A stretch of DNA of 64,000 nucleotides from a virus (taxonomy: Duplodnaviria; Caudoviricetes): IMG/VR virus record IMGVR_UViG_3300025387_000009; one strand, 5' to 3'. Shown piece after piece: positions 1-64,000 of the stretch. The translations under genes were made by a program, and so were the position numbers. The notes under the pieces are model-generated. The model was not told where the DNA came from and ran no database searches. It saw only the letters and a list, made by a program, of their open reading frames with translations. Numbering within the stretch: position 1 is the stretch's first letter; each line of letters opens with the position of its first letter.

Positions 1-18
1 ATATAGAATAAGATTATG
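1..18 (+). repeat. Truncated copy of family-A promoter cassette (ATATAGAATAAGATTATG)
   Basis: Identical to the last 18 nt of the 39-nt repeat at 372-410; ends in the ATG of ORF 16..120. Confidence 0.9.
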
Positions 19-120
19 AACATTGATTTAAATTCTAAAACAGTATTTGTCACAATATTTGTAGTGTATTCTATATTTTGTTATACATTTGGCTATGCAA
101 TTGGCAGATTTTTTAAATAA
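16..120 (+). CDS. Small membrane peptide (34 aa, MNIDLNSKTVFVTIFVVYSIFCYTFGYAIGRFFK)
   Basis: Read manually; starts at the cassette ATG; one hydrophobic helix; stop 1 nt before next ATG. Confidence 0.75.
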   Translation: MNIDLNSKTVFVTIFVVYSIFCYTFGYAIGRFFK

Positions 121-121
121 T

Positions 122-376
122 ATGACCAATAGACCTAATTTAACAGAAGAAGAGAAGGAGCACTATAATAAGGTTGCTATGGATAAAATATATGAAAAGA
201 AGATTGTTGATGCAAAGACATATGATCAATGGAGAAAAGAAGCTATTGAAGCATTAGAAAATGCTTTGCCAATGGTTGCTGATTCTGGTGTTTGTGGTAT
301 GTATCCAAACACAGAAGCTGCTGAAAAGATTGCTGATGCTATTATTAATGCTACTCTTTGCAAATTAACTTCTTGA
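122..376 (+). CDS. Hypothetical early protein
   Basis: ORF track 89..376; start moved to ATG 122 because 89-120 belongs to the upstream gene. Confidence 0.75.
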   Translation: MTNRPNLTEEEKEHYNKVAMDKIYEKKIVDAKTYDQWRKEAIEALENALPMVADSGVCGMYPNTEAAEKIADAIINATLCKLTS

Positions 377-410
377 CACCTCCTCCTAAAGCATATAGAA
401 TAAGATTATG
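372..410 (+). promoter_or_regulatory. Family-A promoter cassette CTTGACACCTCCTCCTAAAGCATATAGAATAAGATTATG
   Basis: TTGACA 373-378, 17-nt spacer, TAGAAT 396-401, 6 nt, ATG 408. Confidence 0.92.
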
Positions 411-698
411 AATACAGAACAGAAAGAAGTAAAATGGAATGATAACTTGGTTAAAGAAATCTTGAGAGATTATGCTGCTCCAAAGATTAAAAATCTTATT
501 GATATCCAAAAGCAGAATGGCAACTATAACTATAATGAGTATATGTATGGTATGCTTATTGGATTGGAATGTGCCTATTACAATTTGCTAGAAGAAGAAG
601 CAAAGTTTACAGAGATACCAAAAGAGTGGTTGGCTGATAGAGTTCCTAAGGACTTTGTACCTGAAGTAGCTGAAGATTCTCTTGACACTTCTTCCTAA
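408..698 (+). CDS. Hypothetical early protein
   Basis: ORF begins at cassette ATG; stop lies inside the next cassette spacer. Confidence 0.8.
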   Translation: MNTEQKEVKWNDNLVKEILRDYAAPKIKNLIDIQKQNGNYNYNEYMYGMLIGLECAYYNLLEEEAKFTEIPKEWLADRVPKDFVPEVAEDSLDTSS

Positions 699-719
699 AG
701 CATATAGAATAAGATTATG
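681..719 (+). promoter_or_regulatory. Family-A promoter cassette (2 C>T differences)
   Basis: TTGACA 682-687, 17 nt, TAGAAT 705-710, 6 nt, ATG 717. Confidence 0.92.
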
Positions 720-953
720 AATGAAGAAGAATTAGAAGTTGAGTACCAGAAAATTAAAAGTAAATCTCAACAGGATTATAAAGATTTATTTGGAGCTGAA
801 GCACCATCATTAAAAAGACTTAAAATGATATATAAAGTAAACAAATTTAAAAAACAACTTAAGAACCTTTTTTATACAGTCATTACAACTATTGCAGCAC
901 TCTATGTCTATTATCTAATCTCTGGTGAAGTAATTTGTTTTAAGCATCTTTAA
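717..953 (+). CDS. Hypothetical protein with C-terminal TM helix
   Basis: Cassette ATG; LFYTVITTIAALYVYYLI hydrophobic segment. Confidence 0.75.
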   Translation: MNEEELEVEYQKIKSKSQQDYKDLFGAEAPSLKRLKMIYKVNKFKKQLKNLFYTVITTIAALYVYYLISGEVICFKHL

Positions 954-954
954 A

Positions 955-1191
955 ATGGAACTCATTAAAGAACCTTATCCTCATTATAGAGAAGAAGACA
1001 TCTTCAGCATCCTCAATGATGAAGAGAAGAAGCTATGGTGTAGCTTCATTTATGGTCAAACTGTTCTAGTAAGAGAGGATGGAGGTTCTGGAATCTATGA
1101 GACAGATTGGGATAGGTTTGAGAGAATTTTGAGAAAGAAATCTCTTGATAAGTTGACTGAACAGGCTCAAGAGCTTAAAATGGGATACTAA
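955..1191 (+). CDS. Hypothetical protein ending in LDKLTEQAQELKMGY tag
   Basis: ORF track; C-terminus shared with 7069..7392. Confidence 0.75.
   Translation: MELIKEPYPHYREEDIFSILNDEEKKLWCSFIYGQTVLVREDGGSGIYETDWDRFERILRKKSLDKLTEQAQELKMGY
1153..1181 (+). promoter_or_regulatory. Sigma70-like promoter inside the 3' end of ORF 955..1191
   Basis: TTGACT 1153-1158, 17 nt, TAAAAT 1176-1181; ATG 1193 follows 11 nt later. Confidence 0.65.
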
Positions 1192-1192
1192 T

Positions 1193-1444
1193 ATGATTGG
1201 ATACCAAGATAAGATAAATCAAATCCTTAGAGGAGCAGAGACTATAAAGAATATGAATGATGATATTGATTTGGAGTTATCTGTGTCTGTATTGACAAAG
1301 ACTCTAAAGGATGTTCAGCTGGAAAGAGATGCTCTGTGGGTCAAAACTCAAGAGGATGAGAGGGAGATTAATGATCTCAGAGATGTAAATAATGAGTTGA
1401 GGGATAAAATTAAAAAGCTTGAATTGTCCTTAGAATCTCTATAG
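1193..1444 (+). CDS. Hypothetical coiled-coil protein
   Basis: Heptad-like pattern; its TAG stop is the start of the next -10 box. Confidence 0.75.
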   Translation: MIGYQDKINQILRGAETIKNMNDDIDLELSVSVLTKTLKDVQLERDALWVKTQEDEREINDLRDVNNELRDKIKKLELSLESL

Positions 1445-1456
1445 ACTGTAATAATG
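1418..1456 (+). promoter_or_regulatory. Family-B promoter cassette (diverged)
   Basis: TTGAAT 1419-1424, 17 nt (TGTCCTTAGAATCTCTA), TAGACT 1442-1447, 6 nt, ATG 1454. Confidence 0.8.
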
Positions 1457-1711
1457 ACAACCAAAGCACAAGCTAGAAAGAATCTGAAGAAGGCTGTTAA
1501 GAACTATAATGATATTATGACAAACAAAATTAACCTAGATGTATTTAAAGCTCAACAATCTGAAATTGATAAAGCACAAATAGAATTTAATAATGCTACT
1601 CTTGATCTAATCAAAGATATCTATAAAACTCTGATTATAGGTTTTTTACTTCTTATAATTTTAATGCTTGTAACTTGGGGTTATTTGACATATACTTATT
1701 TTAATCATTAA
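1454..1711 (+). CDS. Hypothetical protein with C-terminal TM helix
   Basis: Cassette ATG; LIIGFLLLIILMLVTWGYL. Confidence 0.75.
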   Translation: MTTKAQARKNLKKAVKNYNDIMTNKINLDVFKAQQSEIDKAQIEFNNATLDLIKDIYKTLIIGFLLLIILMLVTWGYLTYTYFNH

Positions 1712-1725
1712 TATGAAAGAAGAAG

Positions 1726-1764
1726 CTTGAAGTGTCCTAAAGATTCCTATAGACTAAAGGTATG
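1726..1764 (+). promoter_or_regulatory. Family-B promoter cassette CTTGAAGTGTCCTAAAGATTCCTATAGACT
   Basis: TTGAAG 1727-1732, 17 nt, TAGACT 1750-1755, 6 nt, ATG 1762. Confidence 0.85.
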
Positions 1765-1959
1765 ATAACTAGAAATAAATTGTACAACCTATTGTTTGAT
1801 GTAGCACTTTTAGGTGCAACAGATTCAGATGTTTTGAAAGCTGCTAAAAATAAAGATAGAAAAAAATTTGATGATATTTTTTGGGATAAAATGGATGATG
1901 TAGTTCAAGAAATTCTTGATGAATATGATGATGACTATAATCCTAACTTTAAAGATTAA
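1762..1959 (+). CDS. Hypothetical acidic early protein
   Basis: Cassette ATG; ORF track. Confidence 0.75.
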   Translation: MITRNKLYNLLFDVALLGATDSDVLKAAKNKDRKKFDDIFWDKMDDVVQEILDEYDDDYNPNFKD

Positions 1960-1961
1960 TT

Positions 1962-2000
1962 CTTGACACCTCCTCCTAAAGCATATAGAATAAGATTATG
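1962..2000 (+). promoter_or_regulatory. Family-A promoter cassette (identical to 372-410)
   Basis: TTGACA 1963-1968, 17 nt, TAGAAT 1986-1991, 6 nt, ATG 1998. Confidence 0.92.
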
Positions 2001-2213
2001 AATGAAAATAATAAACATCATTATTATATTTCTCCAGAGCAATATGAAAGGCTTTACAAAGAGAACCAAGAGCTAGAAAAGCTTTTAAATGAAGTCATTA
2101 CTTTAGCTGATATTATGAGTGATGAAATCAATCAGAATTGGTGTAAAGAATCAAAACTAGCTGTTGCAAAGTTAAATCTAATTATAGAAAAAGTTGATTG
2201 GGTAAAAGCTTGA
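1998..2213 (+). CDS. Hypothetical early protein
   Basis: Cassette ATG; TGA stop overlaps the next -35 box. Confidence 0.75.
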   Translation: MNENNKHHYYISPEQYERLYKENQELEKLLNEVITLADIMSDEINQNWCKESKLAVAKLNLIIEKVDWVKA

Positions 2214-2247
2214 CACCTCCTCCTAGAGCATATAGAATAAGATTATG
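2209..2247 (+). promoter_or_regulatory. Family-A promoter cassette (1 difference)
   Basis: TTGACA 2210-2215, 17 nt, TAGAAT 2233-2238, 6 nt, ATG 2245. Confidence 0.92.
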
Positions 2248-2424
2248 AAAAATAAGCTATTCAAGTTAAAATATGGAAATGGTTGGTTGGGTAGCAGAAC
2301 AAATATCGGAGCAATCCTAGTGTTAGCACCAGATATTAAAACAGCTAAAAATATTCTCAAAGATAAAATGAATATCAAGCTTGGACATATTGGATCTGCA
2401 ACACAGATTGCATTTTTATCTTGA
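2245..2424 (+). CDS. Hypothetical protein (59 aa, MKNKLFKLKYGNGWLGSRTNIG...), missed by ORF track
   Basis: Read manually from cassette ATG to the TGA overlapping the next -35. Confidence 0.75.
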   Translation: MKNKLFKLKYGNGWLGSRTNIGAILVLAPDIKTAKNILKDKMNIKLGHIGSATQIAFLS

Positions 2425-2458
2425 AGTGTCCTAAAGATTCATATAGACTACAACCATG
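2420..2458 (+). promoter_or_regulatory. Family-B promoter cassette
   Basis: TTGAAG 2421-2426, 17 nt, TAGACT 2444-2449, 6 nt, ATG 2456. Confidence 0.85.
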
Positions 2459-3112
2459 CCTAAGAAAAAAGAACATAAGAAAGTAACTGTTACTTTCGAT
2501 GAAAGACATTTGCCAGTATTGTGTCGTTCTCTGGAGATTTTTATGAGGATGCGTAGCGGTCAGATCACTATGGCACTTGATGAGTGTTATGCTGATAAGC
2601 AAACCAAAATGCTCAAGGATGAGAACTACGATCACTTCAATGACAATAAGGACATTGAGGCTATGATCAGAAAGGTATATTTCAAAGATCTTGGTTCTCC
2701 TAATGCCGCATGGGGAGTTGGTCAGTATGGTTTTGGTGGAGAGGAAGCCTATATGATCTGGAAGACTCTTAGACAGTATATGGCATATGAGAGAAACGAT
2801 GGATATGCTGGATCTGGTCGAGACTTTGATACTACTTGGGGAGCTTATTCAGATGTTCCTAATCCAGTTGTGGAAGGATTTAGTACTAGAAAGTTCTTCA
2901 AAGCTCCAAGTAGTTTACAAGAAAAACTTGAAAAATGGTTTGAAGAAAAGAAGTATCAAGAATGTTATGATCTTATTGATAAGAAATGGAAATCTTTACC
3001 TAAAGGTGACAAATATGAACTTGGTTATCGACTTCCTGATGATCCATCTGAATGGTATAAAAACATTGGTGTATGGGTAACAGCACCAAGAAAGAAAGAG
3101 GAGGGTTGGTAA
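2456..3112 (+). CDS. Hypothetical protein (218 aa)
   Basis: Long ORF from cassette ATG; no family recognised. Confidence 0.85.
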   Translation: MPKKKEHKKVTVTFDERHLPVLCRSLEIFMRMRSGQITMALDECYADKQTKMLKDENYDHFNDNKDIEAMIRKVYFKDLGSPNAAWGVGQYGFGGEEAYMIWKTLRQYMAYERNDGYAGSGRDFDTTWGAYSDVPNPVVEGFSTRKFFKAPSSLQEKLEKWFEEKKYQECYDLIDKKWKSLPKGDKYELGYRLPDDPSEWYKNIGVWVTAPRKKEEGW

Positions 3113-3128
3113 TATTGAATTATCTGCT

Positions 3129-3153
3129 TTAGTTAAAGCGACACTTTAACTAA
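3129..3153. other. Intergenic inverted repeat (possible terminator or operator)
   Basis: TTAGTTAAAG-cgaca-CTTTAACTAA, perfect 10-bp stem. Confidence 0.55.
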
Positions 3154-3171
3154 TAATAAAAAATCAATAAT

Positions 3172-3351
3172 ATGAAAGATCAAAACACAATTAAAGCTGA
3201 AGAAGTAGCACAAAAGATTCTTGGTATTCTTGATGCGTCTGCCGACTGTAAACAATGGCAAGAGATGGTAAATGCTATTCTTACTATTAGTGAAAAATAT
3301 GAGAATGATATTAATGATTTCATTGACCATCCAATCTTAAAACTTATTTAA
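3172..3351 (+). CDS. Hypothetical protein (59 aa, MKDQNTIKAEEVAQKILG...), missed by ORF track
   Basis: Read manually; co-oriented with neighbours; stop abuts next ATG. Confidence 0.7.
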   Translation: MKDQNTIKAEEVAQKILGILDASADCKQWQEMVNAILTISEKYENDINDFIDHPILKLI

Positions 3352-3921
3352 ATGAAAAAAGAAATCAGTACAGAATGTGCCGAATGTCACAGAGATTTTA
3401 TTGCATTGGTCGAGTGTGATGATGTTCTTGAATATCCAGTAAACTTAATTCCAAACTATTGTGAATTTTGTGAAAAAGAAATGAAGACTATTGGTAATGG
3501 TTGGATGGGTACTATTACCGCCGCTTCTATTCCTCAAAGAAATGTAGAAGGACTAGAAGAGTCACTTCAGACTTTGGCAACTAGTATTGTACATTCGCAA
3601 AATGCTACAGATGAAAGTATAGGTAAGTTAAAGGATGATTTTAGAGCATTTAAGAAACATGCTGAATATGATATTGAGCAGAATACTAATAACATTACTG
3701 AGACAAGAGAGACTTTGCATAGTACAATCAATCTTACCTTTGAACAAGGAAAGAAGATTGAGGAACTTAATAAGCAGAATCACAATAGATTTGCTGAGAT
3801 CAATCATATTGAATATATTATTATTCCAAAAATCAGAACTCTTCTCATTGCTCTACATATTATGGTTCTTGGATTGTTTATATTTGACTTGGGAGTAGTT
3901 TGGTATATTATTAAGCACTAA
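3352..3921 (+). CDS. Zn-ribbon / coiled-coil / C-terminal TM protein
   Basis: CAEC...CEFC pairs, coiled-coil middle, hydrophobic C-terminus. Confidence 0.75.
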   Translation: MKKEISTECAECHRDFIALVECDDVLEYPVNLIPNYCEFCEKEMKTIGNGWMGTITAASIPQRNVEGLEESLQTLATSIVHSQNATDESIGKLKDDFRAFKKHAEYDIEQNTNNITETRETLHSTINLTFEQGKKIEELNKQNHNRFAEINHIEYIIIPKIRTLLIALHIMVLGLFIFDLGVVWYIIKH

Positions 3922-4097
3922 TGAACACAAAGACAATTGAAAATCTATTAGTAGCAATAAATGCAATTGCAATCTTTGTAATGATTGCTTTAGTTGTTCC
4001 ATTTATCTTTGGTGCAGTATTTTGGCTTGTAAAGTTTTTTACACCATATTATCATTGGGTGTATAGTTTGTTTGGAGCACAGAATTATTTTAATTGA
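3921..4097 (+). CDS. Small membrane protein (58 aa, MNTKTIENLLVAINAIAIFV...)
   Basis: Read manually; TAATG overlap with upstream gene; long hydrophobic run. Confidence 0.7.
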   Translation: MNTKTIENLLVAINAIAIFVMIALVVPFIFGAVFWLVKFFTPYYHWVYSLFGAQNYFN

Positions 4098-4098
4098 T

Positions 4099-4191
4099 AT
4101 GAACATAACACTAGATCACAATATAGCAGTTTTAATGTCTGTTTTGTTTGCTTATTTTCTAGGCTATGCATTAGGCAAATATTCAAAGTAA
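4099..4191 (+). CDS. Small membrane peptide (30 aa, MNITLDHNIAVLMSVLFAYFLGYALGKYSK)
   Basis: Read manually; 1-nt gaps on both sides; resembles 16..120. Confidence 0.7.
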   Translation: MNITLDHNIAVLMSVLFAYFLGYALGKYSK

Positions 4192-4192
4192 T

Positions 4193-4627
4193 ATGAAGCA
4201 TTATAGAATTCAAAGATACTTTAGTAATTTCTGGAGCTTTATAGATGGTATTGAGTATAATTCATATGAAGATGCTGAAAAGGCTATTAAGGAACATTAT
4301 CCAGAACAAAATACAAGAATTGTTGATGTCTTTGAAGAAGATGGCATTGACATTGAAGAGAGCTCTTATGAAAGCCCTTATTGCCCAGTTTGTAAAAGCT
4401 GTGGAGAGGAAGGATGTTGTAGTGTAGGGAAGTCTCTTCTTGGACATGGATGTAAATATGGCAAATGGTATGCAAGGGATGTTTATCAGAATGAGATGAT
4501 CATTGATGAGTTCCATAAGCTCTTTGATGAGAATGGAAAGTATCTAGGATGTGATGGTAATCCTATTGAGGTAGTATATAATAATGCTTTTGATAGAACA
4601 AAGGAGAAATATGGAAAAGGAAATTGA
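4193..4627 (+). CDS. Cys-rich hypothetical protein
   Basis: CPVCKSCGEEGCC...C motif. Confidence 0.75.
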   Translation: MKHYRIQRYFSNFWSFIDGIEYNSYEDAEKAIKEHYPEQNTRIVDVFEEDGIDIEESSYESPYCPVCKSCGEEGCCSVGKSLLGHGCKYGKWYARDVYQNEMIIDEFHKLFDENGKYLGCDGNPIEVVYNNAFDRTKEKYGKGN

Positions 4628-4802
4628 TTGTTCATTTACAAGAGATGTTGTTTGTCCTCATTGTGGTTATAAGTTTAAGGACTCATATGAATTTTTTGAA
4701 TATCATGGTCAAGGTGTTGACTTAGAGTGTGATGAATGTGGTAAAGAGTTTATTGCCTATAGTCACATTACTATAGATTATAGTTCACATAAGAAGAAAT
4801 AA
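4611..4802 (+). CDS. Small Zn-ribbon protein
   Basis: CPHC...CDEC; start moved to ATG 4611. Confidence 0.7.
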   Translation: MEKEIDCSFTRDVVCPHCGYKFKDSYEFFEYHGQGVDLECDECGKEFIAYSHITIDYSSHKKK

Positions 4803-4803
4803 T

Positions 4804-5082
4804 ATGAATAATGACATCTATCCACCAGTAACAGACATTCCACCAGAGATCATTGCTGCAGCTAAAGTCCTATACAATTGGATGGAGATGCATAATGTAG
4901 AAGCATTTGATGGTGTTGTTAATAGAAAGAAGTATGAAAAACTTTCTGAGCTTTACTATGAGCTAATTCTAAATGTTTCTAGTTGTTATGAAAATGAGAC
5001 TAGACATCAGACAGCTTTGAGATATATTAAGCAGATGGAAAAATTTGCTTATGATGAGACAACAGAAAAGGCTATAAAATAA
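4804..5082 (+). CDS. Hypothetical protein
   Basis: ORF track; 1-nt junctions on both sides. Confidence 0.7.
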   Translation: MNNDIYPPVTDIPPEIIAAAKVLYNWMEMHNVEAFDGVVNRKKYEKLSELYYELILNVSSCYENETRHQTALRYIKQMEKFAYDETTEKAIK

Positions 5083-5083
5083 T

Positions 5084-5392
5084 ATGAGAGGAGAATGCAG
5101 ATACTGTGGCTTTGTTGCTAAATGGGCAAATGAAAGCTGCTGGTGTGGTGCATTATCTAATCCAGAAAGAAAACCAACTCATCCAGAAAATATGAAGAAA
5201 GAAGAAAAGATTATTGAACTGCTTGAAATGATTGTAAAGCAGAATGAAGAGATTATAAAAAATCAAAACATTTGGAGAACTCTTCCAACTGTTCCAGTAC
5301 CTCCAAACATTGATCCTCATTTTGGAAAAGACATTCCTTATAAGCCATACTTTGGACCAACTTGTGAACACACTAACAATACAAATCTCTAG
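5084..5392 (+). CDS. Hypothetical protein (N-terminal Cys motif, Pro-rich tail)
   Basis: CRYC...CWC; ORF track. Confidence 0.65.
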   Translation: MRGECRYCGFVAKWANESCWCGALSNPERKPTHPENMKKEEKIIELLEMIVKQNEEIIKNQNIWRTLPTVPVPPNIDPHFGKDIPYKPYFGPTCEHTNNTNL

Positions 5393-5412
5393 GTAAATGT
5401 GTTCTTTGTTTT

Positions 5413-5508
5413 TTAATATAGTCTCTTAAGTCTACAAAGACTACAAAGACCAAAATATAATGGAACAATTGTAACGAGGATTAATGTATCTAGTATTATG
5501 TTTTTCAT
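5413..5508 (-). CDS. Possible small hydrophobic peptide (31 aa, MKNIILDTLILVTIVPLYFGLCSLCRLKRLY)
   Basis: Read manually in an otherwise empty gap. Confidence 0.35.
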   Translation of the reverse strand: MKNIILDTLILVTIVPLYFGLCSLCRLKRLY

Positions 5509-5569
5509 AACAAAAATACTTATCCCAATAAGATACAAAATAACTACTTGATTGGTCGTTATTAAAGGA

Positions 5570-5575
5570 TAAGTA
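5570..5575 (+). promoter_or_regulatory. Late-type promoter motif TAAGTA
   Basis: 7 nt before ATG 5583. Confidence 0.5.
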
Positions 5576-5582
5576 AAATACT

Positions 5583-6311
5583 ATGAAAAAGTTTACAACT
5601 CTATTAACAATATTATTGATTTCTATTTCAGCATATGCTGGTGATAAAGAGCCAATACCATTAACATCAACCAATACACCAATCACTTATTCGATTGGGG
5701 CGAAGTATCAGGGAGGTAGTGTTTCAACTTTAAAAAATGGAAAGTGGACAGGTTATGGTTGGGCAAATAAAGAGACAGCGGTATTGAGAGCAGACTTCCA
5801 CAATGGTCTTGAACTTATTTTTGAAGATTATTTAACCGAGAATCAGGTTAAAACATCTTCTACAAAGATAACTTCTAAGACTACAACAGTTAATCATCAT
5901 AAGGTTATTACAAAGACAACCACAACTACTCATAAGACAACTGAAGCAACGGCTGGTGGATTTGAAATTAAACCTAGATATACCTTTCATCTTACAAAGA
6001 AATTAGATTTTGGTTTACAAGTTGGTTTAGGAGATAGTTATGGTATACATAATACAGCTTTAGTTAATAAGTTCTATTATATTGGTGAGGCTCGTTTTGT
6101 TTATAAAGTTAATGATTGGTTAAAATTAAGAACAAGTTTCCAAATCCAAAATCCATTTAATACTCAATATGACAATTGGGTTAATACAGTTAAAGTTGGT
6201 CCTGATATTAGAATTACAAAGAATATTGATACTACTATATCTTATGTTAATAATTTTGGTGGAACTCAACATGGTAACGCGTTTGAAACCGCACTTAATT
6301 ATAGATTTTAA
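5583..6311 (+). CDS. Secreted, outer-membrane beta-barrel-like protein
   Basis: Signal peptide MKKFTTLLTILLISISAYA; alternating amphipathic strands; C-terminal ALNYRF beta-signal. Confidence 0.7.
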   Translation: MKKFTTLLTILLISISAYAGDKEPIPLTSTNTPITYSIGAKYQGGSVSTLKNGKWTGYGWANKETAVLRADFHNGLELIFEDYLTENQVKTSSTKITSKTTTVNHHKVITKTTTTTHKTTEATAGGFEIKPRYTFHLTKKLDFGLQVGLGDSYGIHNTALVNKFYYIGEARFVYKVNDWLKLRTSFQIQNPFNTQYDNWVNTVKVGPDIRITKNIDTTISYVNNFGGTQHGNAFETALNYRF

Positions 6312-6314
6312 TTC

Positions 6315-6343
6315 TTGACATATAATACCAAATCATAGACGAT
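6315..6343 (+). promoter_or_regulatory. Possible sigma70 promoter with weak -10
   Basis: TTGACA 6315-6320 starts exactly 35 nt before ATG 6350, the same geometry as the cassettes. Confidence 0.45.
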
Positions 6344-6349
6344 ATAGAT

Positions 6350-6508
6350 ATGAAAAGTATCTGGAGACTTTGGGCTAAAGCCCTTGGTGATAAAGCAGGA
6401 AGACATAATGAAGAAGCTGACACTATAGCTTTAATCAGAACTTTAATTATTTTAGTTTACATTATCACCAATCTGTTTATAATAGCTGGTATAATTCACC
6501 ATTGGTAA
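6350..6508 (+). CDS. Small phage membrane protein (52 aa, MKSIWRLWAKALGDKAG...ALIRTLII), missed by ORF track
   Basis: Read manually; the WRLWAKALG..ADxIALIRT pattern is familiar from aquatic T4-like phages; TM helix. Confidence 0.75.
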   Translation: MKSIWRLWAKALGDKAGRHNEEADTIALIRTLIILVYIITNLFIIAGIIHHW

Positions 6509-6509
6509 A

Positions 6510-7079
6510 ATGAAAAATATATTCCTTATTGCAGATCTCCATTTTGGGGACTCAGACATGGTCACTCTTATCAAAGAGGATGGTCATCCTATGCGTCCCT
6601 TTAAGAGAGTAGAAGAACATGATGCGGCATTGATTGAGAATTGGAATAAGGTTGTTACTCATCCGAGTGACAAAGTATATGTTCTTGGTGATGTGGCTCA
6701 GAGACCCAAAGACATTGCAAACTTTGGTAAACTTATGGGTAAGAAGATTCTTATCAAGGGAAACCATGACATCTACGAAATGAAGGAGTATGCAAAATAT
6801 TTCAAGGATATTCGTGGTACTCATCGTTTACCCAATGGTATTCTTATGAGTCATATTCCAGTGCATCCTGGGACTTTTGGTAAAGCTCATAAGATCAATG
6901 TGCATGGTCATATTCATGATAAGAGAATAATGATACCGGCACCATTTTATCCAGATGCTATGTTGAAAATCATAGATCCTAAATACTTTTGCGTATCAGT
7001 TGAGCATATCAACTATACTCCTATGGAACTTGGGGCTATTGAATTGGAAGTATTTGGTCTTAAAAATTATGGAAAATAA
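6510..7079 (+). CDS. Calcineurin-like metallophosphoesterase
   Basis: Motifs ADLHFG, VLGD, KGNHD, SHIP, HGHIH. Confidence 0.92.
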   Translation: MKNIFLIADLHFGDSDMVTLIKEDGHPMRPFKRVEEHDAALIENWNKVVTHPSDKVYVLGDVAQRPKDIANFGKLMGKKILIKGNHDIYEMKEYAKYFKDIRGTHRLPNGILMSHIPVHPGTFGKAHKINVHGHIHDKRIMIPAPFYPDAMLKIIDPKYFCVSVEHINYTPMELGAIELEVFGLKNYGK

Positions 7080-7392
7080 AGAATTACAACATTGGATAGA
7101 CCAGTGTTTACATTTCCAACATGCTTGGGAAAAAACACAAGTTCTCTTAAATAACTTAAGAGAAGAACACAAAGATTTAATTCTTGAACTTAAACAAAAG
7201 GATGCTGCTATTCAAGTTCTTCAAGATATCATTGCGGATCACACATCTATACCAAAAGTTATAATACCAATGCTTCGTCGTGAATTTCCAGAAATAGTAC
7301 AAAGTGAAATTACACCGTATATTAAGGATTCTCGTGCAAATGCTTTAGACGAATTGACAAAGCAAGCTCAAGATCTCAACATGGGATATTAA
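7069..7392 (+). CDS. Hypothetical protein ending in LDELTKQAQDLNMGY tag
   Basis: Start moved to ATG 7069; coiled coil; C-terminus shared with 955..1191. Confidence 0.75.
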   Translation: MENKELQHWIDQCLHFQHAWEKTQVLLNNLREEHKDLILELKQKDAAIQVLQDIIADHTSIPKVIIPMLRREFPEIVQSEITPYIKDSRANALDELTKQAQDLNMGY

Positions 7393-7414
7393 AATGTTAC
7401 AATTCTGTAACATT
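7393..7414. other. Intergenic inverted repeat
   Basis: AATGTTACA-attc-TGTAACATT, perfect 9-bp stem just upstream of TAAATA 7421-7426. Confidence 0.5.
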
Positions 7415-7431
7415 AAAAGATAAATACTTTT

Positions 7432-7614
7432 GTGAACAATGATTCCTTTAACCTAATAGGTCACGTTGCTATCCTTTTGTTAGCAATGGGATTTATTGGG
7501 TTTCTTTTTATGGTATCTCCAGAATTTAGAAAACTATTAAAAAGAAACAAAAAGATTCAAAAGCGTAAAAATAATATTAAACAGTCTTCTAGAGCTAGAG
7601 ACTATCAAATCTGA
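7432..7614 (+). CDS. Small membrane protein with basic tail
   Basis: GTG start 5 nt after TAAATA; TM helix followed by K/R-rich tail. Confidence 0.6.
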   Translation: MNNDSFNLIGHVAILLLAMGFIGFLFMVSPEFRKLLKRNKKIQKRKNNIKQSSRARDYQI

Positions 7615-7707
7615 TTATTTCTTAATAGCAGCCCAAGCAGCACCAATAATTGGTATTGACATTTGAAGCCATATAGTTGATAATGTAATGATATCTGATA
7701 ATTGCAT
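7615..7707 (-). CDS. Possible small hydrophobic peptide (30 aa, MQLSDIITLSTIWLQMSIPIIGAAWAAIKK)
   Basis: Read manually; fills the gap exactly and abuts 7432..7614 tail to tail. Confidence 0.4.
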   Translation of the reverse strand: MQLSDIITLSTIWLQMSIPIIGAAWAAIKK

Positions 7708-7710
7708 ACT

Positions 7711-8097
7711 ATGAATACAGCAAACACCATGCCAAATCACGAAAAAATAATCGAATTAAATAAAATTTGGTATGATGTAATTGCTGGTGACTATCATAAA
7801 GATCGTGATTGTCACTTTAGAATAAGCACTCATTATTTTTATGGTGATAGAGTGGAATGGGAAGTAGAACATTTTGGTTATATTCTACAGAATTACGTAA
7901 GAGAGGTAGAAGAGTTTGAAACTCAACATGAAGCAGAAGTTTGGCTTATACACAATGTTTTAAAGTTTGGTATCTTAATGGAAGTTAATAATTTTCTTGA
8001 TCATTACGGAGATCCAGATTGGGATCAACATACTCGTTATGATAAAGAACAACTTGAAGACATCAAGAAGAAAGTTCTTGAAATTGCTCCAAACTAA
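7711..8097 (+). CDS. Hypothetical protein
   Basis: ORF track 7702..8097 (TTG start); first ATG at 7711, true start uncertain. Confidence 0.75.
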   Translation: MNTANTMPNHEKIIELNKIWYDVIAGDYHKDRDCHFRISTHYFYGDRVEWEVEHFGYILQNYVREVEEFETQHEAEVWLIHNVLKFGILMEVNNFLDHYGDPDWDQHTRYDKEQLEDIKKKVLEIAPN

Positions 8098-8105
8098 TCT
8101 ATAAT
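8078..8105 (+). promoter_or_regulatory. Sigma70 promoter, leaderless geometry
   Basis: TTGAAA 8078-8083, 16 nt, TATAAT 8100-8105, 6 nt, ATG 8112. Confidence 0.75.
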
Positions 8106-8111
8106 GCTATT

Positions 8112-8807
8112 ATGTTTAATTTATTCCCTAAAAAAAAGTCTGTCGATGAAATCATAGAAGATGCTAATTTAACTCCACCTTGGAGTTGGACTCCAACCCA
8201 AACACCTAGCATGTTACAAGCTCAATCAGAAATGATTGATAATCTTTTAAAAGAAAATTGTGGTCTAAAAAAAGAAATCGAAGAGCTTAAAAAAGATTGG
8301 CATCAACCAGAGCTTTGCAGTGAAAAGATATCTGAACTCACAAAGGAGGTATCAAATTTAAAACACCTTAAACAAGAGAATGCTGATCTTATAGAAATGC
8401 TTGCAAAATATAGAGATGGTTATCAAGGATCTTGCTATGCATGTGAACCTGTTGGCGAATTAAACCAAAAACTTCAAAAAGAAAAATCTGAACTTCTTAA
8501 ACTATACAATGGTTTGCTTACAAAAGGCGACGAATATCTAAAAGCAAAACTTCAAATTGTTGAGAACGATTATATGAAGTGTGCTCGTGAGAGAGATGAG
8601 TATAAGCATCAATTAAATGCGACTAATAAAGAATTAGAGGAATTGAAAAGAAAAAATAATTATCCTCATCATTGGGGTGGATATACAGACGAAACTCCTT
8701 GGGAAACTGCCGCTGCCGATTTAGCCTTGAGAGTTGTAAAACTTGAAAAACAAGTCGAGCAGTTAAAATTGATTAATTCCCAAATTCATGTAAATAAAAA
8801 ATCATGA
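8112..8807 (+). CDS. Coiled-coil hypothetical protein
   Basis: Long heptad pattern; CYAC motif. Confidence 0.8.
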   Translation: MFNLFPKKKSVDEIIEDANLTPPWSWTPTQTPSMLQAQSEMIDNLLKENCGLKKEIEELKKDWHQPELCSEKISELTKEVSNLKHLKQENADLIEMLAKYRDGYQGSCYACEPVGELNQKLQKEKSELLKLYNGLLTKGDEYLKAKLQIVENDYMKCARERDEYKHQLNATNKELEELKRKNNYPHHWGGYTDETPWETAAADLALRVVKLEKQVEQLKLINSQIHVNKKS

Positions 8808-9589
8808 TTAATAGAGTAAAGGTATTGAAAGGATTTGCATCAGAGCTTGTCTGTCTAAAAGACAGAGTGTTTCAATTCAGTGACGGATTTAATGTTCTGT
8901 TTGGTAGCAATGGGTGTGGTAAATCCACACTAATGAAATGCATTAAAGCCTATTGTGCAATTGAACATGCTGGTTGGAGTAAGATCAGTAACTATATGTC
9001 TCTTGGTGCAAGTAGTGTTAGAAATTTTCCTATGTGTTATCGTGCATTAACCCCCACAAAGGAATGTGATACTATTGTTGAATGGGATGGAACACCAACC
9101 TTTTACAATGATAGTGACCTCCGTATTGATGATATGGCATGGTTTTATAACAAAGACATTCTTGCACAAGAGGGGTTAACCTCTGCGGCTGAGCAAATGG
9201 ATTACATGGCAAAGAGACCATCATCCGGTCAGACTCGCATGCAAAAATTAAATAAGATTTTTAATCTTGCATTGAATCCCCCTGACTTTACTCTTACTAC
9301 ACCAAACCCTGGTAACAAATACGAACAAATGGAAGTTCAATATATTCGTTCTCTTCCTCGTAGAGGAAAGATTACAATAATGCTGGACGAACCGGAAAAG
9401 TCTCTTTCTATACCGAAGCAAATTGAATTGTTCAGATTGTTGAAGAGTTTTCAAGATAAATTTCAAATTATTATTTCAACGCATTCTCCTTTTATTCTTT
9501 TTGAAGAGGGTATCAATGTCATTGAAATGGAAGGTGATTATATCAATACCTGTAAGAATATAATCAAGGAATGTTCAACAAAACTATAA
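8804..9589 (+). CDS. ABC-type / AAA_21-like ATPase
   Basis: Walker A GSNGCGKST, signature-like SSGQ, Walker B IMLDEPE, H-loop STHSPF. Confidence 0.85.
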   Translation: MINRVKVLKGFASELVCLKDRVFQFSDGFNVLFGSNGCGKSTLMKCIKAYCAIEHAGWSKISNYMSLGASSVRNFPMCYRALTPTKECDTIVEWDGTPTFYNDSDLRIDDMAWFYNKDILAQEGLTSAAEQMDYMAKRPSSGQTRMQKLNKIFNLALNPPDFTLTTPNPGNKYEQMEVQYIRSLPRRGKITIMLDEPEKSLSIPKQIELFRLLKSFQDKFQIIISTHSPFILFEEGINVIEMEGDYINTCKNIIKECSTKL

Positions 9590-9590
9590 T

Positions 9591-9821
9591 ATGCCCAAGG
9601 CAATTTTAGAATTTAATCTCCCAGAAGAAGAACAAGAACACAGAGATGCTATTGAGGGTACTATGTGGAAACTTGCCATGTGGGATATAGATCAAATATT
9701 GCGAAATGCAATCAAACACGGTTGCGACCAATGTGAAGACAATAAGTATGCAGCTTTTGAATATATAAGAAAAGAAATCTATAATTCTCTTGACAGTTAT
9801 AAACTTAGCCTTTTAGATTAG
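9591..9821 (+). CDS. Conserved phage hypothetical protein
   Basis: MPKAILEFNLPEE N-terminus familiar from aquatic phage proteins. Confidence 0.75.
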   Translation: MPKAILEFNLPEEEQEHRDAIEGTMWKLAMWDIDQILRNAIKHGCDQCEDNKYAAFEYIRKEIYNSLDSYKLSLLD

Positions 9822-9822
9822 T

Positions 9823-10422
9823 ATGTCATATCTTGAACCTATATACGAAAAACCTAAATTAAAAAAGATACCAACTGTCGTTTGGCTTACTGGTCTATCT
9901 GGTTCCGGTAAAACCACTGTCGCTAAAGCCCTTAAAGAGGCTTTACGTCTTAATGATGTAAAGATTGGATTTCTTGATGGTGATGAAGTTAGAAAATATC
10001 TACAAGAAAACAAAGAAAGAACATATGGGTTTTCTATGGAAGATAGAAAACAATTTGTTAATAATGTTGTTTACATGGCAAGAAATATGATCGAGTTCCA
10101 AGGCGCAGAACTTATAATAATTGCTCTAATTTCCCCGCTCAAAGAAATGAGGGATAACGCAAGGAGTATATTTGAAAAATATTCAAATGCAAGATTCATT
10201 GAAGTTTACATGGATACCCCTCTTGAAGTATGTGAACAAAGAGATCCAAAGGGGCTATATAAAAAAGCTCGTGCTGGTGAGATTAAGGAATTTACTGGAA
10301 TTGATTCTCCATACGAGGCTCCACAATTTCCAGAAATAAGAATACACCCAAGGACTACACTTTTTGGCGAAATGACAGTTGACAGAGCAGTAAAAATAAT
10401 TTATAATCATATTAACAATTAA
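9823..10422 (+). CDS. cysC: Adenylylsulfate (APS) kinase
   Basis: VWLTGLSGSGKTT, LDGDEVR, FIEVYMDTPLEVCEQRDPKGLYKKARAGEIKEFTGIDSPYEAP. Confidence 0.96.
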   Translation: MSYLEPIYEKPKLKKIPTVVWLTGLSGSGKTTVAKALKEALRLNDVKIGFLDGDEVRKYLQENKERTYGFSMEDRKQFVNNVVYMARNMIEFQGAELIIIALISPLKEMRDNARSIFEKYSNARFIEVYMDTPLEVCEQRDPKGLYKKARAGEIKEFTGIDSPYEAPQFPEIRIHPRTTLFGEMTVDRAVKIIYNHINN

Positions 10423-10426
10423 AAAT

Positions 10427-10750
10427 ATGGATATAAATAACCCACTTGAACTCGCATTAACAATAGCTTTGATTCTGCTTTCCGTTTGGTTTGTAGAAAG
10501 AATTATTGCTGGTGCATTTAAAACTGTAATTGCAATATTCTTTATCTTTGGACTTCTCCTAGGATATGATTATGTCTTCCATAGGAAAGAGAAACCAAAA
10601 AAAGAAAAGTCATTGCCTAGTTTTACAATTCATGATTTGACTGATTATCCATCCTTTGAAAAGAAGTTTGATCTCTATAAAAAGGAAACGATTAAAGACG
10701 TAAAACAAGACTACTATGACGCAAAAAAGGAAATCGAAAACGGTAAATAA
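10427..10750 (+). CDS. Membrane protein (2 TM)
   Basis: Two hydrophobic helices then charged tail. Confidence 0.7.
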   Translation: MDINNPLELALTIALILLSVWFVERIIAGAFKTVIAIFFIFGLLLGYDYVFHRKEKPKKEKSLPSFTIHDLTDYPSFEKKFDLYKKETIKDVKQDYYDAKKEIENGK

Positions 10751-11033
10751 AACTTTTACCAAAACGGTACTACCAACTAATGATGTCTACATCCAATTTA
10801 CGGATGAAGAAATTCAAGAATTTGGTTGGGAAAAAGGTCAAAAATTTGAATTCCAATATCAACCAGATGGATCATTTAAACTTGTTCCTTATACAAAATT
10901 GGAACTTGATCTTAATGAGTGGCCCGTCGAAATCCTACATATGATTATTAAGGAATCCTGCGAAAAAGATATTTCCGTTAATGATGTAATTAATAATCTC
11001 CTCAAAGAAGCTCTAAAAGACGAATTAAATTAA
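10716..11033 (+). CDS. Putative AbrB/MazE-like DNA-binding protein
   Basis: YIQFTDEEIQEFGWEKGQKFEFQYQPDGSFKLVP resembles the swapped-hairpin pattern. Confidence 0.55.
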   Translation: MTQKRKSKTVNKTFTKTVLPTNDVYIQFTDEEIQEFGWEKGQKFEFQYQPDGSFKLVPYTKLELDLNEWPVEILHMIIKESCEKDISVNDVINNLLKEALKDELN

Positions 11034-11034
11034 A

Positions 11035-11220
11035 ATGTTTGAAGATATTAAATTAGACAGAGAAAGACTTTATAAAATGTATATGGATCATGTTGATTAC
11101 ATTTGTGATGAATGTGATTGGGTTTCTTCCTTTACACCTAGAGATATTATTAGTATAATTTCTACTATCATTGAAAATAATCCCGATTTGATATCAAAGG
11201 ATAATGTACTCATTCGATAA
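11035..11220 (+). CDS. Hypothetical protein
   Basis: ORF track; 1-nt junction. Confidence 0.65.
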   Translation: MFEDIKLDRERLYKMYMDHVDYICDECDWVSSFTPRDIISIISTIIENNPDLISKDNVLIR

Positions 11221-12187
11221 TAATGTATTGGATACGGCTTATGCTTATGTTATAAGCAGGGGGTTTCCATACTATGAATTCTCGCTAGATGAGAAGAAAA
11301 AAGAATTAGAGAAGATCAAGAAATACGATCTATCTAAAATTATCCAAGGTGATATAATCAGGCAAACCATGCACGGATTGGGATTAGCTTGGTCGTATTT
11401 TCCTCATGCATGGAGTGTTAAAACCCGAAATATGAAAACTCCTATGGAGGTTTTTGATGATAAGGATCTGCTTAAAAAAGCAATAGACAGGAGATTAAAA
11501 AGGGGAGGATTCCCTATGCTCAAGCCTGATGGATCTATGACTGATTCACAAATCAGAAAAGCACTTAGAAGTTACTCTGGTGTTCAGTCTGTATCGAATT
11601 TTAGACCATCAGCAGCGGCGGCAATTTATCAAACCTATGCAGGTGATGGGATTGTTTGGGATATGTCCTGTGGCTTTGGTGGAAGGTTTCTGGGTGCATT
11701 AGCAAGCGGCGTAGTAAAGTTTTATTATGGAACCGATCCTTGCACCGAAACATTCGAAGGCTTGCAACAAATGCAAAAGGACTTTCAATACACAGGAATG
11801 TATTCGTTGATTCAGAAAAGAGGTAGCGAAGATAAATTCTTATTTTCTCAGGAAGTTGACCTTTGTTTTACTTCCCCTCCGTATTTTAATACCGAAAAGT
11901 ATTCGGATGAGGCAACGCAGAGTTATGTAGCATATAACAATGTTGAAGATTGGAATGAAAAGTTCTTGCGTAAGACTATTCAAAACTGCTATAGTTGTCT
12001 TAAATCCAATGGTCATATGATATTGAATGTTGCAAACGTAATATCGCATAAGATGCTAGAGGACGATACTGTTAAGATTGCACAACAAGAAGGGTTTACT
12101 TTAGTTGAAACTCTCAAACTTCAATTATCAAGTATTACTAAAGGTGGTTTTAAATACGAACCTGTTTTTGTTTTTAAGAAGATATGA
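11204..12187 (+). CDS. SAM-dependent DNA amino-methyltransferase (N4-C/N6-A type)
   Basis: Motif I DMSCGFGGR, catalytic motif IV FTSPPYF, later LNVAN. Confidence 0.8.
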   Translation: MYSFDNNVLDTAYAYVISRGFPYYEFSLDEKKKELEKIKKYDLSKIIQGDIIRQTMHGLGLAWSYFPHAWSVKTRNMKTPMEVFDDKDLLKKAIDRRLKRGGFPMLKPDGSMTDSQIRKALRSYSGVQSVSNFRPSAAAAIYQTYAGDGIVWDMSCGFGGRFLGALASGVVKFYYGTDPCTETFEGLQQMQKDFQYTGMYSLIQKRGSEDKFLFSQEVDLCFTSPPYFNTEKYSDEATQSYVAYNNVEDWNEKFLRKTIQNCYSCLKSNGHMILNVANVISHKMLEDDTVKIAQQEGFTLVETLKLQLSSITKGGFKYEPVFVFKKI

Positions 12188-12579
12188 AATACACTGACAA
12201 CTACATAAACGAACTAAAGCCAAATGAAATTTTTGTATTTGGTTCAAATCTAAAAGGTATTCATGGTGCAGGAGCAGCAAAACTCGCAAGAGAGAAATTC
12301 GGGGCTGAAATGGGAGTTGGTATTGGTATTACTGGGCAGTGTTATGCAATACCAACTAAAGATGAAATGATTTGGACTTTACCACTTACCAGAATCGAAG
12401 AACACGTTATGGATTTTCTGGATTATGTAAAGGATGTGCCTGATAAGATTTTTCTTGTCACTCAAATTGGGTGTGGATTGGCTGGTTATACACCAGAAGA
12501 TATTGCACCAATGTTTAAAACCCATCCCAGTAACGTAATTATCCCAAGAGAATTTCATGAAGTTATTTCTCATATGTAG
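12184..12579 (+). CDS. A1S_2505-family phage protein (macrodomain-like)
   Basis: EIFVFGSNLKGIHGAGAAKLA...GQCYAIPTK...FLVTQIGCGLAGY. Confidence 0.75.
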   Translation: MKYTDNYINELKPNEIFVFGSNLKGIHGAGAAKLAREKFGAEMGVGIGITGQCYAIPTKDEMIWTLPLTRIEEHVMDFLDYVKDVPDKIFLVTQIGCGLAGYTPEDIAPMFKTHPSNVIIPREFHEVISHM

Positions 12580-12793
12580 TTTATTTTTTGCAAGTGTTTG
12601 CTTTGCAGACACTAATAATATAAACTATATAAGTTTAAATGATAAAGAAATAGCTAAAGAGAAATTAGAAAACCTTTATACTTTAAAGGTTTCAAAATCT
12701 ATAATTTTAAGCGGCGAAAATTTTATTGATTATAATAATTTCAATAATATTAATAGGATAAGAACTTATACCACTATTAAAATAAATTTCTGA
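12557..12793 (+). CDS. Secreted hypothetical protein
   Basis: Signal-peptide-like MKLFLICSLFFASVCFA. Confidence 0.55.
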   Translation: MKLFLICSLFFASVCFADTNNINYISLNDKEIAKEKLENLYTLKVSKSIILSGENFIDYNNFNNINRIRTYTTIKINF

Positions 12794-12823
12794 TTTTGTT
12801 ATCCATATGGGTAAATATTCCAT

Positions 12824-13162
12824 ATGAACAAAAAAGATATCAGAAGTTTAATGGAAGCTTATGAAGAAGTTGCTTCCTTTGAAGTTGCACCAGAAGAACA
12901 TTTACATCGTGAAGATGATGGTGACTTTAGTAGAGATATCGAACCTTCACACGAAGAAGAAAGTTTAGAGGATTTAGAGCATGAAAAGATCCGTATGGTT
13001 GAAACTCGTTTACGCTCAACTATTGCGCATGCTCATCAGGCGATTGATGCGATAAAAAAAGGCAGTGTAATCGAACCTTGGATGCAGGATTTAATTACAA
13101 CAGCAGAAGAACACGTTGTCAAAGTAGCTAACGTTTTAGTCTACAGACACGAGATTGACTAA
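12824..13162 (+). CDS. Acidic hypothetical late protein with LMEAY leader
   Basis: TAAATA 12812-12817 lies 6 nt upstream; N-terminus MNKKDIRSLMEAYEEV. Confidence 0.75.
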   Translation: MNKKDIRSLMEAYEEVASFEVAPEEHLHREDDGDFSRDIEPSHEEESLEDLEHEKIRMVETRLRSTIAHAHQAIDAIKKGSVIEPWMQDLITTAEEHVVKVANVLVYRHEID

Positions 13163-13537
13163 TTCTATTCCGAATTTTTTTGCTAGTTCAAGAGTTGATG
13201 GGTCTTGTTTATAGACTTCACCATATACAATCTTCTTAATCCCATAGGACGCAAGAGATTTTAAACAGTCGTTGCAAGGGAGAAGTGTTGTTGCTATTAA
13301 ATAGCATTCGTTTGGTTTAACGTATCGTAATGCATTAATTTCAGAATGTACTACATATTTTCTTCTCTCGTCACGATCTGACCAATCCTCCTTCATACCA
13401 GCAGGAAAACCATTATAACCCAAGGAAGCAACGCTATTATCATGTCGAAGTAAACAACATCCAACCTTTATATAAGGATCTTTGGATTTTTGTGCAGCAA
13501 CTACTGCAAGATTATAAGCGTATCTTTCCCAAGTCAT
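13136..13537 (-). CDS. cd: dCMP deaminase
   Basis: SKDP..KVGC, GYNGFP, HSEINAL, PCNDC zinc motifs. Confidence 0.93.
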   Translation of the reverse strand: MTWERYAYNLAVVAAQKSKDPYIKVGCCLLRHDNSVASLGYNGFPAGMKEDWSDRDERRKYVVHSEINALRYVKPNECYLIATTLLPCNDCLKSLASYGIKKIVYGEVYKQDPSTLELAKKFGIELVNLVSVD

Positions 13538-13539
13538 AA

Positions 13540-14121
13540 TTAAAAATTAAGAAACAATTCCCATTCCTTTATATTATGTTTATTTTTAATATAAAAAGTT
13601 GATGGCATGTGCCTTGGGATAGTAGGCGGTTTAATAAGCTTTAATCCCGCCTCTTCTGGCGTTCTATTAGCTTTCTGCGCATTAACCTCTTTATGAGCGA
13701 GAACACAATTATCCCAATTTGATTTGCCACCTCTGCTTCTAGGCATAACGTGATCGACATTGCCTTCATTCTTTGAAAGCTTTTTACCAGTATATTGACA
13801 AATGCCACCATCACGAGTCCAAACACCACTCAAAGAAAACTTTGGTCTTTTCATTGGAACTTTATTAAATTTACACAGAACAATAACCTTTGGAATTTTA
13901 ATATTGCCATTTATCGTTTTAACATATTCTGATTGTTCATCATGAGGCAATGCAATCCAATCCTTCCAACGATAAGGAATCATTTGATCTTCGCCTAGAA
14001 TATCTAATCCGGTTGCCGCATCGGTATACATCATAGACAATGCTTCAGCTGGTGATTTAACGTGAATAGCTTGCCAATTACGATTAAGAACAAGCACAGT
14101 TGACCTATTAAGATTATTCAT
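13540..14121 (-). CDS. HNH endonuclease (HNH_5-like)
   Basis: RDGGICQYTG...VDHVMPRSRGGKSNWDNCV...N..KANRTPEEAG. Confidence 0.88.
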   Translation of the reverse strand: MNNLNRSTVLVLNRNWQAIHVKSPAEALSMMYTDAATGLDILGEDQMIPYRWKDWIALPHDEQSEYVKTINGNIKIPKVIVLCKFNKVPMKRPKFSLSGVWTRDGGICQYTGKKLSKNEGNVDHVMPRSRGGKSNWDNCVLAHKEVNAQKANRTPEEAGLKLIKPPTIPRHMPSTFYIKNKHNIKEWELFLNF

Positions 14122-14178
14122 ATGTTTAGATTATGCATTGATATTCACCTATGAGGGGAATATTGATACTTATTCTAA

Positions 14179-15843
14179 TCAAGCTTCGCAGGATTTGCAA
14201 GTCATTATTGAACGAGCAAGCTCCTTTGCAGGATTGGTTGATCTCTGGTAATAGAGAGACTTAATGCCCTGCTCCCAAGCAAAAATGATAAGTTCATTAA
14301 CTGCTTTCGGCGGAGTACCAGCTGGTATAAGCATATTTAAACTCTGACCTTGATCAATATATTTTTGACGAGCCGCAGCTTGAATAATAATTTCTTTCTG
14401 TGATGTCTCTTCAAAGGTCTTGAATACATCTTTTTCTTCTTGGGTAAGGAAATCCAAATGCTGAACAGATCCACTATGCTTGAGAATGTCCATCCAGGTT
14501 TCCTCGTCATTCTTCCCCTTTTCCTTTAAGAGTTTCTTGAGATAAGGATTCTTATATGAAAATTTACCCTTGGCAAGATCCTTGACATAATAGTTACTAT
14601 TATTTGGTTCAATACTTGGGGAGACTTGCCCTAGGATGAACGAGGATGAAGTTGTAGGGGCTACAGCAAGCGTTGTAGTGTTTCTGCGACCATAACCTTT
14701 AAGAAGGTCTGGTTCACCAATCAATTCAGAAAGTTCTTTTGTTGCTTTGTCTGCTCTCTCACGAATAGTTTTCCAAATCGTATTATTAAGGAATTTTGCT
14801 TCCATTGATTCAAATGCAATCATCTTGGATTGAAGGAGTGAATGCCAACCAAGAACACCAAGTCCCAATGCACGATGACGAATTGCAAAATTGCGAGGTG
14901 CTTCCATGAACTTCATTCCTTCAGTTTTATTGATGAATTCAGTCATTACTGCATCCAAGAAAAAGATCATTGTTTCAACCGCATCAGTGTCTTTCCAATC
15001 TTCCCATCTTTCCAAATTCATTGAAGAAAGATCACATACAAATGATTCATCTTCACTATTAGGAAGCATGATTTCTGTACAAAGATTTGATTGTGTGATC
15101 TTCATTCCTTTCTGTCTGTAAACCAAAGGTGCTCTATTGTTTACATTATCGGTAAAGAAAATATAAGGATAACCAGACTCAAATCTTTTCTTGAGAACAA
15201 GACCCCAAATTCTCCTCTTTTCTTTATCACCATCGAGCATGGACTTCATCCATTCGTCAGTGATAGTAACACCAATTGAAAGATCTTGAATTTCATTTCC
15301 TTCTCCACGAATTTTAAGGAACTCTTCGATATCTCCATGATCTATAGGAAGATATGCCGCAAAAGATCCACGACGAACATTACCTTGAGATACAACTCCC
15401 ATTAGTTTATCGAACAACTCCATGAAATGAACTGATCCAGTTGACTCACCACCGGATGCAATTGTTGCACCTCTTGATCTCAAATCACCAAAGTAAGCTG
15501 ATGTTCCACCACCATTCTTTGTCATGATGCCCACTTCAGAAACCTTCTCAAGAATTCCTGACATTGTATCGGGAATATGAGACCCAAAACATGAAATGGG
15601 AAGTCCACGTTTACGACCAAAGTTTGACCAGATGGGACTAGCCAACGAGTAATAGCCTAAATGCATATAATTCTCAAATTTCTTTGCAAAGTCTTTTTGA
15701 TTTAAAATTTTTTCCGCTGCTTTTGCGATATCAGAAATTCTTTGTTCTGGTGTTTCATCCTCTAACAAATATCCTCTTTGAAGGAACTTTCTGGAATCTT
15801 TGTTAAGCCAATAAATATCGGGATGCTGCGTTTCGGTACTCAT
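14179..15843 (-). CDS. nrdA: Ribonucleotide reductase alpha subunit (short, no ATP-cone; NrdAi/class Id-like)
   Basis: PISCF, QSNLCTEI, AVAPTTSSS, KSLYYQR, C-terminal CKSCEA; 554 aa. Confidence 0.96.
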   Translation of the reverse strand: MSTETQHPDIYWLNKDSRKFLQRGYLLEDETPEQRISDIAKAAEKILNQKDFAKKFENYMHLGYYSLASPIWSNFGRKRGLPISCFGSHIPDTMSGILEKVSEVGIMTKNGGGTSAYFGDLRSRGATIASGGESTGSVHFMELFDKLMGVVSQGNVRRGSFAAYLPIDHGDIEEFLKIRGEGNEIQDLSIGVTITDEWMKSMLDGDKEKRRIWGLVLKKRFESGYPYIFFTDNVNNRAPLVYRQKGMKITQSNLCTEIMLPNSEDESFVCDLSSMNLERWEDWKDTDAVETMIFFLDAVMTEFINKTEGMKFMEAPRNFAIRHRALGLGVLGWHSLLQSKMIAFESMEAKFLNNTIWKTIRERADKATKELSELIGEPDLLKGYGRRNTTTLAVAPTTSSSFILGQVSPSIEPNNSNYYVKDLAKGKFSYKNPYLKKLLKEKGKNDEETWMDILKHSGSVQHLDFLTQEEKDVFKTFEETSQKEIIIQAAARQKYIDQGQSLNMLIPAGTPPKAVNELIIFAWEQGIKSLYYQRSTNPAKELARSIMTCKSCEA

Positions 15844-15901
15844 AAAATTTATATGTTTATACTAATAGTTTGCATTTAAAATAGCAATCAAATTTTAAAT
15901 T

Positions 15902-16324
15902 TTATTTTACTATTGTTGTATCTGGAATATCTTCTTCAGGTACAAGATAAATGTTAACCGTAGTTTTCTTTTCTATATCTTTAGCTTTCTTTAGTCTGTT
16001 TAATCCATCAGCTACAGATAATCCATATCTATTATTTTTAATAACTAGTAATGGAAAAGATGTATCAGCTTTCATCATTCTAGCTGTTGATTTTTCTGGA
16101 TCTGCTTGATTTTGTTTATTCCACCATTCAAGATTATGTTCTAAATCTTTAATAGGAAAATTTGTTTTATAATATTTGTCTTTATTTTGTTCAGCAAATT
16201 CGATAACTTTATTAACTGATCTTTTAATACCATTGTCATCTTTCATCATACCAAGATCTGATGTTTCATTTTCTAAAATTTGTTGATAAGCATTCTCTAA
16301 TAAAATTGTATCTTTATCTCTCAT
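15902..16324 (-). CDS. ParB/Srx-like domain protein with LLENAY leader
   Basis: ADTSFPLLV...VADGLNRLKKA resembles the ParB-N motif; TAAATA 5 nt upstream. Confidence 0.55.
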   Translation of the reverse strand: MRDKDTILLENAYQQILENETSDLGMMKDDNGIKRSVNKVIEFAEQNKDKYYKTNFPIKDLEHNLEWWNKQNQADPEKSTARMMKADTSFPLLVIKNNRYGLSVADGLNRLKKAKDIEKKTTVNIYLVPEEDIPDTTIVK

Positions 16325-16335
16325 TTGAATATTTA

Positions 16336-17307
16336 TTAAAATAATTCAGATTCATCAAAACATTGATCCTTCTTTGCGTATTCGGTTGGCTTTTGGAAAA
16401 AAAAGTCAGTCATATTATTTCCAAGTAATTCTTCTGTAAACCACTTAGTTTCTTTAAGAATTTCCTTATCAACTTCAAATGCTTTTCTGAAACCAATCTG
16501 AACAAGTGATTCATTGATACGATTCTTTATGAATTCTTTAACAATAGGTGCGCTAAGACCTTCTTCTTGAATTCCGTTGATCATCCAATCGACAATTTTT
16601 GCTTCAGATTTAAATGCTTCTTCTGCTTCGGAGATAATTTTGTTTTCAAGTTCTTCATCAAAAAATTCTGGATATTCAGAACGAATTGTATTGATGATCT
16701 TGATACCAACGAGAGCATGAATATTCTCTTCGTTGCGAGTATACTTTACTTGCTGATCTGTGTCCTTAAGAACGTTCTTAAAACGAGCAAACCAATTGAT
16801 TACATAGAACTGCGAGAAGAGTGAAACATTCTCAACAAATAAAGTAAAAAGAATGATAGCATAAAGATATTGCTTCTTTGAATCCTTATAATACTTGTGA
16901 GTATACTTGCGGAGATATTTCACACGACCTTCAATCCATTCAAGTTTAAGATTCTTTTCAAAAACATCTTCAAGACCAAGAACAGAAATTAAACGCTCGT
17001 AAGCATTATTGTGAATAACTTCTGTATTTGCCATTACATATCCAAGATCTTGCATGGCAGGATGTGGAAGATTCTCACCAAGCTTTGCCCAGAAAGTTTT
17101 GACTGCAATTTCAATTTGACCAATAGCAGAAAGAGTGCGAATAATAATTTCTCTCTCTTGTTCGGTGAGATTCACTTTGAATTGCTGAACATCTGATTTG
17201 AATGAGAATTCTTTATCTGTCCAGAAGCCATTGTGCATTGCTTCAATGAATTCTTCTGTCCAAGGATAAAGGTTGGGTTTACGGCTGATTTGTTCTTCGA
17301 ATATCAT
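16336..17307 (-). CDS. nrdB: Ribonucleotide reductase beta subunit (class Id-like)
   Basis: QIEIAVKTFW, NTEVIHNNAY, LFVENVSLFSQF, NEENIH. Confidence 0.96.
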   Translation of the reverse strand: MIFEEQISRKPNLYPWTEEFIEAMHNGFWTDKEFSFKSDVQQFKVNLTEQEREIIIRTLSAIGQIEIAVKTFWAKLGENLPHPAMQDLGYVMANTEVIHNNAYERLISVLGLEDVFEKNLKLEWIEGRVKYLRKYTHKYYKDSKKQYLYAIILFTLFVENVSLFSQFYVINWFARFKNVLKDTDQQVKYTRNEENIHALVGIKIINTIRSEYPEFFDEELENKIISEAEEAFKSEAKIVDWMINGIQEEGLSAPIVKEFIKNRINESLVQIGFRKAFEVDKEILKETKWFTEELLGNNMTDFFFQKPTEYAKKDQCFDESELF

Positions 17308-17328
17308 AAAATTTAATCTTTAATTGTA

Positions 17329-17712
17329 TTAGTTTTTCTTTGCGGTTGAAAGCTTTTTTTTCTTCTTTTTTGGTCGGTTTAAAATGTGTTTTTGTAGTTC
17401 TGATTTGTAAAGTTTCATCGAAATATGTTTGAGGAAGAGAGCATGATCTAAGTGAGAAACTAAATTTCTAACTCTTGATTCGGCATATAAAACTTGTGTC
17501 TCGCACCAGTTCGGTTCTAGATAATGTATACACTCATGGTATGCTGTTGAAAGTAATTCTCCTGCTGGATTAAATTCTAGGTCAGTCCAATTACAGTATC
17601 CATGTGTACCTCTCATTTTTCTAAATGAGAAAAATTCGGGGGGTTTTCTTCTTGCTAAATTAAGACATCTATTATAAAGTTTTTTTGTTTTAATCTTTCC
17701 TAGCTTCTCCAT
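17329..17712 (-). CDS. Basic protein with HExxH zincin-like motif
   Basis: TAYHECIHY. Confidence 0.6.
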   Translation of the reverse strand: MEKLGKIKTKKLYNRCLNLARRKPPEFFSFRKMRGTHGYCNWTDLEFNPAGELLSTAYHECIHYLEPNWCETQVLYAESRVRNLVSHLDHALFLKHISMKLYKSELQKHILNRPKKKKKKLSTAKKN

Positions 17713-17718
17713 ACCCTA

Positions 17719-17916
17719 TTATTTATCTTTTTTCGGAGCCGTTGGCGAACCCCTAAAAATGGCATTTAATATGATAAGTAACGCTAAAATTGATGCCCAA
17801 TCTTGAATGTTGTAAACTATCCCAAGTTTAAAAATATTATTTAAACTCCATATAATAATCAGCGGTAAGACCAAAAGAGAAAAAAGGACAAAAGTAATAA
17901 TAATTGCAGTTTTCAT
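17719..17916 (-). CDS. Small membrane protein (2 TM)
   Basis: Two hydrophobic helices; has its own promoter. Confidence 0.7.
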   Translation of the reverse strand: MKTAIIITFVLFSLLVLPLIIIWSLNNIFKLGIVYNIQDWASILALLIILNAIFRGSPTAPKKDK

Positions 17917-17922
17917 TGAATT

Positions 17923-17951
17923 ATTATCTAATAATGCGGGTTAAATGTCAA
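17923..17951 (-). promoter_or_regulatory. Sigma70 promoter, leaderless geometry
   Basis: Minus strand TTGACA, 17 nt, GATAAT, 6 nt, ATG 17916. Confidence 0.6.
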
Positions 17952-17966
17952 ATGAAAAGAATTATA

Positions 17967-17994
17967 TTGCTTTATACGATACCTATGGTAAAAT
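17967..17994 (+). promoter_or_regulatory. Sigma70 promoter with extended -10
   Basis: TTGCTT 17967-17972, 16 nt, TG-n-TAAAAT 17989-17994, 8 nt, ATG 18003. Confidence 0.55.
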
Positions 17995-18002
17995 TTATAC
18001 CT

Positions 18003-19217
18003 ATGTTTAAGTTAAAGGAATCAAAAATATTCAGACACGGAGATCAATCCAGAGATCTTTATGCGCCTTCTACTGGTAGCGATTTTAACGTAAATCGCTA
18101 TATACTAATGACATATGATACATCTCCGTCAACTTTATATTTTGATGAAAAGTTTAATGAAGACATTTTTGATTTTTTAATGGAAAACTCTAAACTGATT
18201 AAATTCAGTTCAACCGGAAAATTAATTCAATTATCAAAAAACAGTAAACATTTTAGAGGTGGAAGTTTTTGGTTTAAATACAAAGATGTTTATATAAAAA
18301 TTTCAGCCGCTGGTGAAGAGGATGAATTTCAGGGAATGGATTTAAAGGGTATGCCTTTTTCTTTTGACTTGGATGACAATGCCAGAAAGGACGAAAGAAT
18401 CAAACCAAAGAAGTACGATTTGGCGATTGCTGCTCCTTCTCATGTGCAAGATTATCACCTAGAAGACTTTGCAAAATTCATTATAAATGAACAAGGTTCA
18501 AAGGTTCATTTGTTTATCAAAAATCAATATGGGGATTATGCATTTGAACCAATTAGCGTTAACATCCCAGAAGATATTAATCTTGAGCTAAACTATGGTT
18601 CTAAGTTTTTGGAAACCGATAAGACTATCAAAGACAGATTGAGTAGTAGTAAGGGTGGATTGTTTATGTTTCACGGACCACCAGGCACGGGCAAGACCAC
18701 TTATATTAAATATTTGGCGAGTCAAATTGATAGGGATTTTATTTATATTCCCACCACAATGATTGAGACTTTTACATCTGATCCAAATTGTTTGAGTATT
18801 CTTATACAGAAACCAAACTCTGTTATTATTTTGGAAGATGCAGAAAAAGCTATTATGAAAAGACACGGTGATGGAATGGATTCTTCTGCTGTATCTTCAT
18901 TGCTTAATCTGTCTGATGGTATTATGAGTGATATCTTAAAGACTTCTGTTATATTGACTTATAATTGCCCCAAGAACGAAATTGATTCTGCTCTTAGGAG
19001 AAAAGGAAGATTGCAGGTTGATTATGAATTTGGAGCGTTGTCTATAACTGATGCAAAAAAATTAGCAAAGAGTCTTAAATATAGCAAGAAAACGATTGAT
19101 GGTATTACCAAAGCAACTTCCGTTGCTGATATTTATAACCTAGAAAAAGACGTAGATTTAAACGAAGAAAAACCAAATGAAGATAAAGAAAGAGTCATCG
19201 GATTTGCAAGATCTTAA
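18003..19217 (+). CDS. AAA+ ATPase
   Basis: Walker A HGPPGTGKT, Walker B IILEDAE, SRH ALRRKGR; start chosen from the promoter position (ORF track starts at 17904). Confidence 0.88.
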   Translation: MFKLKESKIFRHGDQSRDLYAPSTGSDFNVNRYILMTYDTSPSTLYFDEKFNEDIFDFLMENSKLIKFSSTGKLIQLSKNSKHFRGGSFWFKYKDVYIKISAAGEEDEFQGMDLKGMPFSFDLDDNARKDERIKPKKYDLAIAAPSHVQDYHLEDFAKFIINEQGSKVHLFIKNQYGDYAFEPISVNIPEDINLELNYGSKFLETDKTIKDRLSSSKGGLFMFHGPPGTGKTTYIKYLASQIDRDFIYIPTTMIETFTSDPNCLSILIQKPNSVIILEDAEKAIMKRHGDGMDSSAVSSLLNLSDGIMSDILKTSVILTYNCPKNEIDSALRRKGRLQVDYEFGALSITDAKKLAKSLKYSKKTIDGITKATSVADIYNLEKDVDLNEEKPNEDKERVIGFARS

Positions 19218-20013
19218 TTTTAATGGACTAATAGTATTAGAGGATGCTTTCTCTGATATTAAGTTTTTTGAAAAGGATCATCATTATGAAATTGATGGTA
19301 AGAGGGCAGAAATGTCTGTATCTCAACTCATTAGCAAATATGAAAAACCATTTGATAAAGCTATTGCTCATAGGGTTGCCAAGAGAGACGGTAAACTCGT
19401 AGAAGATGTTCTTTGGCAATGGGATTATAATAAAGATTATTCTTGTCATAAAGGAAATGAATTTCATTTGATGGTAGAAGAATTTTACCAAAGAAGAACT
19501 ATTCCTATTGATAAGGAAAATATTATTAATTTTTTCAGAAAGAAACAGAATGATTATCATACAGATGATCAGCTTGCCACATATTATATGGAAATTGCTC
19601 ACCTGCTTAAAAACTTCAAAAATTTTTATGAATGGTGGAAGCAAGATCATATTCTTTTAAAATCCGAATTTGTTATAGGTGATAGAGAAAAAAGAATTTG
19701 TGGTACTATTGATAACCTTTCTTATAATAAGAAAACTGGTAAATTGATGTTATTTGATTACAAAACCAATAAAGAAATCAAAAGGGAGGGTTATAAAGGC
19801 GAAACAATGTTGCCTCCGATTGATAGCGTTCCTAAATGTGAACTTGGGAAATATAGCCTTCAGCTTTGTTTATACAAATTAATCTTGGAGAGAAATACGC
19901 CATTTGAAGTGGGTGATTGTAAAGTTATTTGGGTTGCTGGCGAAGATGACTACGAACTGATAAGTATTTTGAATCTAGAAAAAGAAGCAGAAATACTTTT
20001 AAATAACGCATGA
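19177..20013 (+). CDS. PD-(D/E)XK (Cas4/RecB-like) exonuclease
   Basis: SVSQLI, GNEFH, LKSEFVI...CGTIDNL...LFDYKT, YSLQLCLY. Confidence 0.85.
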   Translation: MKIKKESSDLQDLNFNGLIVLEDAFSDIKFFEKDHHYEIDGKRAEMSVSQLISKYEKPFDKAIAHRVAKRDGKLVEDVLWQWDYNKDYSCHKGNEFHLMVEEFYQRRTIPIDKENIINFFRKKQNDYHTDDQLATYYMEIAHLLKNFKNFYEWWKQDHILLKSEFVIGDREKRICGTIDNLSYNKKTGKLMLFDYKTNKEIKREGYKGETMLPPIDSVPKCELGKYSLQLCLYKLILERNTPFEVGDCKVIWVAGEDDYELISILNLEKEAEILLNNA

Positions 20014-20744
20014 ACAGAGAATTATTATTAACAATTGAATACTTAAAATCAAAAAATAAAGTATTACTATTATCGACAAGTAGTAGGGCAGAAAGTTCTA
20101 AGGATACACCAAAAAGTAAACGTATCGCTCAGCGTATTCAAGAAGCACTCGGAAAAGATAAATGCGTTTTAATTGATATCACTCAATTAAAAATTAATAG
20201 TTGCCAAGGAAACGTAAGCGAATCAACCGGAAATACTTGTGGGGTAAAGGATGCAGTCTTAAAAGATAAAAAGAAAAACCCAAGTGGTTATCATCGTTGT
20301 TGGTGTTCAATAGCTAATAAAGACGATGAACTTTGGAAAATTACAAAGGAGCTATTTGAATCCGATGCTGTTGTATTTTTAGGGTCGGTGCGTTGGGGTC
20401 AAACTAATTCAAATTACCAAAGATTAATTGAAAGATTGGATTGGATTGAAAATCGTTGGGCATCATTAGGAGAAGATAATGTTATTTCAGATATTGATGC
20501 AGGAGTAATTTTAATCGGTCATAATTGGAATGGTCATAATGTTTTAAGAACACAGAAACAAGTTTTAAAATTTTACGGTTTTAAGGTTCCTCATGAATTA
20601 TCATGGAATTGGCAATATACAAAAAATGAATTAGATGAGAGTTTAGAAGGATATAAACAAGATCCAAAAGTTTTTGAAAAGGTTTTTAATATTGTTATCG
20701 AATTAAAAGAATCTTTTAGAAATTGGATTACGCAAAGATTATGA
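20010..20744 (+). CDS. Flavodoxin-fold NADPH-dependent FMN reductase / iron-sulfur flavoprotein-like protein
   Basis: STSSR..S, Cys cluster (SCQG..TCG..RCWC), SDAVVFLGSVRWG. Confidence 0.75.
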   Translation: MNRELLLTIEYLKSKNKVLLLSTSSRAESSKDTPKSKRIAQRIQEALGKDKCVLIDITQLKINSCQGNVSESTGNTCGVKDAVLKDKKKNPSGYHRCWCSIANKDDELWKITKELFESDAVVFLGSVRWGQTNSNYQRLIERLDWIENRWASLGEDNVISDIDAGVILIGHNWNGHNVLRTQKQVLKFYGFKVPHELSWNWQYTKNELDESLEGYKQDPKVFEKVFNIVIELKESFRNWITQRL

Positions 20745-20923
20745 ATTTAAATCCTGATGATGGTAAAGAATTAGGTTATCAGTTTTTAGATACACGATTC
20801 ACTGGTACGCAAACGCCCTTTTTATCAGGGATTTGTGACCCAGAGATTGCTGATTTTATATTACCATGTGACAGAGGAGTTGCCAATAATTTGATTGATG
20901 TTGAATTAAAACCATATTTTTAA
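20741..20923 (+). CDS. Hypothetical protein
   Basis: ATGA overlap with upstream gene. Confidence 0.55.
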   Translation: MNLNPDDGKELGYQFLDTRFTGTQTPFLSGICDPEIADFILPCDRGVANNLIDVELKPYF

Positions 20924-20974
20924 AAAAAATTTGTGGAAATGGAATGTGTGAAGAGTAAATATTCAAAACAACAT

Positions 20975-21883
20975 ATGAAACAAGATCCTCTCACATCAGC
21001 GTATATGAAAGTACTCAACGAAAATGCAACCTCTGGAAAAGTCAATGGACAATCCTTAAAAGTTGGAGCACCATTCGGTGATGCTTCTAATCAAAAAAAC
21101 GCAGAGACTTTTTATAAAGATTCTGGAACAGATAAAGTTGCAAAAGATGTTAAGAAGCCAGTAGAAGCTCCTGCTGAACTTTCAGAAGATCCAGAAAACG
21201 AGCCAAAGGAATATAAGGCTAGTGAGAAGTTAACTTTAAAGGATTCATTAAATCCATTTGACGCATTATATAACAAGATCATTTCTGAAGATTCATTCTC
21301 CTTTGGTTCAGAGGAAGGCGTAGAACCAGAAGACAATTTTGGTGGACCTGAAGGCATCGGTCACGGTGATGAAGAATTAAGTGACGACGAAATGTTTGGT
21401 GACGATGACGAGGTTGAGGATTTTGAAGAAGACGAACACGAGGATTTAGAATCTCTTGTTTCCCAGCTTAAAGAACTCGTTGGTAAGCTTGAGTCTCACT
21501 TAGAGGGTCACATTGAACATGAAGAGGAAGGTGAGGAGCATGATGAATTACCAGAAGATTCAAGAGAAGATGGCTCTGAAGAGGGTGAAGAGGAAGAGGA
21601 AGTTAGTGAGGAATCAGTTGAAGCTGAAGTTCTTGGACACGCTCTCGTTGATCAAGAAAAATTAGAAGCTGGTCAAACCAAGAAGTCAGTATTCACAGTT
21701 AAGGGTGCAGTTCCAAAAGCTGGTTCAAAGGCAACTGTAGAAAAGGGTAAGAAGGCAACAGGTAAGCCAGAAAACTTTGAAAACAAAGAAGGAATTAACA
21801 AATACCAGAAGCAGGGTAATTCATACGATGCAAAGGGCGTTAAGGTTGGTAAGTTCCTCTTTGACGATCAGCGTGGAGAATAA
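20975..21883 (+). CDS. Highly acidic late protein, probable prohead core/internal protein
   Basis: TAAATA 20956-20961 upstream; E/D-rich middle; VLNE and IISE sites resemble T4 prohead-protease sites. Confidence 0.6.
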   Translation: MKQDPLTSAYMKVLNENATSGKVNGQSLKVGAPFGDASNQKNAETFYKDSGTDKVAKDVKKPVEAPAELSEDPENEPKEYKASEKLTLKDSLNPFDALYNKIISEDSFSFGSEEGVEPEDNFGGPEGIGHGDEELSDDEMFGDDDEVEDFEEDEHEDLESLVSQLKELVGKLESHLEGHIEHEEEGEEHDELPEDSREDGSEEGEEEEEVSEESVEAEVLGHALVDQEKLEAGQTKKSVFTVKGAVPKAGSKATVEKGKKATGKPENFENKEGINKYQKQGNSYDAKGVKVGKFLFDDQRGE

Positions 21884-21903
21884 TATAAAATAAATAAATT
21901 AAG

Positions 21904-21929
21904 AAAAGCCCTCTTCGGAGGGCTTTTTT
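21904..21929 (+). terminator. Rho-independent terminator
   Basis: AAAAGCCCTC-TTCG-GAGGGCTTTTTT with a C(UUCG)G tetraloop. Confidence 0.93.
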
Positions 21930-21946
21930 GTTGGTAAGTAATAATA

Positions 21947-22321
21947 ATGAACTTTAAGCAATTTTTCTTAGAAAGAAGCGGTCACGCTCATCAATCAAAT
22001 GCAGCAGCAACTGGTGCAAAGTTAGCTAGTCATGATATAAAAAAGAGTATGTCACTTGTTGCTAAAGATGTTACGAAGAAGCAAATGCTTGGTGTTAATA
22101 ATCCAAAACTCAAAAGAGCAAAGGAAGCACCCAAAGGTACAAAGGTTCCTTTGATTTCAACAACGCCTAATCTTAAAAAATTAAAATCTGCTGGTAACCC
22201 AATCAATTTTAATAAGATAGGAAAAGAAGGTAAAACATTAGCGGCTGGTAAAAACGGTGAGAGAGTTAAAGTTCACAGAAATCCTTTAACAGGAAAACTC
22301 TTTTTGAAAAAAGGAAAGTAA
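21947..22321 (+). CDS. Basic late protein with MNFKQFFLE leader
   Basis: TAAGTA 21935-21940 lies 6 nt upstream; leader resembles the T4 capsid-targeting sequence. Confidence 0.7.
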   Translation: MNFKQFFLERSGHAHQSNAAATGAKLASHDIKKSMSLVAKDVTKKQMLGVNNPKLKRAKEAPKGTKVPLISTTPNLKKLKSAGNPINFNKIGKEGKTLAAGKNGERVKVHRNPLTGKLFLKKGK

Positions 22322-22322
22322 A

Positions 22323-22952
22323 ATGGAATCACTACGTTATTTAAATAAAGGAATTAACTCCAATGAAAGACAACTTTTCAGTAACTACTGGAAAGAACAA
22401 ATTCATGTTAATGGTCAATTGATAAACTATTATCAAAACCAAACTGCATTGTCTGGTGTTAATGTTCTTTACGGTGAAGAACCAAGTGCAGGATTTGCTC
22501 CACCAAAACAAATGATTGTTTTATTAAACCTCAGTAATGATTCATATTTGCTTTCTAAATTCGGTATTATTGCTGATAGTGATATGAATGGAGTTTTACA
22601 CCCTGATGATTTCACAACTGCTTTTGGTTTGTCAAGCGAACCAAAACCAAGTGATCTTCTGCAACTAGTAGAATTTGGAAGCGATAGAATCAATTTTCCT
22701 AAACGTGGAGCTACTGTATATGAACTAACAGAGGTTATCGATGAATTTGTAATCAATGCATTGGGTGGTCACTATGTTTGGTTCTTTAAGGCGAAACGTT
22801 ACGATTACAGCTACGAACCAGGTTCGCCAGGTTCTGGAGAAGGTAATAAACCAATCAATGACAACGATGCATTGGAAGCATTGGCAGATAGTAACTTTAA
22901 TTATCCATCCGATAACCCTTGTGCTAATACCAGCGTTTACGGCGAATATTAA
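22323..22952 (+). CDS. gp14: Neck protein (T4 gp14-like)
   Basis: Size and motifs (EQI..G..I.Y, LYGE, KFG, PKPSDL, Y....KRYDYS) recall gp14; recognised from memory. Confidence 0.65.
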   Translation: MESLRYLNKGINSNERQLFSNYWKEQIHVNGQLINYYQNQTALSGVNVLYGEEPSAGFAPPKQMIVLLNLSNDSYLLSKFGIIADSDMNGVLHPDDFTTAFGLSSEPKPSDLLQLVEFGSDRINFPKRGATVYELTEVIDEFVINALGGHYVWFFKAKRYDYSYEPGSPGSGEGNKPINDNDALEALADSNFNYPSDNPCANTSVYGEY

Positions 22953-23218
22953 ACAAACTGGTACTCGTCTTTTTTAGGATCTTCTTCTTGATAGGCAACA
23001 TCAATATTATGTTCTTGTCTAAGAAGTTTTCTAAGAAATAAATCTTCGGTTGCTTCGATATACTCTCTGATCTTTAAAGGCTTAAAAACAACCTTTTCCA
23101 AAGGAATTTTCTTATCTTCAGCATTATCAATGATAATGTTTACTGCTTCGTAGAATGCCATCCATCTAGCCCACTTAGCACTATCTTCGGTTATAACTTT
23201 CCAAGATTTATTTTTCAT
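22949..23218 (-). CDS. Hypothetical protein
   Basis: ORF track; coupled to upstream minus gene. Confidence 0.7.
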   Translation of the reverse strand: MKNKSWKVITEDSAKWARWMAFYEAVNIIIDNAEDKKIPLEKVVFKPLKIREYIEATEDLFLRKLLRQEHNIDVAYQEEDPKKDEYQFV

Positions 23219-23645
23219 TTGCGACAGTTTGAATTGATGGTATACCAGTAACAGATGGCATATTAACAGGTTCTGTTATTCTTGCAACTACAAATTGTAT
23301 GTTTACGAGATTTGTTTTATTGCAAGAATTGCAAATGAACTCTGCTCTTTCATTTTGATCAGGTAAAAAAGTCATTACATTTGATTTTGAACAATAAGCA
23401 CAATCAAGAATGGTTGATAGTGGTTCAAGGGCATCAAGCTCCTTTTGATAGGTCTTTTGAAAGAAGTAGCTCTTTATTAGAGATGCTACAAAAGAAAATA
23501 GAATATATTGTAGAGCTACAAATAAGGCAAAAGCTGCCCAGAAATTACCACCGATTGTTTTTATGCCCAGTGAACCAATAAGAGATATTACTATAACTGT
23601 TAAGGTAGATCTTATAAAGATCCAAGGTATTTTTATTTTTGACAT
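23208..23645 (-). CDS. Membrane protein with Zn ribbon
   Basis: 2 TM helices, then CAYC...CNSC. Confidence 0.75.
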   Translation of the reverse strand: MSKIKIPWIFIRSTLTVIVISLIGSLGIKTIGGNFWAAFALFVALQYILFSFVASLIKSYFFQKTYQKELDALEPLSTILDCAYCSKSNVMTFLPDQNERAEFICNSCNKTNLVNIQFVVARITEPVNMPSVTGIPSIQTVANEK

Positions 23646-23652
23646 ATAAGCA

Positions 23653-23681
23653 ATATTACAATATTACCTTTATCGTGTCAA
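23653..23681 (-). promoter_or_regulatory. Sigma70 promoter, leaderless geometry
   Basis: Minus strand TTGACA, 17 nt, TAATAT, 7 nt, ATG 23645. Confidence 0.75.
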
Positions 23682-23688
23682 CTATTTT

Positions 23689-24174
23689 TTATCTAACTCT
23701 TATTCTTATTTTATTATTTAAAGCGGCGGATTCAGGTGGGATATACTCTGCCGCCGGTACGGGATTCTGAGAAGGTTGCTCTCCTGCTATATTTGCAACA
23801 TCAATTATATGCAATCCAATCTTTCTTATTCCCTTTAAAGCAAATTTTCCTATCTTATAAAAACGAATTAACTTTGTCTTTTGTTTATCACTTAGTGACG
23901 GATTGTTTCTAACCGCTGACGCAATCTTATCTATAGCTTGAGATAAGAAAACAAAGCTATCTGTCAAATCATCAACTACGGTTCCAAGGGGCCACGGCAT
24001 ACTTGGAACCGATTGAGGTGGAGGATTGGTTAAATCGTCCTGATGTTGATACGGAAAATTCGGTGTATTTCTGGCTGATTGTGGAGTGAAATCTTTTCTA
24101 GCTGGTGAGCTATAGGCAGGATAAGACTTATTAGCAGTATCATATACTTCTGTTATGATCTTATCCAGTTCCAT
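23689..24174 (-). CDS. Hypothetical protein
   Basis: ORF track; 1-nt junction with upstream gene. Confidence 0.75.
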   Translation of the reverse strand: MELDKIITEVYDTANKSYPAYSSPARKDFTPQSARNTPNFPYQHQDDLTNPPPQSVPSMPWPLGTVVDDLTDSFVFLSQAIDKIASAVRNNPSLSDKQKTKLIRFYKIGKFALKGIRKIGLHIIDVANIAGEQPSQNPVPAAEYIPPESAALNNKIRIRVR

Positions 24175-24175
24175 T

Positions 24176-24358
24176 TTACTTTAAATTGCCAATTCTAACT
24201 AAATTGTTACATCTCCCGCACATCCAACGACACTCTTGAACTACTGACTTTGTTTTTGGATCTTGCTTCGGTGTAACTCTGCCCTGTACTTGTGCACCAC
24301 AAAAAGTGCAAGCAATAGGACGATTCTCTAATGTTTGATATTGAGGATTATTATTCAT
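24176..24358 (-). CDS. Small Zn-ribbon protein
   Basis: CTFC...CGRC; start moved to ATG 24358, 7 nt after TAAGTA. Confidence 0.7.
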   Translation of the reverse strand: MNNNPQYQTLENRPIACTFCGAQVQGRVTPKQDPKTKSVVQECRWMCGRCNNLVRIGNLK

Positions 24359-24368
24359 CGTATTATAC

Positions 24369-25262
24369 TTACTTATTATCTGATGGTTTCCAACTATCTT
24401 TATGAGAGTTTTCTTTATGATGTTGAGCCTTATTAGCTTCATCTTGTTGAACAGCAAGCTGAAGTTCTTTAAACTTATGGGTAATAAAGCGACAGAGTTC
24501 AGAACGAACAATATCATCTTCTGTTAATTCCATGCAGAAAATACCCTGTTGTCTTGATTCTTCGTTATTGAACAATTCAAAAACTTTATTAAATCCTGAT
24601 TTACCAGCAGGAAGATCGCTTTGTTCTGGGTCACCACAAAGGAATACCTTTGAGAATTCACCGATACGACTCATAAGAGTGTGAATTTCTCTTCTAGAGA
24701 AGTTCTGAACTTCATCAGCACAAACAAACTTTGCTGAGAAGTGAAGACCTCTTGCAAAGTTAATTGGACAAATTGTTAAACGGTTATCTTTTTGTAGTCT
24801 GTCCAACTGAGCTTTGCAGAGAAGTTCTTCAAATTTGTCATGGAAAGGCGTAAGATATACTGCAATTTTTTCATCCAGTGTGCCTGGCAAGAATCCCAAT
24901 TTTGAATCTGAAGATTCAACTGCTGAACGAACCAATACCATATCGGAAATTCTTCTTCTATTAAGAAGAGTTAAACCGCAATACATAGCAAGAGTTGTTT
25001 TAGATGTTCCTGCGGGTCCTTTTAATAAAAGAACTTTCGTTTCTTTATTCAAGAACTGTGCAATGATTTTCTTTTGATTATCAGTCCACGGAAGTTCTTT
25101 AATAGATAGTTCAAAATTTATTTTATCTCTTTGAAATACATATAAAGAATTATCTTTATTCTCGCCATCTTCGCAAGGAGCCGATGTTGTTGTTACGTGA
25201 CGAGTTCTTCCAGATTGAGGTCTGTCTGAACCCTTTTTCTTGGGGCGCATTTTTTTGCTCAT
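24369..25262 (-). CDS. phoH: PhoH-family ATPase
   Basis: GPAGTSKT, LGFLPGTLDEK, ARG, DEVQN, GDPEQSDL. Confidence 0.93.
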   Translation of the reverse strand: MSKKMRPKKKGSDRPQSGRTRHVTTTSAPCEDGENKDNSLYVFQRDKINFELSIKELPWTDNQKKIIAQFLNKETKVLLLKGPAGTSKTTLAMYCGLTLLNRRRISDMVLVRSAVESSDSKLGFLPGTLDEKIAVYLTPFHDKFEELLCKAQLDRLQKDNRLTICPINFARGLHFSAKFVCADEVQNFSRREIHTLMSRIGEFSKVFLCGDPEQSDLPAGKSGFNKVFELFNNEESRQQGIFCMELTEDDIVRSELCRFITHKFKELQLAVQQDEANKAQHHKENSHKDSWKPSDNK

Positions 25263-25286
25263 AAATTATATTAACAAATATGTTAA

Positions 25287-25715
25287 TTAGGGTTGAACTG
25301 TAGGCTGATTACCGGAACCCGATCCGTAGGTATTACCAGCGGTAACAGATCCTTGTGGAGTGTTAGTGCCACCAGTTTGATTTTCTGATGATGTAGAAGG
25401 CTCTTGTGAGCTACTATTTTTACCAATAGTAATACCAATTTTTTTAAGATGATCATCCAATTCTGGAGTAAGATTAACCTTTGTGATATCATTTACTGGA
25501 TGTTTTGGATCTATAACAGCCTGTAACTGTTCAACTGGTGTCATTTTATCAAATGGTTTATTTGGTGTTAATGCTTGAACTGCGGCTTCGGCTGCTTTTT
25601 TAACTCCATCGGGAGAGGAATTTAATTGCGCTTCCGATCTTTGAATATCGCTGGGCGTTAAACCAGTAGCCTCGGAAATATATTTTCTTAAAATTGCATC
25701 AAAATGATTGCTCAT
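25287..25715 (-). CDS. Hypothetical late protein with FDAILRKYISE leader
   Basis: ORF track; TAAGTA upstream. Confidence 0.7.
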   Translation of the reverse strand: MSNHFDAILRKYISEATGLTPSDIQRSEAQLNSSPDGVKKAAEAAVQALTPNKPFDKMTPVEQLQAVIDPKHPVNDITKVNLTPELDDHLKKIGITIGKNSSSQEPSTSSENQTGGTNTPQGSVTAGNTYGSGSGNQPTVQP

Positions 25716-25734
25716 AAAATTACTATAATATTAC

Positions 25735-26004
25735 TTACCAATCTTTACAAGCCTGATATTTAGGTGTGCCTGGTTTGGCTGATGAGCATTTGTGTCTTGC
25801 TCTAAATGACTTTCTTCTCTTTGCGTTATTTTTACCAACTCTTACGCCAGCTTGACCCCAGTGAATTCTTTTATATCCGCCCTTTGGGTTTTTTACGCAT
25901 TTCATCCATTTCTTTCCTTTTCTGGTTGAGTGTGTTTTCTGGGTTACTCTGGTGCAATTTGCTTCTTCTAAAACAGAAGCTACTAATAGATCATATTTTG
26001 TCAT
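25735..26004 (-). CDS. Small basic phage protein with RRKSFRARHKC motif
   Basis: Start moved to ATG 26004, 8 nt after TAAGTA; motif familiar from aquatic phage proteins. Confidence 0.75.
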   Translation of the reverse strand: MTKYDLLVASVLEEANCTRVTQKTHSTRKGKKWMKCVKNPKGGYKRIHWGQAGVRVGKNNAKRRKSFRARHKCSSAKPGTPKYQACKDW

Positions 26005-26069
26005 ATTAATATTACTTACTCTCAAAGAGAAATAAAAAAAGATTTTTATAAAATGGGTATTTTCTAGGA

Positions 26070-26075
26070 TAAATA
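26070..26075 (+). promoter_or_regulatory. Late-type promoter motif TAAATA
   Basis: 12 nt before the sheath ATG. Confidence 0.6.
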
Positions 26076-26087
26076 CATTTAGAAAAT

Positions 26088-28790
26088 ATGTCAACTTTAA
26101 CTATAACCTCACCAGGCGTTCAGATCAATGAGTTAGATCTTAGTTTAATATCTAACACAACAGGAAACACAAATGTTCTCGCTGTTGGTTTTGCTAACCA
26201 AGGTCCGACAAACGAACTTATCAACGTAAGCAGTATCAGTGAATATGAAAATGTTTTTGGTCTTCCATCAAATGCAGCAGAGCGTTATCTCTATCACAGT
26301 GCTCGTCAGATTTTAAACACCTCTCCTGCCAATTTAAATATTGTTAGATTGCCTTATGGTACTGGAGTTGGAAATGGTTATACAAGTAATCATAGCGCAT
26401 TAGTATATCCAGTTTCAACTAATACACCTCTCTTTTCAACTGCAACAAGTTATACACTATTAGAACCAGTTTCAATTCTCTTAAATGATGCACAATATGC
26501 TCAGCTTAAACAGAACAATATTACTTGGGGTGTAAGTCCTTATACCTCCACTACAGTTCAAGTTACTTCTGGTACTGTTACTGGATCAACTAGTGCTGCT
26601 GTACTTTCTTCATACTATGCATCAAACTTCATTAATGCTTCCGATGTTATCAGTACATCCTTTAGTTCAATTAATTCTGCTATCAGCGTATCATACTATC
26701 CACACATTGCATCAACCGTAAGTATAAATCTTGTACCTACATTTGGTGCTATTACATCAGCATATGCTCTTTCTGGATATGCTAACACTTTTGTTGGTAA
26801 TACCACAGCTTACTATAACAGTAATAATATTAACTTGATTACAACACCAAACTATGTATTATCAAGTAGTCAGGTTGGAACATTAACAGCAGCTTCAACT
26901 CTCACAGGTTATACAACAGCATATAACGGAAGTTATAATCTCCAGCCTTTCACTGGATTCGGTAGCTTATCATCAAATTTTGTTAGTGGTTTAGTAGTTA
27001 TCAATGAATCAAAGACAACTATCGATAATCTTTATCAAGGATATTATGTTGCAATTGCATCCAATCAAGGTGTAAACCCAGCAACAAACTTTAATAGTGT
27101 AACTGGTGTAAGATCAGTTTATCAAATCGATTCAAATGGCGTAACTCAAGATTATATCACAGTACCAACTAATAGATTTAATACACCAACTACGACGAAT
27201 TACGGACCTTTAACTTCGACCTATAACAATTTCGGACCTGCAAGTATTTCGCAAATTGTTGAACAATTCCCAACAGGTTATAACTGGGCTTCCCCATCGT
27301 ATCAAGATAGTTTATCAATTGTTCTCTTTAAGATCAATACATCAACTTATAATCAAGATACAATTAAGTTATCTTATGCTGCGGCTGAAGGTTATGTCGG
27401 TTCACTTTATTCAAAGAGAACCCAAAGTAATGCAAATGGCGGTGCACCTGTAACATTCTTCATCGATGATGTTGTAAATAATGCATCAAAGAATATCAGT
27501 GTTCGTACAAACCCATACATCTCATCAAATGGTAACTGGACAGGATCAACAAATAATCTTAATCAGTATATTCCGCCTAAACAGGTAGGAGTTGCACCAG
27601 TTGCCCAAAACATCTATGCTTCTGGTTTATATCAATCAACGACTGATTATACTACAAAGGATGTTGGCAATATTCCAGCAAAATTACAGACGGTTTTAAA
27701 TACAATTCAAAACGATGATACAATTCAACTTGATATCTCAATTGAAGCTGGATTAGGAACTATTTGGGCAAGTTGTAATGCATTATCTTCAGTATCACCA
27801 GCTGGCACACCATTATATTATTCTGAGTCATACAACTATCAGTTTAATCTTGGAACCACTGCTGACGCTGGCGCACCAAGTACTGGCTTATATGATATCA
27901 CACAAGGTGCTTCATCTGGAACCGCTCCTTGGGCAAGTGGTGCTGGCGCAGATTACTTAAGTGTAGCTCAGCAGTTCGTTTCCCTTGCAAATGACACAAG
28001 AAAAGATCACATCTTTATTGCTGATCCAATCAGACATTTGTTAATTCAGGGTACAGATAATAAAGTTACCGCAAATCCAAACTTTGTTTTCTCAAATGAT
28101 GTATATTGGCCCCTCAACAATCAGTTTGGTTCAATCAATAGTAGTTATGTAACAACATACGCTAACTGGATCAAATACAATGATGCAACATCAAACAAAT
28201 TAGTTTGGATTCCATCATCTGGATATGTTGCAGCTAAGATGGCTACATCATTCCAGCAAACATTCCCTTGGAATGCAGTTGCTGGATTTACAAGAGGCGG
28301 ATTAGATAATGTTGTAGATCTCGCAATTAACCCAACCCAAAAGCAGAGAGATTTACTCTATAAGGTAAACTTAAACCCAATTGCATACTTCGCAAACGAA
28401 GGTTATGTAATCTATGGTCAGAAGACCCTTTATAGAACACCATCTGCCTTTGATAGAATCAATGTACGTGAGTTGTTCTTGGTATTAGAAAAACAAACTC
28501 AAGCATTACTCAAATACTTTGTATTCGAACCAAATACTTATACAACACAGACAAGATTAGTTGCCGCATTGAAGCCATTATTTGATAATGCAAAAATCAA
28601 CAACGGTTTATATAACTACTTGATTGTTTGTGATAGTAGAAATAATACACCAGATATTATCGATGCTAATGAATTGAAGGTATCAATTTATATCCAACCA
28701 GTTAAAACCGCTGAATTCATCTTGTGTGACTTCATCGCAACACAAACAGGAGTAGACTTCAGCGAATTAGTTGCTAATAACCAATTCTAA
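26088..28790 (+). CDS. gp18: Tail sheath protein
   Basis: SPGVQINELD N-terminus; PWNAVAGFTRG, LYKVNLNPI, GQKTL, AFDRINVRELF, FEPN, IQPVKTAEFI. Confidence 0.96.
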   Translation: MSTLTITSPGVQINELDLSLISNTTGNTNVLAVGFANQGPTNELINVSSISEYENVFGLPSNAAERYLYHSARQILNTSPANLNIVRLPYGTGVGNGYTSNHSALVYPVSTNTPLFSTATSYTLLEPVSILLNDAQYAQLKQNNITWGVSPYTSTTVQVTSGTVTGSTSAAVLSSYYASNFINASDVISTSFSSINSAISVSYYPHIASTVSINLVPTFGAITSAYALSGYANTFVGNTTAYYNSNNINLITTPNYVLSSSQVGTLTAASTLTGYTTAYNGSYNLQPFTGFGSLSSNFVSGLVVINESKTTIDNLYQGYYVAIASNQGVNPATNFNSVTGVRSVYQIDSNGVTQDYITVPTNRFNTPTTTNYGPLTSTYNNFGPASISQIVEQFPTGYNWASPSYQDSLSIVLFKINTSTYNQDTIKLSYAAAEGYVGSLYSKRTQSNANGGAPVTFFIDDVVNNASKNISVRTNPYISSNGNWTGSTNNLNQYIPPKQVGVAPVAQNIYASGLYQSTTDYTTKDVGNIPAKLQTVLNTIQNDDTIQLDISIEAGLGTIWASCNALSSVSPAGTPLYYSESYNYQFNLGTTADAGAPSTGLYDITQGASSGTAPWASGAGADYLSVAQQFVSLANDTRKDHIFIADPIRHLLIQGTDNKVTANPNFVFSNDVYWPLNNQFGSINSSYVTTYANWIKYNDATSNKLVWIPSSGYVAAKMATSFQQTFPWNAVAGFTRGGLDNVVDLAINPTQKQRDLLYKVNLNPIAYFANEGYVIYGQKTLYRTPSAFDRINVRELFLVLEKQTQALLKYFVFEPNTYTTQTRLVAALKPLFDNAKINNGLYNYLIVCDSRNNTPDIIDANELKVSIYIQPVKTAEFILCDFIATQTGVDFSELVANNQF

Positions 28791-28806
28791 TTGTATACAA
28801 CAAGGA

Positions 28807-28812
28807 TAAATA
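28807..28812 (+). promoter_or_regulatory. Late-type promoter motif TAAATA
   Basis: 7 nt before the tube ATG. Confidence 0.7.
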
Positions 28813-28819
28813 TTAATAT

Positions 28820-29359
28820 ATGAGCGGAATACTTGACACATACGGAATCGAAAACTTCTACAATGCAGCATCACAAAATGATTTTGCAAGAAAGAATTTA
28901 TTCAGAGTAGTCTCAATCGGTGGAACAACTTTTAACACCGACGAATTACTTTACATCACAACAACAACCATGCCAGCAAAGGCAATCCAAAACGTTGAAC
29001 TTCCTTTCATGGGATTGAAGTTCAACGTGCCAGGCACAGTGAATTATCCAAACAGTGCAGGTTGGAAGGTTGAGTTCCGTTTACCTCAAAATATTTCAAT
29101 TCGTACAAAACTTGAACAGTGGATTAATTCAATTTTTGATGATGCCACAAGTACAGGAAATTATAATATCCCATCAACAAATGCTGCTAATTCAATTATC
29201 TTAGTATTAATTGATAAGCAAGGTAATCCTCTTGAAACCTATACCCTTTACGGTGCTTGGTTACAAGAAGTTGGAGAGCTTGCATTAGATATTACAAATG
29301 CTGGTGAAGTATTAACACAAAGTGCTACGATTGCTTATCAGTATTGGAGAAAATCCTAA
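28820..29359 (+). CDS. gp19: Tail tube protein
   Basis: Follows sheath; R.NLF.V, LPFMG..FNVPG, W...F, 179 aa. Confidence 0.88.
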   Translation: MSGILDTYGIENFYNAASQNDFARKNLFRVVSIGGTTFNTDELLYITTTTMPAKAIQNVELPFMGLKFNVPGTVNYPNSAGWKVEFRLPQNISIRTKLEQWINSIFDDATSTGNYNIPSTNAANSIILVLIDKQGNPLETYTLYGAWLQEVGELALDITNAGEVLTQSATIAYQYWRKS

Positions 29360-29387
29360 TATTAAGCATTAAGGCATAAATATTATT

Positions 29388-30104
29388 ATGCCACCAATTA
29401 ATACATTTGGTTATAATAGTACATACGAATACTATCTAGCGTTACTGGGTAGTTGGCCCACTAATCTAGCTTTAGCTAGTCAATGGTATTTGCAATTTAC
29501 ATCGTTAAATGATATTAACGCTTTATCAAATAACTTTGCTAATATATTAAATACCTATGAAAACAGTTCAAATTGGCAATATAGTCAATATGCTACTAGT
29601 GTTTTATTAGGTAATACGTTTCAAAATGCCCCTTATATTGGTTGTGCTTGGGCGAGAGAAGTTGACTTACCAGGTGAAACAATAAACGCCTCTCATGAAG
29701 GATTAGAATACGGAGGATATCAATCCCCTGCTATATCTGACACGAGAAAAAAATATGAAAAGTTATCAGTAACAATGTTAGAAACAAATGCATCATTTAT
29801 TGATTTAATTTTAAGACCTTGGGCAATTGCAGTTGGTTATAATGGATTGGTTGCAAGAGATAAATCATCTCAAAAATATGTAAAATGTGGTCAATTAGAC
29901 ATCGTAATGCTTGCAAAAACTGGTTATGGTAGTCCAATGGCTCCTAGAAAAGTTTACAGTTTTAGTAATGTTGCACCTGTTACAATTCCTCCAGAATCAT
30001 ATTCTTATATGGAAGAAGGTTTAAGAACAAGTCCCGTTGAATTTGTTTTTGATTCATATTGGGTGTCAGATGCAGCTACTGGATCTTTAATACAATCTCT
30101 CTAA
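29388..30104 (+). CDS. Tube-fold baseplate protein (gp54/gp48-like)
   Basis: gp19-like pattern (VDLPGE, LSVTMLET, F.NVAP); position; TAAATA 5 nt upstream. Confidence 0.65.
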   Translation: MPPINTFGYNSTYEYYLALLGSWPTNLALASQWYLQFTSLNDINALSNNFANILNTYENSSNWQYSQYATSVLLGNTFQNAPYIGCAWAREVDLPGETINASHEGLEYGGYQSPAISDTRKKYEKLSVTMLETNASFIDLILRPWAIAVGYNGLVARDKSSQKYVKCGQLDIVMLAKTGYGSPMAPRKVYSFSNVAPVTIPPESYSYMEEGLRTSPVEFVFDSYWVSDAATGSLIQSL

Positions 30105-30112
30105 GTTATTGA

Positions 30113-31084
30113 GTGGAATACTATAACTATAGTACTGAATTACCCTTTTCTGGTAAAAAGATTAGGTTTAAGGAAATTACAACCCAACAACAAATAGCTT
30201 TGGCAAAGGCTAATTTGTCGTTTCCTAATACTAAAAATAACTATTTTGATTATAATGATTTTGTTTTAAAAACCATTAAAAATTCCTTAGAAAATAAAGA
30301 AGAATTAGACGATATTAATATCGTAGATTATGTTTTATTTTTAACAAAATTGAGAATAATAAGTGTAGGTTCTATCATAGAGTTAATTACCAAAACTGAT
30401 AATCAGGAATTTAAAACGGCAAAAACTACGATTGATTTAAATTTATTTTTAAAAAATTTATATTTTGGTGCAACCGAAGCTATTAAGGAAAACTTAATAA
30501 CTGAAGGTAATATGGAAATTAAGATCGGTTGGCCCACCGTAAAATCGATAAAAACCTTTCAACAGATAATTGATAACGATTACAAAATAATATTCGATAG
30601 TTTTCAAGAATTTATTGAGTATATAAAAATCGATGACAAAAAAATAATTTTTTCTAATTTTAATTCTACACAGCGAAATGAAATTTTTTGCAAACTATCC
30701 GTTTCAATGCTCAAAAAAGTTCAAGAATTGATTTTAGAAAACGTAAAAAAGTTAAATCAATGTAATCTATTTGGCATAGAATCATTTAAAAATAATACCT
30801 TTAATCTTTATAATCTTTCCTTTATTGATTTTATAAGACTATTTTTTACATATGACGTAAGATCACTCTATCAGGAAATCTACTTTATGGCAGGAGAGAA
30901 CCTGTTACCTGAATATGTATTAACAATTTCACCAGCCGAAAGAAAAGTATATTCATCTATTATAATAGAAACACGAAAGAAGAGAGAAAATAGCCAAAAT
31001 GATGGAGTTGACAACATGATTAAGAGTAATTCTAGTAAAACGGTTAGGGATTTGGCACTTGAATTTGGACAAACACCACCCTAA
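30113..31084 (+). CDS. Baseplate hub assembly protein (gp26/gp51-like)
   Basis: ELPFSGKKIRFKEIT, LRIISVG and AERKVY patterns; position. Confidence 0.6.
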   Translation: MEYYNYSTELPFSGKKIRFKEITTQQQIALAKANLSFPNTKNNYFDYNDFVLKTIKNSLENKEELDDINIVDYVLFLTKLRIISVGSIIELITKTDNQEFKTAKTTIDLNLFLKNLYFGATEAIKENLITEGNMEIKIGWPTVKSIKTFQQIIDNDYKIIFDSFQEFIEYIKIDDKKIIFSNFNSTQRNEIFCKLSVSMLKKVQELILENVKKLNQCNLFGIESFKNNTFNLYNLSFIDFIRLFFTYDVRSLYQEIYFMAGENLLPEYVLTISPAERKVYSSIIIETRKKRENSQNDGVDNMIKSNSSKTVRDLALEFGQTPP

Positions 31085-31092
31085 ATAATAAC

Positions 31093-31902
31093 ATGACAGA
31101 AGAAAATACAATTTTAGATTTTAATTCAGCGATTAATGCTCTCAATAGCATATCAGAATCGTTCAAAATTGACGTTTATATTCCTTCAAAGCAAAAGACC
31201 ATATCATTTAAAGAAATTGATGCAAAGCAACAAAAAAGCCTTTTAAGCGCAGCTATTGACAATTCAGTTTACAACTCTGATTTCATTAAAACTTTTTATT
31301 CTATCTTAAAAGAGAATATTTTAGCAGAAGACAAGTCAATTGTTGATGAATTGACCATAACAGATAGATCGTTTATCGCAATTGCTTTAAAATCACAGAT
31401 TTCAGAAGAGTTAAATGTTAAATTTACGGATGAAGTTTCATCTAAAATAAACTTAAAGGATGTTATTTCTAAATTCACAACTTATAAAACGCCATCTTTA
31501 ACTGAAGTTGAACTTAAAAACGAGTCTGTTACTTTAACTGTTGGTATAACCTTGCCAACTATTAAGATAGAAGTAGATTACGAAGAGAATTTCTATAAAG
31601 ATTATAAGAAAGTAGATCAAATTAAGACTAATAAAGATGTACAAGATATTATATCTGATGCATTTATATCAGAAACCTCAAAATATATCAGTTATGTCAA
31701 TATAAATGGGGCAAAATATGATTTTAACACTTTAACTTTCAATCAAAAAATTAGAGTTGTTGAAAAACTTCCATCGGGATTGATTCAAAAAGTTTTAGAA
31801 CAAGTGTCAAAATGGAAAAATGATATTGATTCTGTTTTAACTGTTACTAATGGTGATCTTAAGAGGGTTATTGCTATAGATAGTTTATTATTTTTAAGTT
31901 AA
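31093..31902 (+). CDS. Baseplate hub assembly protein (gp26-like paralog)
   Basis: YIPSKQKTISFKEI pattern similar to the upstream gene; TAAATA 5 nt upstream. Confidence 0.55.
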   Translation: MTEENTILDFNSAINALNSISESFKIDVYIPSKQKTISFKEIDAKQQKSLLSAAIDNSVYNSDFIKTFYSILKENILAEDKSIVDELTITDRSFIAIALKSQISEELNVKFTDEVSSKINLKDVISKFTTYKTPSLTEVELKNESVTLTVGITLPTIKIEVDYEENFYKDYKKVDQIKTNKDVQDIISDAFISETSKYISYVNINGAKYDFNTLTFNQKIRVVEKLPSGLIQKVLEQVSKWKNDIDSVLTVTNGDLKRVIAIDSLLFLS

Positions 31903-31921
31903 GCTTAAACCATCTTTGCCA

Positions 31922-31929
31922 TATAAATA
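31922..31929 (+). promoter_or_regulatory. T4 late promoter consensus TATAAATA
   Basis: Exact T4 gp55 consensus, 6 nt before ATG 31936. Confidence 0.75.
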
Positions 31930-31935
31930 TTATAT

Positions 31936-33954
31936 ATGGCAGAAGACATTCTAAAAGTCCTAGATAGCGTTAGAGATAGTTTTAGTGGGGAGATTGATAC
32001 CCAGAACTTTATCGATAGACTTTTATTTGGTGATGATAGTGCTTATATAAATGATTTTCATTCTGCTTTTAAAGAAAATTATTTTCTTCCTGTTACCGGA
32101 AAAATAAAAGATTTTTATTCTTTAATAAAAAAGAAATTAGATACTGTAAACAATACCACTATTGACAAGTTGACCGATCCCTTTGGGCTTTCAAGTATTA
32201 ATAAAGAATACGAAGATGCAATTAAACAATATAAAGCAAACATGGAAAAATTTCTTAATAAGAAATTTGAATCAACTGAAGAAAAAAATCCAAATGCTTT
32301 AAACTTAAAACAAAATCGAGCAGGTCAATATGTAGATCAGAATAATAGATTTGTATCTAATGAGGTAAGAGATCAATTTCTTGCACAACAAGCAGCAGCA
32401 AAACCAGCAGAAAATTTAAATAGAGTAAGTCAACCTATTCAAAATATAATTCCTGATTCGGTAAAAAATACAAACCCAAGCCAAGCTCTCGATCAAGAAC
32501 AAAAGAATTTCGGTCCTCAAGAAATATTAATTAACTTTTCAAAAAACGGTAAACAATTTTTAACAGAACTTCTAGATAATGAATTTAAAAAATTACCTAA
32601 ACCATCTGTTAACGTTAATAATGTTAAAGCAGAAGATAAAAATTCTCCAACTTGGTTATTAGCAAGTTTAATACTAGGGTTAATATCAGATGCGATATTA
32701 TTGACTAAGAAATTAGGTGGTGCTTTTGAAGCATTAATTAAAAATCCAATAACTAGATTAATGGGTATTTTAGAAGATGAAGGACTTTATAAATTTGCTG
32801 ACTATAAAGCATGGTTTGAATTACGTTGGGAAAAATATATCTGGGAACCGCTGAAATCGAAATTTCCAAGTTTAGAAGAGTTAGGAACTAAATTTGAAAT
32901 TTTTGGCAGTAGAATTGTTAAATTTAAAGATTCTATTGTACAAGGATTAAAATTAGATGACCTAGGTGCATGGATTTCTCTTCGTTGGGAGCAATATATA
33001 AAAAATCCAATAACAAAAGTATTTGGTGAAATACCAAAAAGTTTTGAAGGCGTAACTCAGTTGGGTGAACGCTTATTAGGATGGGTTACTAAATTCAGAG
33101 GACCACTTAGTTATATAATGGAAGGACTTGAGGCAATCGCTAGAATTTTTACTATTCCTGTAATGGCAGCTATAAGTGGTATTATAGATGGATTTAGAAC
33201 TCTTTTTAGTGTTTTTGGAGATGATAAACTTTCGTTTATACAAAAAACAACTGCTGTTGTTACTGGGTTTTTTGGTGGTGTAGGTAGTTTGGCAGGTGAT
33301 TTTGTAAAATTAATTGGAGATATAATATCCCTTATTCCTGGTTTACATGGTGTTGGCTCGGCAATAGAAAAAATCGCTAGTGTTATGGATACTCATAATT
33401 TGGGTAAACAGGCTGCTGATACCATGAAAGAAGTAAAGGAGTCTGGTGGCATTGTAAACGCTGGAAAAGATGTATTAAAAGGTATTTTTTCTTTTAAGGA
33501 AGGAGTTCAACCAGAAGATAGGGAAGCGTATAAACAACTTGAAAGTTATAAAAATGCAACCCCCGAAAGAAAAAAACAAATTGATGAAATGCAAGCTAAT
33601 TATTATAAAGGATTAGATGAAAAAAGTAAAACTGTAGCAACGCAAGACGCAGAGATTAGCGCAACTGAAATTAGAGGTGCGGATGGTAAAACTTATATTC
33701 CAAATAAAACAGAAGATACAATAATAGCTACTAAATCTGGTGGTTCAATAGATAAGTCTATTAGTAACTTAAATAAAACTGTAGCAAGTTTAGCTTTAGC
33801 AATTGGTAAAATGCAAACCGATAACAATCAATCACAAAATAATGTTTCTGCTGTTAACATAACAGCAAATAATAATTCTAAATCCTCTTCACGAGATCCA
33901 ATACACGATATGAGAATTGGACATTATATATTATCAGGGAGGGGAATGGCTTAA
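31936..33954 (+). CDS. Tape measure protein (gp29-like)
   Basis: 672 aa, helical, G/A-rich hydrophobic middle, internal repeat; position in tail module. Confidence 0.7.
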   Translation: MAEDILKVLDSVRDSFSGEIDTQNFIDRLLFGDDSAYINDFHSAFKENYFLPVTGKIKDFYSLIKKKLDTVNNTTIDKLTDPFGLSSINKEYEDAIKQYKANMEKFLNKKFESTEEKNPNALNLKQNRAGQYVDQNNRFVSNEVRDQFLAQQAAAKPAENLNRVSQPIQNIIPDSVKNTNPSQALDQEQKNFGPQEILINFSKNGKQFLTELLDNEFKKLPKPSVNVNNVKAEDKNSPTWLLASLILGLISDAILLTKKLGGAFEALIKNPITRLMGILEDEGLYKFADYKAWFELRWEKYIWEPLKSKFPSLEELGTKFEIFGSRIVKFKDSIVQGLKLDDLGAWISLRWEQYIKNPITKVFGEIPKSFEGVTQLGERLLGWVTKFRGPLSYIMEGLEAIARIFTIPVMAAISGIIDGFRTLFSVFGDDKLSFIQKTTAVVTGFFGGVGSLAGDFVKLIGDIISLIPGLHGVGSAIEKIASVMDTHNLGKQAADTMKEVKESGGIVNAGKDVLKGIFSFKEGVQPEDREAYKQLESYKNATPERKKQIDEMQANYYKGLDEKSKTVATQDAEISATEIRGADGKTYIPNKTEDTIIATKSGGSIDKSISNLNKTVASLALAIGKMQTDNNQSQNNVSAVNITANNNSKSSSRDPIHDMRIGHYILSGRGMA

Positions 33955-33956
33955 TT

Positions 33957-35009
33957 ATGGGAATACAAGGTACTAGATTTTATGGCGTTGGTAACGCTCC
34001 GCAAAATATACCAGATTTAAATCTTGCGTCTAATAATGTTCCATATTTGACACCAAATGGAACAGGTTGTATAGATGTATTAAATGATTTATATTGGTCT
34101 AATTCAGGTGATGTTTCGGAAGTTCCGTTCATCATGGCAACAGAATACGAATTACAATTTGGTACATGGGTTCAAAATTTAGCTAATGCTTATTTTTTAA
34201 CAGCAAATGCGACAAATTTAAAAGATACCGATCCTTATTTAACATTATATTCCGCAAAGCCTACGGGATTTAGTTATGCTTTTCCTTGGTTAGTGGGTTC
34301 TGAAAATCCAAAAATAAGATCCGTTGGTAATCAATGGAGTGATGCTTCGGCTGCGAGTAGTGGTTCAAGTTCATCCACTGGTGGCACTAAACCAAATGGT
34401 AAAATGGCAGCAGTATCAAATTTTGTAGGCGCAGCATTAGGTGTAGCTGGTGCTGCCATATCACCAGGCATTGGATTGGAAGCAACATATCAATATAACG
34501 ATACTAATATCCAAGAATTAACAATTAAATTTCCTTTATATAATACAATTGACACAAAAAGTGCATTGGACAATTATAATTTTGTTTCTTTGTTTACGTT
34601 TCAAAATTTAAAAAATAGAACATCTTTTATCACGTTTATACCGCCAAAAATTTATAGTTTAGATGGTCTTGCTTTTGGTGGAATATATTGGCCCGCCGCT
34701 TATGTGAGTAACTTAGACATAGAAAGTATTGGCACAGCGAGATATCTTTATGAAAGTGGATATAATGCACAAACTGGTGGTAAGGGATTATTAGTCCCTG
34801 AAGCATATAAAATTAGTATAACATTTAAACAATTAGTTGCAGATAGTTCTAATATATTTTCTGGAACAATGGGTGGTACAAAAGTTCAAGTCTTAAAGCC
34901 AATTGGTGAACAATTAAAGGCTAATGGTGCAGCGTTGGGTAACGAAATAAAAGGACTGCAAACTGCTGTTGGTCAAGGGGTACAGAATTTAGGCAATAAA
35001 TTAAAATAA
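33957..35009 (+). CDS. Baseplate tube-cap-like protein (gp48-like)
   Basis: Lies between tape measure and LysM gene; IKFPLYN, PPKIY, AYVSNL.I patterns. Confidence 0.55.
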   Translation: MGIQGTRFYGVGNAPQNIPDLNLASNNVPYLTPNGTGCIDVLNDLYWSNSGDVSEVPFIMATEYELQFGTWVQNLANAYFLTANATNLKDTDPYLTLYSAKPTGFSYAFPWLVGSENPKIRSVGNQWSDASAASSGSSSSTGGTKPNGKMAAVSNFVGAALGVAGAAISPGIGLEATYQYNDTNIQELTIKFPLYNTIDTKSALDNYNFVSLFTFQNLKNRTSFITFIPPKIYSLDGLAFGGIYWPAAYVSNLDIESIGTARYLYESGYNAQTGGKGLLVPEAYKISITFKQLVADSSNIFSGTMGGTKVQVLKPIGEQLKANGAALGNEIKGLQTAVGQGVQNLGNKLK

Positions 35010-35010
35010 A

Positions 35011-35370
35011 ATGAATCAAAATAATTTTTCAAATTTACCAAAGCTAAATTCTCCTTATAGATATGAGAATTTTTTAAACGTATATCAGGATAAAGATAGC
35101 AATTATTTTTATAATTTATTAAGAAACATAACAATAATACCAGCAAATAATAATTCAATTGAAGATAGCTATACGATAAAATCAAATGATACATGGTATT
35201 TAATTTCATATAATCATTATGGAACTATGGATTTATGGTGGTTAGTTTGTGAATATAATAATATTACTAATCCCACTTTAATGCCACCAGCTGGGACAAC
35301 TTTGAAATTATTGAAATCTGAATACGTTTCTGCTATTTTACAACAATTAAATTTACAAAATAATAGTTAA
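35011..35370 (+). CDS. gp53: Baseplate wedge protein with LysM domain
   Basis: YTIKSNDTWYLISYNHYGTMDLWWLVCEYNNITNP. Confidence 0.82.
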   Translation: MNQNNFSNLPKLNSPYRYENFLNVYQDKDSNYFYNLLRNITIIPANNNSIEDSYTIKSNDTWYLISYNHYGTMDLWWLVCEYNNITNPTLMPPAGTTLKLLKSEYVSAILQQLNLQNNS

Positions 35371-35753
35371 ATTATATCTTCAAGATCAAAGTAAAATCTA
35401 ACATAGATTCTACTTTTGTCTTTTCCTTTTTTACCAGAAGTATAACAATATACTTGGTCTTTATATTTGAATAAATGAAAATCTGGCATATCTTCATCAT
35501 AAACATTTAATTCAAAATCTATATCTGGATTTTTATATAGAAATTCTTCAACTTCATCAACTGGTAAATCTTGTAAACCGTTTTGATATTCTAAAATATT
35601 AAGTTTATTTTGTAATCGTGTCCATATTCCAGTTTCGTCAGTTAAGTGTAAAACAAAAATGGGCCAACGACTATCGTATTGAAAAACACCATCCTTTTTA
35701 CCCAAATCAACAATTTTTTCTTCTTTTAGTGGTTCAGAATCAGGCTGGTTCAC
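35367..35753 (-). CDS. Hypothetical protein
   Basis: GTG-start ORF filling the gap, convergent with gp53. Confidence 0.65.
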   Translation of the reverse strand: MNQPDSEPLKEEKIVDLGKKDGVFQYDSRWPIFVLHLTDETGIWTRLQNKLNILEYQNGLQDLPVDEVEEFLYKNPDIDFELNVYDEDMPDFHLFKYKDQVYCYTSGKKGKDKSRIYVRFYFDLEDII

Positions 35754-35771
35754 ATAAGTATTTACTATACA

Positions 35772-37652
35772 ATGGGAAGAAAGCCTAAAATAGTAAATGA
35801 TGCACCGTCTTTATCTGATCTTAATGCAGAAGATATTTTAGTAGATGGTAGCTTTTATAAAGGAAATGAAAACCTTTTAAGAGGAAACGCTCAAATTAAA
35901 TGGACTCCAGAAATGATGGAGGAAATGAGATTATGTGCAAAAAAGATTTTACATTTTGCTGAAGAGTACTTTTATATTATTACCGAAGAAGGTAAACAAA
36001 AAATTAGCTTATATAAATATCAAAAACAATTATTAAAAGCTTTCGTAAATAATAGATTCAATGTAGTTTTATCAAGCCGCCAGAGCGGAAAAACAACTAC
36101 GATAACGATATATGCACTTTGGATGGTATGCTTCCAAAGTGACAAAAGAGTAACAATTGTTGCTAATAAAGAGAGTACAGCAAAAGAAATTTATGCTCGT
36201 ATTAAAATGTCATTTGAAGAGCTTCCGATTTGGATGAAACCATCGGTAAAATCATTTAGAAATGATGGGTTTGATTTGCAAAATGGATCAAAAATAACAG
36301 TTGCTTCAACATCAACATCTTCTGCTCGTGGTACTACAAGTAATCTTTTGATTATAGATGAGATGGCTCACTGTTCAAATGACCTCATGAAAGAGCTATG
36401 GAAATCTGCTATTCCTATTATTTCTTCTATGAAGAAATCACAGCTTGTTGTTATCAGTACGCCTAATGGTGTAGATAATAAGTTTTATGAGCTTGTAGAA
36501 CAAGCTAAAAAACCAGATAGCGATTGGCATTTAGAAACGGTTAATTGGTGGGATGTGCCAGGTCGTGACGAGGCTTGGAAAAAAGAGGCAATGGACGCAA
36601 TCGGGTCTAAAGACGATTTCGATCAAGAGTATGGAAATGTTTTCCATGAGAAAGGAAAAACCGCAATTGATCCCGAAGAATTAGAAAGATTAAAAGCTCA
36701 ATGTAAAGATCCTATTCTTGTAATGGATAACGGTGATTATAAGATATTCACCCAACCGAAAGATGGTTCTTTTTATGTAATCGGAGTAGACGTTGGTGAA
36801 GGTATTGGTAGATCTAACAGCGTATGTCAAATATTGGACGTATCTGATTTGGGTAACATAGATCAAGTTGCTGTTTATGCTAGCAATAATATAAGCCCTT
36901 ATAATTTTGGCACACGAATAATGGGTATCTTAGAAGATTGGGGAAGACCACCTGTTTTAATTGAAAATAACAACAACGGTGTAGAAGTATTGAATGTTTT
37001 ATCAAAAACTCATAACTATGAAAATATAGTTACATATACTTTTGAGGGTATGAGTAAACATTATAATAATGATAATCGTTTAGGTATTCATAATCATACT
37101 AATACTCGTTATAAAGGTATTACAAATTTCAGATATTGGGCTAATAGTTTAAAAGCATTAAAATTAAATGATCTAGATACAGCAGTAGAACTTTCAAATT
37201 TTGTTCGTTTACCCAATTTTACCTTTAGCAAAAGAACAGATAAAGATTTAGATGATAGAGTAATGGCTCTGGTTTGGGCATTATTTTTACTCGATCCAAA
37301 TTTAGCTACAAAATATTTTAGTGTTATTGATTTAGATGACCAAGGAAGACCATTAAAAATAAAACCTCTTATAGATAATTCTGATTTAATTGGAAAAAGT
37401 CCTATTTTTCAAGGGCAAGTTTCAATTTATAAGAAAACTGCTGTTAGCACAACACCTTTATCGTGGATTGGTAGATTCGATGAAAACCATAATCCACAAA
37501 TGGACGAAGATGTTGCAAATTTTGCTGCATGGTTACAAGGTTGGGATGGTAAAAGCGTTCCACCTATATACAGACCAATTTCTAGACCTATTAAACCATC
37601 TGAACCTGATAAATATGAAGGGGATGGTTATATGCCATCTATATTATTTTAA
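35772..37652 (+). CDS. gp17: Terminase large subunit
   Basis: SRQSGKTT, ARGTTSNLLIIDEMA, STPNG, DFDQEY, IGVDVGEG, DDRVMAL. Confidence 0.96.
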   Translation: MGRKPKIVNDAPSLSDLNAEDILVDGSFYKGNENLLRGNAQIKWTPEMMEEMRLCAKKILHFAEEYFYIITEEGKQKISLYKYQKQLLKAFVNNRFNVVLSSRQSGKTTTITIYALWMVCFQSDKRVTIVANKESTAKEIYARIKMSFEELPIWMKPSVKSFRNDGFDLQNGSKITVASTSTSSARGTTSNLLIIDEMAHCSNDLMKELWKSAIPIISSMKKSQLVVISTPNGVDNKFYELVEQAKKPDSDWHLETVNWWDVPGRDEAWKKEAMDAIGSKDDFDQEYGNVFHEKGKTAIDPEELERLKAQCKDPILVMDNGDYKIFTQPKDGSFYVIGVDVGEGIGRSNSVCQILDVSDLGNIDQVAVYASNNISPYNFGTRIMGILEDWGRPPVLIENNNNGVEVLNVLSKTHNYENIVTYTFEGMSKHYNNDNRLGIHNHTNTRYKGITNFRYWANSLKALKLNDLDTAVELSNFVRLPNFTFSKRTDKDLDDRVMALVWALFLLDPNLATKYFSVIDLDDQGRPLKIKPLIDNSDLIGKSPIFQGQVSIYKKTAVSTTPLSWIGRFDENHNPQMDEDVANFAAWLQGWDGKSVPPIYRPISRPIKPSEPDKYEGDGYMPSILF

Positions 37653-37655
37653 TTT

Positions 37656-38246
37656 ATGTATCAAACACCATTAAACAGATCTAGGAATGATAAATTCACG
37701 ATGATTTTGGACTTGCCTCTTGCAATGAAGGCAATAAGCGATCCTGTTCTTGGTACGAATTACTCTGCTGATCCTATTCAATTTACCATTTATGGATCTC
37801 CTGTGCCAGCAATAACAGTTCCTGATATCAATTTGCCTTTTGGTGGACAGGTTGCTAGAATTTCTTCTAATTCCAGACCTGCTTATAATCCATTAACAAT
37901 AAAATTTTTAGTTGATAATGGCTATAAAAATTATTGGATACTTTGGAACTGGTTAAATCTTTTTAACAATTCGCAAACTTCTAGTTCTGATATTGCATCT
38001 TTTCCTAACAATAATAATATTTTAAAAAATCCAGTTTCTCAATATGTTTCAACCTTTAATATCTTTTCATTGGATGAATATAATAATAAAGTAGTGAATT
38101 TTTCATATACTAATGCATTTCCAACTGGATTAAGTGAAATAAACTTTTCAAATCAAGACCCAAGCGAGGTTAATTGTACTGTTACCTTTGCTTTTAATCA
38201 ATTAAATGTATCTTTGGTTGCTAATGTTGATCAAGTTAATTGTTAA
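37656..38246 (+). CDS. Tail tube terminator / tube-fold protein (gp3-like)
   Basis: Tube-fold pattern (P.I.VP...LPFGG, LTIKFLVD, AFPTGLSEI). Confidence 0.65.
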   Translation: MYQTPLNRSRNDKFTMILDLPLAMKAISDPVLGTNYSADPIQFTIYGSPVPAITVPDINLPFGGQVARISSNSRPAYNPLTIKFLVDNGYKNYWILWNWLNLFNNSQTSSSDIASFPNNNNILKNPVSQYVSTFNIFSLDEYNNKVVNFSYTNAFPTGLSEINFSNQDPSEVNCTVTFAFNQLNVSLVANVDQVNC

Positions 38247-38248
38247 TT

Positions 38249-39955
38249 ATGGACTCGGCTAATAATACTCAGTCTAATGGATTACCACCAATAAATTCTA
38301 CTACTGGTGCAGCAACGCAAAATAATATAAATCAGGCGTTTATTTCGACGATACAGAATGTACCGTATTATTTTGAAATATTTCTCTTTAATGCATTAGA
38401 AAGTGATGGTTATGCACCCGTTCCTATAACTTGGAAAATTATTGATGAAATATCAATAGAAGAGTCGTTTATGACTTGGGTTGTAAAAGGTTATATTACA
38501 TTAAATTCGGACTTTGAAGTTTTGGAAAGAGGTGCATTAGCAGCTGCCTCAAGTCCTGCGATAAAAGCACCGTATGTTTTTAGAACCGATGGTAGAAATA
38601 AAATTAGTTTACGAATAAGACCTTTGCTTTCTGATCCAAATTATTTGGATAAAGATTGGGAAATGTCTTTTGATTGTGTAATTTATGATATAGAAGATTT
38701 AGATTCCGATAGCAACGGAAGAAAATTAAGAAGATATTATTTTTGGGATGAAAGATATCAAATATTAACGGAAAGAAATATAGATTATTCATCAGTTTAT
38801 AGCAATCCTAATTTTACTTCCGCAAATGGGTTAACAATGCAACAGAAAGCATATAATCCAAATTTAATGTTAAAGGATATAATAACAACCGCAGCATCAA
38901 ATCCACCCATAATGGTTAAGGGTATTAGTAATAATGTTAATAACACTATTAAAGTTGGATTTGATTATCGATTAAAGGGAGAGAGTATCGCAAATCCAAC
39001 TCAATCAATGGCTGTTTTTGATGATGGTGGAACCGATAAAATAAACCAATTATTAGAATCGAATTGGGATAATGGTAACCAAAGTAATTTATACTTTTAT
39101 ACATCACCTGCAAACTCAAGGGCAATTGATGATATAACACATGTTTTAAATTATTGTGTTTCTAATGTGCAAAATGGTCCGGTTTTTCTTCGTTTTGGTA
39201 GAGCAAATAGTGATAAAAAATGGAAGCTTGTATCTTTAGCTTCTATATTTTCACAATCACAACAAAATCAAATTGAAAGATTTTTTATAGAAGATGGTAT
39301 TCCTGCTCAGACTCCTTATGTTGCTAGATCGTGGGCTGATCCAAATGGTAATAATGTAAACTTTGTATCGCCAATGGGATCAAGAATTCAAAATTACAAA
39401 TATTCTCCAATGGTTGCAACAGATGACGCAAGAATAACAAATGCTCCTGTTCACAATTATAACTTTAATACTAATTCATGGACTGTAAATTTCGCTCAAA
39501 ATACTGCAAAAGCTGTTAGAGATGGATTACAATCTTTTGGAAAATTGGGTCTTTTTAATTTGAGTAGTGCTAATTCAAATTCAGCTAATGCTCATGTATT
39601 ATTAAATTTAAATCAATCAAAACAAAATGGATCAATATTAAAAAATGTTTTAGTAACATCAGAATTTTTCCCACCTAATTATGCTGCAAATAAAATGTTA
39701 AAAGATGCATTATTTTTAAATGAAGCAATATCTTTTGATACATTTGGATTAACATTAAGAACAGCAGGTAAATTTATTTTTATTGATAAACCAAATAGTT
39801 CAACATCGAATCCATTCGATGATAAATTTTTAGGTCAATGGTTAACCGTAAAGGTGAATCATATCTTTAGAACGGATGGATATGTAAATAATATTTGTGC
39901 AATAAAGGTTGACTCGCATTCAAAACTTTGGACGCAAACCGATAAAACAATTTAA
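38249..39955 (+). CDS. Baseplate hub protein (gp27-like)
   Basis: N-terminal EISIEES..W..KG.I; C-terminal G...RTAGKFI.I..GQWL..KVNH.F; start moved to ATG 38249. Confidence 0.6.
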   Translation: MDSANNTQSNGLPPINSTTGAATQNNINQAFISTIQNVPYYFEIFLFNALESDGYAPVPITWKIIDEISIEESFMTWVVKGYITLNSDFEVLERGALAAASSPAIKAPYVFRTDGRNKISLRIRPLLSDPNYLDKDWEMSFDCVIYDIEDLDSDSNGRKLRRYYFWDERYQILTERNIDYSSVYSNPNFTSANGLTMQQKAYNPNLMLKDIITTAASNPPIMVKGISNNVNNTIKVGFDYRLKGESIANPTQSMAVFDDGGTDKINQLLESNWDNGNQSNLYFYTSPANSRAIDDITHVLNYCVSNVQNGPVFLRFGRANSDKKWKLVSLASIFSQSQQNQIERFFIEDGIPAQTPYVARSWADPNGNNVNFVSPMGSRIQNYKYSPMVATDDARITNAPVHNYNFNTNSWTVNFAQNTAKAVRDGLQSFGKLGLFNLSSANSNSANAHVLLNLNQSKQNGSILKNVLVTSEFFPPNYAANKMLKDALFLNEAISFDTFGLTLRTAGKFIFIDKPNSSTSNPFDDKFLGQWLTVKVNHIFRTDGYVNNICAIKVDSHSKLWTQTDKTI

Positions 39956-39956
39956 T

Positions 39957-40259
39957 ATGGATAAAGAAAAATTAAAAAAAATATTATTAGAAAATGTTAA
40001 AAAGAACGCTAATCGTCAAGCAATGCCATCCCCCGTTCAAATGGCTAAAAATTTAGCGCATACAGCAGTGGCAACAGTTAAATCCGTTGCGGCTGGTAAT
40101 CCAATTAATGCGCCACAGGATCTTATTGATAAGAGAAAAAATATATGTAACGCTTGCCCTGCCTTTAGCAAGGATCAAAATAGATGTACAAAATGTGGGT
40201 GTAATATGGGAATGAAAACCTATATCAAAGCTGCTTCTTGTCCCCTTGGTAAATGGTAG
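39957..40259 (+). CDS. Small Cys-rich Zn-binding phage protein
   Basis: CNAC...RCTKCGC...SCPLGKW; start moved to ATG 39957. Confidence 0.75.
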   Translation: MDKEKLKKILLENVKKNANRQAMPSPVQMAKNLAHTAVATVKSVAAGNPINAPQDLIDKRKNICNACPAFSKDQNRCTKCGCNMGMKTYIKAASCPLGKW

Positions 40260-40830
40260 ACATTTTTTCTATTGCTTCTTTAGCATAAGAATCAATATTT
40301 GCTCTATCATTTTGTTCGCTTAAAGAATCCCAAGAAACGATATAATCAGCCATTTGTTTAATAATAAAATTATTAACTCTTTCTGTATCATTAGCATCAT
40401 AAATTCCTTTTCTTTCTACAAAAATTAAGAATCCATTCATCTCATTTTTAAGCCAGAAAACTTCATCTTTAGGATATTCTACATATCTAATGTCAGGTAA
40501 AATATTTATTGCATCCTGTTCGGGTTGAAATTGCTCAATAAAATATCTACCTTGCGTTTTTGCTCTCTGCATTTTGCCATATTCCACAAGAAGAGGTCTC
40601 ATAAATTCCTTTTCTTCAGTTATTTCGGTGAAAGAATCTAATTTAAACTTTCTTTCTATCAATTCTTGTAAATCTCCCTTTACTGTATCACCTGCAATTG
40701 ATTTTCTAACTGCTAAAACTCCTAATTTTAGGAATTCTCTGGTTAATGCTCTACAGAGAGTATCTTTACCAGCACGAGCAGCACCGGATATACCAATGAC
40801 ATTAGGGTATGAAAATAGAGTTTCAGGCAT
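40225..40830 (-). CDS. Deoxynucleoside monophosphate kinase (T4 gp1-like)
   Basis: IGISGAARAGKDT, RPLLVEYG, ILPDIRY...E. Confidence 0.78.
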   Translation of the reverse strand: MPETLFSYPNVIGISGAARAGKDTLCRALTREFLKLGVLAVRKSIAGDTVKGDLQELIERKFKLDSFTEITEEKEFMRPLLVEYGKMQRAKTQGRYFIEQFQPEQDAINILPDIRYVEYPKDEVFWLKNEMNGFLIFVERKGIYDANDTERVNNFIIKQMADYIVSWDSLSEQNDRANIDSYAKEAIEKMSTIYQGDKKQL

Positions 40831-40836
40831 AAATAT

Positions 40837-40864
40837 ATTATAAGGGTAAATTTATAAAAATCAA
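40837..40864 (-). promoter_or_regulatory. Sigma70 promoter, leaderless geometry
   Basis: Minus strand TTGATT, 16 nt, TATAAT, 6 nt, ATG 40830. Confidence 0.7.
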
Positions 40865-40873
40865 ATAAAATTT

Positions 40874-42559
40874 ATGGCAGACAATACATCATTTGGAAAT
40901 GTAACAGTTCCACAAGTGCAAATTACCTATGCTGGAGAACAGAATAATTCCGTCCCTACTGGTAATTTAATCGGTGGTGGTAGTAATATATTTAACAATA
41001 TAGCTAATTCGCCAGAAGTTCAAGCTGCCACTACGCCCTTAACAGTCCCTCCTTCTAACGTTAGTGAAAATAATGTAATTGGTAATATTGGCGTAACAAC
41101 AAACCCGAATCAAACTATATCATCAAGTCCGCCTCCACCCGCTAAACCATCGCCAAATGTAAACGCATCTCATAAACAGAGTATAAAAAAAGCTCAGGCT
41201 AATCAAAAGCCTGATTCATTAATTGATTTAGAAAAAAAATCCGGTTTAAATACAGAAGATTTAGTTTATCTTAAAGGTAAATTTTGCAGAATAAATGATA
41301 ACTATTGGTATCTGTTATTGTGCTTTTTAGTTTATGGATTTGATTATCAGGTAATGACAGCAAATGCAAATCCTGATCATGCACAGGCACATGTTGATCA
41401 AAATTTTATCAGAGATTTCAAAGCTCTTGCTAATACAAATGATCCAATTTTATTAAAAATAATTCAAAAAACACCAGCATTTAGTAAACATTGTTTTGAT
41501 GATATTGGAATGTTTGGTGTTACTCATGGTGTAAATTCAAATAAACAACCAGCAAACCCAATGTCAGGACCTACCAAGCAAGCTGGTACAAGTTTAGTGG
41601 AAAGATTATTAAACACTATTAATAATAAAATTAATGGTTTGTTAGAAAATAATTTAAATAAAACAAGAACCCAAGCTTATTTAGCTTTACCAGCAACTGC
41701 CTTTGCATCATTTCAAAAAGCAGTTGCTGCTATAAATGGAATTATAAATGCATATGAAGCATTATTGCGTGATATATATCAAGGCATAGTTCAATTAGTT
41801 CAGCAGATTTATGCAGTCATAAATGGAATCATTGCTGCAATTCAATATTATCTTTTAAGTTTAATTAACAAATATATTATCCCAATAGATTTATTATGTT
41901 TGATATTAGAATTATTAGAATCTTTTTTTGGCGATAGTAAATTTTTCTCTTCGTTATTTAATCAATCTGCATTTTTAAACAAATATTTAGGACAATTTGA
42001 ATCCGCAATAAACAAAGAAGTTAGCATGGTTGGTAATGTATTGGGATCTTTGCAACCACATTTTCCACCGCAAGTAAATCAAGTTATTCAAATTGTAAAC
42101 AGCTTGGCATTAAATCCCGCATTAGGAACAGGTGTATTGCATTATGGTTATCATCAGTCTTTACTCGGCTTACAAGCTAGCTTGATAAGTCAAATTGTTA
42201 CAAAGTACGGTCCTAACTTTGCAGCTTTATCACCTTTAGGGCAAAACCAAAATGGAAATACTTCACCGTTTCCACCTGCCCCTTCCACCTTTAATAACAG
42301 TTCATATAAAAATTATAATGGAATTCCTACATATATTAATAATATGCCACAGATTCCACAAACTATAAGCTTACCTGGCGTTAGTAATGTACCTAATCCA
42401 TTTTCTGTATTTAATAATCCAAATGCAGGATTTGGTAATATTGGAAATGATTTAGCTGCTATTGGTCAAGGGTTTAATGATATCGGAACCGCTGGTAATA
42501 ATTTAGGAACCGCTATTAACAATGCGGTAAATCCAAATACCGCTGCACCTGCGCAATAA
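40874..42559 (+). CDS. Hypothetical virion-module protein
   Basis: 561-aa ORF directly upstream of gp5; N/P/Q-rich ends. Confidence 0.75.
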   Translation: MADNTSFGNVTVPQVQITYAGEQNNSVPTGNLIGGGSNIFNNIANSPEVQAATTPLTVPPSNVSENNVIGNIGVTTNPNQTISSSPPPPAKPSPNVNASHKQSIKKAQANQKPDSLIDLEKKSGLNTEDLVYLKGKFCRINDNYWYLLLCFLVYGFDYQVMTANANPDHAQAHVDQNFIRDFKALANTNDPILLKIIQKTPAFSKHCFDDIGMFGVTHGVNSNKQPANPMSGPTKQAGTSLVERLLNTINNKINGLLENNLNKTRTQAYLALPATAFASFQKAVAAINGIINAYEALLRDIYQGIVQLVQQIYAVINGIIAAIQYYLLSLINKYIIPIDLLCLILELLESFFGDSKFFSSLFNQSAFLNKYLGQFESAINKEVSMVGNVLGSLQPHFPPQVNQVIQIVNSLALNPALGTGVLHYGYHQSLLGLQASLISQIVTKYGPNFAALSPLGQNQNGNTSPFPPAPSTFNNSSYKNYNGIPTYINNMPQIPQTISLPGVSNVPNPFSVFNNPNAGFGNIGNDLAAIGQGFNDIGTAGNNLGTAINNAVNPNTAAPAQ

Positions 42560-42560
42560 T

Positions 42561-43757
42561 ATGAATGAACCGATTTTAGGAAATCATATTGGAATTGTAA
42601 TTGATAGTGATAACACAGATGGGTTACAAATTTTTGTTCCAAATGTTACTAATACTCTTATTGATGGTTGGAATGGAGATTTAAAAGATCTATCATTTAA
42701 GACTGTTGAAACGCAACAAACTAGCGGAGGAATTACCCCTGCCATTTTCCAAAGATTAAAGGAAGTTTTACCTTGGGCGAAACCAGCGGCTCCGTTTTTT
42801 GGTGGCGGTACATCAGCACCCGTTAATACATCTTTAGGGGCGGCAACAGTAAGTCCGCAATCAAATGCAGTTCAAGCACAAAACAATCCACCAACACCGA
42901 TTAGTAATACTAGTCAAAATCAACCAGTTGCACCTAATGCAAATTTAAATCAAACTAGTTCTGCTGATAGTGCTGGATTGCAAAAGTTAGCATCAGATAG
43001 ACAGGCAAGATTTGCTCAAGAATTACAAGATCCAGTTGTTCAAAATCGTTTGGCTGCATCGGCTATACATGAAGTTGGAAGCAACCCTTATGCACAACAG
43101 GCAATGATGGAAACCGTTTTCAATCGTGCACAGTTTACAGGTCAATCAATTATCTCAATTCTGAATGCCGATTACGGTCCGGGTTGGGGTGGAAGGGATA
43201 AAGTTAATGTTCCAGCATCTTCTAATTCTATCCAAGCCATGAATAACGTTTTAAATGGTAGTAACATTACTGGAATGGCTGTTGACAATTCTTCAAATGA
43301 AGCTGGTAATACACTTGCGGCAAGAAACGTAGCGTATGGTACATCTGGTTATGTTTGGTTAGATAGCAGTCATGGTCAAATTGTTACTGATCAAGCTACA
43401 ATTGATGCATTAAATTCTGGCAGTACACAAGGAAATTACGAATTATTATATCGTGGATCAAACGGCAGTAGAAATCAAACGGGTGCAAGTATAAATGCGA
43501 ATTCTTACGCTGATGCAAATGGATTACAATCTTCTGCTTTAGTATCAAGTGGAACTTCAATTATAGGTTATAGTCCTAATAGGAGTATGGTTGCTAATAT
43601 GGTTAGTGCTCATCTACCAAGTGGAGGTGCAAATGGATTTTATTCAAAACCAGCTATCGGTGCAAAGGTTTGGGTATTTTTTTATGGTGGAGATATTCAA
43701 AGACCAATATATTTTGCATCTGTTCTTGATGGTTCAGGCGTTGCATATCAATCTTAA
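42561..43757 (+). CDS. gp5: gp5/VgrG-like OB-fold protein with inserted putative cell-wall hydrolase domain
   Basis: GNHIGIV...LPWAKPAAP at N-terminus; GANGFYSKPAIGAKVWVFFYGGDIQRPIY at C-terminus; insert HEVG..AQQAMMETVFNR. Confidence 0.72.
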   Translation: MNEPILGNHIGIVIDSDNTDGLQIFVPNVTNTLIDGWNGDLKDLSFKTVETQQTSGGITPAIFQRLKEVLPWAKPAAPFFGGGTSAPVNTSLGAATVSPQSNAVQAQNNPPTPISNTSQNQPVAPNANLNQTSSADSAGLQKLASDRQARFAQELQDPVVQNRLAASAIHEVGSNPYAQQAMMETVFNRAQFTGQSIISILNADYGPGWGGRDKVNVPASSNSIQAMNNVLNGSNITGMAVDNSSNEAGNTLAARNVAYGTSGYVWLDSSHGQIVTDQATIDALNSGSTQGNYELLYRGSNGSRNQTGASINANSYADANGLQSSALVSSGTSIIGYSPNRSMVANMVSAHLPSGGANGFYSKPAIGAKVWVFFYGGDIQRPIYFASVLDGSGVAYQS

Positions 43758-43759
43758 TT

Positions 43760-43767
43760 TATAAATA
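43760..43767 (+). promoter_or_regulatory. T4 late promoter consensus TATAAATA
   Basis: Exact consensus, 6 nt before ATG 43774. Confidence 0.75.
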
Positions 43768-43773
43768 TATAAT

Positions 43774-45807
43774 ATGTCAGCAGATAAATCAGATAATCAA
43801 GCATTTAGCCAGACTAATAATCTAGCATCCGATGCTGGCAGTTTGCAATTAAACTCTTATATTTCCACGAGTCCTAATTCTAGTATTGTTAATGACCAAT
43901 CTATAGCAGGATTGTTTCATAAAAATGGATCTTATTTACAATTTATAGGTGGTGATGGTCTTTTTAATACTAAAGCTGATTTTCATTATAATATAGGTGG
44001 AAATATGACATATTCTGTCATAGGCGATACTCAATTTACAACTCTCGGTCAAAGTCATACTATGGCATCAACTGGCGGTGCTCATATACAAACTGATTTA
44101 AGTCCATCTGCCATAGCTGCTCATGCTGCACACCAACAATCTTTAGATAAAATCCAACAAGCTAAAGCTGATGCTTTTAATGGTGCAACAAAAAAAGTTC
44201 CATGTCCAGTATGTAATCAAAGTATTACTAATGATAGAGCTAGTGCAATTTTAGATAAAATTTTGGGTGGATTGAGCAATATATGGCCCCCTTATATACC
44301 GTTTTCTTATACAACTTTTAGAAAAGTAATTGGTGGATTGGTAATCCCAATGTTGAGTATTTTTACTAATAAGAGTGCAACTAAAAAAGGAACTTGCAAT
44401 CATCCCAACTGTGATGGTAATAATGTAACCGTACCTGATTTTGATTCTGCTACAAAGGCAGCAACTTCTGCTATCCAAGGTGACACGACGATACAAGATA
44501 ACGAGCAAAAAATGGCAAAACAGGATGTTATCGGTGCTCAGCATCATGCCAACTTTGCACTTAAAGCAGGTGTTGTACCTAGTTCAGTTTCGCCTTATGT
44601 AGAAAACGTAAATAACTCAAATTTTCCAACAGCACATGAATGTAATGGTCAGGCTTTAGCAAACGTATCGAATGGAGCACCTAGCAAAATAAATTATTAT
44701 TTAACTCCTGATCATTCACCAGTTGGAAATATTCATTTAGACGCATCTCATAGTGTTGATGTAACATCTGGTGGTAATGGTACGCATTTAATTTCGCAAG
44801 GACCTGTTGAGATAAAGGCAGGTCACGTAGAGGTTACATCAACTCAAGCAAATGTAGATATTTTTGCTAAAGGATTAGCTCAATTAAGAGGTAAACAAGT
44901 TATCATTGATGCAAAGGATAATAGTGGTGATGGTGGCGTTCATATAAACTCTAATCACGTTTTAACAACTGGTCAGCTTAGTGTCAATGGCGATTTATCT
45001 GTTAAAGGTTCCATCATGATGGATGGAACTGTTTATGCTCCAAATTTAGTTACAAAAAGTATGTCAATGCAGAGTGAACCATCTGCTTCAATTCAATCCG
45101 TTGGACATGCGCCATCATGGAATAGTCCACCACCATTTAATGCTAATCAACAAGCAACTACTAGAAATATTTTTTCAGAAGCACTTCATGCAATTAAAGC
45201 AGGATTTGATTTTATAACAGGTGAATTATTAACGGTTACTGGATTATACAATGTTGTAGTCAGAGCAATAAACACCACAAAATTAGCAGTGCCAATAGAC
45301 AATCAAGGTATACCAACTGGATTAGCTTTTACTTATGGTGCTGATATGACACCAGTTCAAGTTGTTGGTGTTGCTATGACAGCATGGGGACCCGCACCAC
45401 TTGAAGCATTTGTTGTACCTACTTTTATTCCTGTTTATAACGGTCCTCACAATCACGATAATATATCTGGTATGCATAGTCACCAATATAGCGGACCGGA
45501 AATAACTCACTGTGACACCACTGCTGGATTCCAAGCACAGAGACCTTCTCCAGCACCGCAGCCGACTCCACCGAGAGGAAACGGCGCAGGTACAAGTCCT
45601 GCTGATTCTGGTTCGCTTCCTATATCACTTTGCTTTGGATTAGGTTTAGGTGGCGGTAGCGGTACTGGCGCAAGAAATGCGGCTTATGGTGTTCAAGGTG
45701 ATGGAGATGGATTCAATGGTAATAACTACGTTGAAGCATATCCTAATTATAACCCAGATGGTTCGCTTAACCCACCGCCAAAATTAAGCCCATTCAGAAA
45801 TTGCTAA
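43774..45807 (+). CDS. Central spike beta-helix protein (gp5 C-terminal part)
   Basis: Short beta-helix-type repeats, CPVC and CNHPNC, HNH...HSH tip motif. Confidence 0.7.
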   Translation: MSADKSDNQAFSQTNNLASDAGSLQLNSYISTSPNSSIVNDQSIAGLFHKNGSYLQFIGGDGLFNTKADFHYNIGGNMTYSVIGDTQFTTLGQSHTMASTGGAHIQTDLSPSAIAAHAAHQQSLDKIQQAKADAFNGATKKVPCPVCNQSITNDRASAILDKILGGLSNIWPPYIPFSYTTFRKVIGGLVIPMLSIFTNKSATKKGTCNHPNCDGNNVTVPDFDSATKAATSAIQGDTTIQDNEQKMAKQDVIGAQHHANFALKAGVVPSSVSPYVENVNNSNFPTAHECNGQALANVSNGAPSKINYYLTPDHSPVGNIHLDASHSVDVTSGGNGTHLISQGPVEIKAGHVEVTSTQANVDIFAKGLAQLRGKQVIIDAKDNSGDGGVHINSNHVLTTGQLSVNGDLSVKGSIMMDGTVYAPNLVTKSMSMQSEPSASIQSVGHAPSWNSPPPFNANQQATTRNIFSEALHAIKAGFDFITGELLTVTGLYNVVVRAINTTKLAVPIDNQGIPTGLAFTYGADMTPVQVVGVAMTAWGPAPLEAFVVPTFIPVYNGPHNHDNISGMHSHQYSGPEITHCDTTAGFQAQRPSPAPQPTPPRGNGAGTSPADSGSLPISLCFGLGLGGGSGTGARNAAYGVQGDGDGFNGNNYVEAYPNYNPDGSLNPPPKLSPFRNC

Positions 45808-46838
45808 CCATTTATAGCAGTCTTAATTTGAGACAATTTAGTAGCTGAAGTAGCTTTATTAAGTGTATCGTAGCTTGTTAAAGCATTAGCCCCAAAATTA
45901 TCAATCTGTTCACTAATAATAGTTTGAGCAAGATTTGGATCTTGAACATGCGAAAGAAGTAAAGTGTAATCGGGAATGGGGGACATAACCATTCTTGCCA
46001 TTGCATTATTTGTAGGTTTAATCATCGGTATAACTTGAATAGTTGAACCAGAAGTTATATAGCCTATTCCATTTGGATTTACATTACCAGCAGGTAAAAG
46101 TGCATTTAAAACCGACTGTGCTGAATCTAAATGATATTTTAAATAAACAGTAGATTGCGAAACATTAGATGCCATATGATCTAATTGAACATAGAATAAA
46201 GGTGGCATATTTGTTTGAACTAAAGTCGCTCTCCAGCCATTACCGGATTTAACATCATTTGAAACTTCAGTGGGATATACAAGTTTTATATATTCGATAA
46301 ATGCATTTGCATAAATATCTTGTTGATTTTGTAAATAATTTGCATAAAAAGCTGCAATTGATTCTTCAGTTATTGGCTCCATTAATCCCGTAGGATTAGG
46401 TGGAACATAATAACCATAAAGATTTATATCTCCATTGCCAACTGTCGTTTGCACTGGCTGATTTTGACGAGATAAAATTGGTACATCATCAGGACCACAA
46501 ACATAGGAGTCAATAACTTTTACACCACCTGCTTTTTTAACCTCAAGCTGAGTTATAATTTTCGGTAAAAATTCCGTAAAACAAGCAGATAAAATCGCAC
46601 CATCAGAAAACCTAGGATCACCACAAGCAGTTAATACGGAGAAATTAACATGAGGTGTCCAATCGTAAGAAGGTGGTGTTACTAATACTGGATCTACATT
46701 TGGATTGGTTGCAAAATTAACAAGATCGCACAAAAACGGCAATATATTATATGCAGAACCCATTGCAGCCAACGTAGAACCCGTTGGATATAACGAGGAA
46801 TCAAATAAAGGTGCGCATGTCGTATCTATATTATTCAT
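45804..46838 (-). CDS. Hypothetical protein
   Basis: Long ORF convergent with the spike gene; start 46838 or 46847. Confidence 0.75.
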   Translation of the reverse strand: MNNIDTTCAPLFDSSLYPTGSTLAAMGSAYNILPFLCDLVNFATNPNVDPVLVTPPSYDWTPHVNFSVLTACGDPRFSDGAILSACFTEFLPKIITQLEVKKAGGVKVIDSYVCGPDDVPILSRQNQPVQTTVGNGDINLYGYYVPPNPTGLMEPITEESIAAFYANYLQNQQDIYANAFIEYIKLVYPTEVSNDVKSGNGWRATLVQTNMPPLFYVQLDHMASNVSQSTVYLKYHLDSAQSVLNALLPAGNVNPNGIGYITSGSTIQVIPMIKPTNNAMARMVMSPIPDYTLLLSHVQDPNLAQTIISEQIDNFGANALTSYDTLNKATSATKLSQIKTAING

Positions 46839-47226
46839 CGTCTGCATCTAAAAAATTTTCGTGTTGCTGTTTAAGGAAAATTGTTTTTAAAAATTCCATA
46901 ATCGCATCACGATCTCTTGCGTTTTTAAAATTTTGTAAAATGATTCTATCACCATTTACATTGTATCCAAACATTAAAAAAGTATCCAAATATTCGGATA
47001 CTATACCTTTAAGAATACCTAAATCCCTCATTGAGATTTGGTTTTCTTTTCGGTTTTCCTTCATCCATTTATCAATACTTTTCTGAAGTTCTACGTTAGA
47101 AATAGCATCAAATACCTTTCGGGTTAACTCTTCTTGTGAATCGTTTCTTTCGATTTTTATATTATTAGTTAGGCTTTCCACCGAAGAAAGCGAAGGTGTA
47201 TTTGTTTTCTTTTTTCGGGGAGCCAT
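46831..47226 (-). CDS. Conserved hypothetical protein
   Basis: ORF track; co-oriented cluster. Confidence 0.75.
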   Translation of the reverse strand: MAPRKKKTNTPSLSSVESLTNNIKIERNDSQEELTRKVFDAISNVELQKSIDKWMKENRKENQISMRDLGILKGIVSEYLDTFLMFGYNVNGDRIILQNFKNARDRDAIMEFLKTIFLKQQHENFLDADDE

Positions 47227-47231
47227 AATAT

Positions 47232-47552
47232 TTACTTTCGATAAGATTCTGCTTTATTATTGATATTAAACTTAACAAGATATTCAATCAAAACCTCAAT
47301 TGAACTGGTTTTAATTTTAAAATGTTCTGGAATATACTGACCTCCATCATGCATTTCAAAATATTCTTCTCCTAAATAATTATGATTATTAAAACAAGTA
47401 ATCATTACCGATGATACTTTGGGGTCAACAACTACAGTCCACGATCTTGGATCGCTGTCTGAATAATCAGTGAATACTTTATCAGTTACATAACCGCTAT
47501 CACGAAGACGCTTAATGAAGTAACTACATGTTGTTAGTTTATTTTTAGCCAT
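47232..47552 (-). CDS. Conserved hypothetical protein
   Basis: ORF track; TAAATA 5 nt upstream. Confidence 0.75.
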   Translation of the reverse strand: MAKNKLTTCSYFIKRLRDSGYVTDKVFTDYSDSDPRSWTVVVDPKVSSVMITCFNNHNYLGEEYFEMHDGGQYIPEHFKIKTSSIEVLIEYLVKFNINNKAESYRK

Positions 47553-47573
47553 AATATTATTTATTTGTTTATT

Positions 47574-48338
47574 CTATTTAACAAGAGCAGAAACGATATA
47601 TTTAAGTTGAACGTTATCGTCTTCCTTAGTATTAAAGACAAAAACTTTCATTTTATCGTTGTTTTTAACCTTAACTTTTACAGGATATTTGCTACTAACC
47701 AAGCTCTTAAATACTTCAATCTTTATTGATATGTGATCCATCTCATTGCCTTCATATTCATTGGCAATTAACAATGAAACGTTATCAACATTCTGCATGG
47801 TTTTATCATCAATCTCAGCATAAACTTTGCCGTTGTTGGTGTAAAAATAAATCTTTGTAACGTCAGATACAAAAGAATATGCTGACATGATTTGTCTAAT
47901 CTTAGCTAATGATATTTCAAACTCTGTATCAAATTGAAGCGCAGCTATATTTTCAATTTTAACAGGTGCTTCCTTAATGATACCATCGTCTACCAAATGA
48001 TATTTGAAATGAGTATTTTCGCCAGTTTCTTCGTTTTTTGACTGACACTTAATATTATTTGGGAGAATTTTTAATGAAAATTCTCCATCATCACCTAAAC
48101 ACTCTAAACCAGTAAGAAGTTTTTTAATATTAATTATATTCAATTTGCTATCATCAATTTCCATTGGGAGCTTGCAATTAGCATAAAGAATAACACTGTT
48201 ATCCTGTGATGTACAAATTGAATCTAAAACATCACCTCTAGTTTTTAGCACACAGCTTTCGGTAAGCCTATTGATAGGCTTTAAAAGCTTTTCTAAAGAT
48301 GTTTTAGGTAGAGGTAAAAATTTTCCGTTATCACTCAT
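47574..48338 (-). CDS. gp45: Sliding clamp (gp45-like)
   Basis: 254 aa, two-domain alpha/beta pattern, ends YIVSALVK; lies in the replication module. Confidence 0.62.
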   Translation of the reverse strand: MSDNGKFLPLPKTSLEKLLKPINRLTESCVLKTRGDVLDSICTSQDNSVILYANCKLPMEIDDSKLNIINIKKLLTGLECLGDDGEFSLKILPNNIKCQSKNEETGENTHFKYHLVDDGIIKEAPVKIENIAALQFDTEFEISLAKIRQIMSAYSFVSDVTKIYFYTNNGKVYAEIDDKTMQNVDNVSLLIANEYEGNEMDHISIKIEVFKSLVSSKYPVKVKVKNNDKMKVFVFNTKEDDNVQLKYIVSALVK

Positions 48339-48759
48339 GTTGATTCAATGTTGTTTGAATCAATTCTAACAGAGTTTGAAGCGTATTACCAATCTTTTCT
48401 ACCTTATCTTCAATATTTTTTAAAGACTCAGATGCTACGGCAGGTGATACCTGTGCAGGAGGCGTTGGCATTGGGATTAACTCTGGTGCAGGTGCGACGA
48501 AAGACCTAGGCTCTGGTACAGCCATTGCCTCACGCATTGCATCTTCCATCGCCTTCTGTTGAAGGCGATCTACTGGTGCAGGTTGATTAAACCTTACGTT
48601 TTGACCTTTTGCCTTGGCGACAAAGGCGTTGATATCAATTCGATTTGCTGGCATTCCGCCATTATCAGATCTTAAAGAATCAACAACCCTTAGTTGCCCA
48701 CCAACCATCGCCGCAAGTTTAGCAGCTTCTAATGCTTCTTCCTGTTGCTGGCGATTCAT
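48331..48759 (-). CDS. Hypothetical protein
   Basis: ORF track; P/A-rich linker. Confidence 0.7.
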   Translation of the reverse strand: MNRQQQEEALEAAKLAAMVGGQLRVVDSLRSDNGGMPANRIDINAFVAKAKGQNVRFNQPAPVDRLQQKAMEDAMREAMAVPEPRSFVAPAPELIPMPTPPAQVSPAVASESLKNIEDKVEKIGNTLQTLLELIQTTLNQHE

Positions 48760-48764
48760 CTATT

Positions 48765-49613
48765 TTAGAGATCCTTGAGAATATCTTGCATCTTCTTGTC
48801 GTGATCGGACAAGGTGGACGGTTCAACCGACTTAACAGGAGTTACAACCTCGTCTGAATTGTCGTCATCATCGATATCATCGACAGTTGTTGCTGATTCA
48901 TCCTTACCAAAGAAATGAACATCAAGAAGTTTCTTAATATCATCATATGACTTGGCTTGGAAGATTGTATCAAGAGCCTTGAACTTACCATAAACTTCAT
49001 CGAGATCATCAAGACCTTCAATCTCGCTAGGAGAAACAAACTTAGAAGCAACATAGGTTGGATAGCCACCATCATTCTTCTCAACCTTAATCCTTAGATT
49101 GCAACCAGAAGGAGAAAGATTAAAGATCTTGTGAGCACCAAACTCCTCTGCATCATCACCATCAATTGCATTCTGGATAATCTTGTGCAGTTGAGTACCT
49201 GCATTGATAATCTTAACCTGCCCCTGATTATCAGGATTGGTAGGATCTTTGATAACGTAGGCGCAATAGAGCCACTTTTCGGTTCTCTTGAGGGGGCGAG
49301 ACTGTTCAATAAGAACTTCATTCTTTGCGTTATAAGCCTTGCTACGATATTCATCAATTGGGCATTTCTCACCATATGTATGAGGGCAAAGAACACTAAT
49401 GAACTTGCCGTTGACGTTTGACTTAAAAACGTGCTGGTAATAGTGGAAACGAGTCAGCTTCGTATTCTCAAGATTTGGGATGAGACGAACAAGATAAGTC
49501 TTGTCTGGCTCCATCTTCAAGAAATCCTTGAAGCTGTTTTCTGATGCAGTGTCCTTCGTGGAAAGGGCATCCTTGAGTGAATCGAATAGGTTTGAGTTGT
49601 ATTTAGTTGTCAT
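48765..49613 (-). CDS. gp32: Single-stranded DNA-binding protein
   Basis: VRLIP, CPHTYGEKCPI, YVIKDPTNPDNQGQV, GCNLRIKV...GYPTYVASKF, acidic tail. Confidence 0.92.
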   Translation of the reverse strand: MTTKYNSNLFDSLKDALSTKDTASENSFKDFLKMEPDKTYLVRLIPNLENTKLTRFHYYQHVFKSNVNGKFISVLCPHTYGEKCPIDEYRSKAYNAKNEVLIEQSRPLKRTEKWLYCAYVIKDPTNPDNQGQVKIINAGTQLHKIIQNAIDGDDAEEFGAHKIFNLSPSGCNLRIKVEKNDGGYPTYVASKFVSPSEIEGLDDLDEVYGKFKALDTIFQAKSYDDIKKLLDVHFFGKDESATTVDDIDDDDNSDEVVTPVKSVEPSTLSDHDKKMQDILKDL

Positions 49614-49623
49614 AATGTTCTCT

Positions 49624-50292
49624 TTATACTAACAGGATTTTGCTGGATTGCAAGTTGTTTTTTATAAAAATCTTAATTTTGTTTGTCGCTTCCTTTACAA
49701 GAGTCTTCGTTTCATTTGAAGAATTGTATCTGTTTTTATATGCTACAAAATTCTCATTAAGATTTTTTGCAAAAAGTTCTACTTCGTCCTTGGGTAAATT
49801 TGAAAGACATTCGTGAAGGTTGCCCAATTCCATCAAGCTATATGGACTAATACGATGCTCTCTATAATGGTTTAACCATGAAAGCATGTATCCAGTTTTA
49901 TGCGTTAAGTATTTTTCCAATAGAATATTGTTTTCAAGACAAAACATTCCAATAAACCTAAAACTTTCTTTAATGTGATCGAATTGCTTTTCTGGATTTT
50001 CTTCTTCTTGTTTCTTTTTAAAAAGCGTATAATTTTTAGTAGCAGCAAGAGTTGTAAAAAAAGAAAGAGATGGATATTTTTCTTCGGGATGCATCTCATT
50101 AGGAGCCTTAAAATAATCTTCCATTTTTATATGGGGATAACGAGAGAGGAAAATAAAAATCTTTTTGATGGAAACGATAGTGTTTTCATCTAAATCAGAA
50201 AAATCTTTTCTAGGTGTATAGGGTTGTCCTTTCCTAGAATTTTTTAAATAACAATTGTATATGGATTTTTCTTTATCTGATAAATTAGGCAT
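49624..50292 (-). CDS. Putative helicase loader (gp59-like)
   Basis: 222 aa, directly upstream of gp32 as in T4; sequence match not verified. Confidence 0.45.
   Translation of the reverse strand: MPNLSDKEKSIYNCYLKNSRKGQPYTPRKDFSDLDENTIVSIKKIFIFLSRYPHIKMEDYFKAPNEMHPEEKYPSLSFFTTLAATKNYTLFKKKQEEENPEKQFDHIKESFRFIGMFCLENNILLEKYLTHKTGYMLSWLNHYREHRISPYSLMELGNLHECLSNLPKDEVELFAKNLNENFVAYKNRYNSSNETKTLVKEATNKIKIFIKNNLQSSKILLV
49626..49653 (-). promoter_or_regulatory. Sigma70-like promoter for gp32
   Basis: Minus strand TTGCAA, 16 nt, TAGTAT, 12 nt, ATG 49613. Confidence 0.5.
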
Positions 50293-50587
50293 TTTTCTTA
50301 CGGTTTAATTTGGATCTGAATATCTTTTTATAGACATTGGGTGTAGATCCAAGATACGTCTTTATTATATTTTGTAAAGAATATTCTCCGAGTAATGCAA
50401 AATAAATTTTTTGTGTTTTCTTATCGTCCACCAAAAATTTTAAAAAATTGAGATAGTTCATTTTTTTACCTTTGGCAATACAAACAAAAGAACCAAATTT
50501 TAAAGTGATATCTTCAAATTCTTCAACGTTTAATGCATCGTATGGATTGCTTAAATTATCAAATTGTTGTGATGATGTTATAATCAT
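50285..50587 (-). CDS. Hypothetical protein (T4 gp33 syntenic position)
   Basis: 100 aa; TAAGTA 6 nt upstream; positional inference only. Confidence 0.55.
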   Translation of the reverse strand: MIITSSQQFDNLSNPYDALNVEEFEDITLKFGSFVCIAKGKKMNYLNFLKFLVDDKKTQKIYFALLGEYSLQNIIKTYLGSTPNVYKKIFRSKLNRKKNA

Positions 50588-50610
50588 TAAGTTTACTTAC
50601 ATGTAAACCT

Positions 50611-52008
50611 TTAATTGTCACTATCATCTGAGTAATTTTCTGCACTATTTAAAATATCAGTTATACTTGGGTTAGAATCATTAGATAAATTCTTCGGAGC
50701 AGATCCTTTAAGCGTATAATTAAATACAACATCATCAAGCTCAGAAATTGATAGCGTTGGATAATCAATTTTTAGCTGGGTATGGATTCCTCTGCTACCA
50801 AAACGATTTTTAGCAATACCCAAATGAATAATACCAAGTTCAAAATCCTGTTCATCAACCCAAATTGGAAACTGTGCATCGGCGGTATGAGCAAGACCCA
50901 TAGATTCACTAGTTGTTTCTAGGTCTGGCATTTCATTTTTATACCCAGAACGATTGGTTTGAGTTGCTGTTATGATTGGGCATTCAAATTTATACGTCAA
51001 AGCTCTAACGTATTCTGTAATTTCCTTGATTGATTCGTATGAATTTTTATTAGCATGGGGCGGAGCAATAAGATTCAAATAATCCAAAATGATTACGTCA
51101 GGTTTAACACCTTTTCTGATAAGTTTTTCAATATAAGTCTTAATACCAAGAACAGTAACACCCTTTGTTGGGAATTCTTTAATGATAAGTTTACTTTCGC
51201 TGTTTTTAACCTTATATTGATGAAGTTTTGACTTAAGAGGATCAATTTGCAATTTAAGATCATTAGATGGAATCTTAGATAGACATGCACTAATTCTTTT
51301 TGCGTAAACGTGTTCAGGCATTTCCAAAGAAATCAAAACAACTGTTTTATTCTGATTAAGAATATTGGTTGCCATATTACCCAAAAATATAGATTTACCC
51401 ACGTTTGTTGATCCGTAGAATACATATAATGCTCTACCATCTTTGAGAAAGCCACCACCAAGGTTTTTATCAAGCCACTTCCAACCCGTAGAAATTTTCT
51501 CTTCGGTTTTTAAAAGTTCATCAGCATGTTCATCAATACTTTCCAAATAATCTAATCCAAGATTATCAACCAAGGAAAGATTACACGCTTCTTCAAATTT
51601 TTTAAGCAGAATTGAACTATCAATCTCACCACTCTGAACGTCTACGGACGTATTAAAATAAGTGTTTAATATAGCTTTTTGCTTTAACCATCTTTCGGTA
51701 TTTTTAAGCAAAACTTCTTTATCATATTGCTTATCAAGATTGTTGAAAGAAAGTATAACTCTCTTAAGAGCCTGTTTATCATCTTCAGATGGTAAATGTG
51801 CTTTAATTTCTGTTACATTTGGAATCTTTTGAAACTCTTGATAATAAGAATTTACAGTATTAAAGATAGTTTTAATATCCTTATCTTTAAAGTAAGCAGG
51901 TTTTACATGCTCAATTATAGTCTCAAGATATGACTCATCAAAGATCGAGTTATACATAACGATCTTTTCATATTCATCAAGATCTAAAGGGATTGATTTA
52001 TCTGACAT
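50611..52008 (-). CDS. gp41: Replicative DnaB-like helicase
   Basis: GSTNVGKS, ISLEM, LIIKEFP, IILDYLNL, TATQTNRSG, SESMGL, KNRFG; start moved to ATG 52008. Confidence 0.95.
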   Translation of the reverse strand: MSDKSIPLDLDEYEKIVMYNSIFDESYLETIIEHVKPAYFKDKDIKTIFNTVNSYYQEFQKIPNVTEIKAHLPSEDDKQALKRVILSFNNLDKQYDKEVLLKNTERWLKQKAILNTYFNTSVDVQSGEIDSSILLKKFEEACNLSLVDNLGLDYLESIDEHADELLKTEEKISTGWKWLDKNLGGGFLKDGRALYVFYGSTNVGKSIFLGNMATNILNQNKTVVLISLEMPEHVYAKRISACLSKIPSNDLKLQIDPLKSKLHQYKVKNSESKLIIKEFPTKGVTVLGIKTYIEKLIRKGVKPDVIILDYLNLIAPPHANKNSYESIKEITEYVRALTYKFECPIITATQTNRSGYKNEMPDLETTSESMGLAHTADAQFPIWVDEQDFELGIIHLGIAKNRFGSRGIHTQLKIDYPTLSISELDDVVFNYTLKGSAPKNLSNDSNPSITDILNSAENYSDDSDN

Positions 52009-52014
52009 CAAACC

Positions 52015-52045
52015 ATTATAGGTTGCTTCTTATATAAAAGCAACC
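52015..52045 (-). promoter_or_regulatory. Leaderless sigma70 promoter with overlapping inverted repeat
   Basis: Minus strand TTGCTT, 17 nt, TATAAT, 6 nt, ATG 52008; GGTTGCTT-N9-AAGCAACC at 52021-52045. Confidence 0.75.
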
Positions 52046-52051
52046 CATAAA

Positions 52052-52351
52052 TTACTTATTTCCCCAAATAGTACCACCAAAAAGATTTCCAATGCCCTTA
52101 GTAACTTTATTAGTTTCGGTTGAGGGTCTTTTTGTAAAAGCATTTGGTATATTATGTGGATCTTGTGTCCGATCAAATGCAACAGGTGCTGGCTGCGGAG
52201 CAGGTTCAGGAATCGAAGGGGGCGTAGCTACGGAAGTTTCTATTGCTTGCTCAACTTCTTTTGCTTCATTCTCAACCAAATTATACTTTTCCTTAAAAAA
52301 AGATAAAAGTTCTTCTTCCTTACCACTCAAAAGTTCAAATAACGTTGTCAT
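52052..52351 (-). CDS. Hypothetical late protein
   Basis: TAAATA 6 nt upstream; Pro-rich. Confidence 0.65.
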   Translation of the reverse strand: MTTLFELLSGKEEELLSFFKEKYNLVENEAKEVEQAIETSVATPPSIPEPAPQPAPVAFDRTQDPHNIPNAFTKRPSTETNKVTKGIGNLFGGTIWGNK

Positions 52352-52360
52352 ATTGATTAT

Positions 52361-53464
52361 TTAGACACCTTCATTCTTAAAAGCAAGAGCACTCTGGAGC
52401 TTTTTCTCCAACTCTGGAAGGATCTTAAGCCAAACATCCTCATTATCTTTCCAATCCTTGAAGAAACCAAGCGTTTCACCGTTAAAAACGTATCTATGAC
52501 CTGCTTTTTCAAGCACACCATAGCCTTCTGCCATTTCAAGAAGACCAGAATACTTGTTCAAACCAGTTCTAAAGTTCAAATACATTTCAATTTCAAGAAA
52601 TGGCGTAACAAAACGATTTTTTGTTGTCAATGCTCTTAATGTTAAGCCGTTAATACCCTTTGAAAGAAGAGTAGTTTCGGTATTTGAATCTTTATTCTTA
52701 CTATCTTCTGCTCTTTCTGCCTTCTTTGCCATCTGAACGATTACAGAAGCCATGTAAAGAGGTCCTGAGCCACCAGCTTGCTTCTTAATTGCTGTTGGAT
52801 GAAGCTGAGATGGGTCATCATAGATATGATTAGTAAAAACAACAGGGCAATTTGCCTTTGCTGCTGAATGTGTAATTGCTCTCATCATTGATTTAAGAGC
52901 CTTTGCACGATTACCCATATCAGGCGTATCAGAACCTTCTTGAATCTTCTTTTTTTCCTGTGCAGTGATCAAATTACCCAGTGAATCAATTGCGAGAAGA
53001 ACCTTTCCTTGCAATCCCTTCTCAATAACAATATCAAGAAACTTTACAATTTGATTTCTACAATCTTCGGTAACTTCACTAGGAACATGTTTGATCTTTG
53101 ATGTATCGCAACCAAGTCTCTTGGCGGTGTTTTCATCCAATGCACCTTCGGTATCAAAATATGCAATGTGCATACCCTTTTTATTTTGTGCATTAGCCAT
53201 AATCTTGTTAACCATTAAGGTTTTGCCGCATGATTCAGGTCCTACAAATCCAGTAAGTCTACCCATTGGGATTCCCCCATAAAGAGAACCCGATATAATC
53301 GCATTTAGTGCATACGATCCAGTATCAATCCAATCATTTACACTAGATAGACTGTTATCATCAAGAAAAGCAGCTTCTGGATTTAGATCTGATAATACAT
53401 TAAATGCATCTTCGATGCTTCCAACATTAACTTCTTCTGTTTCTTCGTTTTTCTTTTTAGCCAT
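52361..53464 (-). CDS. uvsX: RecA-like recombinase
   Basis: IDTGSYALN, GPESCGKT, FDTEGA, AIDSLG, FTNHIY, KNRF. Confidence 0.95.
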   Translation of the reverse strand: MAKKKNEETEEVNVGSIEDAFNVLSDLNPEAAFLDDNSLSSVNDWIDTGSYALNAIISGSLYGGIPMGRLTGFVGPESCGKTLMVNKIMANAQNKKGMHIAYFDTEGALDENTAKRLGCDTSKIKHVPSEVTEDCRNQIVKFLDIVIEKGLQGKVLLAIDSLGNLITAQEKKKIQEGSDTPDMGNRAKALKSMMRAITHSAAKANCPVVFTNHIYDDPSQLHPTAIKKQAGGSGPLYMASVIVQMAKKAERAEDSKNKDSNTETTLLSKGINGLTLRALTTKNRFVTPFLEIEMYLNFRTGLNKYSGLLEMAEGYGVLEKAGHRYVFNGETLGFFKDWKDNEDVWLKILPELEKKLQSALAFKNEGV

Positions 53465-53471
53465 ATGATAT

Positions 53472-53499
53472 ATAATAACAAAAAATCCCAGAAAGTCAA
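53472..53499 (-). promoter_or_regulatory. Sigma70 promoter for uvsX, leaderless geometry
   Basis: Minus strand TTGACT, 16 nt, TATTAT, 7 nt, ATG 53464. Confidence 0.7.
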
Positions 53500-53517
53500 A
53501 GACAATCTGGGATTTTT
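53481..53517 (-). terminator. Rho-independent terminator overlapping the uvsX -35
   Basis: 12-bp stem AAAAATCCCAGA / TCTGGGATTTTT followed by a T-run on the minus strand. Confidence 0.8.
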
Positions 53518-53540
53518 AGCGAGTTATTTTTTATCGCAGT

Positions 53541-53921
53541 TTACTCGTCAAATAAATTGATTACGCTTTGATTTGTTCCACCAGTTGGAGCCTGTGCTGG
53601 GGCAGCAAACGTATTGGTCTTATTAAACATCTGGGCATATTGAGCCTGAAGTCTAAAGTCGAGAGCATCGATATCGGTTGTGCTAACACGATTGACATCG
53701 TAGTTTACCGTTACGTCACCCGTCTTGTCTCCGAGGAATTCTCTGAAGAAAAGCGGAAGAAGCTGAACTGACATCTTACCCTGATTATCAGCAGGAATGA
53801 CATGGAGAACAACTGGATTCTTAATTGAGATCTTAGTTGTGTCGGTTGATGTTACAGTCTCACCAAGAATGGTGCGACCTACGGAATCTAATATTACGGT
53901 TAGTGATGTTGTATTTGACAT
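53541..53921 (-). CDS. Conserved hypothetical protein (beta-rich, possibly Sm-like)
   Basis: RTILGETV...ISIKNPVVL...VQLLP pattern; ends NLFDE; terminator follows. Confidence 0.7.
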   Translation of the reverse strand: MSNTTSLTVILDSVGRTILGETVTSTDTTKISIKNPVVLHVIPADNQGKMSVQLLPLFFREFLGDKTGDVTVNYDVNRVSTTDIDALDFRLQAQYAQMFNKTNTFAAPAQAPTGGTNQSVINLFDE

Positions 53922-53973
53922 ATAATAAATTTAACACATTTTTTAAGTATTGCAAGTAGATAAATATAAGATA

Positions 53974-54384
53974 ATGAAAAAATATGAAAAAATTTATAGA
54001 GATTTGATTTCTTATAATCCGCCATCGTTTGATAATAAAGAAATAAAAAGTTTTGATGGTGAAAACTACGAATCAAAAAATTTTATTGCTTATAAAGTTG
54101 AATATAAAATAAAATATACTGATAAAGATAAAATTCACGTATCAGGATATGATTTTTTAACTGAAAAAGACGCTGAAACTGAAATGTTTAATTTTTTTAA
54201 TAAGATTATAAATGATTTACCTGCAAATATAGCAAATAAACATTTACAAGATATCGCTGATCAAGAAAAAAATAAACCGGAAGAATATCTATCTTATGAA
54301 GATGGGTTGAAAGCCTTTGAAAACATTAAAAGAAAATTAAGAGGCGAAAGTTTTAAAGATTTCTTTAATTCAAGACCATCCTAA
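53974..54384 (+). CDS. Hypothetical late protein on the opposite strand within the replication module
   Basis: TAAATA 53961-53966 lies 7 nt upstream; ends GESFKDFFNSRPS. Confidence 0.6.
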   Translation: MKKYEKIYRDLISYNPPSFDNKEIKSFDGENYESKNFIAYKVEYKIKYTDKDKIHVSGYDFLTEKDAETEMFNFFNKIINDLPANIANKHLQDIADQEKNKPEEYLSYEDGLKAFENIKRKLRGESFKDFFNSRPS

Positions 54385-55011
54385 TGCTTCTGAAACATTA
54401 GGAAATTGATCTTTAAAAATATCTTTAATTGCATATGCAATTTCACGATGTTCTTTTTGAGTATCTTCTTTTGCTCTAATATCAATATAGTGAATCCAGC
54501 TACGAATAGTACCACTCATATAAATCGTAGTAGAAGTATTAAGAGGTAAAACCATACGAGCACATTCTTTTGCAACGCCTTGATCAATTAATTCATGATA
54601 AAGCTCTTCGCATTTATTTTGCACTAAACATAATTCGTCTCGTAGATTAACTGGAAGTTCTACTATTTCATCACCAACTTGACGATTTGTTTTACCTTGT
54701 AATCTCCACTCAATATCTTCAAGTTCAGTTGCTGTCGAATATCTTTGGGAAAATTCTTGAAAAGAAAAACTACGATGACGTAAAATCTGTGCAGCAATTG
54801 CACGAGATGTTTTAATTTCTATTGTCATACTTGCCATCTCCATAGGCGACCAGTGTTTGTGCTTGATTAAATAAGCAAGCAGCTTTGGTGCGGTTTCGGT
54901 ATTCATCTGATTAGATGGATTAGAAACTCTTGCGCAGTAAGAAATTAAATCTTCTGCTGTCGTTAAGCCTTCTATTTCGGGTTTAGTTATTGATACTAGT
55001 TTTGTTTTCAT
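54370..55011 (-). CDS. thyX: Flavin-dependent thymidylate synthase
   Basis: YCARVS, KHWSPME, RHRSFSFQEFSQRY, ECARMVLP, TQKEHR. Confidence 0.97.
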   Translation of the reverse strand: MKTKLVSITKPEIEGLTTAEDLISYCARVSNPSNQMNTETAPKLLAYLIKHKHWSPMEMASMTIEIKTSRAIAAQILRHRSFSFQEFSQRYSTATELEDIEWRLQGKTNRQVGDEIVELPVNLRDELCLVQNKCEELYHELIDQGVAKECARMVLPLNTSTTIYMSGTIRSWIHYIDIRAKEDTQKEHREIAYAIKDIFKDQFPNVSEALGWS

Positions 55012-57581
55012 GAAAATAAAGAAATTAAATCGTTATACTCCTCGCAACCAATTTCCGGTGTGGGCCAACCAATAATGTTAAAGATTCTGGTTACAACAGG
55101 CATGACTGTTTTCTCAAACATCATCTTGTAATCGGGTTTAATATAAGCTTGAATTTCTGTCGGCAATTCATCGGCAAATGCAAATGCATCATAACCAAAT
55201 TTATTTTTCTTACAATAAAAAACCTTTATTTTAGACCCAGTTTGGATTGGATGATATTTATTTTCAAGGTTTAACTTCTTGAGTAGAGTATTAAAATATA
55301 TAGCAGCCTTAGTATGACCTTGAGTACCCTTGGCAATTTGATCATCTTTAACTTTATCTTGATATTCCTTTAACTTGTTTACCTTTTTTCTAATTGCAAT
55401 TGCGTCAACAGGAAGACTACAGAATTGTTCGTATCCATTTTGAAAAAGCTGATTAGCTTTCTTTCTATCTTTAGAGAGAATCGCAGATTCAACAATAGAT
55501 TTGATCAATTCTTTAATTTCTTTTGAAATTTTTGAAGTGGCAACCTCAATTCCTTTATACAAAAATTCATTAGTTGGTACACCTTCGCTATCCAAGATAT
55601 GAAGAATGTAATATTTTTTTGCCTGAAGCAAAGCGGCATCGCATATTTTTTCTCTCTTGAAAAAATATCTTGGATCAATTGTCTTTAATTCGATTTTAGC
55701 CCACTCATTAATTTTTTCATTAAGGTATTTTCCAATATCTTTAATAGTTTCGGATGCTTCAGGTGTGATTTCGTTATTTTTCCCCAAAATGATACCCATC
55801 TTGTCAAATAATTTTCTAAAACTGAAGTATACGCTATCTGTATCGGAATAAACACAAATATCATGAAGATCTCCATCAAATCCCTTACTAACTGCATACT
55901 CATGAACTATTCTTGCTCCGTTTTTAACGACTGCTTGTCCTGTTAACGTAACACTTTCTGCATGTTCGATATCAAAAAGTGGAGAATAGATGTTAGAAAA
56001 GACCCCATAAATAGAATTAAGAAGAGTTTTATACACGTTTTGAAGTGTATAATTGTCATTAGCTTCTTCCTCAAGAATTCTCTTTTCGTTTTCATCCTTT
56101 GTCTTAGCTAATTTCTTTTCTGCTTCCAACATTTTATTCTTTGCTGCAATTCTTTCGTTGTAAAGTTTATCAATCAACTTTGGAACAACGCCTTTTACTT
56201 TTTGTGTGTATAAAATATTTGCCTTTGTAATTGAAAGTTGTTGTTCGGTGATAAATTTTTTAAAATTATCAGCTGTAAATGACATTTTTTTGTCGTTTGA
56301 AAACATTACTTCGAACTTTCCATCTTCAAACTTTGAAATTTTACCAATCTTTGTCTCTGGTGAGATATTTAAAGTAATAATTGTATTTGGATAAAGACTA
56401 TTTGCATCATATGTGACTAGATCGTCGTATAAGCCAGGCACTGGTTCGTAAACATAGCCACCAGCGAAGGATTTTTTCTCTCTTTCGTCTTTAAATGTTG
56501 GAATTATATAGCCATCTCTCATTGCTTGGTGCGCAACTGCACCAGTAATGACGGAAACCTTTGCCAGTGCCTTTGTAAACGGTACAAATCCCCTATAAGA
56601 AAGGTTGCGAATGAGTCTAAGATACTTTAATTTTTCCTCCAGCTTGATTAAAATACGAACGTCCTGAATGTTATAGTCAACAAACTTCATCCAATCCTCA
56701 TCAGCAAGGCGAGAAAGCGAATAACTACCAACTGCAATTTTCCCTTCACCTAATTCATATTCGCCAATGTAATTTAAACCATAGCTTTCACGATCACCCA
56801 TTGAGAATGTCTTATAAACTTCCATGTAGTCCAAAATACTAATACCGTGAATATACCAACGATCAATTGCTTGACCTAATTTGTTAACGGAAACCTTTTC
56901 CCTGAATTGAATTCTATTAACAGGTGATAATTCCTTTGGTTTACTCTCGTCTTCCCAAATTTTCGCAATTCTATTAATAATATATGGAATATCATAGTTA
57001 TCAATGTTCCAACCAGTGACAATATCAGGATAATCCTTTTTCCAAAACTTAAGAAATTGAGTCAGAAGATCTTTTTCCGAATAACACTTGATATATTTTA
57101 CATTTTCATCAGTTGTTGCGTATTTATTACAACCAAATGTGTAATATATTTCACTTAAAGAATCATAAATTGTAATAAGATTGATTGGATCATTTGCATC
57201 GGATGCTTTCGAGAAACCTGTACCATCCGAATAAGTCTCAATATCAATATAAAAGATTTTTAATGGTTGTTTTCCATAATCTTCTTTGTCTACATCGTTC
57301 TTAAAGTTATCAAGAAGAAATTGTTGGTCAGTTCCGAGATTGTAAAACAATCTATCAATAGGGGTTTCTTCTATAAACTTATTTCTAGCTCTTTGATTGT
57401 TAAATTTAACCTTTTTAAGGGAAGAATTAAAGATAGATTTGCCATCGCAACCATTTTGCGATTCGATATATAAATATGGAGAATATGAGCATAGAACCTT
57501 TGTTCTATTGCCGTCTTTATCCCAAGTAAAGAGGTGAATTACCTCATTATTATTGTCATAGTATATTCCTCTATAGCTCAT
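55008..57581 (-). CDS. gp43: Family B DNA polymerase
   Basis: Exo DIET, GWNIDNYDIPY, YNIQD; Pol YDANSLYP, KTLLNSIYG, YSDTDS, KKYY. Confidence 0.97.
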   Translation of the reverse strand: MSYRGIYYDNNNEVIHLFTWDKDGNRTKVLCSYSPYLYIESQNGCDGKSIFNSSLKKVKFNNQRARNKFIEETPIDRLFYNLGTDQQFLLDNFKNDVDKEDYGKQPLKIFYIDIETYSDGTGFSKASDANDPINLITIYDSLSEIYYTFGCNKYATTDENVKYIKCYSEKDLLTQFLKFWKKDYPDIVTGWNIDNYDIPYIINRIAKIWEDESKPKELSPVNRIQFREKVSVNKLGQAIDRWYIHGISILDYMEVYKTFSMGDRESYGLNYIGEYELGEGKIAVGSYSLSRLADEDWMKFVDYNIQDVRILIKLEEKLKYLRLIRNLSYRGFVPFTKALAKVSVITGAVAHQAMRDGYIIPTFKDEREKKSFAGGYVYEPVPGLYDDLVTYDANSLYPNTIITLNISPETKIGKISKFEDGKFEVMFSNDKKMSFTADNFKKFITEQQLSITKANILYTQKVKGVVPKLIDKLYNERIAAKNKMLEAEKKLAKTKDENEKRILEEEANDNYTLQNVYKTLLNSIYGVFSNIYSPLFDIEHAESVTLTGQAVVKNGARIVHEYAVSKGFDGDLHDICVYSDTDSVYFSFRKLFDKMGIILGKNNEITPEASETIKDIGKYLNEKINEWAKIELKTIDPRYFFKREKICDAALLQAKKYYILHILDSEGVPTNEFLYKGIEVATSKISKEIKELIKSIVESAILSKDRKKANQLFQNGYEQFCSLPVDAIAIRKKVNKLKEYQDKVKDDQIAKGTQGHTKAAIYFNTLLKKLNLENKYHPIQTGSKIKVFYCKKNKFGYDAFAFADELPTEIQAYIKPDYKMMFEKTVMPVVTRIFNIIGWPTPEIGCEEYNDLISLFS

Positions 57582-57589
57582 TTACTGTG

Positions 57590-57618
57590 ATAATATCATT
57601 TGTAACTTTTTTTGTCAA
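57590..57618 (-). promoter_or_regulatory. Sigma70 promoter for DNA polymerase
   Basis: Minus strand TTGACA, 17 nt, TATTAT, 8 nt, ATG 57581. Confidence 0.75.
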
Positions 57619-57668
57619 ATTCTAATTTTTTTTTTATTAAAAAGCTATATATTCAAATAAGTAGTTTT

Positions 57669-58472
57669 ATGAAAAAATTTAACAATTCAAAATATACTAA
57701 ATGGTATTTTTCTATTGTCAATCATAGAAAAATAAATCCCGTATTAAATTCTAAATATAAAGAAATACATCATATTGTACCTAGAAAAATGGGCGGAAAC
57801 AACAATAAAGAAAATCTAGTTGCTTTAACCGCAAAGGAACATTTTATTGTACATTTACTTTTAACGAAAATGACAAGCGGATTAGATAAAAAATATATGT
57901 TTCACGCATTAAATTTAATGGCATACACTAGAAAAATTAAATTAACGTCAAAAACATATTCTTATATTAAAGAAAATTATTCTAAAGAAAATTTAGGATA
58001 TAAAAATATAATGTTTGGTAAAGTTGGAGAAAATCATCCAGCATTTGGATATAAACATACTGAAGAACATAAAAAATATATTTCAAATAAGCTTAAAGGA
58101 AGAAAACATAAAGAAGAATCTATAAAAAAAATGTCAGAAAAGGCTAAAGGTAGAAAAATCTCAGAAGAGACAAAAAATAAAATTTCAAAAGCTAATAAAG
58201 GATTTAATAATTTTATGTTTGGCAAAAACCATTCCTTGGAAACTAAACAAAAAATGAAAAAAAATCATTGGTGTTTAAAAAAACCATATAAACTGTGGCA
58301 TATATTAGATAATAGTACTAAAGAAAATATTTTTTACTATGGAAGTATTTATACATTATGTAAAACTTTAAATACTAGAGCATCAATTTTATTAAAAACT
58401 ATTAAAACAAATAAACCTGTTAATAAAGGAGTATTAAAAAATCTTATTATTATAAATTCTTATAATTTTTGA
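57669..58472 (+). mobile_element. Free-standing HNH-NUMOD3 homing endonuclease
   Basis: EIHHIVPRKMGGNNNKENLVALTAKEH, then repeated HTEEHKKYIS / SEETKNKIS units; TAAGTA 5 nt upstream; opposite strand and very AT-rich. Confidence 0.88.
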
Positions 58473-59773
58473 TCTGGGTTTAAATCTATTAACCCCGAAT
58501 TACTTTCGTTTCTTTCTTTAGAACCCCAACTAGTAAAATACAAGTCGTGATATTTTTGAATGTGATCTTCAAGCCACAATCCTTCTGTAAACTTTCTAGC
58601 TTTACCAGAAAGATCCATATAACGATCAAAATCAGATGTCAAATAATCTAATTGGTCAATTAATTCATCACCAGATTTGAATTTATGCTCTGCTTCAGCA
58701 TAGGTGCAAAGATCTTGATACGTGCCAGGTAATCCTAGACCACCTGCTTCAACCATTTTGATGTTGCTCTTTGATTTATTAAAGATGTTATCGATCAATG
58801 GAGCAAAAACTGCATTACAATTAGCATCAACAAGTCCCTGCGGATAATCTGGTAAAGGAGACCAATCAATAAACTCCATTTCGCCATTATCAATATATGG
58901 TTTGACTGCTAATGGGAAACACCCCTTCCAAACAAACTTAAATTTCTTACGAGCCTTGATAATCGAATCAACCACATGGTAGAAATCATCTTTAAGACCT
59001 GTTCTGTTGAGAACATCAATGTGCGTACCTGATCCCGAATAAAGAATACGAGGTCTTTTCTTATTTTGATCGTATAATCTTTCAAGTTTCTGCTTATCGT
59101 AGAATCTATCAAGCCAAAACTTGGGTGCATAATTGGGAATAACTGTAATATTTTTATTACCTGTTTTTTCCTGATAATATTCCTTCATGAATGGGCAAGT
59201 AACGGTAATTTCATCCATCATTCCCATAATTTCCAAGATACTATCAATAATTGATTGATCACAGAAAGCATCTTTGCAACGATTATAGTCTGGAATGTCA
59301 TTTTTGAAAACAATATCATCGACTTCGTAAATTAAACGGAAATCCATTTGCTTACTGGCTTTCTTAAGCTCTTTAATGAAGTCTCTTTGTACAGGAGTTG
59401 CTTGTCTTTGCATTCTAATCGCTTTTACGCTTTGGTAAAAACGAACATCCATTACCATACAGGTTAAACCAGATATACAAGCCTTCTGATATTGATTTAG
59501 CATGAACTCGGGCCAAATCATTCTCCAGAAACCACACCCACCATAGTCCGCATAGTAATTTAACGCTCTAGGAAGAGAACTTTCTGGCATTTCTAATGGT
59601 GGTGGTGCTGGAACATTAACTGGTTTTAATGAAACATGAGAATATACTGGCATTCCTGCTGGTAAACCATGAGGAGGATTTGGAATTCCCGAATATGTCG
59701 GTGCATATTCAAATGTAATACCGTTATTTAACGCAGGTGCTGCTTTTGGTTGTTCTTTGAGTTTAAGTGCCAT
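58460..59773 (-). CDS. Glycosyltransferase (GT-B-like)
   Basis: GGCGFWRM, YEVDD, TVIPN, RILYSGS..H, APL..N.FNKSKSNIK.VEAG. Confidence 0.8.
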   Translation of the reverse strand: MALKLKEQPKAAPALNNGITFEYAPTYSGIPNPPHGLPAGMPVYSHVSLKPVNVPAPPPLEMPESSLPRALNYYADYGGCGFWRMIWPEFMLNQYQKACISGLTCMVMDVRFYQSVKAIRMQRQATPVQRDFIKELKKASKQMDFRLIYEVDDIVFKNDIPDYNRCKDAFCDQSIIDSILEIMGMMDEITVTCPFMKEYYQEKTGNKNITVIPNYAPKFWLDRFYDKQKLERLYDQNKKRPRILYSGSGTHIDVLNRTGLKDDFYHVVDSIIKARKKFKFVWKGCFPLAVKPYIDNGEMEFIDWSPLPDYPQGLVDANCNAVFAPLIDNIFNKSKSNIKMVEAGGLGLPGTYQDLCTYAEAEHKFKSGDELIDQLDYLTSDFDRYMDLSGKARKFTEGLWLEDHIQKYHDLYFTSWGSKERNESNSGLIDLNPDQKL

Positions 59774-59802
59774 ATGTAAATTTATAAAATTATGTTAATA
59801 TA

Positions 59803-61611
59803 TCAACTGACTATTTTAGTGACACCGTTTTCTTTTTCTAGGAGAAGAACATTATCAATTCTTGCCATATCTGATGATTTATGACTTACAATATATACTG
59901 ATTCATCATACTTTACAACTCTTTCTTTTAGCAAACCAATAATTTTGTCGGTTCCTTGTTGGTCGAGTGCAGAATCAATCATTTCATCGTAGATATTCAA
60001 GGAATATGAGGTTCCATTATGTGTTCTCAATAAGTCTTGAAACATAAATAAGATTGCAGTGTCAATTCTTTTTCTTTCTCCACCACTAAAATTAAAATAT
60101 GAACACTCTTTACCTGTTTCATTGGTAATAGTCTCTTCAAATAGCTCGTTAAACTCGCATTTGCATGGAGTATCAAGCTCCTTCAAATAATAATTTAACT
60201 TATTATTAAGAAGTTTAAGCATTTTCTTAACGATATATGTCTTAACGCCTTCTTCTGAAACAATAAACTTAACTGAATCAAGAATTGCCATTTGTGTTTT
60301 TACATCAATTAATTCTTTTTCAGTTTTTTCAATTTCTTTCTTTGTGTTTTCAATGTTTGAATCAATTGATGGATCATCCTTCTTGGTATCCTCAATCCAT
60401 TTCAAACAATCTTTAATGTTTCCTTCGCAATTTAAAATTTTCTGATTATTAATTTTAATGTCATTTTTCTTTTGATCTAATTCTCTAATCTTTTTATTGA
60501 TTTTATCAATTCCTTCTTCGACTTCTTCGATTTTATCATCCCAAGTAATTTTTTCAGCATTAACATTAAATGCTTCTTTCATAAGAGTTGATGTTTTGTC
60601 ATCAATATCTTTTAATAATTGCTTAACGGCTTCAAGATCTTCCTCGCAATAGTCTCTATTACAAGTTGGACACGTATTACCTTTGTCTATAATTTTTTGT
60701 TTCTCCTTTGCTAACTGTTTTATCTCTGCTGATATGTCAGAACTTTTTGTTATTAGATCAGATCTCGTATTAATAAATGATTTAACGCCAGTTTTTAAAA
60801 TGTTAACCTTGTTTTCTTGCTCCTGAATTTGTTTAATAATATCTTCTAATGAAGGAAGATCATTATTCTGTAAATCTTCTATAAGTTTTTCATTATCTCT
60901 AATACGAGAATTAAAAGCATCAATCTTTTCTTGCTTTTTTGTTTCTGCATTAGTCTTTTGATCTTCAAATGTGGTTAAGTTTCTTTGAAGATTAATAAAA
61001 TTGTTACTCAATAAATCATTTTCTTTCTTATAATCATTATAATCACCCCTAGCCTTGAGTAACATTTCACTAAAAATGTTAAGATTAAGAATTCCTTCGA
61101 TGAACTTTCTTTTATCGGTCTTCTTTTGCGCCATAAAAGGCACTGTATTGTTTGCAGACATAATAACTGCATTCTGGAAGACTTCTTCTGTTGCGCCAAG
61201 TATCTCTTTAATATATGCATTAGTCTCTGGCATCGTAGAAAGAGTCATATCAACATCTCTTTGTTGATTGTGAGCAGTGATAGTAACCTTACTTGGTTCT
61301 AAAGATCTTTCTATTGTGTATGGTGTTACATGATTCTCGGTAATTTCTTCAAAATTCAATGAAACCTTACAATCTTTCTTGCTAAGATTATGAATTATCT
61401 TGTCATTTTTAATATCACGAATGGTATTACCAAATAAACACCAGTAAATTGCTTCAAGAATTGAACTTTTACCTATTCCATTCTTACCTCCCTTATCTTT
61501 GTTCTCCCCTGTAATAAGATTTATCCCTTTTTGAAAAGGAATAATCAAAGGTTCTTTACCAACAGATAAAAAATTTTGTATTTCTACGTAGTTGAATTTA
61601 ATTCTTTTCAT
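59803..61611 (-). CDS. gp46: Rad50/SbcC-like recombination ATPase
   Basis: NFLSVG, NGIGKS, CPTC hook, FSGGERKR, YDE..DSALD, VSH. Confidence 0.95.
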   Translation of the reverse strand: MKRIKFNYVEIQNFLSVGKEPLIIPFQKGINLITGENKDKGGKNGIGKSSILEAIYWCLFGNTIRDIKNDKIIHNLSKKDCKVSLNFEEITENHVTPYTIERSLEPSKVTITAHNQQRDVDMTLSTMPETNAYIKEILGATEEVFQNAVIMSANNTVPFMAQKKTDKRKFIEGILNLNIFSEMLLKARGDYNDYKKENDLLSNNFINLQRNLTTFEDQKTNAETKKQEKIDAFNSRIRDNEKLIEDLQNNDLPSLEDIIKQIQEQENKVNILKTGVKSFINTRSDLITKSSDISAEIKQLAKEKQKIIDKGNTCPTCNRDYCEEDLEAVKQLLKDIDDKTSTLMKEAFNVNAEKITWDDKIEEVEEGIDKINKKIRELDQKKNDIKINNQKILNCEGNIKDCLKWIEDTKKDDPSIDSNIENTKKEIEKTEKELIDVKTQMAILDSVKFIVSEEGVKTYIVKKMLKLLNNKLNYYLKELDTPCKCEFNELFEETITNETGKECSYFNFSGGERKRIDTAILFMFQDLLRTHNGTSYSLNIYDEMIDSALDQQGTDKIIGLLKERVVKYDESVYIVSHKSSDMARIDNVLLLEKENGVTKIVS

Positions 61612-61642
61612 TTATACCCTATTAGTATAGGGCGTTTTAAAA

Positions 61643-62554
61643 TTAAATCAACTTTAAAATCCAATCTCTAACATTTATGGTTGGATTATAATTTAAATGT
61701 TTTTTTGCCTCTGAAATATCTGCTAATGTATGCTCGGCTTCACCTTCTCTTGCTGGTATGTGAGTTATATCATCACTTATTAGCTTTGCTATATCATTTA
61801 TAGAAATATTTTCACCTGTTCCGATATTATATAAATTTCTACCATCGTGCGTTGGTGTTTCGGCTGCTAAAATATTAACATTTGCTATATCATGAACATG
61901 GACAAAATCTCTGCGTTGTTCACCTGTTCCAACAATGGTTAACGATTCATTATTATTTTTTTGGCGTTTAAAAATACCTATAACTGGAGCATATTGACCA
62001 GTTGTTGGGCTTCTTTCCCCAAAAACATTAAAATATCTAAATACAACAGTTTTTAAACCATACATCTTTGTATACATTTCAACCATTTGTTCTCCTGAAT
62101 ATTTTGTAGCAGAATATGGGTTCAAACAATCAATTGGTTCATTTTCATCAGTGGGAAGTTTACATAAATTACCATAAACAGAAGAAGTGGAAGAATATAT
62201 AAACTTTTCAACATTATAAAGCCTACTATATTGCAACATTTTGGTTGTACCGACTGCATTTATTTGTGTCGCTCTTACTGGGTTAAGAATTGCAGGACCT
62301 ATTCTAGATTCTGCTGCTAAATGAAAAACATATTTTGCATTTTCAAAAATTTCTTTATGCGGAATGGAATCATCGTTAATATCAAACTTAAAATATTTTG
62401 CAGAATCATTAAAATAAAATTCTTCATTTGATTCGGCTGATAAATCATCGATTACGTATACATCATAATTTTTTTCTATAAGTTTATCAACTAAATGACT
62501 ACCAATAAACCCACAACCACCTGTTACTACTGCTTTATTTTTTAAATTGCTCAT
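61643..62554 (-). CDS. NAD-dependent nucleotide-sugar epimerase/dehydratase
   Basis: VTGGCGFIGSH, HLAA, YSSTSSVYG, YSATK, RYFNVFG. Confidence 0.92.
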   Translation of the reverse strand: MSNLKNKAVVTGGCGFIGSHLVDKLIEKNYDVYVIDDLSAESNEEFYFNDSAKYFKFDINDDSIPHKEIFENAKYVFHLAAESRIGPAILNPVRATQINAVGTTKMLQYSRLYNVEKFIYSSTSSVYGNLCKLPTDENEPIDCLNPYSATKYSGEQMVEMYTKMYGLKTVVFRYFNVFGERSPTTGQYAPVIGIFKRQKNNNESLTIVGTGEQRRDFVHVHDIANVNILAAETPTHDGRNLYNIGTGENISINDIAKLISDDITHIPAREGEAEHTLADISEAKKHLNYNPTINVRDWILKLI

Positions 62555-63266
62555 GTATTAATGTTTTAAATTTTGTTGTGCTCCATCCGTGATCCCTATT
62601 TATGAAATATTCAGTAATATTCAAATCTTTACCTGTATAATCTTTGTCCTTGTAATCATCTCCCATGATTCTAACATGAAATATGAAATTGGATAAAATC
62701 TCATAGAGATCTTTTTCGGTTTCATATGTAATAATTTCATCAATGTATTTGATAGATGATAAAATCTCCTTTCTTTCGTCTACTGTATGAATTGGTTTTA
62801 ATTTTTCTGGTCTTTCTTTCGACGCATCAACATGAAGTAATACCGTAAGATGATCACATTGTTGTTTTGCTTCTTTGAAAGCACAAATATAACCAAAGTG
62901 AACAACATCAAAAGAACCAATTATTACTCCTTTTTTTTGATTTATCGGTTTAAAAAATGATTCACTGTAAATTGCTTTATCATCAACAAATAAATCATAC
63001 GGAGGCTTACCTAAAATTAATTCGTGATATTTTAATCCCCAATTATTAATTTGATTCTTTGTCAGGCTATAATATTTGTCTAAAACCAATGCTAAATTTC
63101 CTTTAAATTCCGTTGTACCCCTAGCAGTATATATTTTAATATAATATCCTTTGTCATAAAGATCATTTACTATGTTAATTCGATCTGTAATAGGAATTGC
63201 ATTGTGATAACCTTTTTTTTCAGTTATACATAAAGTATTATCTAAATCAAAACAATAAATTTGCAT
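62535..63266 (-). CDS. Fused HAD-family phosphatase and HIGH-family cytidylyltransferase
   Basis: N-terminal FDLDNT...IYTARG...GKPPYDLFVDDK; C-terminal GSFDVVHFGY, ERKEIL, MGDDY, STT. Confidence 0.85.
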   Translation of the reverse strand: MQIYCFDLDNTLCITEKKGYHNAIPITDRINIVNDLYDKGYYIKIYTARGTTEFKGNLALVLDKYYSLTKNQINNWGLKYHELILGKPPYDLFVDDKAIYSESFFKPINQKKGVIIGSFDVVHFGYICAFKEAKQQCDHLTVLLHVDASKERPEKLKPIHTVDERKEILSSIKYIDEIITYETEKDLYEILSNFIFHVRIMGDDYKDKDYTGKDLNITEYFINRDHGWSTTKFKTLIHEQFKK

Positions 63267-64000
63267 TAGTTTGTAAAATTACCTAAAATCATTGACCCAT
63301 GATTATCCATTCCAAAATGTAATCTTGGGAAATTGTTATTTAACATAAATTCATCCAGTTTATCTTGGTTATTTGGACAATATAATAGTAGAAATCCGCC
63401 TCCACCTGCCCCAATTATCTTGCCACCTAACACACCAAAATATTTTTTAGTGTGTTCATAAATCTCATCAACGATAGGGACAGAAATTTTATTAGACAAT
63501 TGTTTTTTAAGTTGCCAATATTCGTCCATTAAAATACCATAACTTTCAAAATCGCCATCAAGTAAATAAGTTATTGTTTTTAAGCCATGCTCTTTAACAA
63601 TTTTTAATATGTCTTCGGAATTACCCTTCAGTTTCTGTTGATCAGAAAGAACTTCGGAAGCATCACGTTTAATGTTTAGATAATAAACACATAAATTAGA
63701 TATAAATTTATTTTTTAAACTTTCGTTTATCTTTAAATCGCTTACGTTTACATTACCATTCATTCCAATATTAAGAATTTTAATTCCACCGTATGCTGCA
63801 ATATACTGATCTTGTTTTCCTACTGGTTCTTTCAATCTGTTAATTTCTATGTCACATGCCTCTTCTGCGAGTATATGAGGCTCTCTATTAAGCTTTTTAT
63901 ATTCTCTTATGCAATTCAACGTTCCAACTAAAAAACTACCAGACGAACCTAGTCCAGTATTAGAAGGAAGATCCGCACAGGAATTTATTTCGCAACTATT
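63266..64000 (-). CDS. GHMP sugar kinase (heptose-7-phosphate kinase HddA-like), 5' end outside the window
   Basis: Frame open to the window edge: ADLPSNTGLGSS, GKQDQY.AAYGG, GGKIIGAGGGGF. Confidence 0.88.
   Translation of the reverse strand, partial: NSCEINSCADLPSNTGLGSSGSFLVGTLNCIREYKKLNREPHILAEEACDIEINRLKEPVGKQDQYIAAYGGIKILNIGMNGNVNVSDLKINESLKNKFISNLCVYYLNIKRDASEVLSDQQKLKGNSEDILKIVKEHGLKTITYLLDGDFESYGILMDEYWQLKKQLSNKISVPIVDEIYEHTKKYFGVLGGKIIGAGGGGFLLLYCPNNQDKLDEFMLNNNFPRLHFGMDNHGSMILGNFTN

Follow-up and report, generated by a model that had tools for sequence, protein, structure and literature searches.

The beginning of the window (the whole 64,000-nucleotide stretch of DNA analyzed here) carries an array of near-identical repeats, each fused to a start codon. 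We consider these repeats quite probably to be leaderless early promoters for the host primary sigma factor that double as recombination seams in a T4-like myophage. The window is best read as part of the genome of an uncultured phage of this type, with the array in its hyperplastic early region. Its genes include a T4-type TerL, PolB, a tail sheath and a gp46-like gene, and the recombination genes are RecA/UvsX-like (by position) and gp46-like Rad50/SMC. Positions 1-6000 gave no megablast match against 50,697 phage records. The environmental relatives include a near-identical contig from lakes (L025), a T4-like phage whose PolB is 50% identical to that of the window (G005) and phages with a DnaE-type polymerase (G002 and G004). 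In G002 we detected no homologue of the PolB, TerL, sheath or gp46 of the window.

The original prediction of five family-A copies (one of them cut) and three family-B copies was confirmed. The family-A 39-mer is found at 372, 681, 1962 and 2209 with 0, 2, 0 and 1 mismatches, respectively, and had 0 matches in 100 dinucleotide shuffles. A fifth copy is cut by the window edge: bases 1-18 match the final 18 nt of the 39-nt unit exactly. Family B has three copies, at 1418, 1726 and 2420 (0 expected), and a relaxed search allowing up to 6 mismatches revealed no additional copy of either family in the 64 kb. The proposed layout of a -35 hexamer, 17-nt spacer, -10 hexamer, 6 nt and ATG was recovered by a regex scan in 7/7 complete copies (TTGAnn-N17-TAGAnT-N6-ATG), a pattern that did not occur in shuffled sequence. 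The features of the array are as follows.

1..18, plus strand: family-A promoter truncated at the start of the window, leaving the -10 hexamer, a 6-nt discriminator and the ATG; assigned by its identity to the end of the unit
16..120, plus strand: hydrophobic 34-aa ORF that opens with the cassette ATG
122..376, plus strand: ORF of 84 aa with no promoter of its own; TGA stop within the TTGACA of the promoter that follows; residues 1-31 are found again in three relatives
372..410, plus strand: family-A promoter and ATG (TTGACA, N17, TAGAAT, N6, ATG), 0 mismatches
408..698, plus strand: ORF of 96 aa, C-terminus LDTSS; TAA stop within the following promoter's spacer; homologues in relatives are 82-85% identical
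681..719, plus strand: family-A promoter and ATG, 2 mismatches
717..1444, plus strand: three-gene unit behind a single promoter (ORFs 717-953, 955-1191 and 1193-1444)
1418..1456, plus strand: family-B promoter and ATG (TTGAAT, N17, TAGACT, N6, ATG)
1454..1711, plus strand: ORF of 85 aa
1726..1764, plus strand: family-B promoter and ATG
1762..1959, plus strand: ORF of 65 aa
1962..2000, plus strand: family-A promoter and ATG, exact
1998..2213, plus strand: ORF of 71 aa
2209..2247, plus strand: family-A promoter and ATG, 1 mismatch
2245..2424, plus strand: ORF of 59 aa; TGA stop inside the -35 of the next promoter
2420..2458, plus strand: family-B promoter and ATG
2456..3112, plus strand: 218-aa ORF, conserved more widely than any other gene in the region

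At every copy, an ORF of 34-218 aa has the ATG of the unit as its first start codon. Not every unit holds a single gene: three ORFs share one promoter at 717-1444, and the ORF at 122-376 lacks its own. None of the ten array ORFs matched a significant Pfam family or a PHROG family of known function, and neither DNA-binding nor integrase/recombinase domains were found in them with these two resources.

Comparison with relatives revealed that a 29-nt core that includes the spacer is nearly invariant in more than 100 copies, on ~25 environmental contigs from many samples. In 54 A copies from 17 loci, each position of the core is at least 90% conserved, with the spacer conserved to the same degree as the hexamers, and conservation drops to ~40% in the flanks. 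The identical core occurs in G005 and also in G002, G004 and G007. At fourfold-degenerate sites, identity between the window and G002 is 39-40% for the RNR genes and 67% for the 218-aa gene. The near-identity of the spacers had been attributed to recent copying or homogenisation. Recent copying is unsupported, as the spacer stays invariant even among phages with saturated neutral sites, which requires long-term constraint or continuing exchange. We conclude that the invariance reflects one or both of these and no recent duplication. A plain sigma70 promoter has no requirement for a conserved spacer, and the same hexamers precede other genes of the window and G002 with free spacers. The invariant spacer is unusual for such a promoter and hints at an extra constraint.

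This constraint could come from an operator within the promoter. The spacer would then be bound by a phage or host protein (a repressor, an activator or a polymerase-modifying factor) that switches the early set, with recombination at the repeats as a by-product. We regard this as somewhat unlikely, although it is compatible with the leaderless promoter and seam reading and would add to it. The conservation of the spacer at the level of the hexamers, even across lineages with saturated neutral sites, is consistent with an operator, and the two discrete spacer families could mark two regulatory classes. However, apart from a (CCT)3 tract, direct reading of the spacer revealed no dyad symmetry or operator-typical repeat, and none of the ten array ORFs has a DNA-binding domain. 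Early promoters must also fire ahead of any phage protein synthesis, and A/B chimeras persist in register, suggesting that either half can function.

The claim that consensus-like sigma70 promoters abut the start codons is supported by the layout. All units (8/8) terminate in ATG, with no leader space and no Shine-Dalgarno motif, and TTGACA-17-TAGAAT matches the TTGACA/TATAAT consensus at 11/12 positions with a 17-nt spacer. Transcription from sigma70 promoters usually starts at the seventh nucleotide after the -10 hexamer, so that with a 6-nt gap the usual start position falls on the A of the ATG. The base at -1 is T or C in 6/7 complete copies. The discriminator is represented by about ten different hexamers, yet its length is conserved. 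In the relatives, the gap is 6 nt in 39/54 A copies, 11/14 B copies and 32/45 further copies; in about a quarter of their copies it widens to 7-11 nt, which predicts leaders of 1-5 nt. From this geometry, we infer promoter activity and leaderless starts.

This layout is genome-wide, with almost no Shine-Dalgarno motifs and with late-type motifs abutting start codons. TAnnnT peaks at a gap of 6 nt (16/90 window genes versus a background of ~3) and TAA[AG]TA at a gap of 5-7 nt. SD-like 4-mers precede 9/68 of the long window ORFs. In the cultured phage HTVC008M, used as a control, there was no gap-6 peak, and SD-like motifs precede 101/186 genes.

The stretch between genes is taken up by the promoter itself. 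The upstream ORF stops inside the promoter in 42/70 A copies, with stop codons 20-35 nt 5' of the next ATG. Folding of 79 nt at all 7 copies gave no stem-loops (z = -0.24 to +2.17 relative to shuffles), no terminator-like sites were found between units, and Rfam returned no match. It is improbable that transcription starts elsewhere or far upstream and that the fixed distance instead marks a translation-initiation region on a polycistronic RNA, where AT-rich sequence is an SD-free landing pad for ribosomes and the promoter-like hexamers are partly coincidental. The lack of terminators, the reduced folding of the unit regions relative to shuffled sequence, stop positions that would suit reinitiation, and the genes at 955 and 1193 without their own promoter all agree with such an RNA. 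However, conservation is strongest over the exact TTGACA and TAGAAT hexamers at their 17-nt spacing, the gap of 6 nt is retained at 18/47 G002 promoter sites with unrelated spacers, and the discriminator is conserved in length and not in sequence, all of which argue for promoters.

The exact 29-nt core had no match in the genomes of 185,579 bacterial and archaeal species. The assignment to host sigma70 is therefore based on similarity to the E. coli consensus. An outer-membrane beta-barrel protein of the phage likewise had no relative in the same genomes. Separately, an Atlas look-up gave a hint of Pseudomonadota as the host. The absence of the core from the bacterial genomes searched would also be expected if a phage-specified polymerase or sigma factor, and not the host primary sigma factor, read the units. 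Such a reader would account for the invariant recognition sequence of ~30 nt, as long invariant promoters are typical of these polymerases. We consider this very unlikely, because the -35, the -10 and their spacing fit the sigma70 consensus, free-spacer promoters with the same hexamers serve other genes, and the units are shared by two lineages whose replication and packaging modules differ. Moreover, T4-like early genes use the host polymerase (PMC2839356, PMC4122927).

Gene order and content between copies are kept in none of the relatives, and each relative has its own set of gene families following the promoters. Individual junctions point to recombination at the repeats. On contig L038, a hybrid promoter has the left part of an A copy and the right part of a B copy of L039, and a 439-bp unit is missing. 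Similarly, G001 carries a single A copy whose left flank is that of one G007 copy and whose right flank is that of the copy after it; a 465-bp promoter-plus-gene unit is absent from G001, and the flanks are 97-98% identical. In-register A/B chimeric promoters are found at L036:237 and L037:5855, and the 218-aa gene is preceded in relatives by a B promoter or an A/B hybrid. Crossovers lie at varying points in the unit (positions 9-12 or 22-27).

Genes of the array are also rearranged internally. The C-terminal membrane module of ORF 717-953 (from 852) is a separate 34-aa gene right behind an A promoter in five relatives. The C-terminal module of ORF 1998..2213 (from 2078) is fused to other N-termini in relatives and also in a strain that is 100% identical downstream. 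In that strain, the breakpoint is inside a gene at a 6-nt microhomology, so recombination in the region does not depend on the repeats. Breakpoints coincide with repeats in 7/27 cases versus 14% expected (p = 0.08), and many fall within genes. Because this modest enrichment is only suggestive, the case for repeat-mediated shuffling rests on the two one-cassette indels bounded by promoters and on the chimeras. Read from these sequence comparisons, the gain, loss and swapping of genes at the ~40-base units is supported. Near-identical copies within 2.5 kb could also arise from a recent duplication within the genome, from an assembly artefact or through a site-specific (integron-like) recombination system, but these explanations are largely refuted and barely credible, as the units recur on ~25 independent contigs across many samples, the flanks diverge sharply at the unit edges, the ten array ORFs lack integrase or recombinase domains, and the crossover positions vary.

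We propose that the ~41-nt unit packs three functions into a junction with zero intergenic DNA. Its stop codons close the upstream gene in two reading frames, its near-consensus -35/17/-10 elements would form a promoter for the host primary-sigma RNA polymerase, and the ATG of the next gene, exactly 6 nt past the -10, would begin a leaderless mRNA with its A. Longer transcripts would probably coexist, since the absence of terminators makes read-through probable. The AT-rich, unstructured promoter could then be a ribosome entry region that works without a Shine-Dalgarno motif. Because the unit is nearly identical everywhere, both within the genome and between phages of the gene pool, it is also a homology patch. 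The comparative evidence shows that expression-ready genes are deleted, inserted and swapped there, which the phage's own recombination machinery would carry out.

Repeated early promoters that act as recombination seams are already known in T4-type coliphages and vibriophages. What goes beyond this precedent is the reduction of the unit to a promoter and start codon, the use of one layout for early, replication and late genes, and the conservation of the spacer among phages with saturated neutral sites. The shared layout points to a whole infection programme based on leaderless or SD-free translation, for which we found no description in the literature for a T4-like phage. The window phage shares ~25 accessory genes and the identical unit with a lineage whose genes for replication and packaging are different, so the repeat may enable gene flow between phage families. 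We tentatively suggest, as a possibility, that selection acts on the 41-nt unit as a portable 'stop-promoter-start' junction used by unrelated phage lineages of one host that does not use Shine-Dalgarno motifs. It would be kept invariant both as a maximal leaderless signal and as common homology, making it a cross-family gene-exchange module and not a promoter repeat confined to one lineage. If so, it would let early genes that are ready for expression pass between a T4-like phage and one with a DnaE-type polymerase, and the conserved spacer may in addition bind a factor.

Several known systems resemble the array in part. The morons of lambdoid phages, as reportedly described by Hendrix and colleagues, are self-contained transcription units with their own terminator. 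Like the window units, they are inserted between phage genes and exchanged horizontally, but they possess a terminator and share no common repeated boundary sequence. Integron cassettes also form arrays of short, unrelated, promoter-dependent genes with a repeated boundary element and cassette-wise gain and loss. The earlier description of the unit as integron-like nevertheless holds as an analogy only, given the lack of a recombinase domain in the array ORFs. The array has no integrase among its ten ORFs and no attC hairpins, its boundary is itself a promoter and start codon, and its exchange, with variable crossover points, looks homologous.

Among leaderless systems, the lambda cI mRNA from PRM is reportedly leaderless (Shean and Gottesman, 1992), as are said to be the mRNAs of middle and late genes in the Thermus phage phiYS40 (Sevostyanova and colleagues, 2007). 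A pattern of a '-10 region adjacent to ORF' is found in Deinococcus-Thermus (PMC12340547). In these systems, as in the window units, a -10 element lies a few nucleotides ahead of the ATG and Shine-Dalgarno motifs are lacking; their transcripts begin, and those of the window would begin, at or beside the start codon. Theirs were shown by RNA data, whereas those of the window are deduced from geometry. The window further differs in its full -35/-10 promoter, near-identical repeats, recombination seam, T4-like phage and diderm host.

The closest precedent, correctly named in the original prediction, is the promoter-early stem-loop (PeSL), a mobile regulatory cassette of the T4-type phages RB49/phi1, T4/PST and KVP40/nt-1 that has a stem-loop terminator and ends 3' in a Shine-Dalgarno sequence and start codon, with excised mini-circles among its features (Arbiol et al., 2010, PMC2839356; Comeau et al., 2014, PMC4122927). 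We found no leaderless version described, and leaderless T4-like phages or cyanophages appeared only as reference-list mentions. Both elements are repeated, strong sigma70-like early promoters of a T4-like hyperplastic region, lie mostly before ORFans and at indels or replacements between relatives, and leave one chimeric copy after a unit-sized deletion between neighboring copies. In contrast to PeSLs, the window units lack the stem-loop and the Shine-Dalgarno motif, place the -10 just 6 nt from the ATG, end the upstream gene inside the promoter, keep an invariant spacer, and also occur in a non-T4 lineage with a DnaE-type polymerase.

The array of promoter units is a real and well-supported feature of the window. 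The original prediction placed five family-A and three family-B copies in it, each a 39-nt promoter-plus-ATG unit, and all eight were recovered:

1-18, family-A unit cut by the window edge (fifth copy)
372, 681, 1962 and 2209, complete family-A units with 0-2 mismatches
1418, 1726 and 2420, the three family-B units

Neither pattern occurred in shuffled sequence, and no further A or B copies were found elsewhere in the 64-kb window. Every complete copy has the uniform geometry that had been claimed: TTGAnn, 17 nt, TAGAnT, 6 nt and ATG. An ORF of 34-218 aa begins at the ATG of each unit, which agrees with the proposed cassette layout. However, some cassettes depart from one gene per promoter: 717-1444 holds three ORFs behind one promoter, and ORF 122-376 lacks its own.

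Two array genes vary in structure. ORF 717-953 is a fusion that from 852 on equals a 34-aa membrane gene; in five relatives this gene begins right after an A promoter, whose place is taken in the window by a different N-terminus of 45 aa. The coiled-coil gene family (1193-1444 and relatives) has several copies per genome, 83-266 aa long with internally mosaic segments, and suggests length variation by repeats.

The window phage is an uncultured T4-like myophage (G+C 32%) encoding a T4-type large terminase, family-B DNA polymerase, tail sheath, DnaB-type helicase, gp46-like SMC/Rad50 protein and ribonucleotide reductase (RNR). Even its nearest relatives in culture are very remote, with a terminase identity of ~33% at most, and its DNA polymerase is 31% identical to those of Pelagibacter phages. 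Searches with the ten array ORFs gave no significant Pfam hit and no PHROG family with a known function, as expected for a T4-type hyperplastic early region. The product of window 5583-6311 is an outer-membrane beta-barrel protein that carries a signal peptide, which implies a diderm host; most related proteins come from viruses or Pseudomonadota, and the search turned up no close homologue in bacteria.

With a spacer of 17 nt, the optimal length, family A agrees with the E. coli sigma70 consensus in 11 of 12 positions. Sigma70 promoters usually initiate at the seventh nucleotide after the -10 hexamer, so that with a 6-nt gap between -10 and ATG the usual initiation position falls on the A of the start codon. 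Position -1 is a pyrimidine in 6/7 complete copies. The conserved feature of the gap is its length, not its sequence: each of the three B copies has a hexamer unrelated to the other two, and about ten different ones occur across relatives. Among relatives the gap measures 6 nt in 39 of 54 A copies, 11 of 14 B copies and 32 of 45 further copies; the other gaps there are mostly 7-11 nt.

The same spacing recurs outside the array. TAnnnT ends exactly 6 nt ahead of 16/90 window genes, the helicase gene among them, against a background of ~3; the RecA-like gene and DNA polymerase have gaps of 7 and 8 nt. The T4-late-type motif TAA[AG]TA peaks 5-7 nt ahead of the ATG of another 16/90 genes (5583-58472; for example at 5583, 28820, 29388, 31093, 31936, 43774 and 53974), so late genes also look leaderless. 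Shine-Dalgarno (SD)-like 4-mers precede only 9/68 long ORFs. The control, the cultured T4-like phage HTVC008M, showed no gap-6 peak, SD-like motifs before 101/186 genes and a smaller TAA[AG]TA peak at 5 nt (12 genes). Judged by these gap-6, late-motif and SD counts against the control, a leaderless, SD-free layout appears to run genome-wide, with the array as its densest part. We consider it likely, from sequence patterns, that the units are early promoters for the host primary-sigma RNA polymerase that abut the ATG and double as homology patches for gene exchange.

Upstream genes run into the promoter and intergenic DNA is absent. Among 70 distinct A copies, 42 have the upstream stop codon within the promoter, either as the TGA of TTGACA (18 copies) or as a spacer TAA that gives an LDTSS tail (24 copies; 696-698 in the window). 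The LDTSS C-termini on unrelated proteins are promoter by-products, not a protein tag. With these stops inside it, the unit forms one compact stop-promoter-start junction, through which transcription from promoters further upstream probably continues; no terminator-like sites were found between units. A five-codon minigene (MKEEA-stop, 1714-1731) overlaps the B promoter at 1726, and a purine-rich GAAGAAGC stretch ahead of B copies is kept in relatives, usually encoding the end of the upstream protein.

The near-identity of copies had been attributed to recent copying or homogenisation. The exact 38-mer was found in 13 IMG/VR contigs, and a protein-guided metagenome scan added 15 loci. The 29-nt core, spacer included, is >=90% conserved at each of its positions in 54 A copies drawn from 17 loci, and a few bases into the flanks conservation is down to about 40%. 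Carriers include G005, a contig whose DNA polymerase shares only 50% identity with that of the window, and a second lineage (G002, G004 and G007). G002 (L017-L024; IMGVR_UViG_3300042884_001120) is complete at 154,360 bp with terminal repeats. Like G004 it encodes a DnaE-type polymerase; its terminase differs from the window's, and the window's polymerase, terminase, sheath and gp46 have no detectable homologue in it. It has about 25 accessory genes in common with the window, along with RNR (86% identical in amino acids), and carries both A and B promoters, the gap-6 layout with many other spacers (18/47 strong promoter-like sites) and no general use of SD motifs (15/145). Between the two phages, identity at fourfold-degenerate sites is 39-40% for the RNR genes (saturated) and 67% for the 218-aa gene. 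Recent copying within the window genome cannot account for an A core that stays identical despite this; such identity calls for purifying selection on the unit as a whole, ongoing exchange among co-infecting phages, or a combination of the two. The sharing points to an early-gene pool common to both lineages.

As gene shuffling would require, relatives do not keep gene content and order: the gene families behind the promoters differ in every relative, and the sole recurring block is an A unit, the 34-aa membrane gene, the coiled-coil gene and a B unit. At the environmental locus L038, the left part of a hybrid promoter and its 357-bp left flank match the A copy of locus L039 (96.6%), and the right part and the 218-aa gene match the B copy there; 439 bp (one gene) are missing relative to L039, with the crossover in shared CATATA. 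Contig G001 has a single A copy, flanked on the left as one G007 copy is and on the right as the following G007 copy is; only G007 contains the 465-bp unit, made up of a promoter and a 143-aa gene, and identity in the flanks is 97-98%. Two A/B chimeras, both in register, have their crossover in the shared TCCT (positions 9-12). These junctions and chimeras are the products expected of homologous exchange between copies.

The repeats are not the only recombination seams. Homology endpoints fell at a unit in 7/27 distinct cases (region 1-3300) versus 14% expected (p=0.08), and several small proteins are mosaic in themselves. Metagenome contig L025 is 100% identical to window 2077-5519 and breaks inside ORF 1998-2213 at a 6-nt microhomology, AGCTTT; upstream of it (1-300) the contig carries the gene at 4804-5082 in a 91% version, fused in frame at that point. 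This may be a recent intragenic recombinant or a chimeric contig.

Among known systems, the suggested analogy with integron cassettes fails, as those have an integrase, attC and a fixed crossover point; here the ten array ORFs gave no recombinase hit in Pfam or PHROG, the boundaries have no hairpin, and the crossover point varies. Leaderless phage transcripts are known for lambda cI and Thermus phage phiYS40. For Deinococcus-Thermus, PMC12340547 documents ORFs that have a -10 region next to them, and our literature search found no description of a leaderless promoter-ATG pattern in T4-like phages. In function and evolutionary role, the promoter-early stem-loop cassette (PeSL) of T4-type phages comes nearest; homologous exchange between its copies has been shown (PMC2839356; PMC4122927). 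Two of its defining parts, stem-loop and SD sequence, were tested for and are absent: folding 79 nt around each copy gave energies in the range of shuffled sequence or worse (z = -0.24 to +2.17), and an Rfam search gave no match. The window units are therefore a PeSL variant, not a member. Degraded units in relatives (L030:344, L035:7766 and L037:8776), in which the -35 and spacer are kept and an ATG-containing sequence replaces the lost -10, resemble the "half PeSLs" of Comeau et al. 2014 (PMC4122927).
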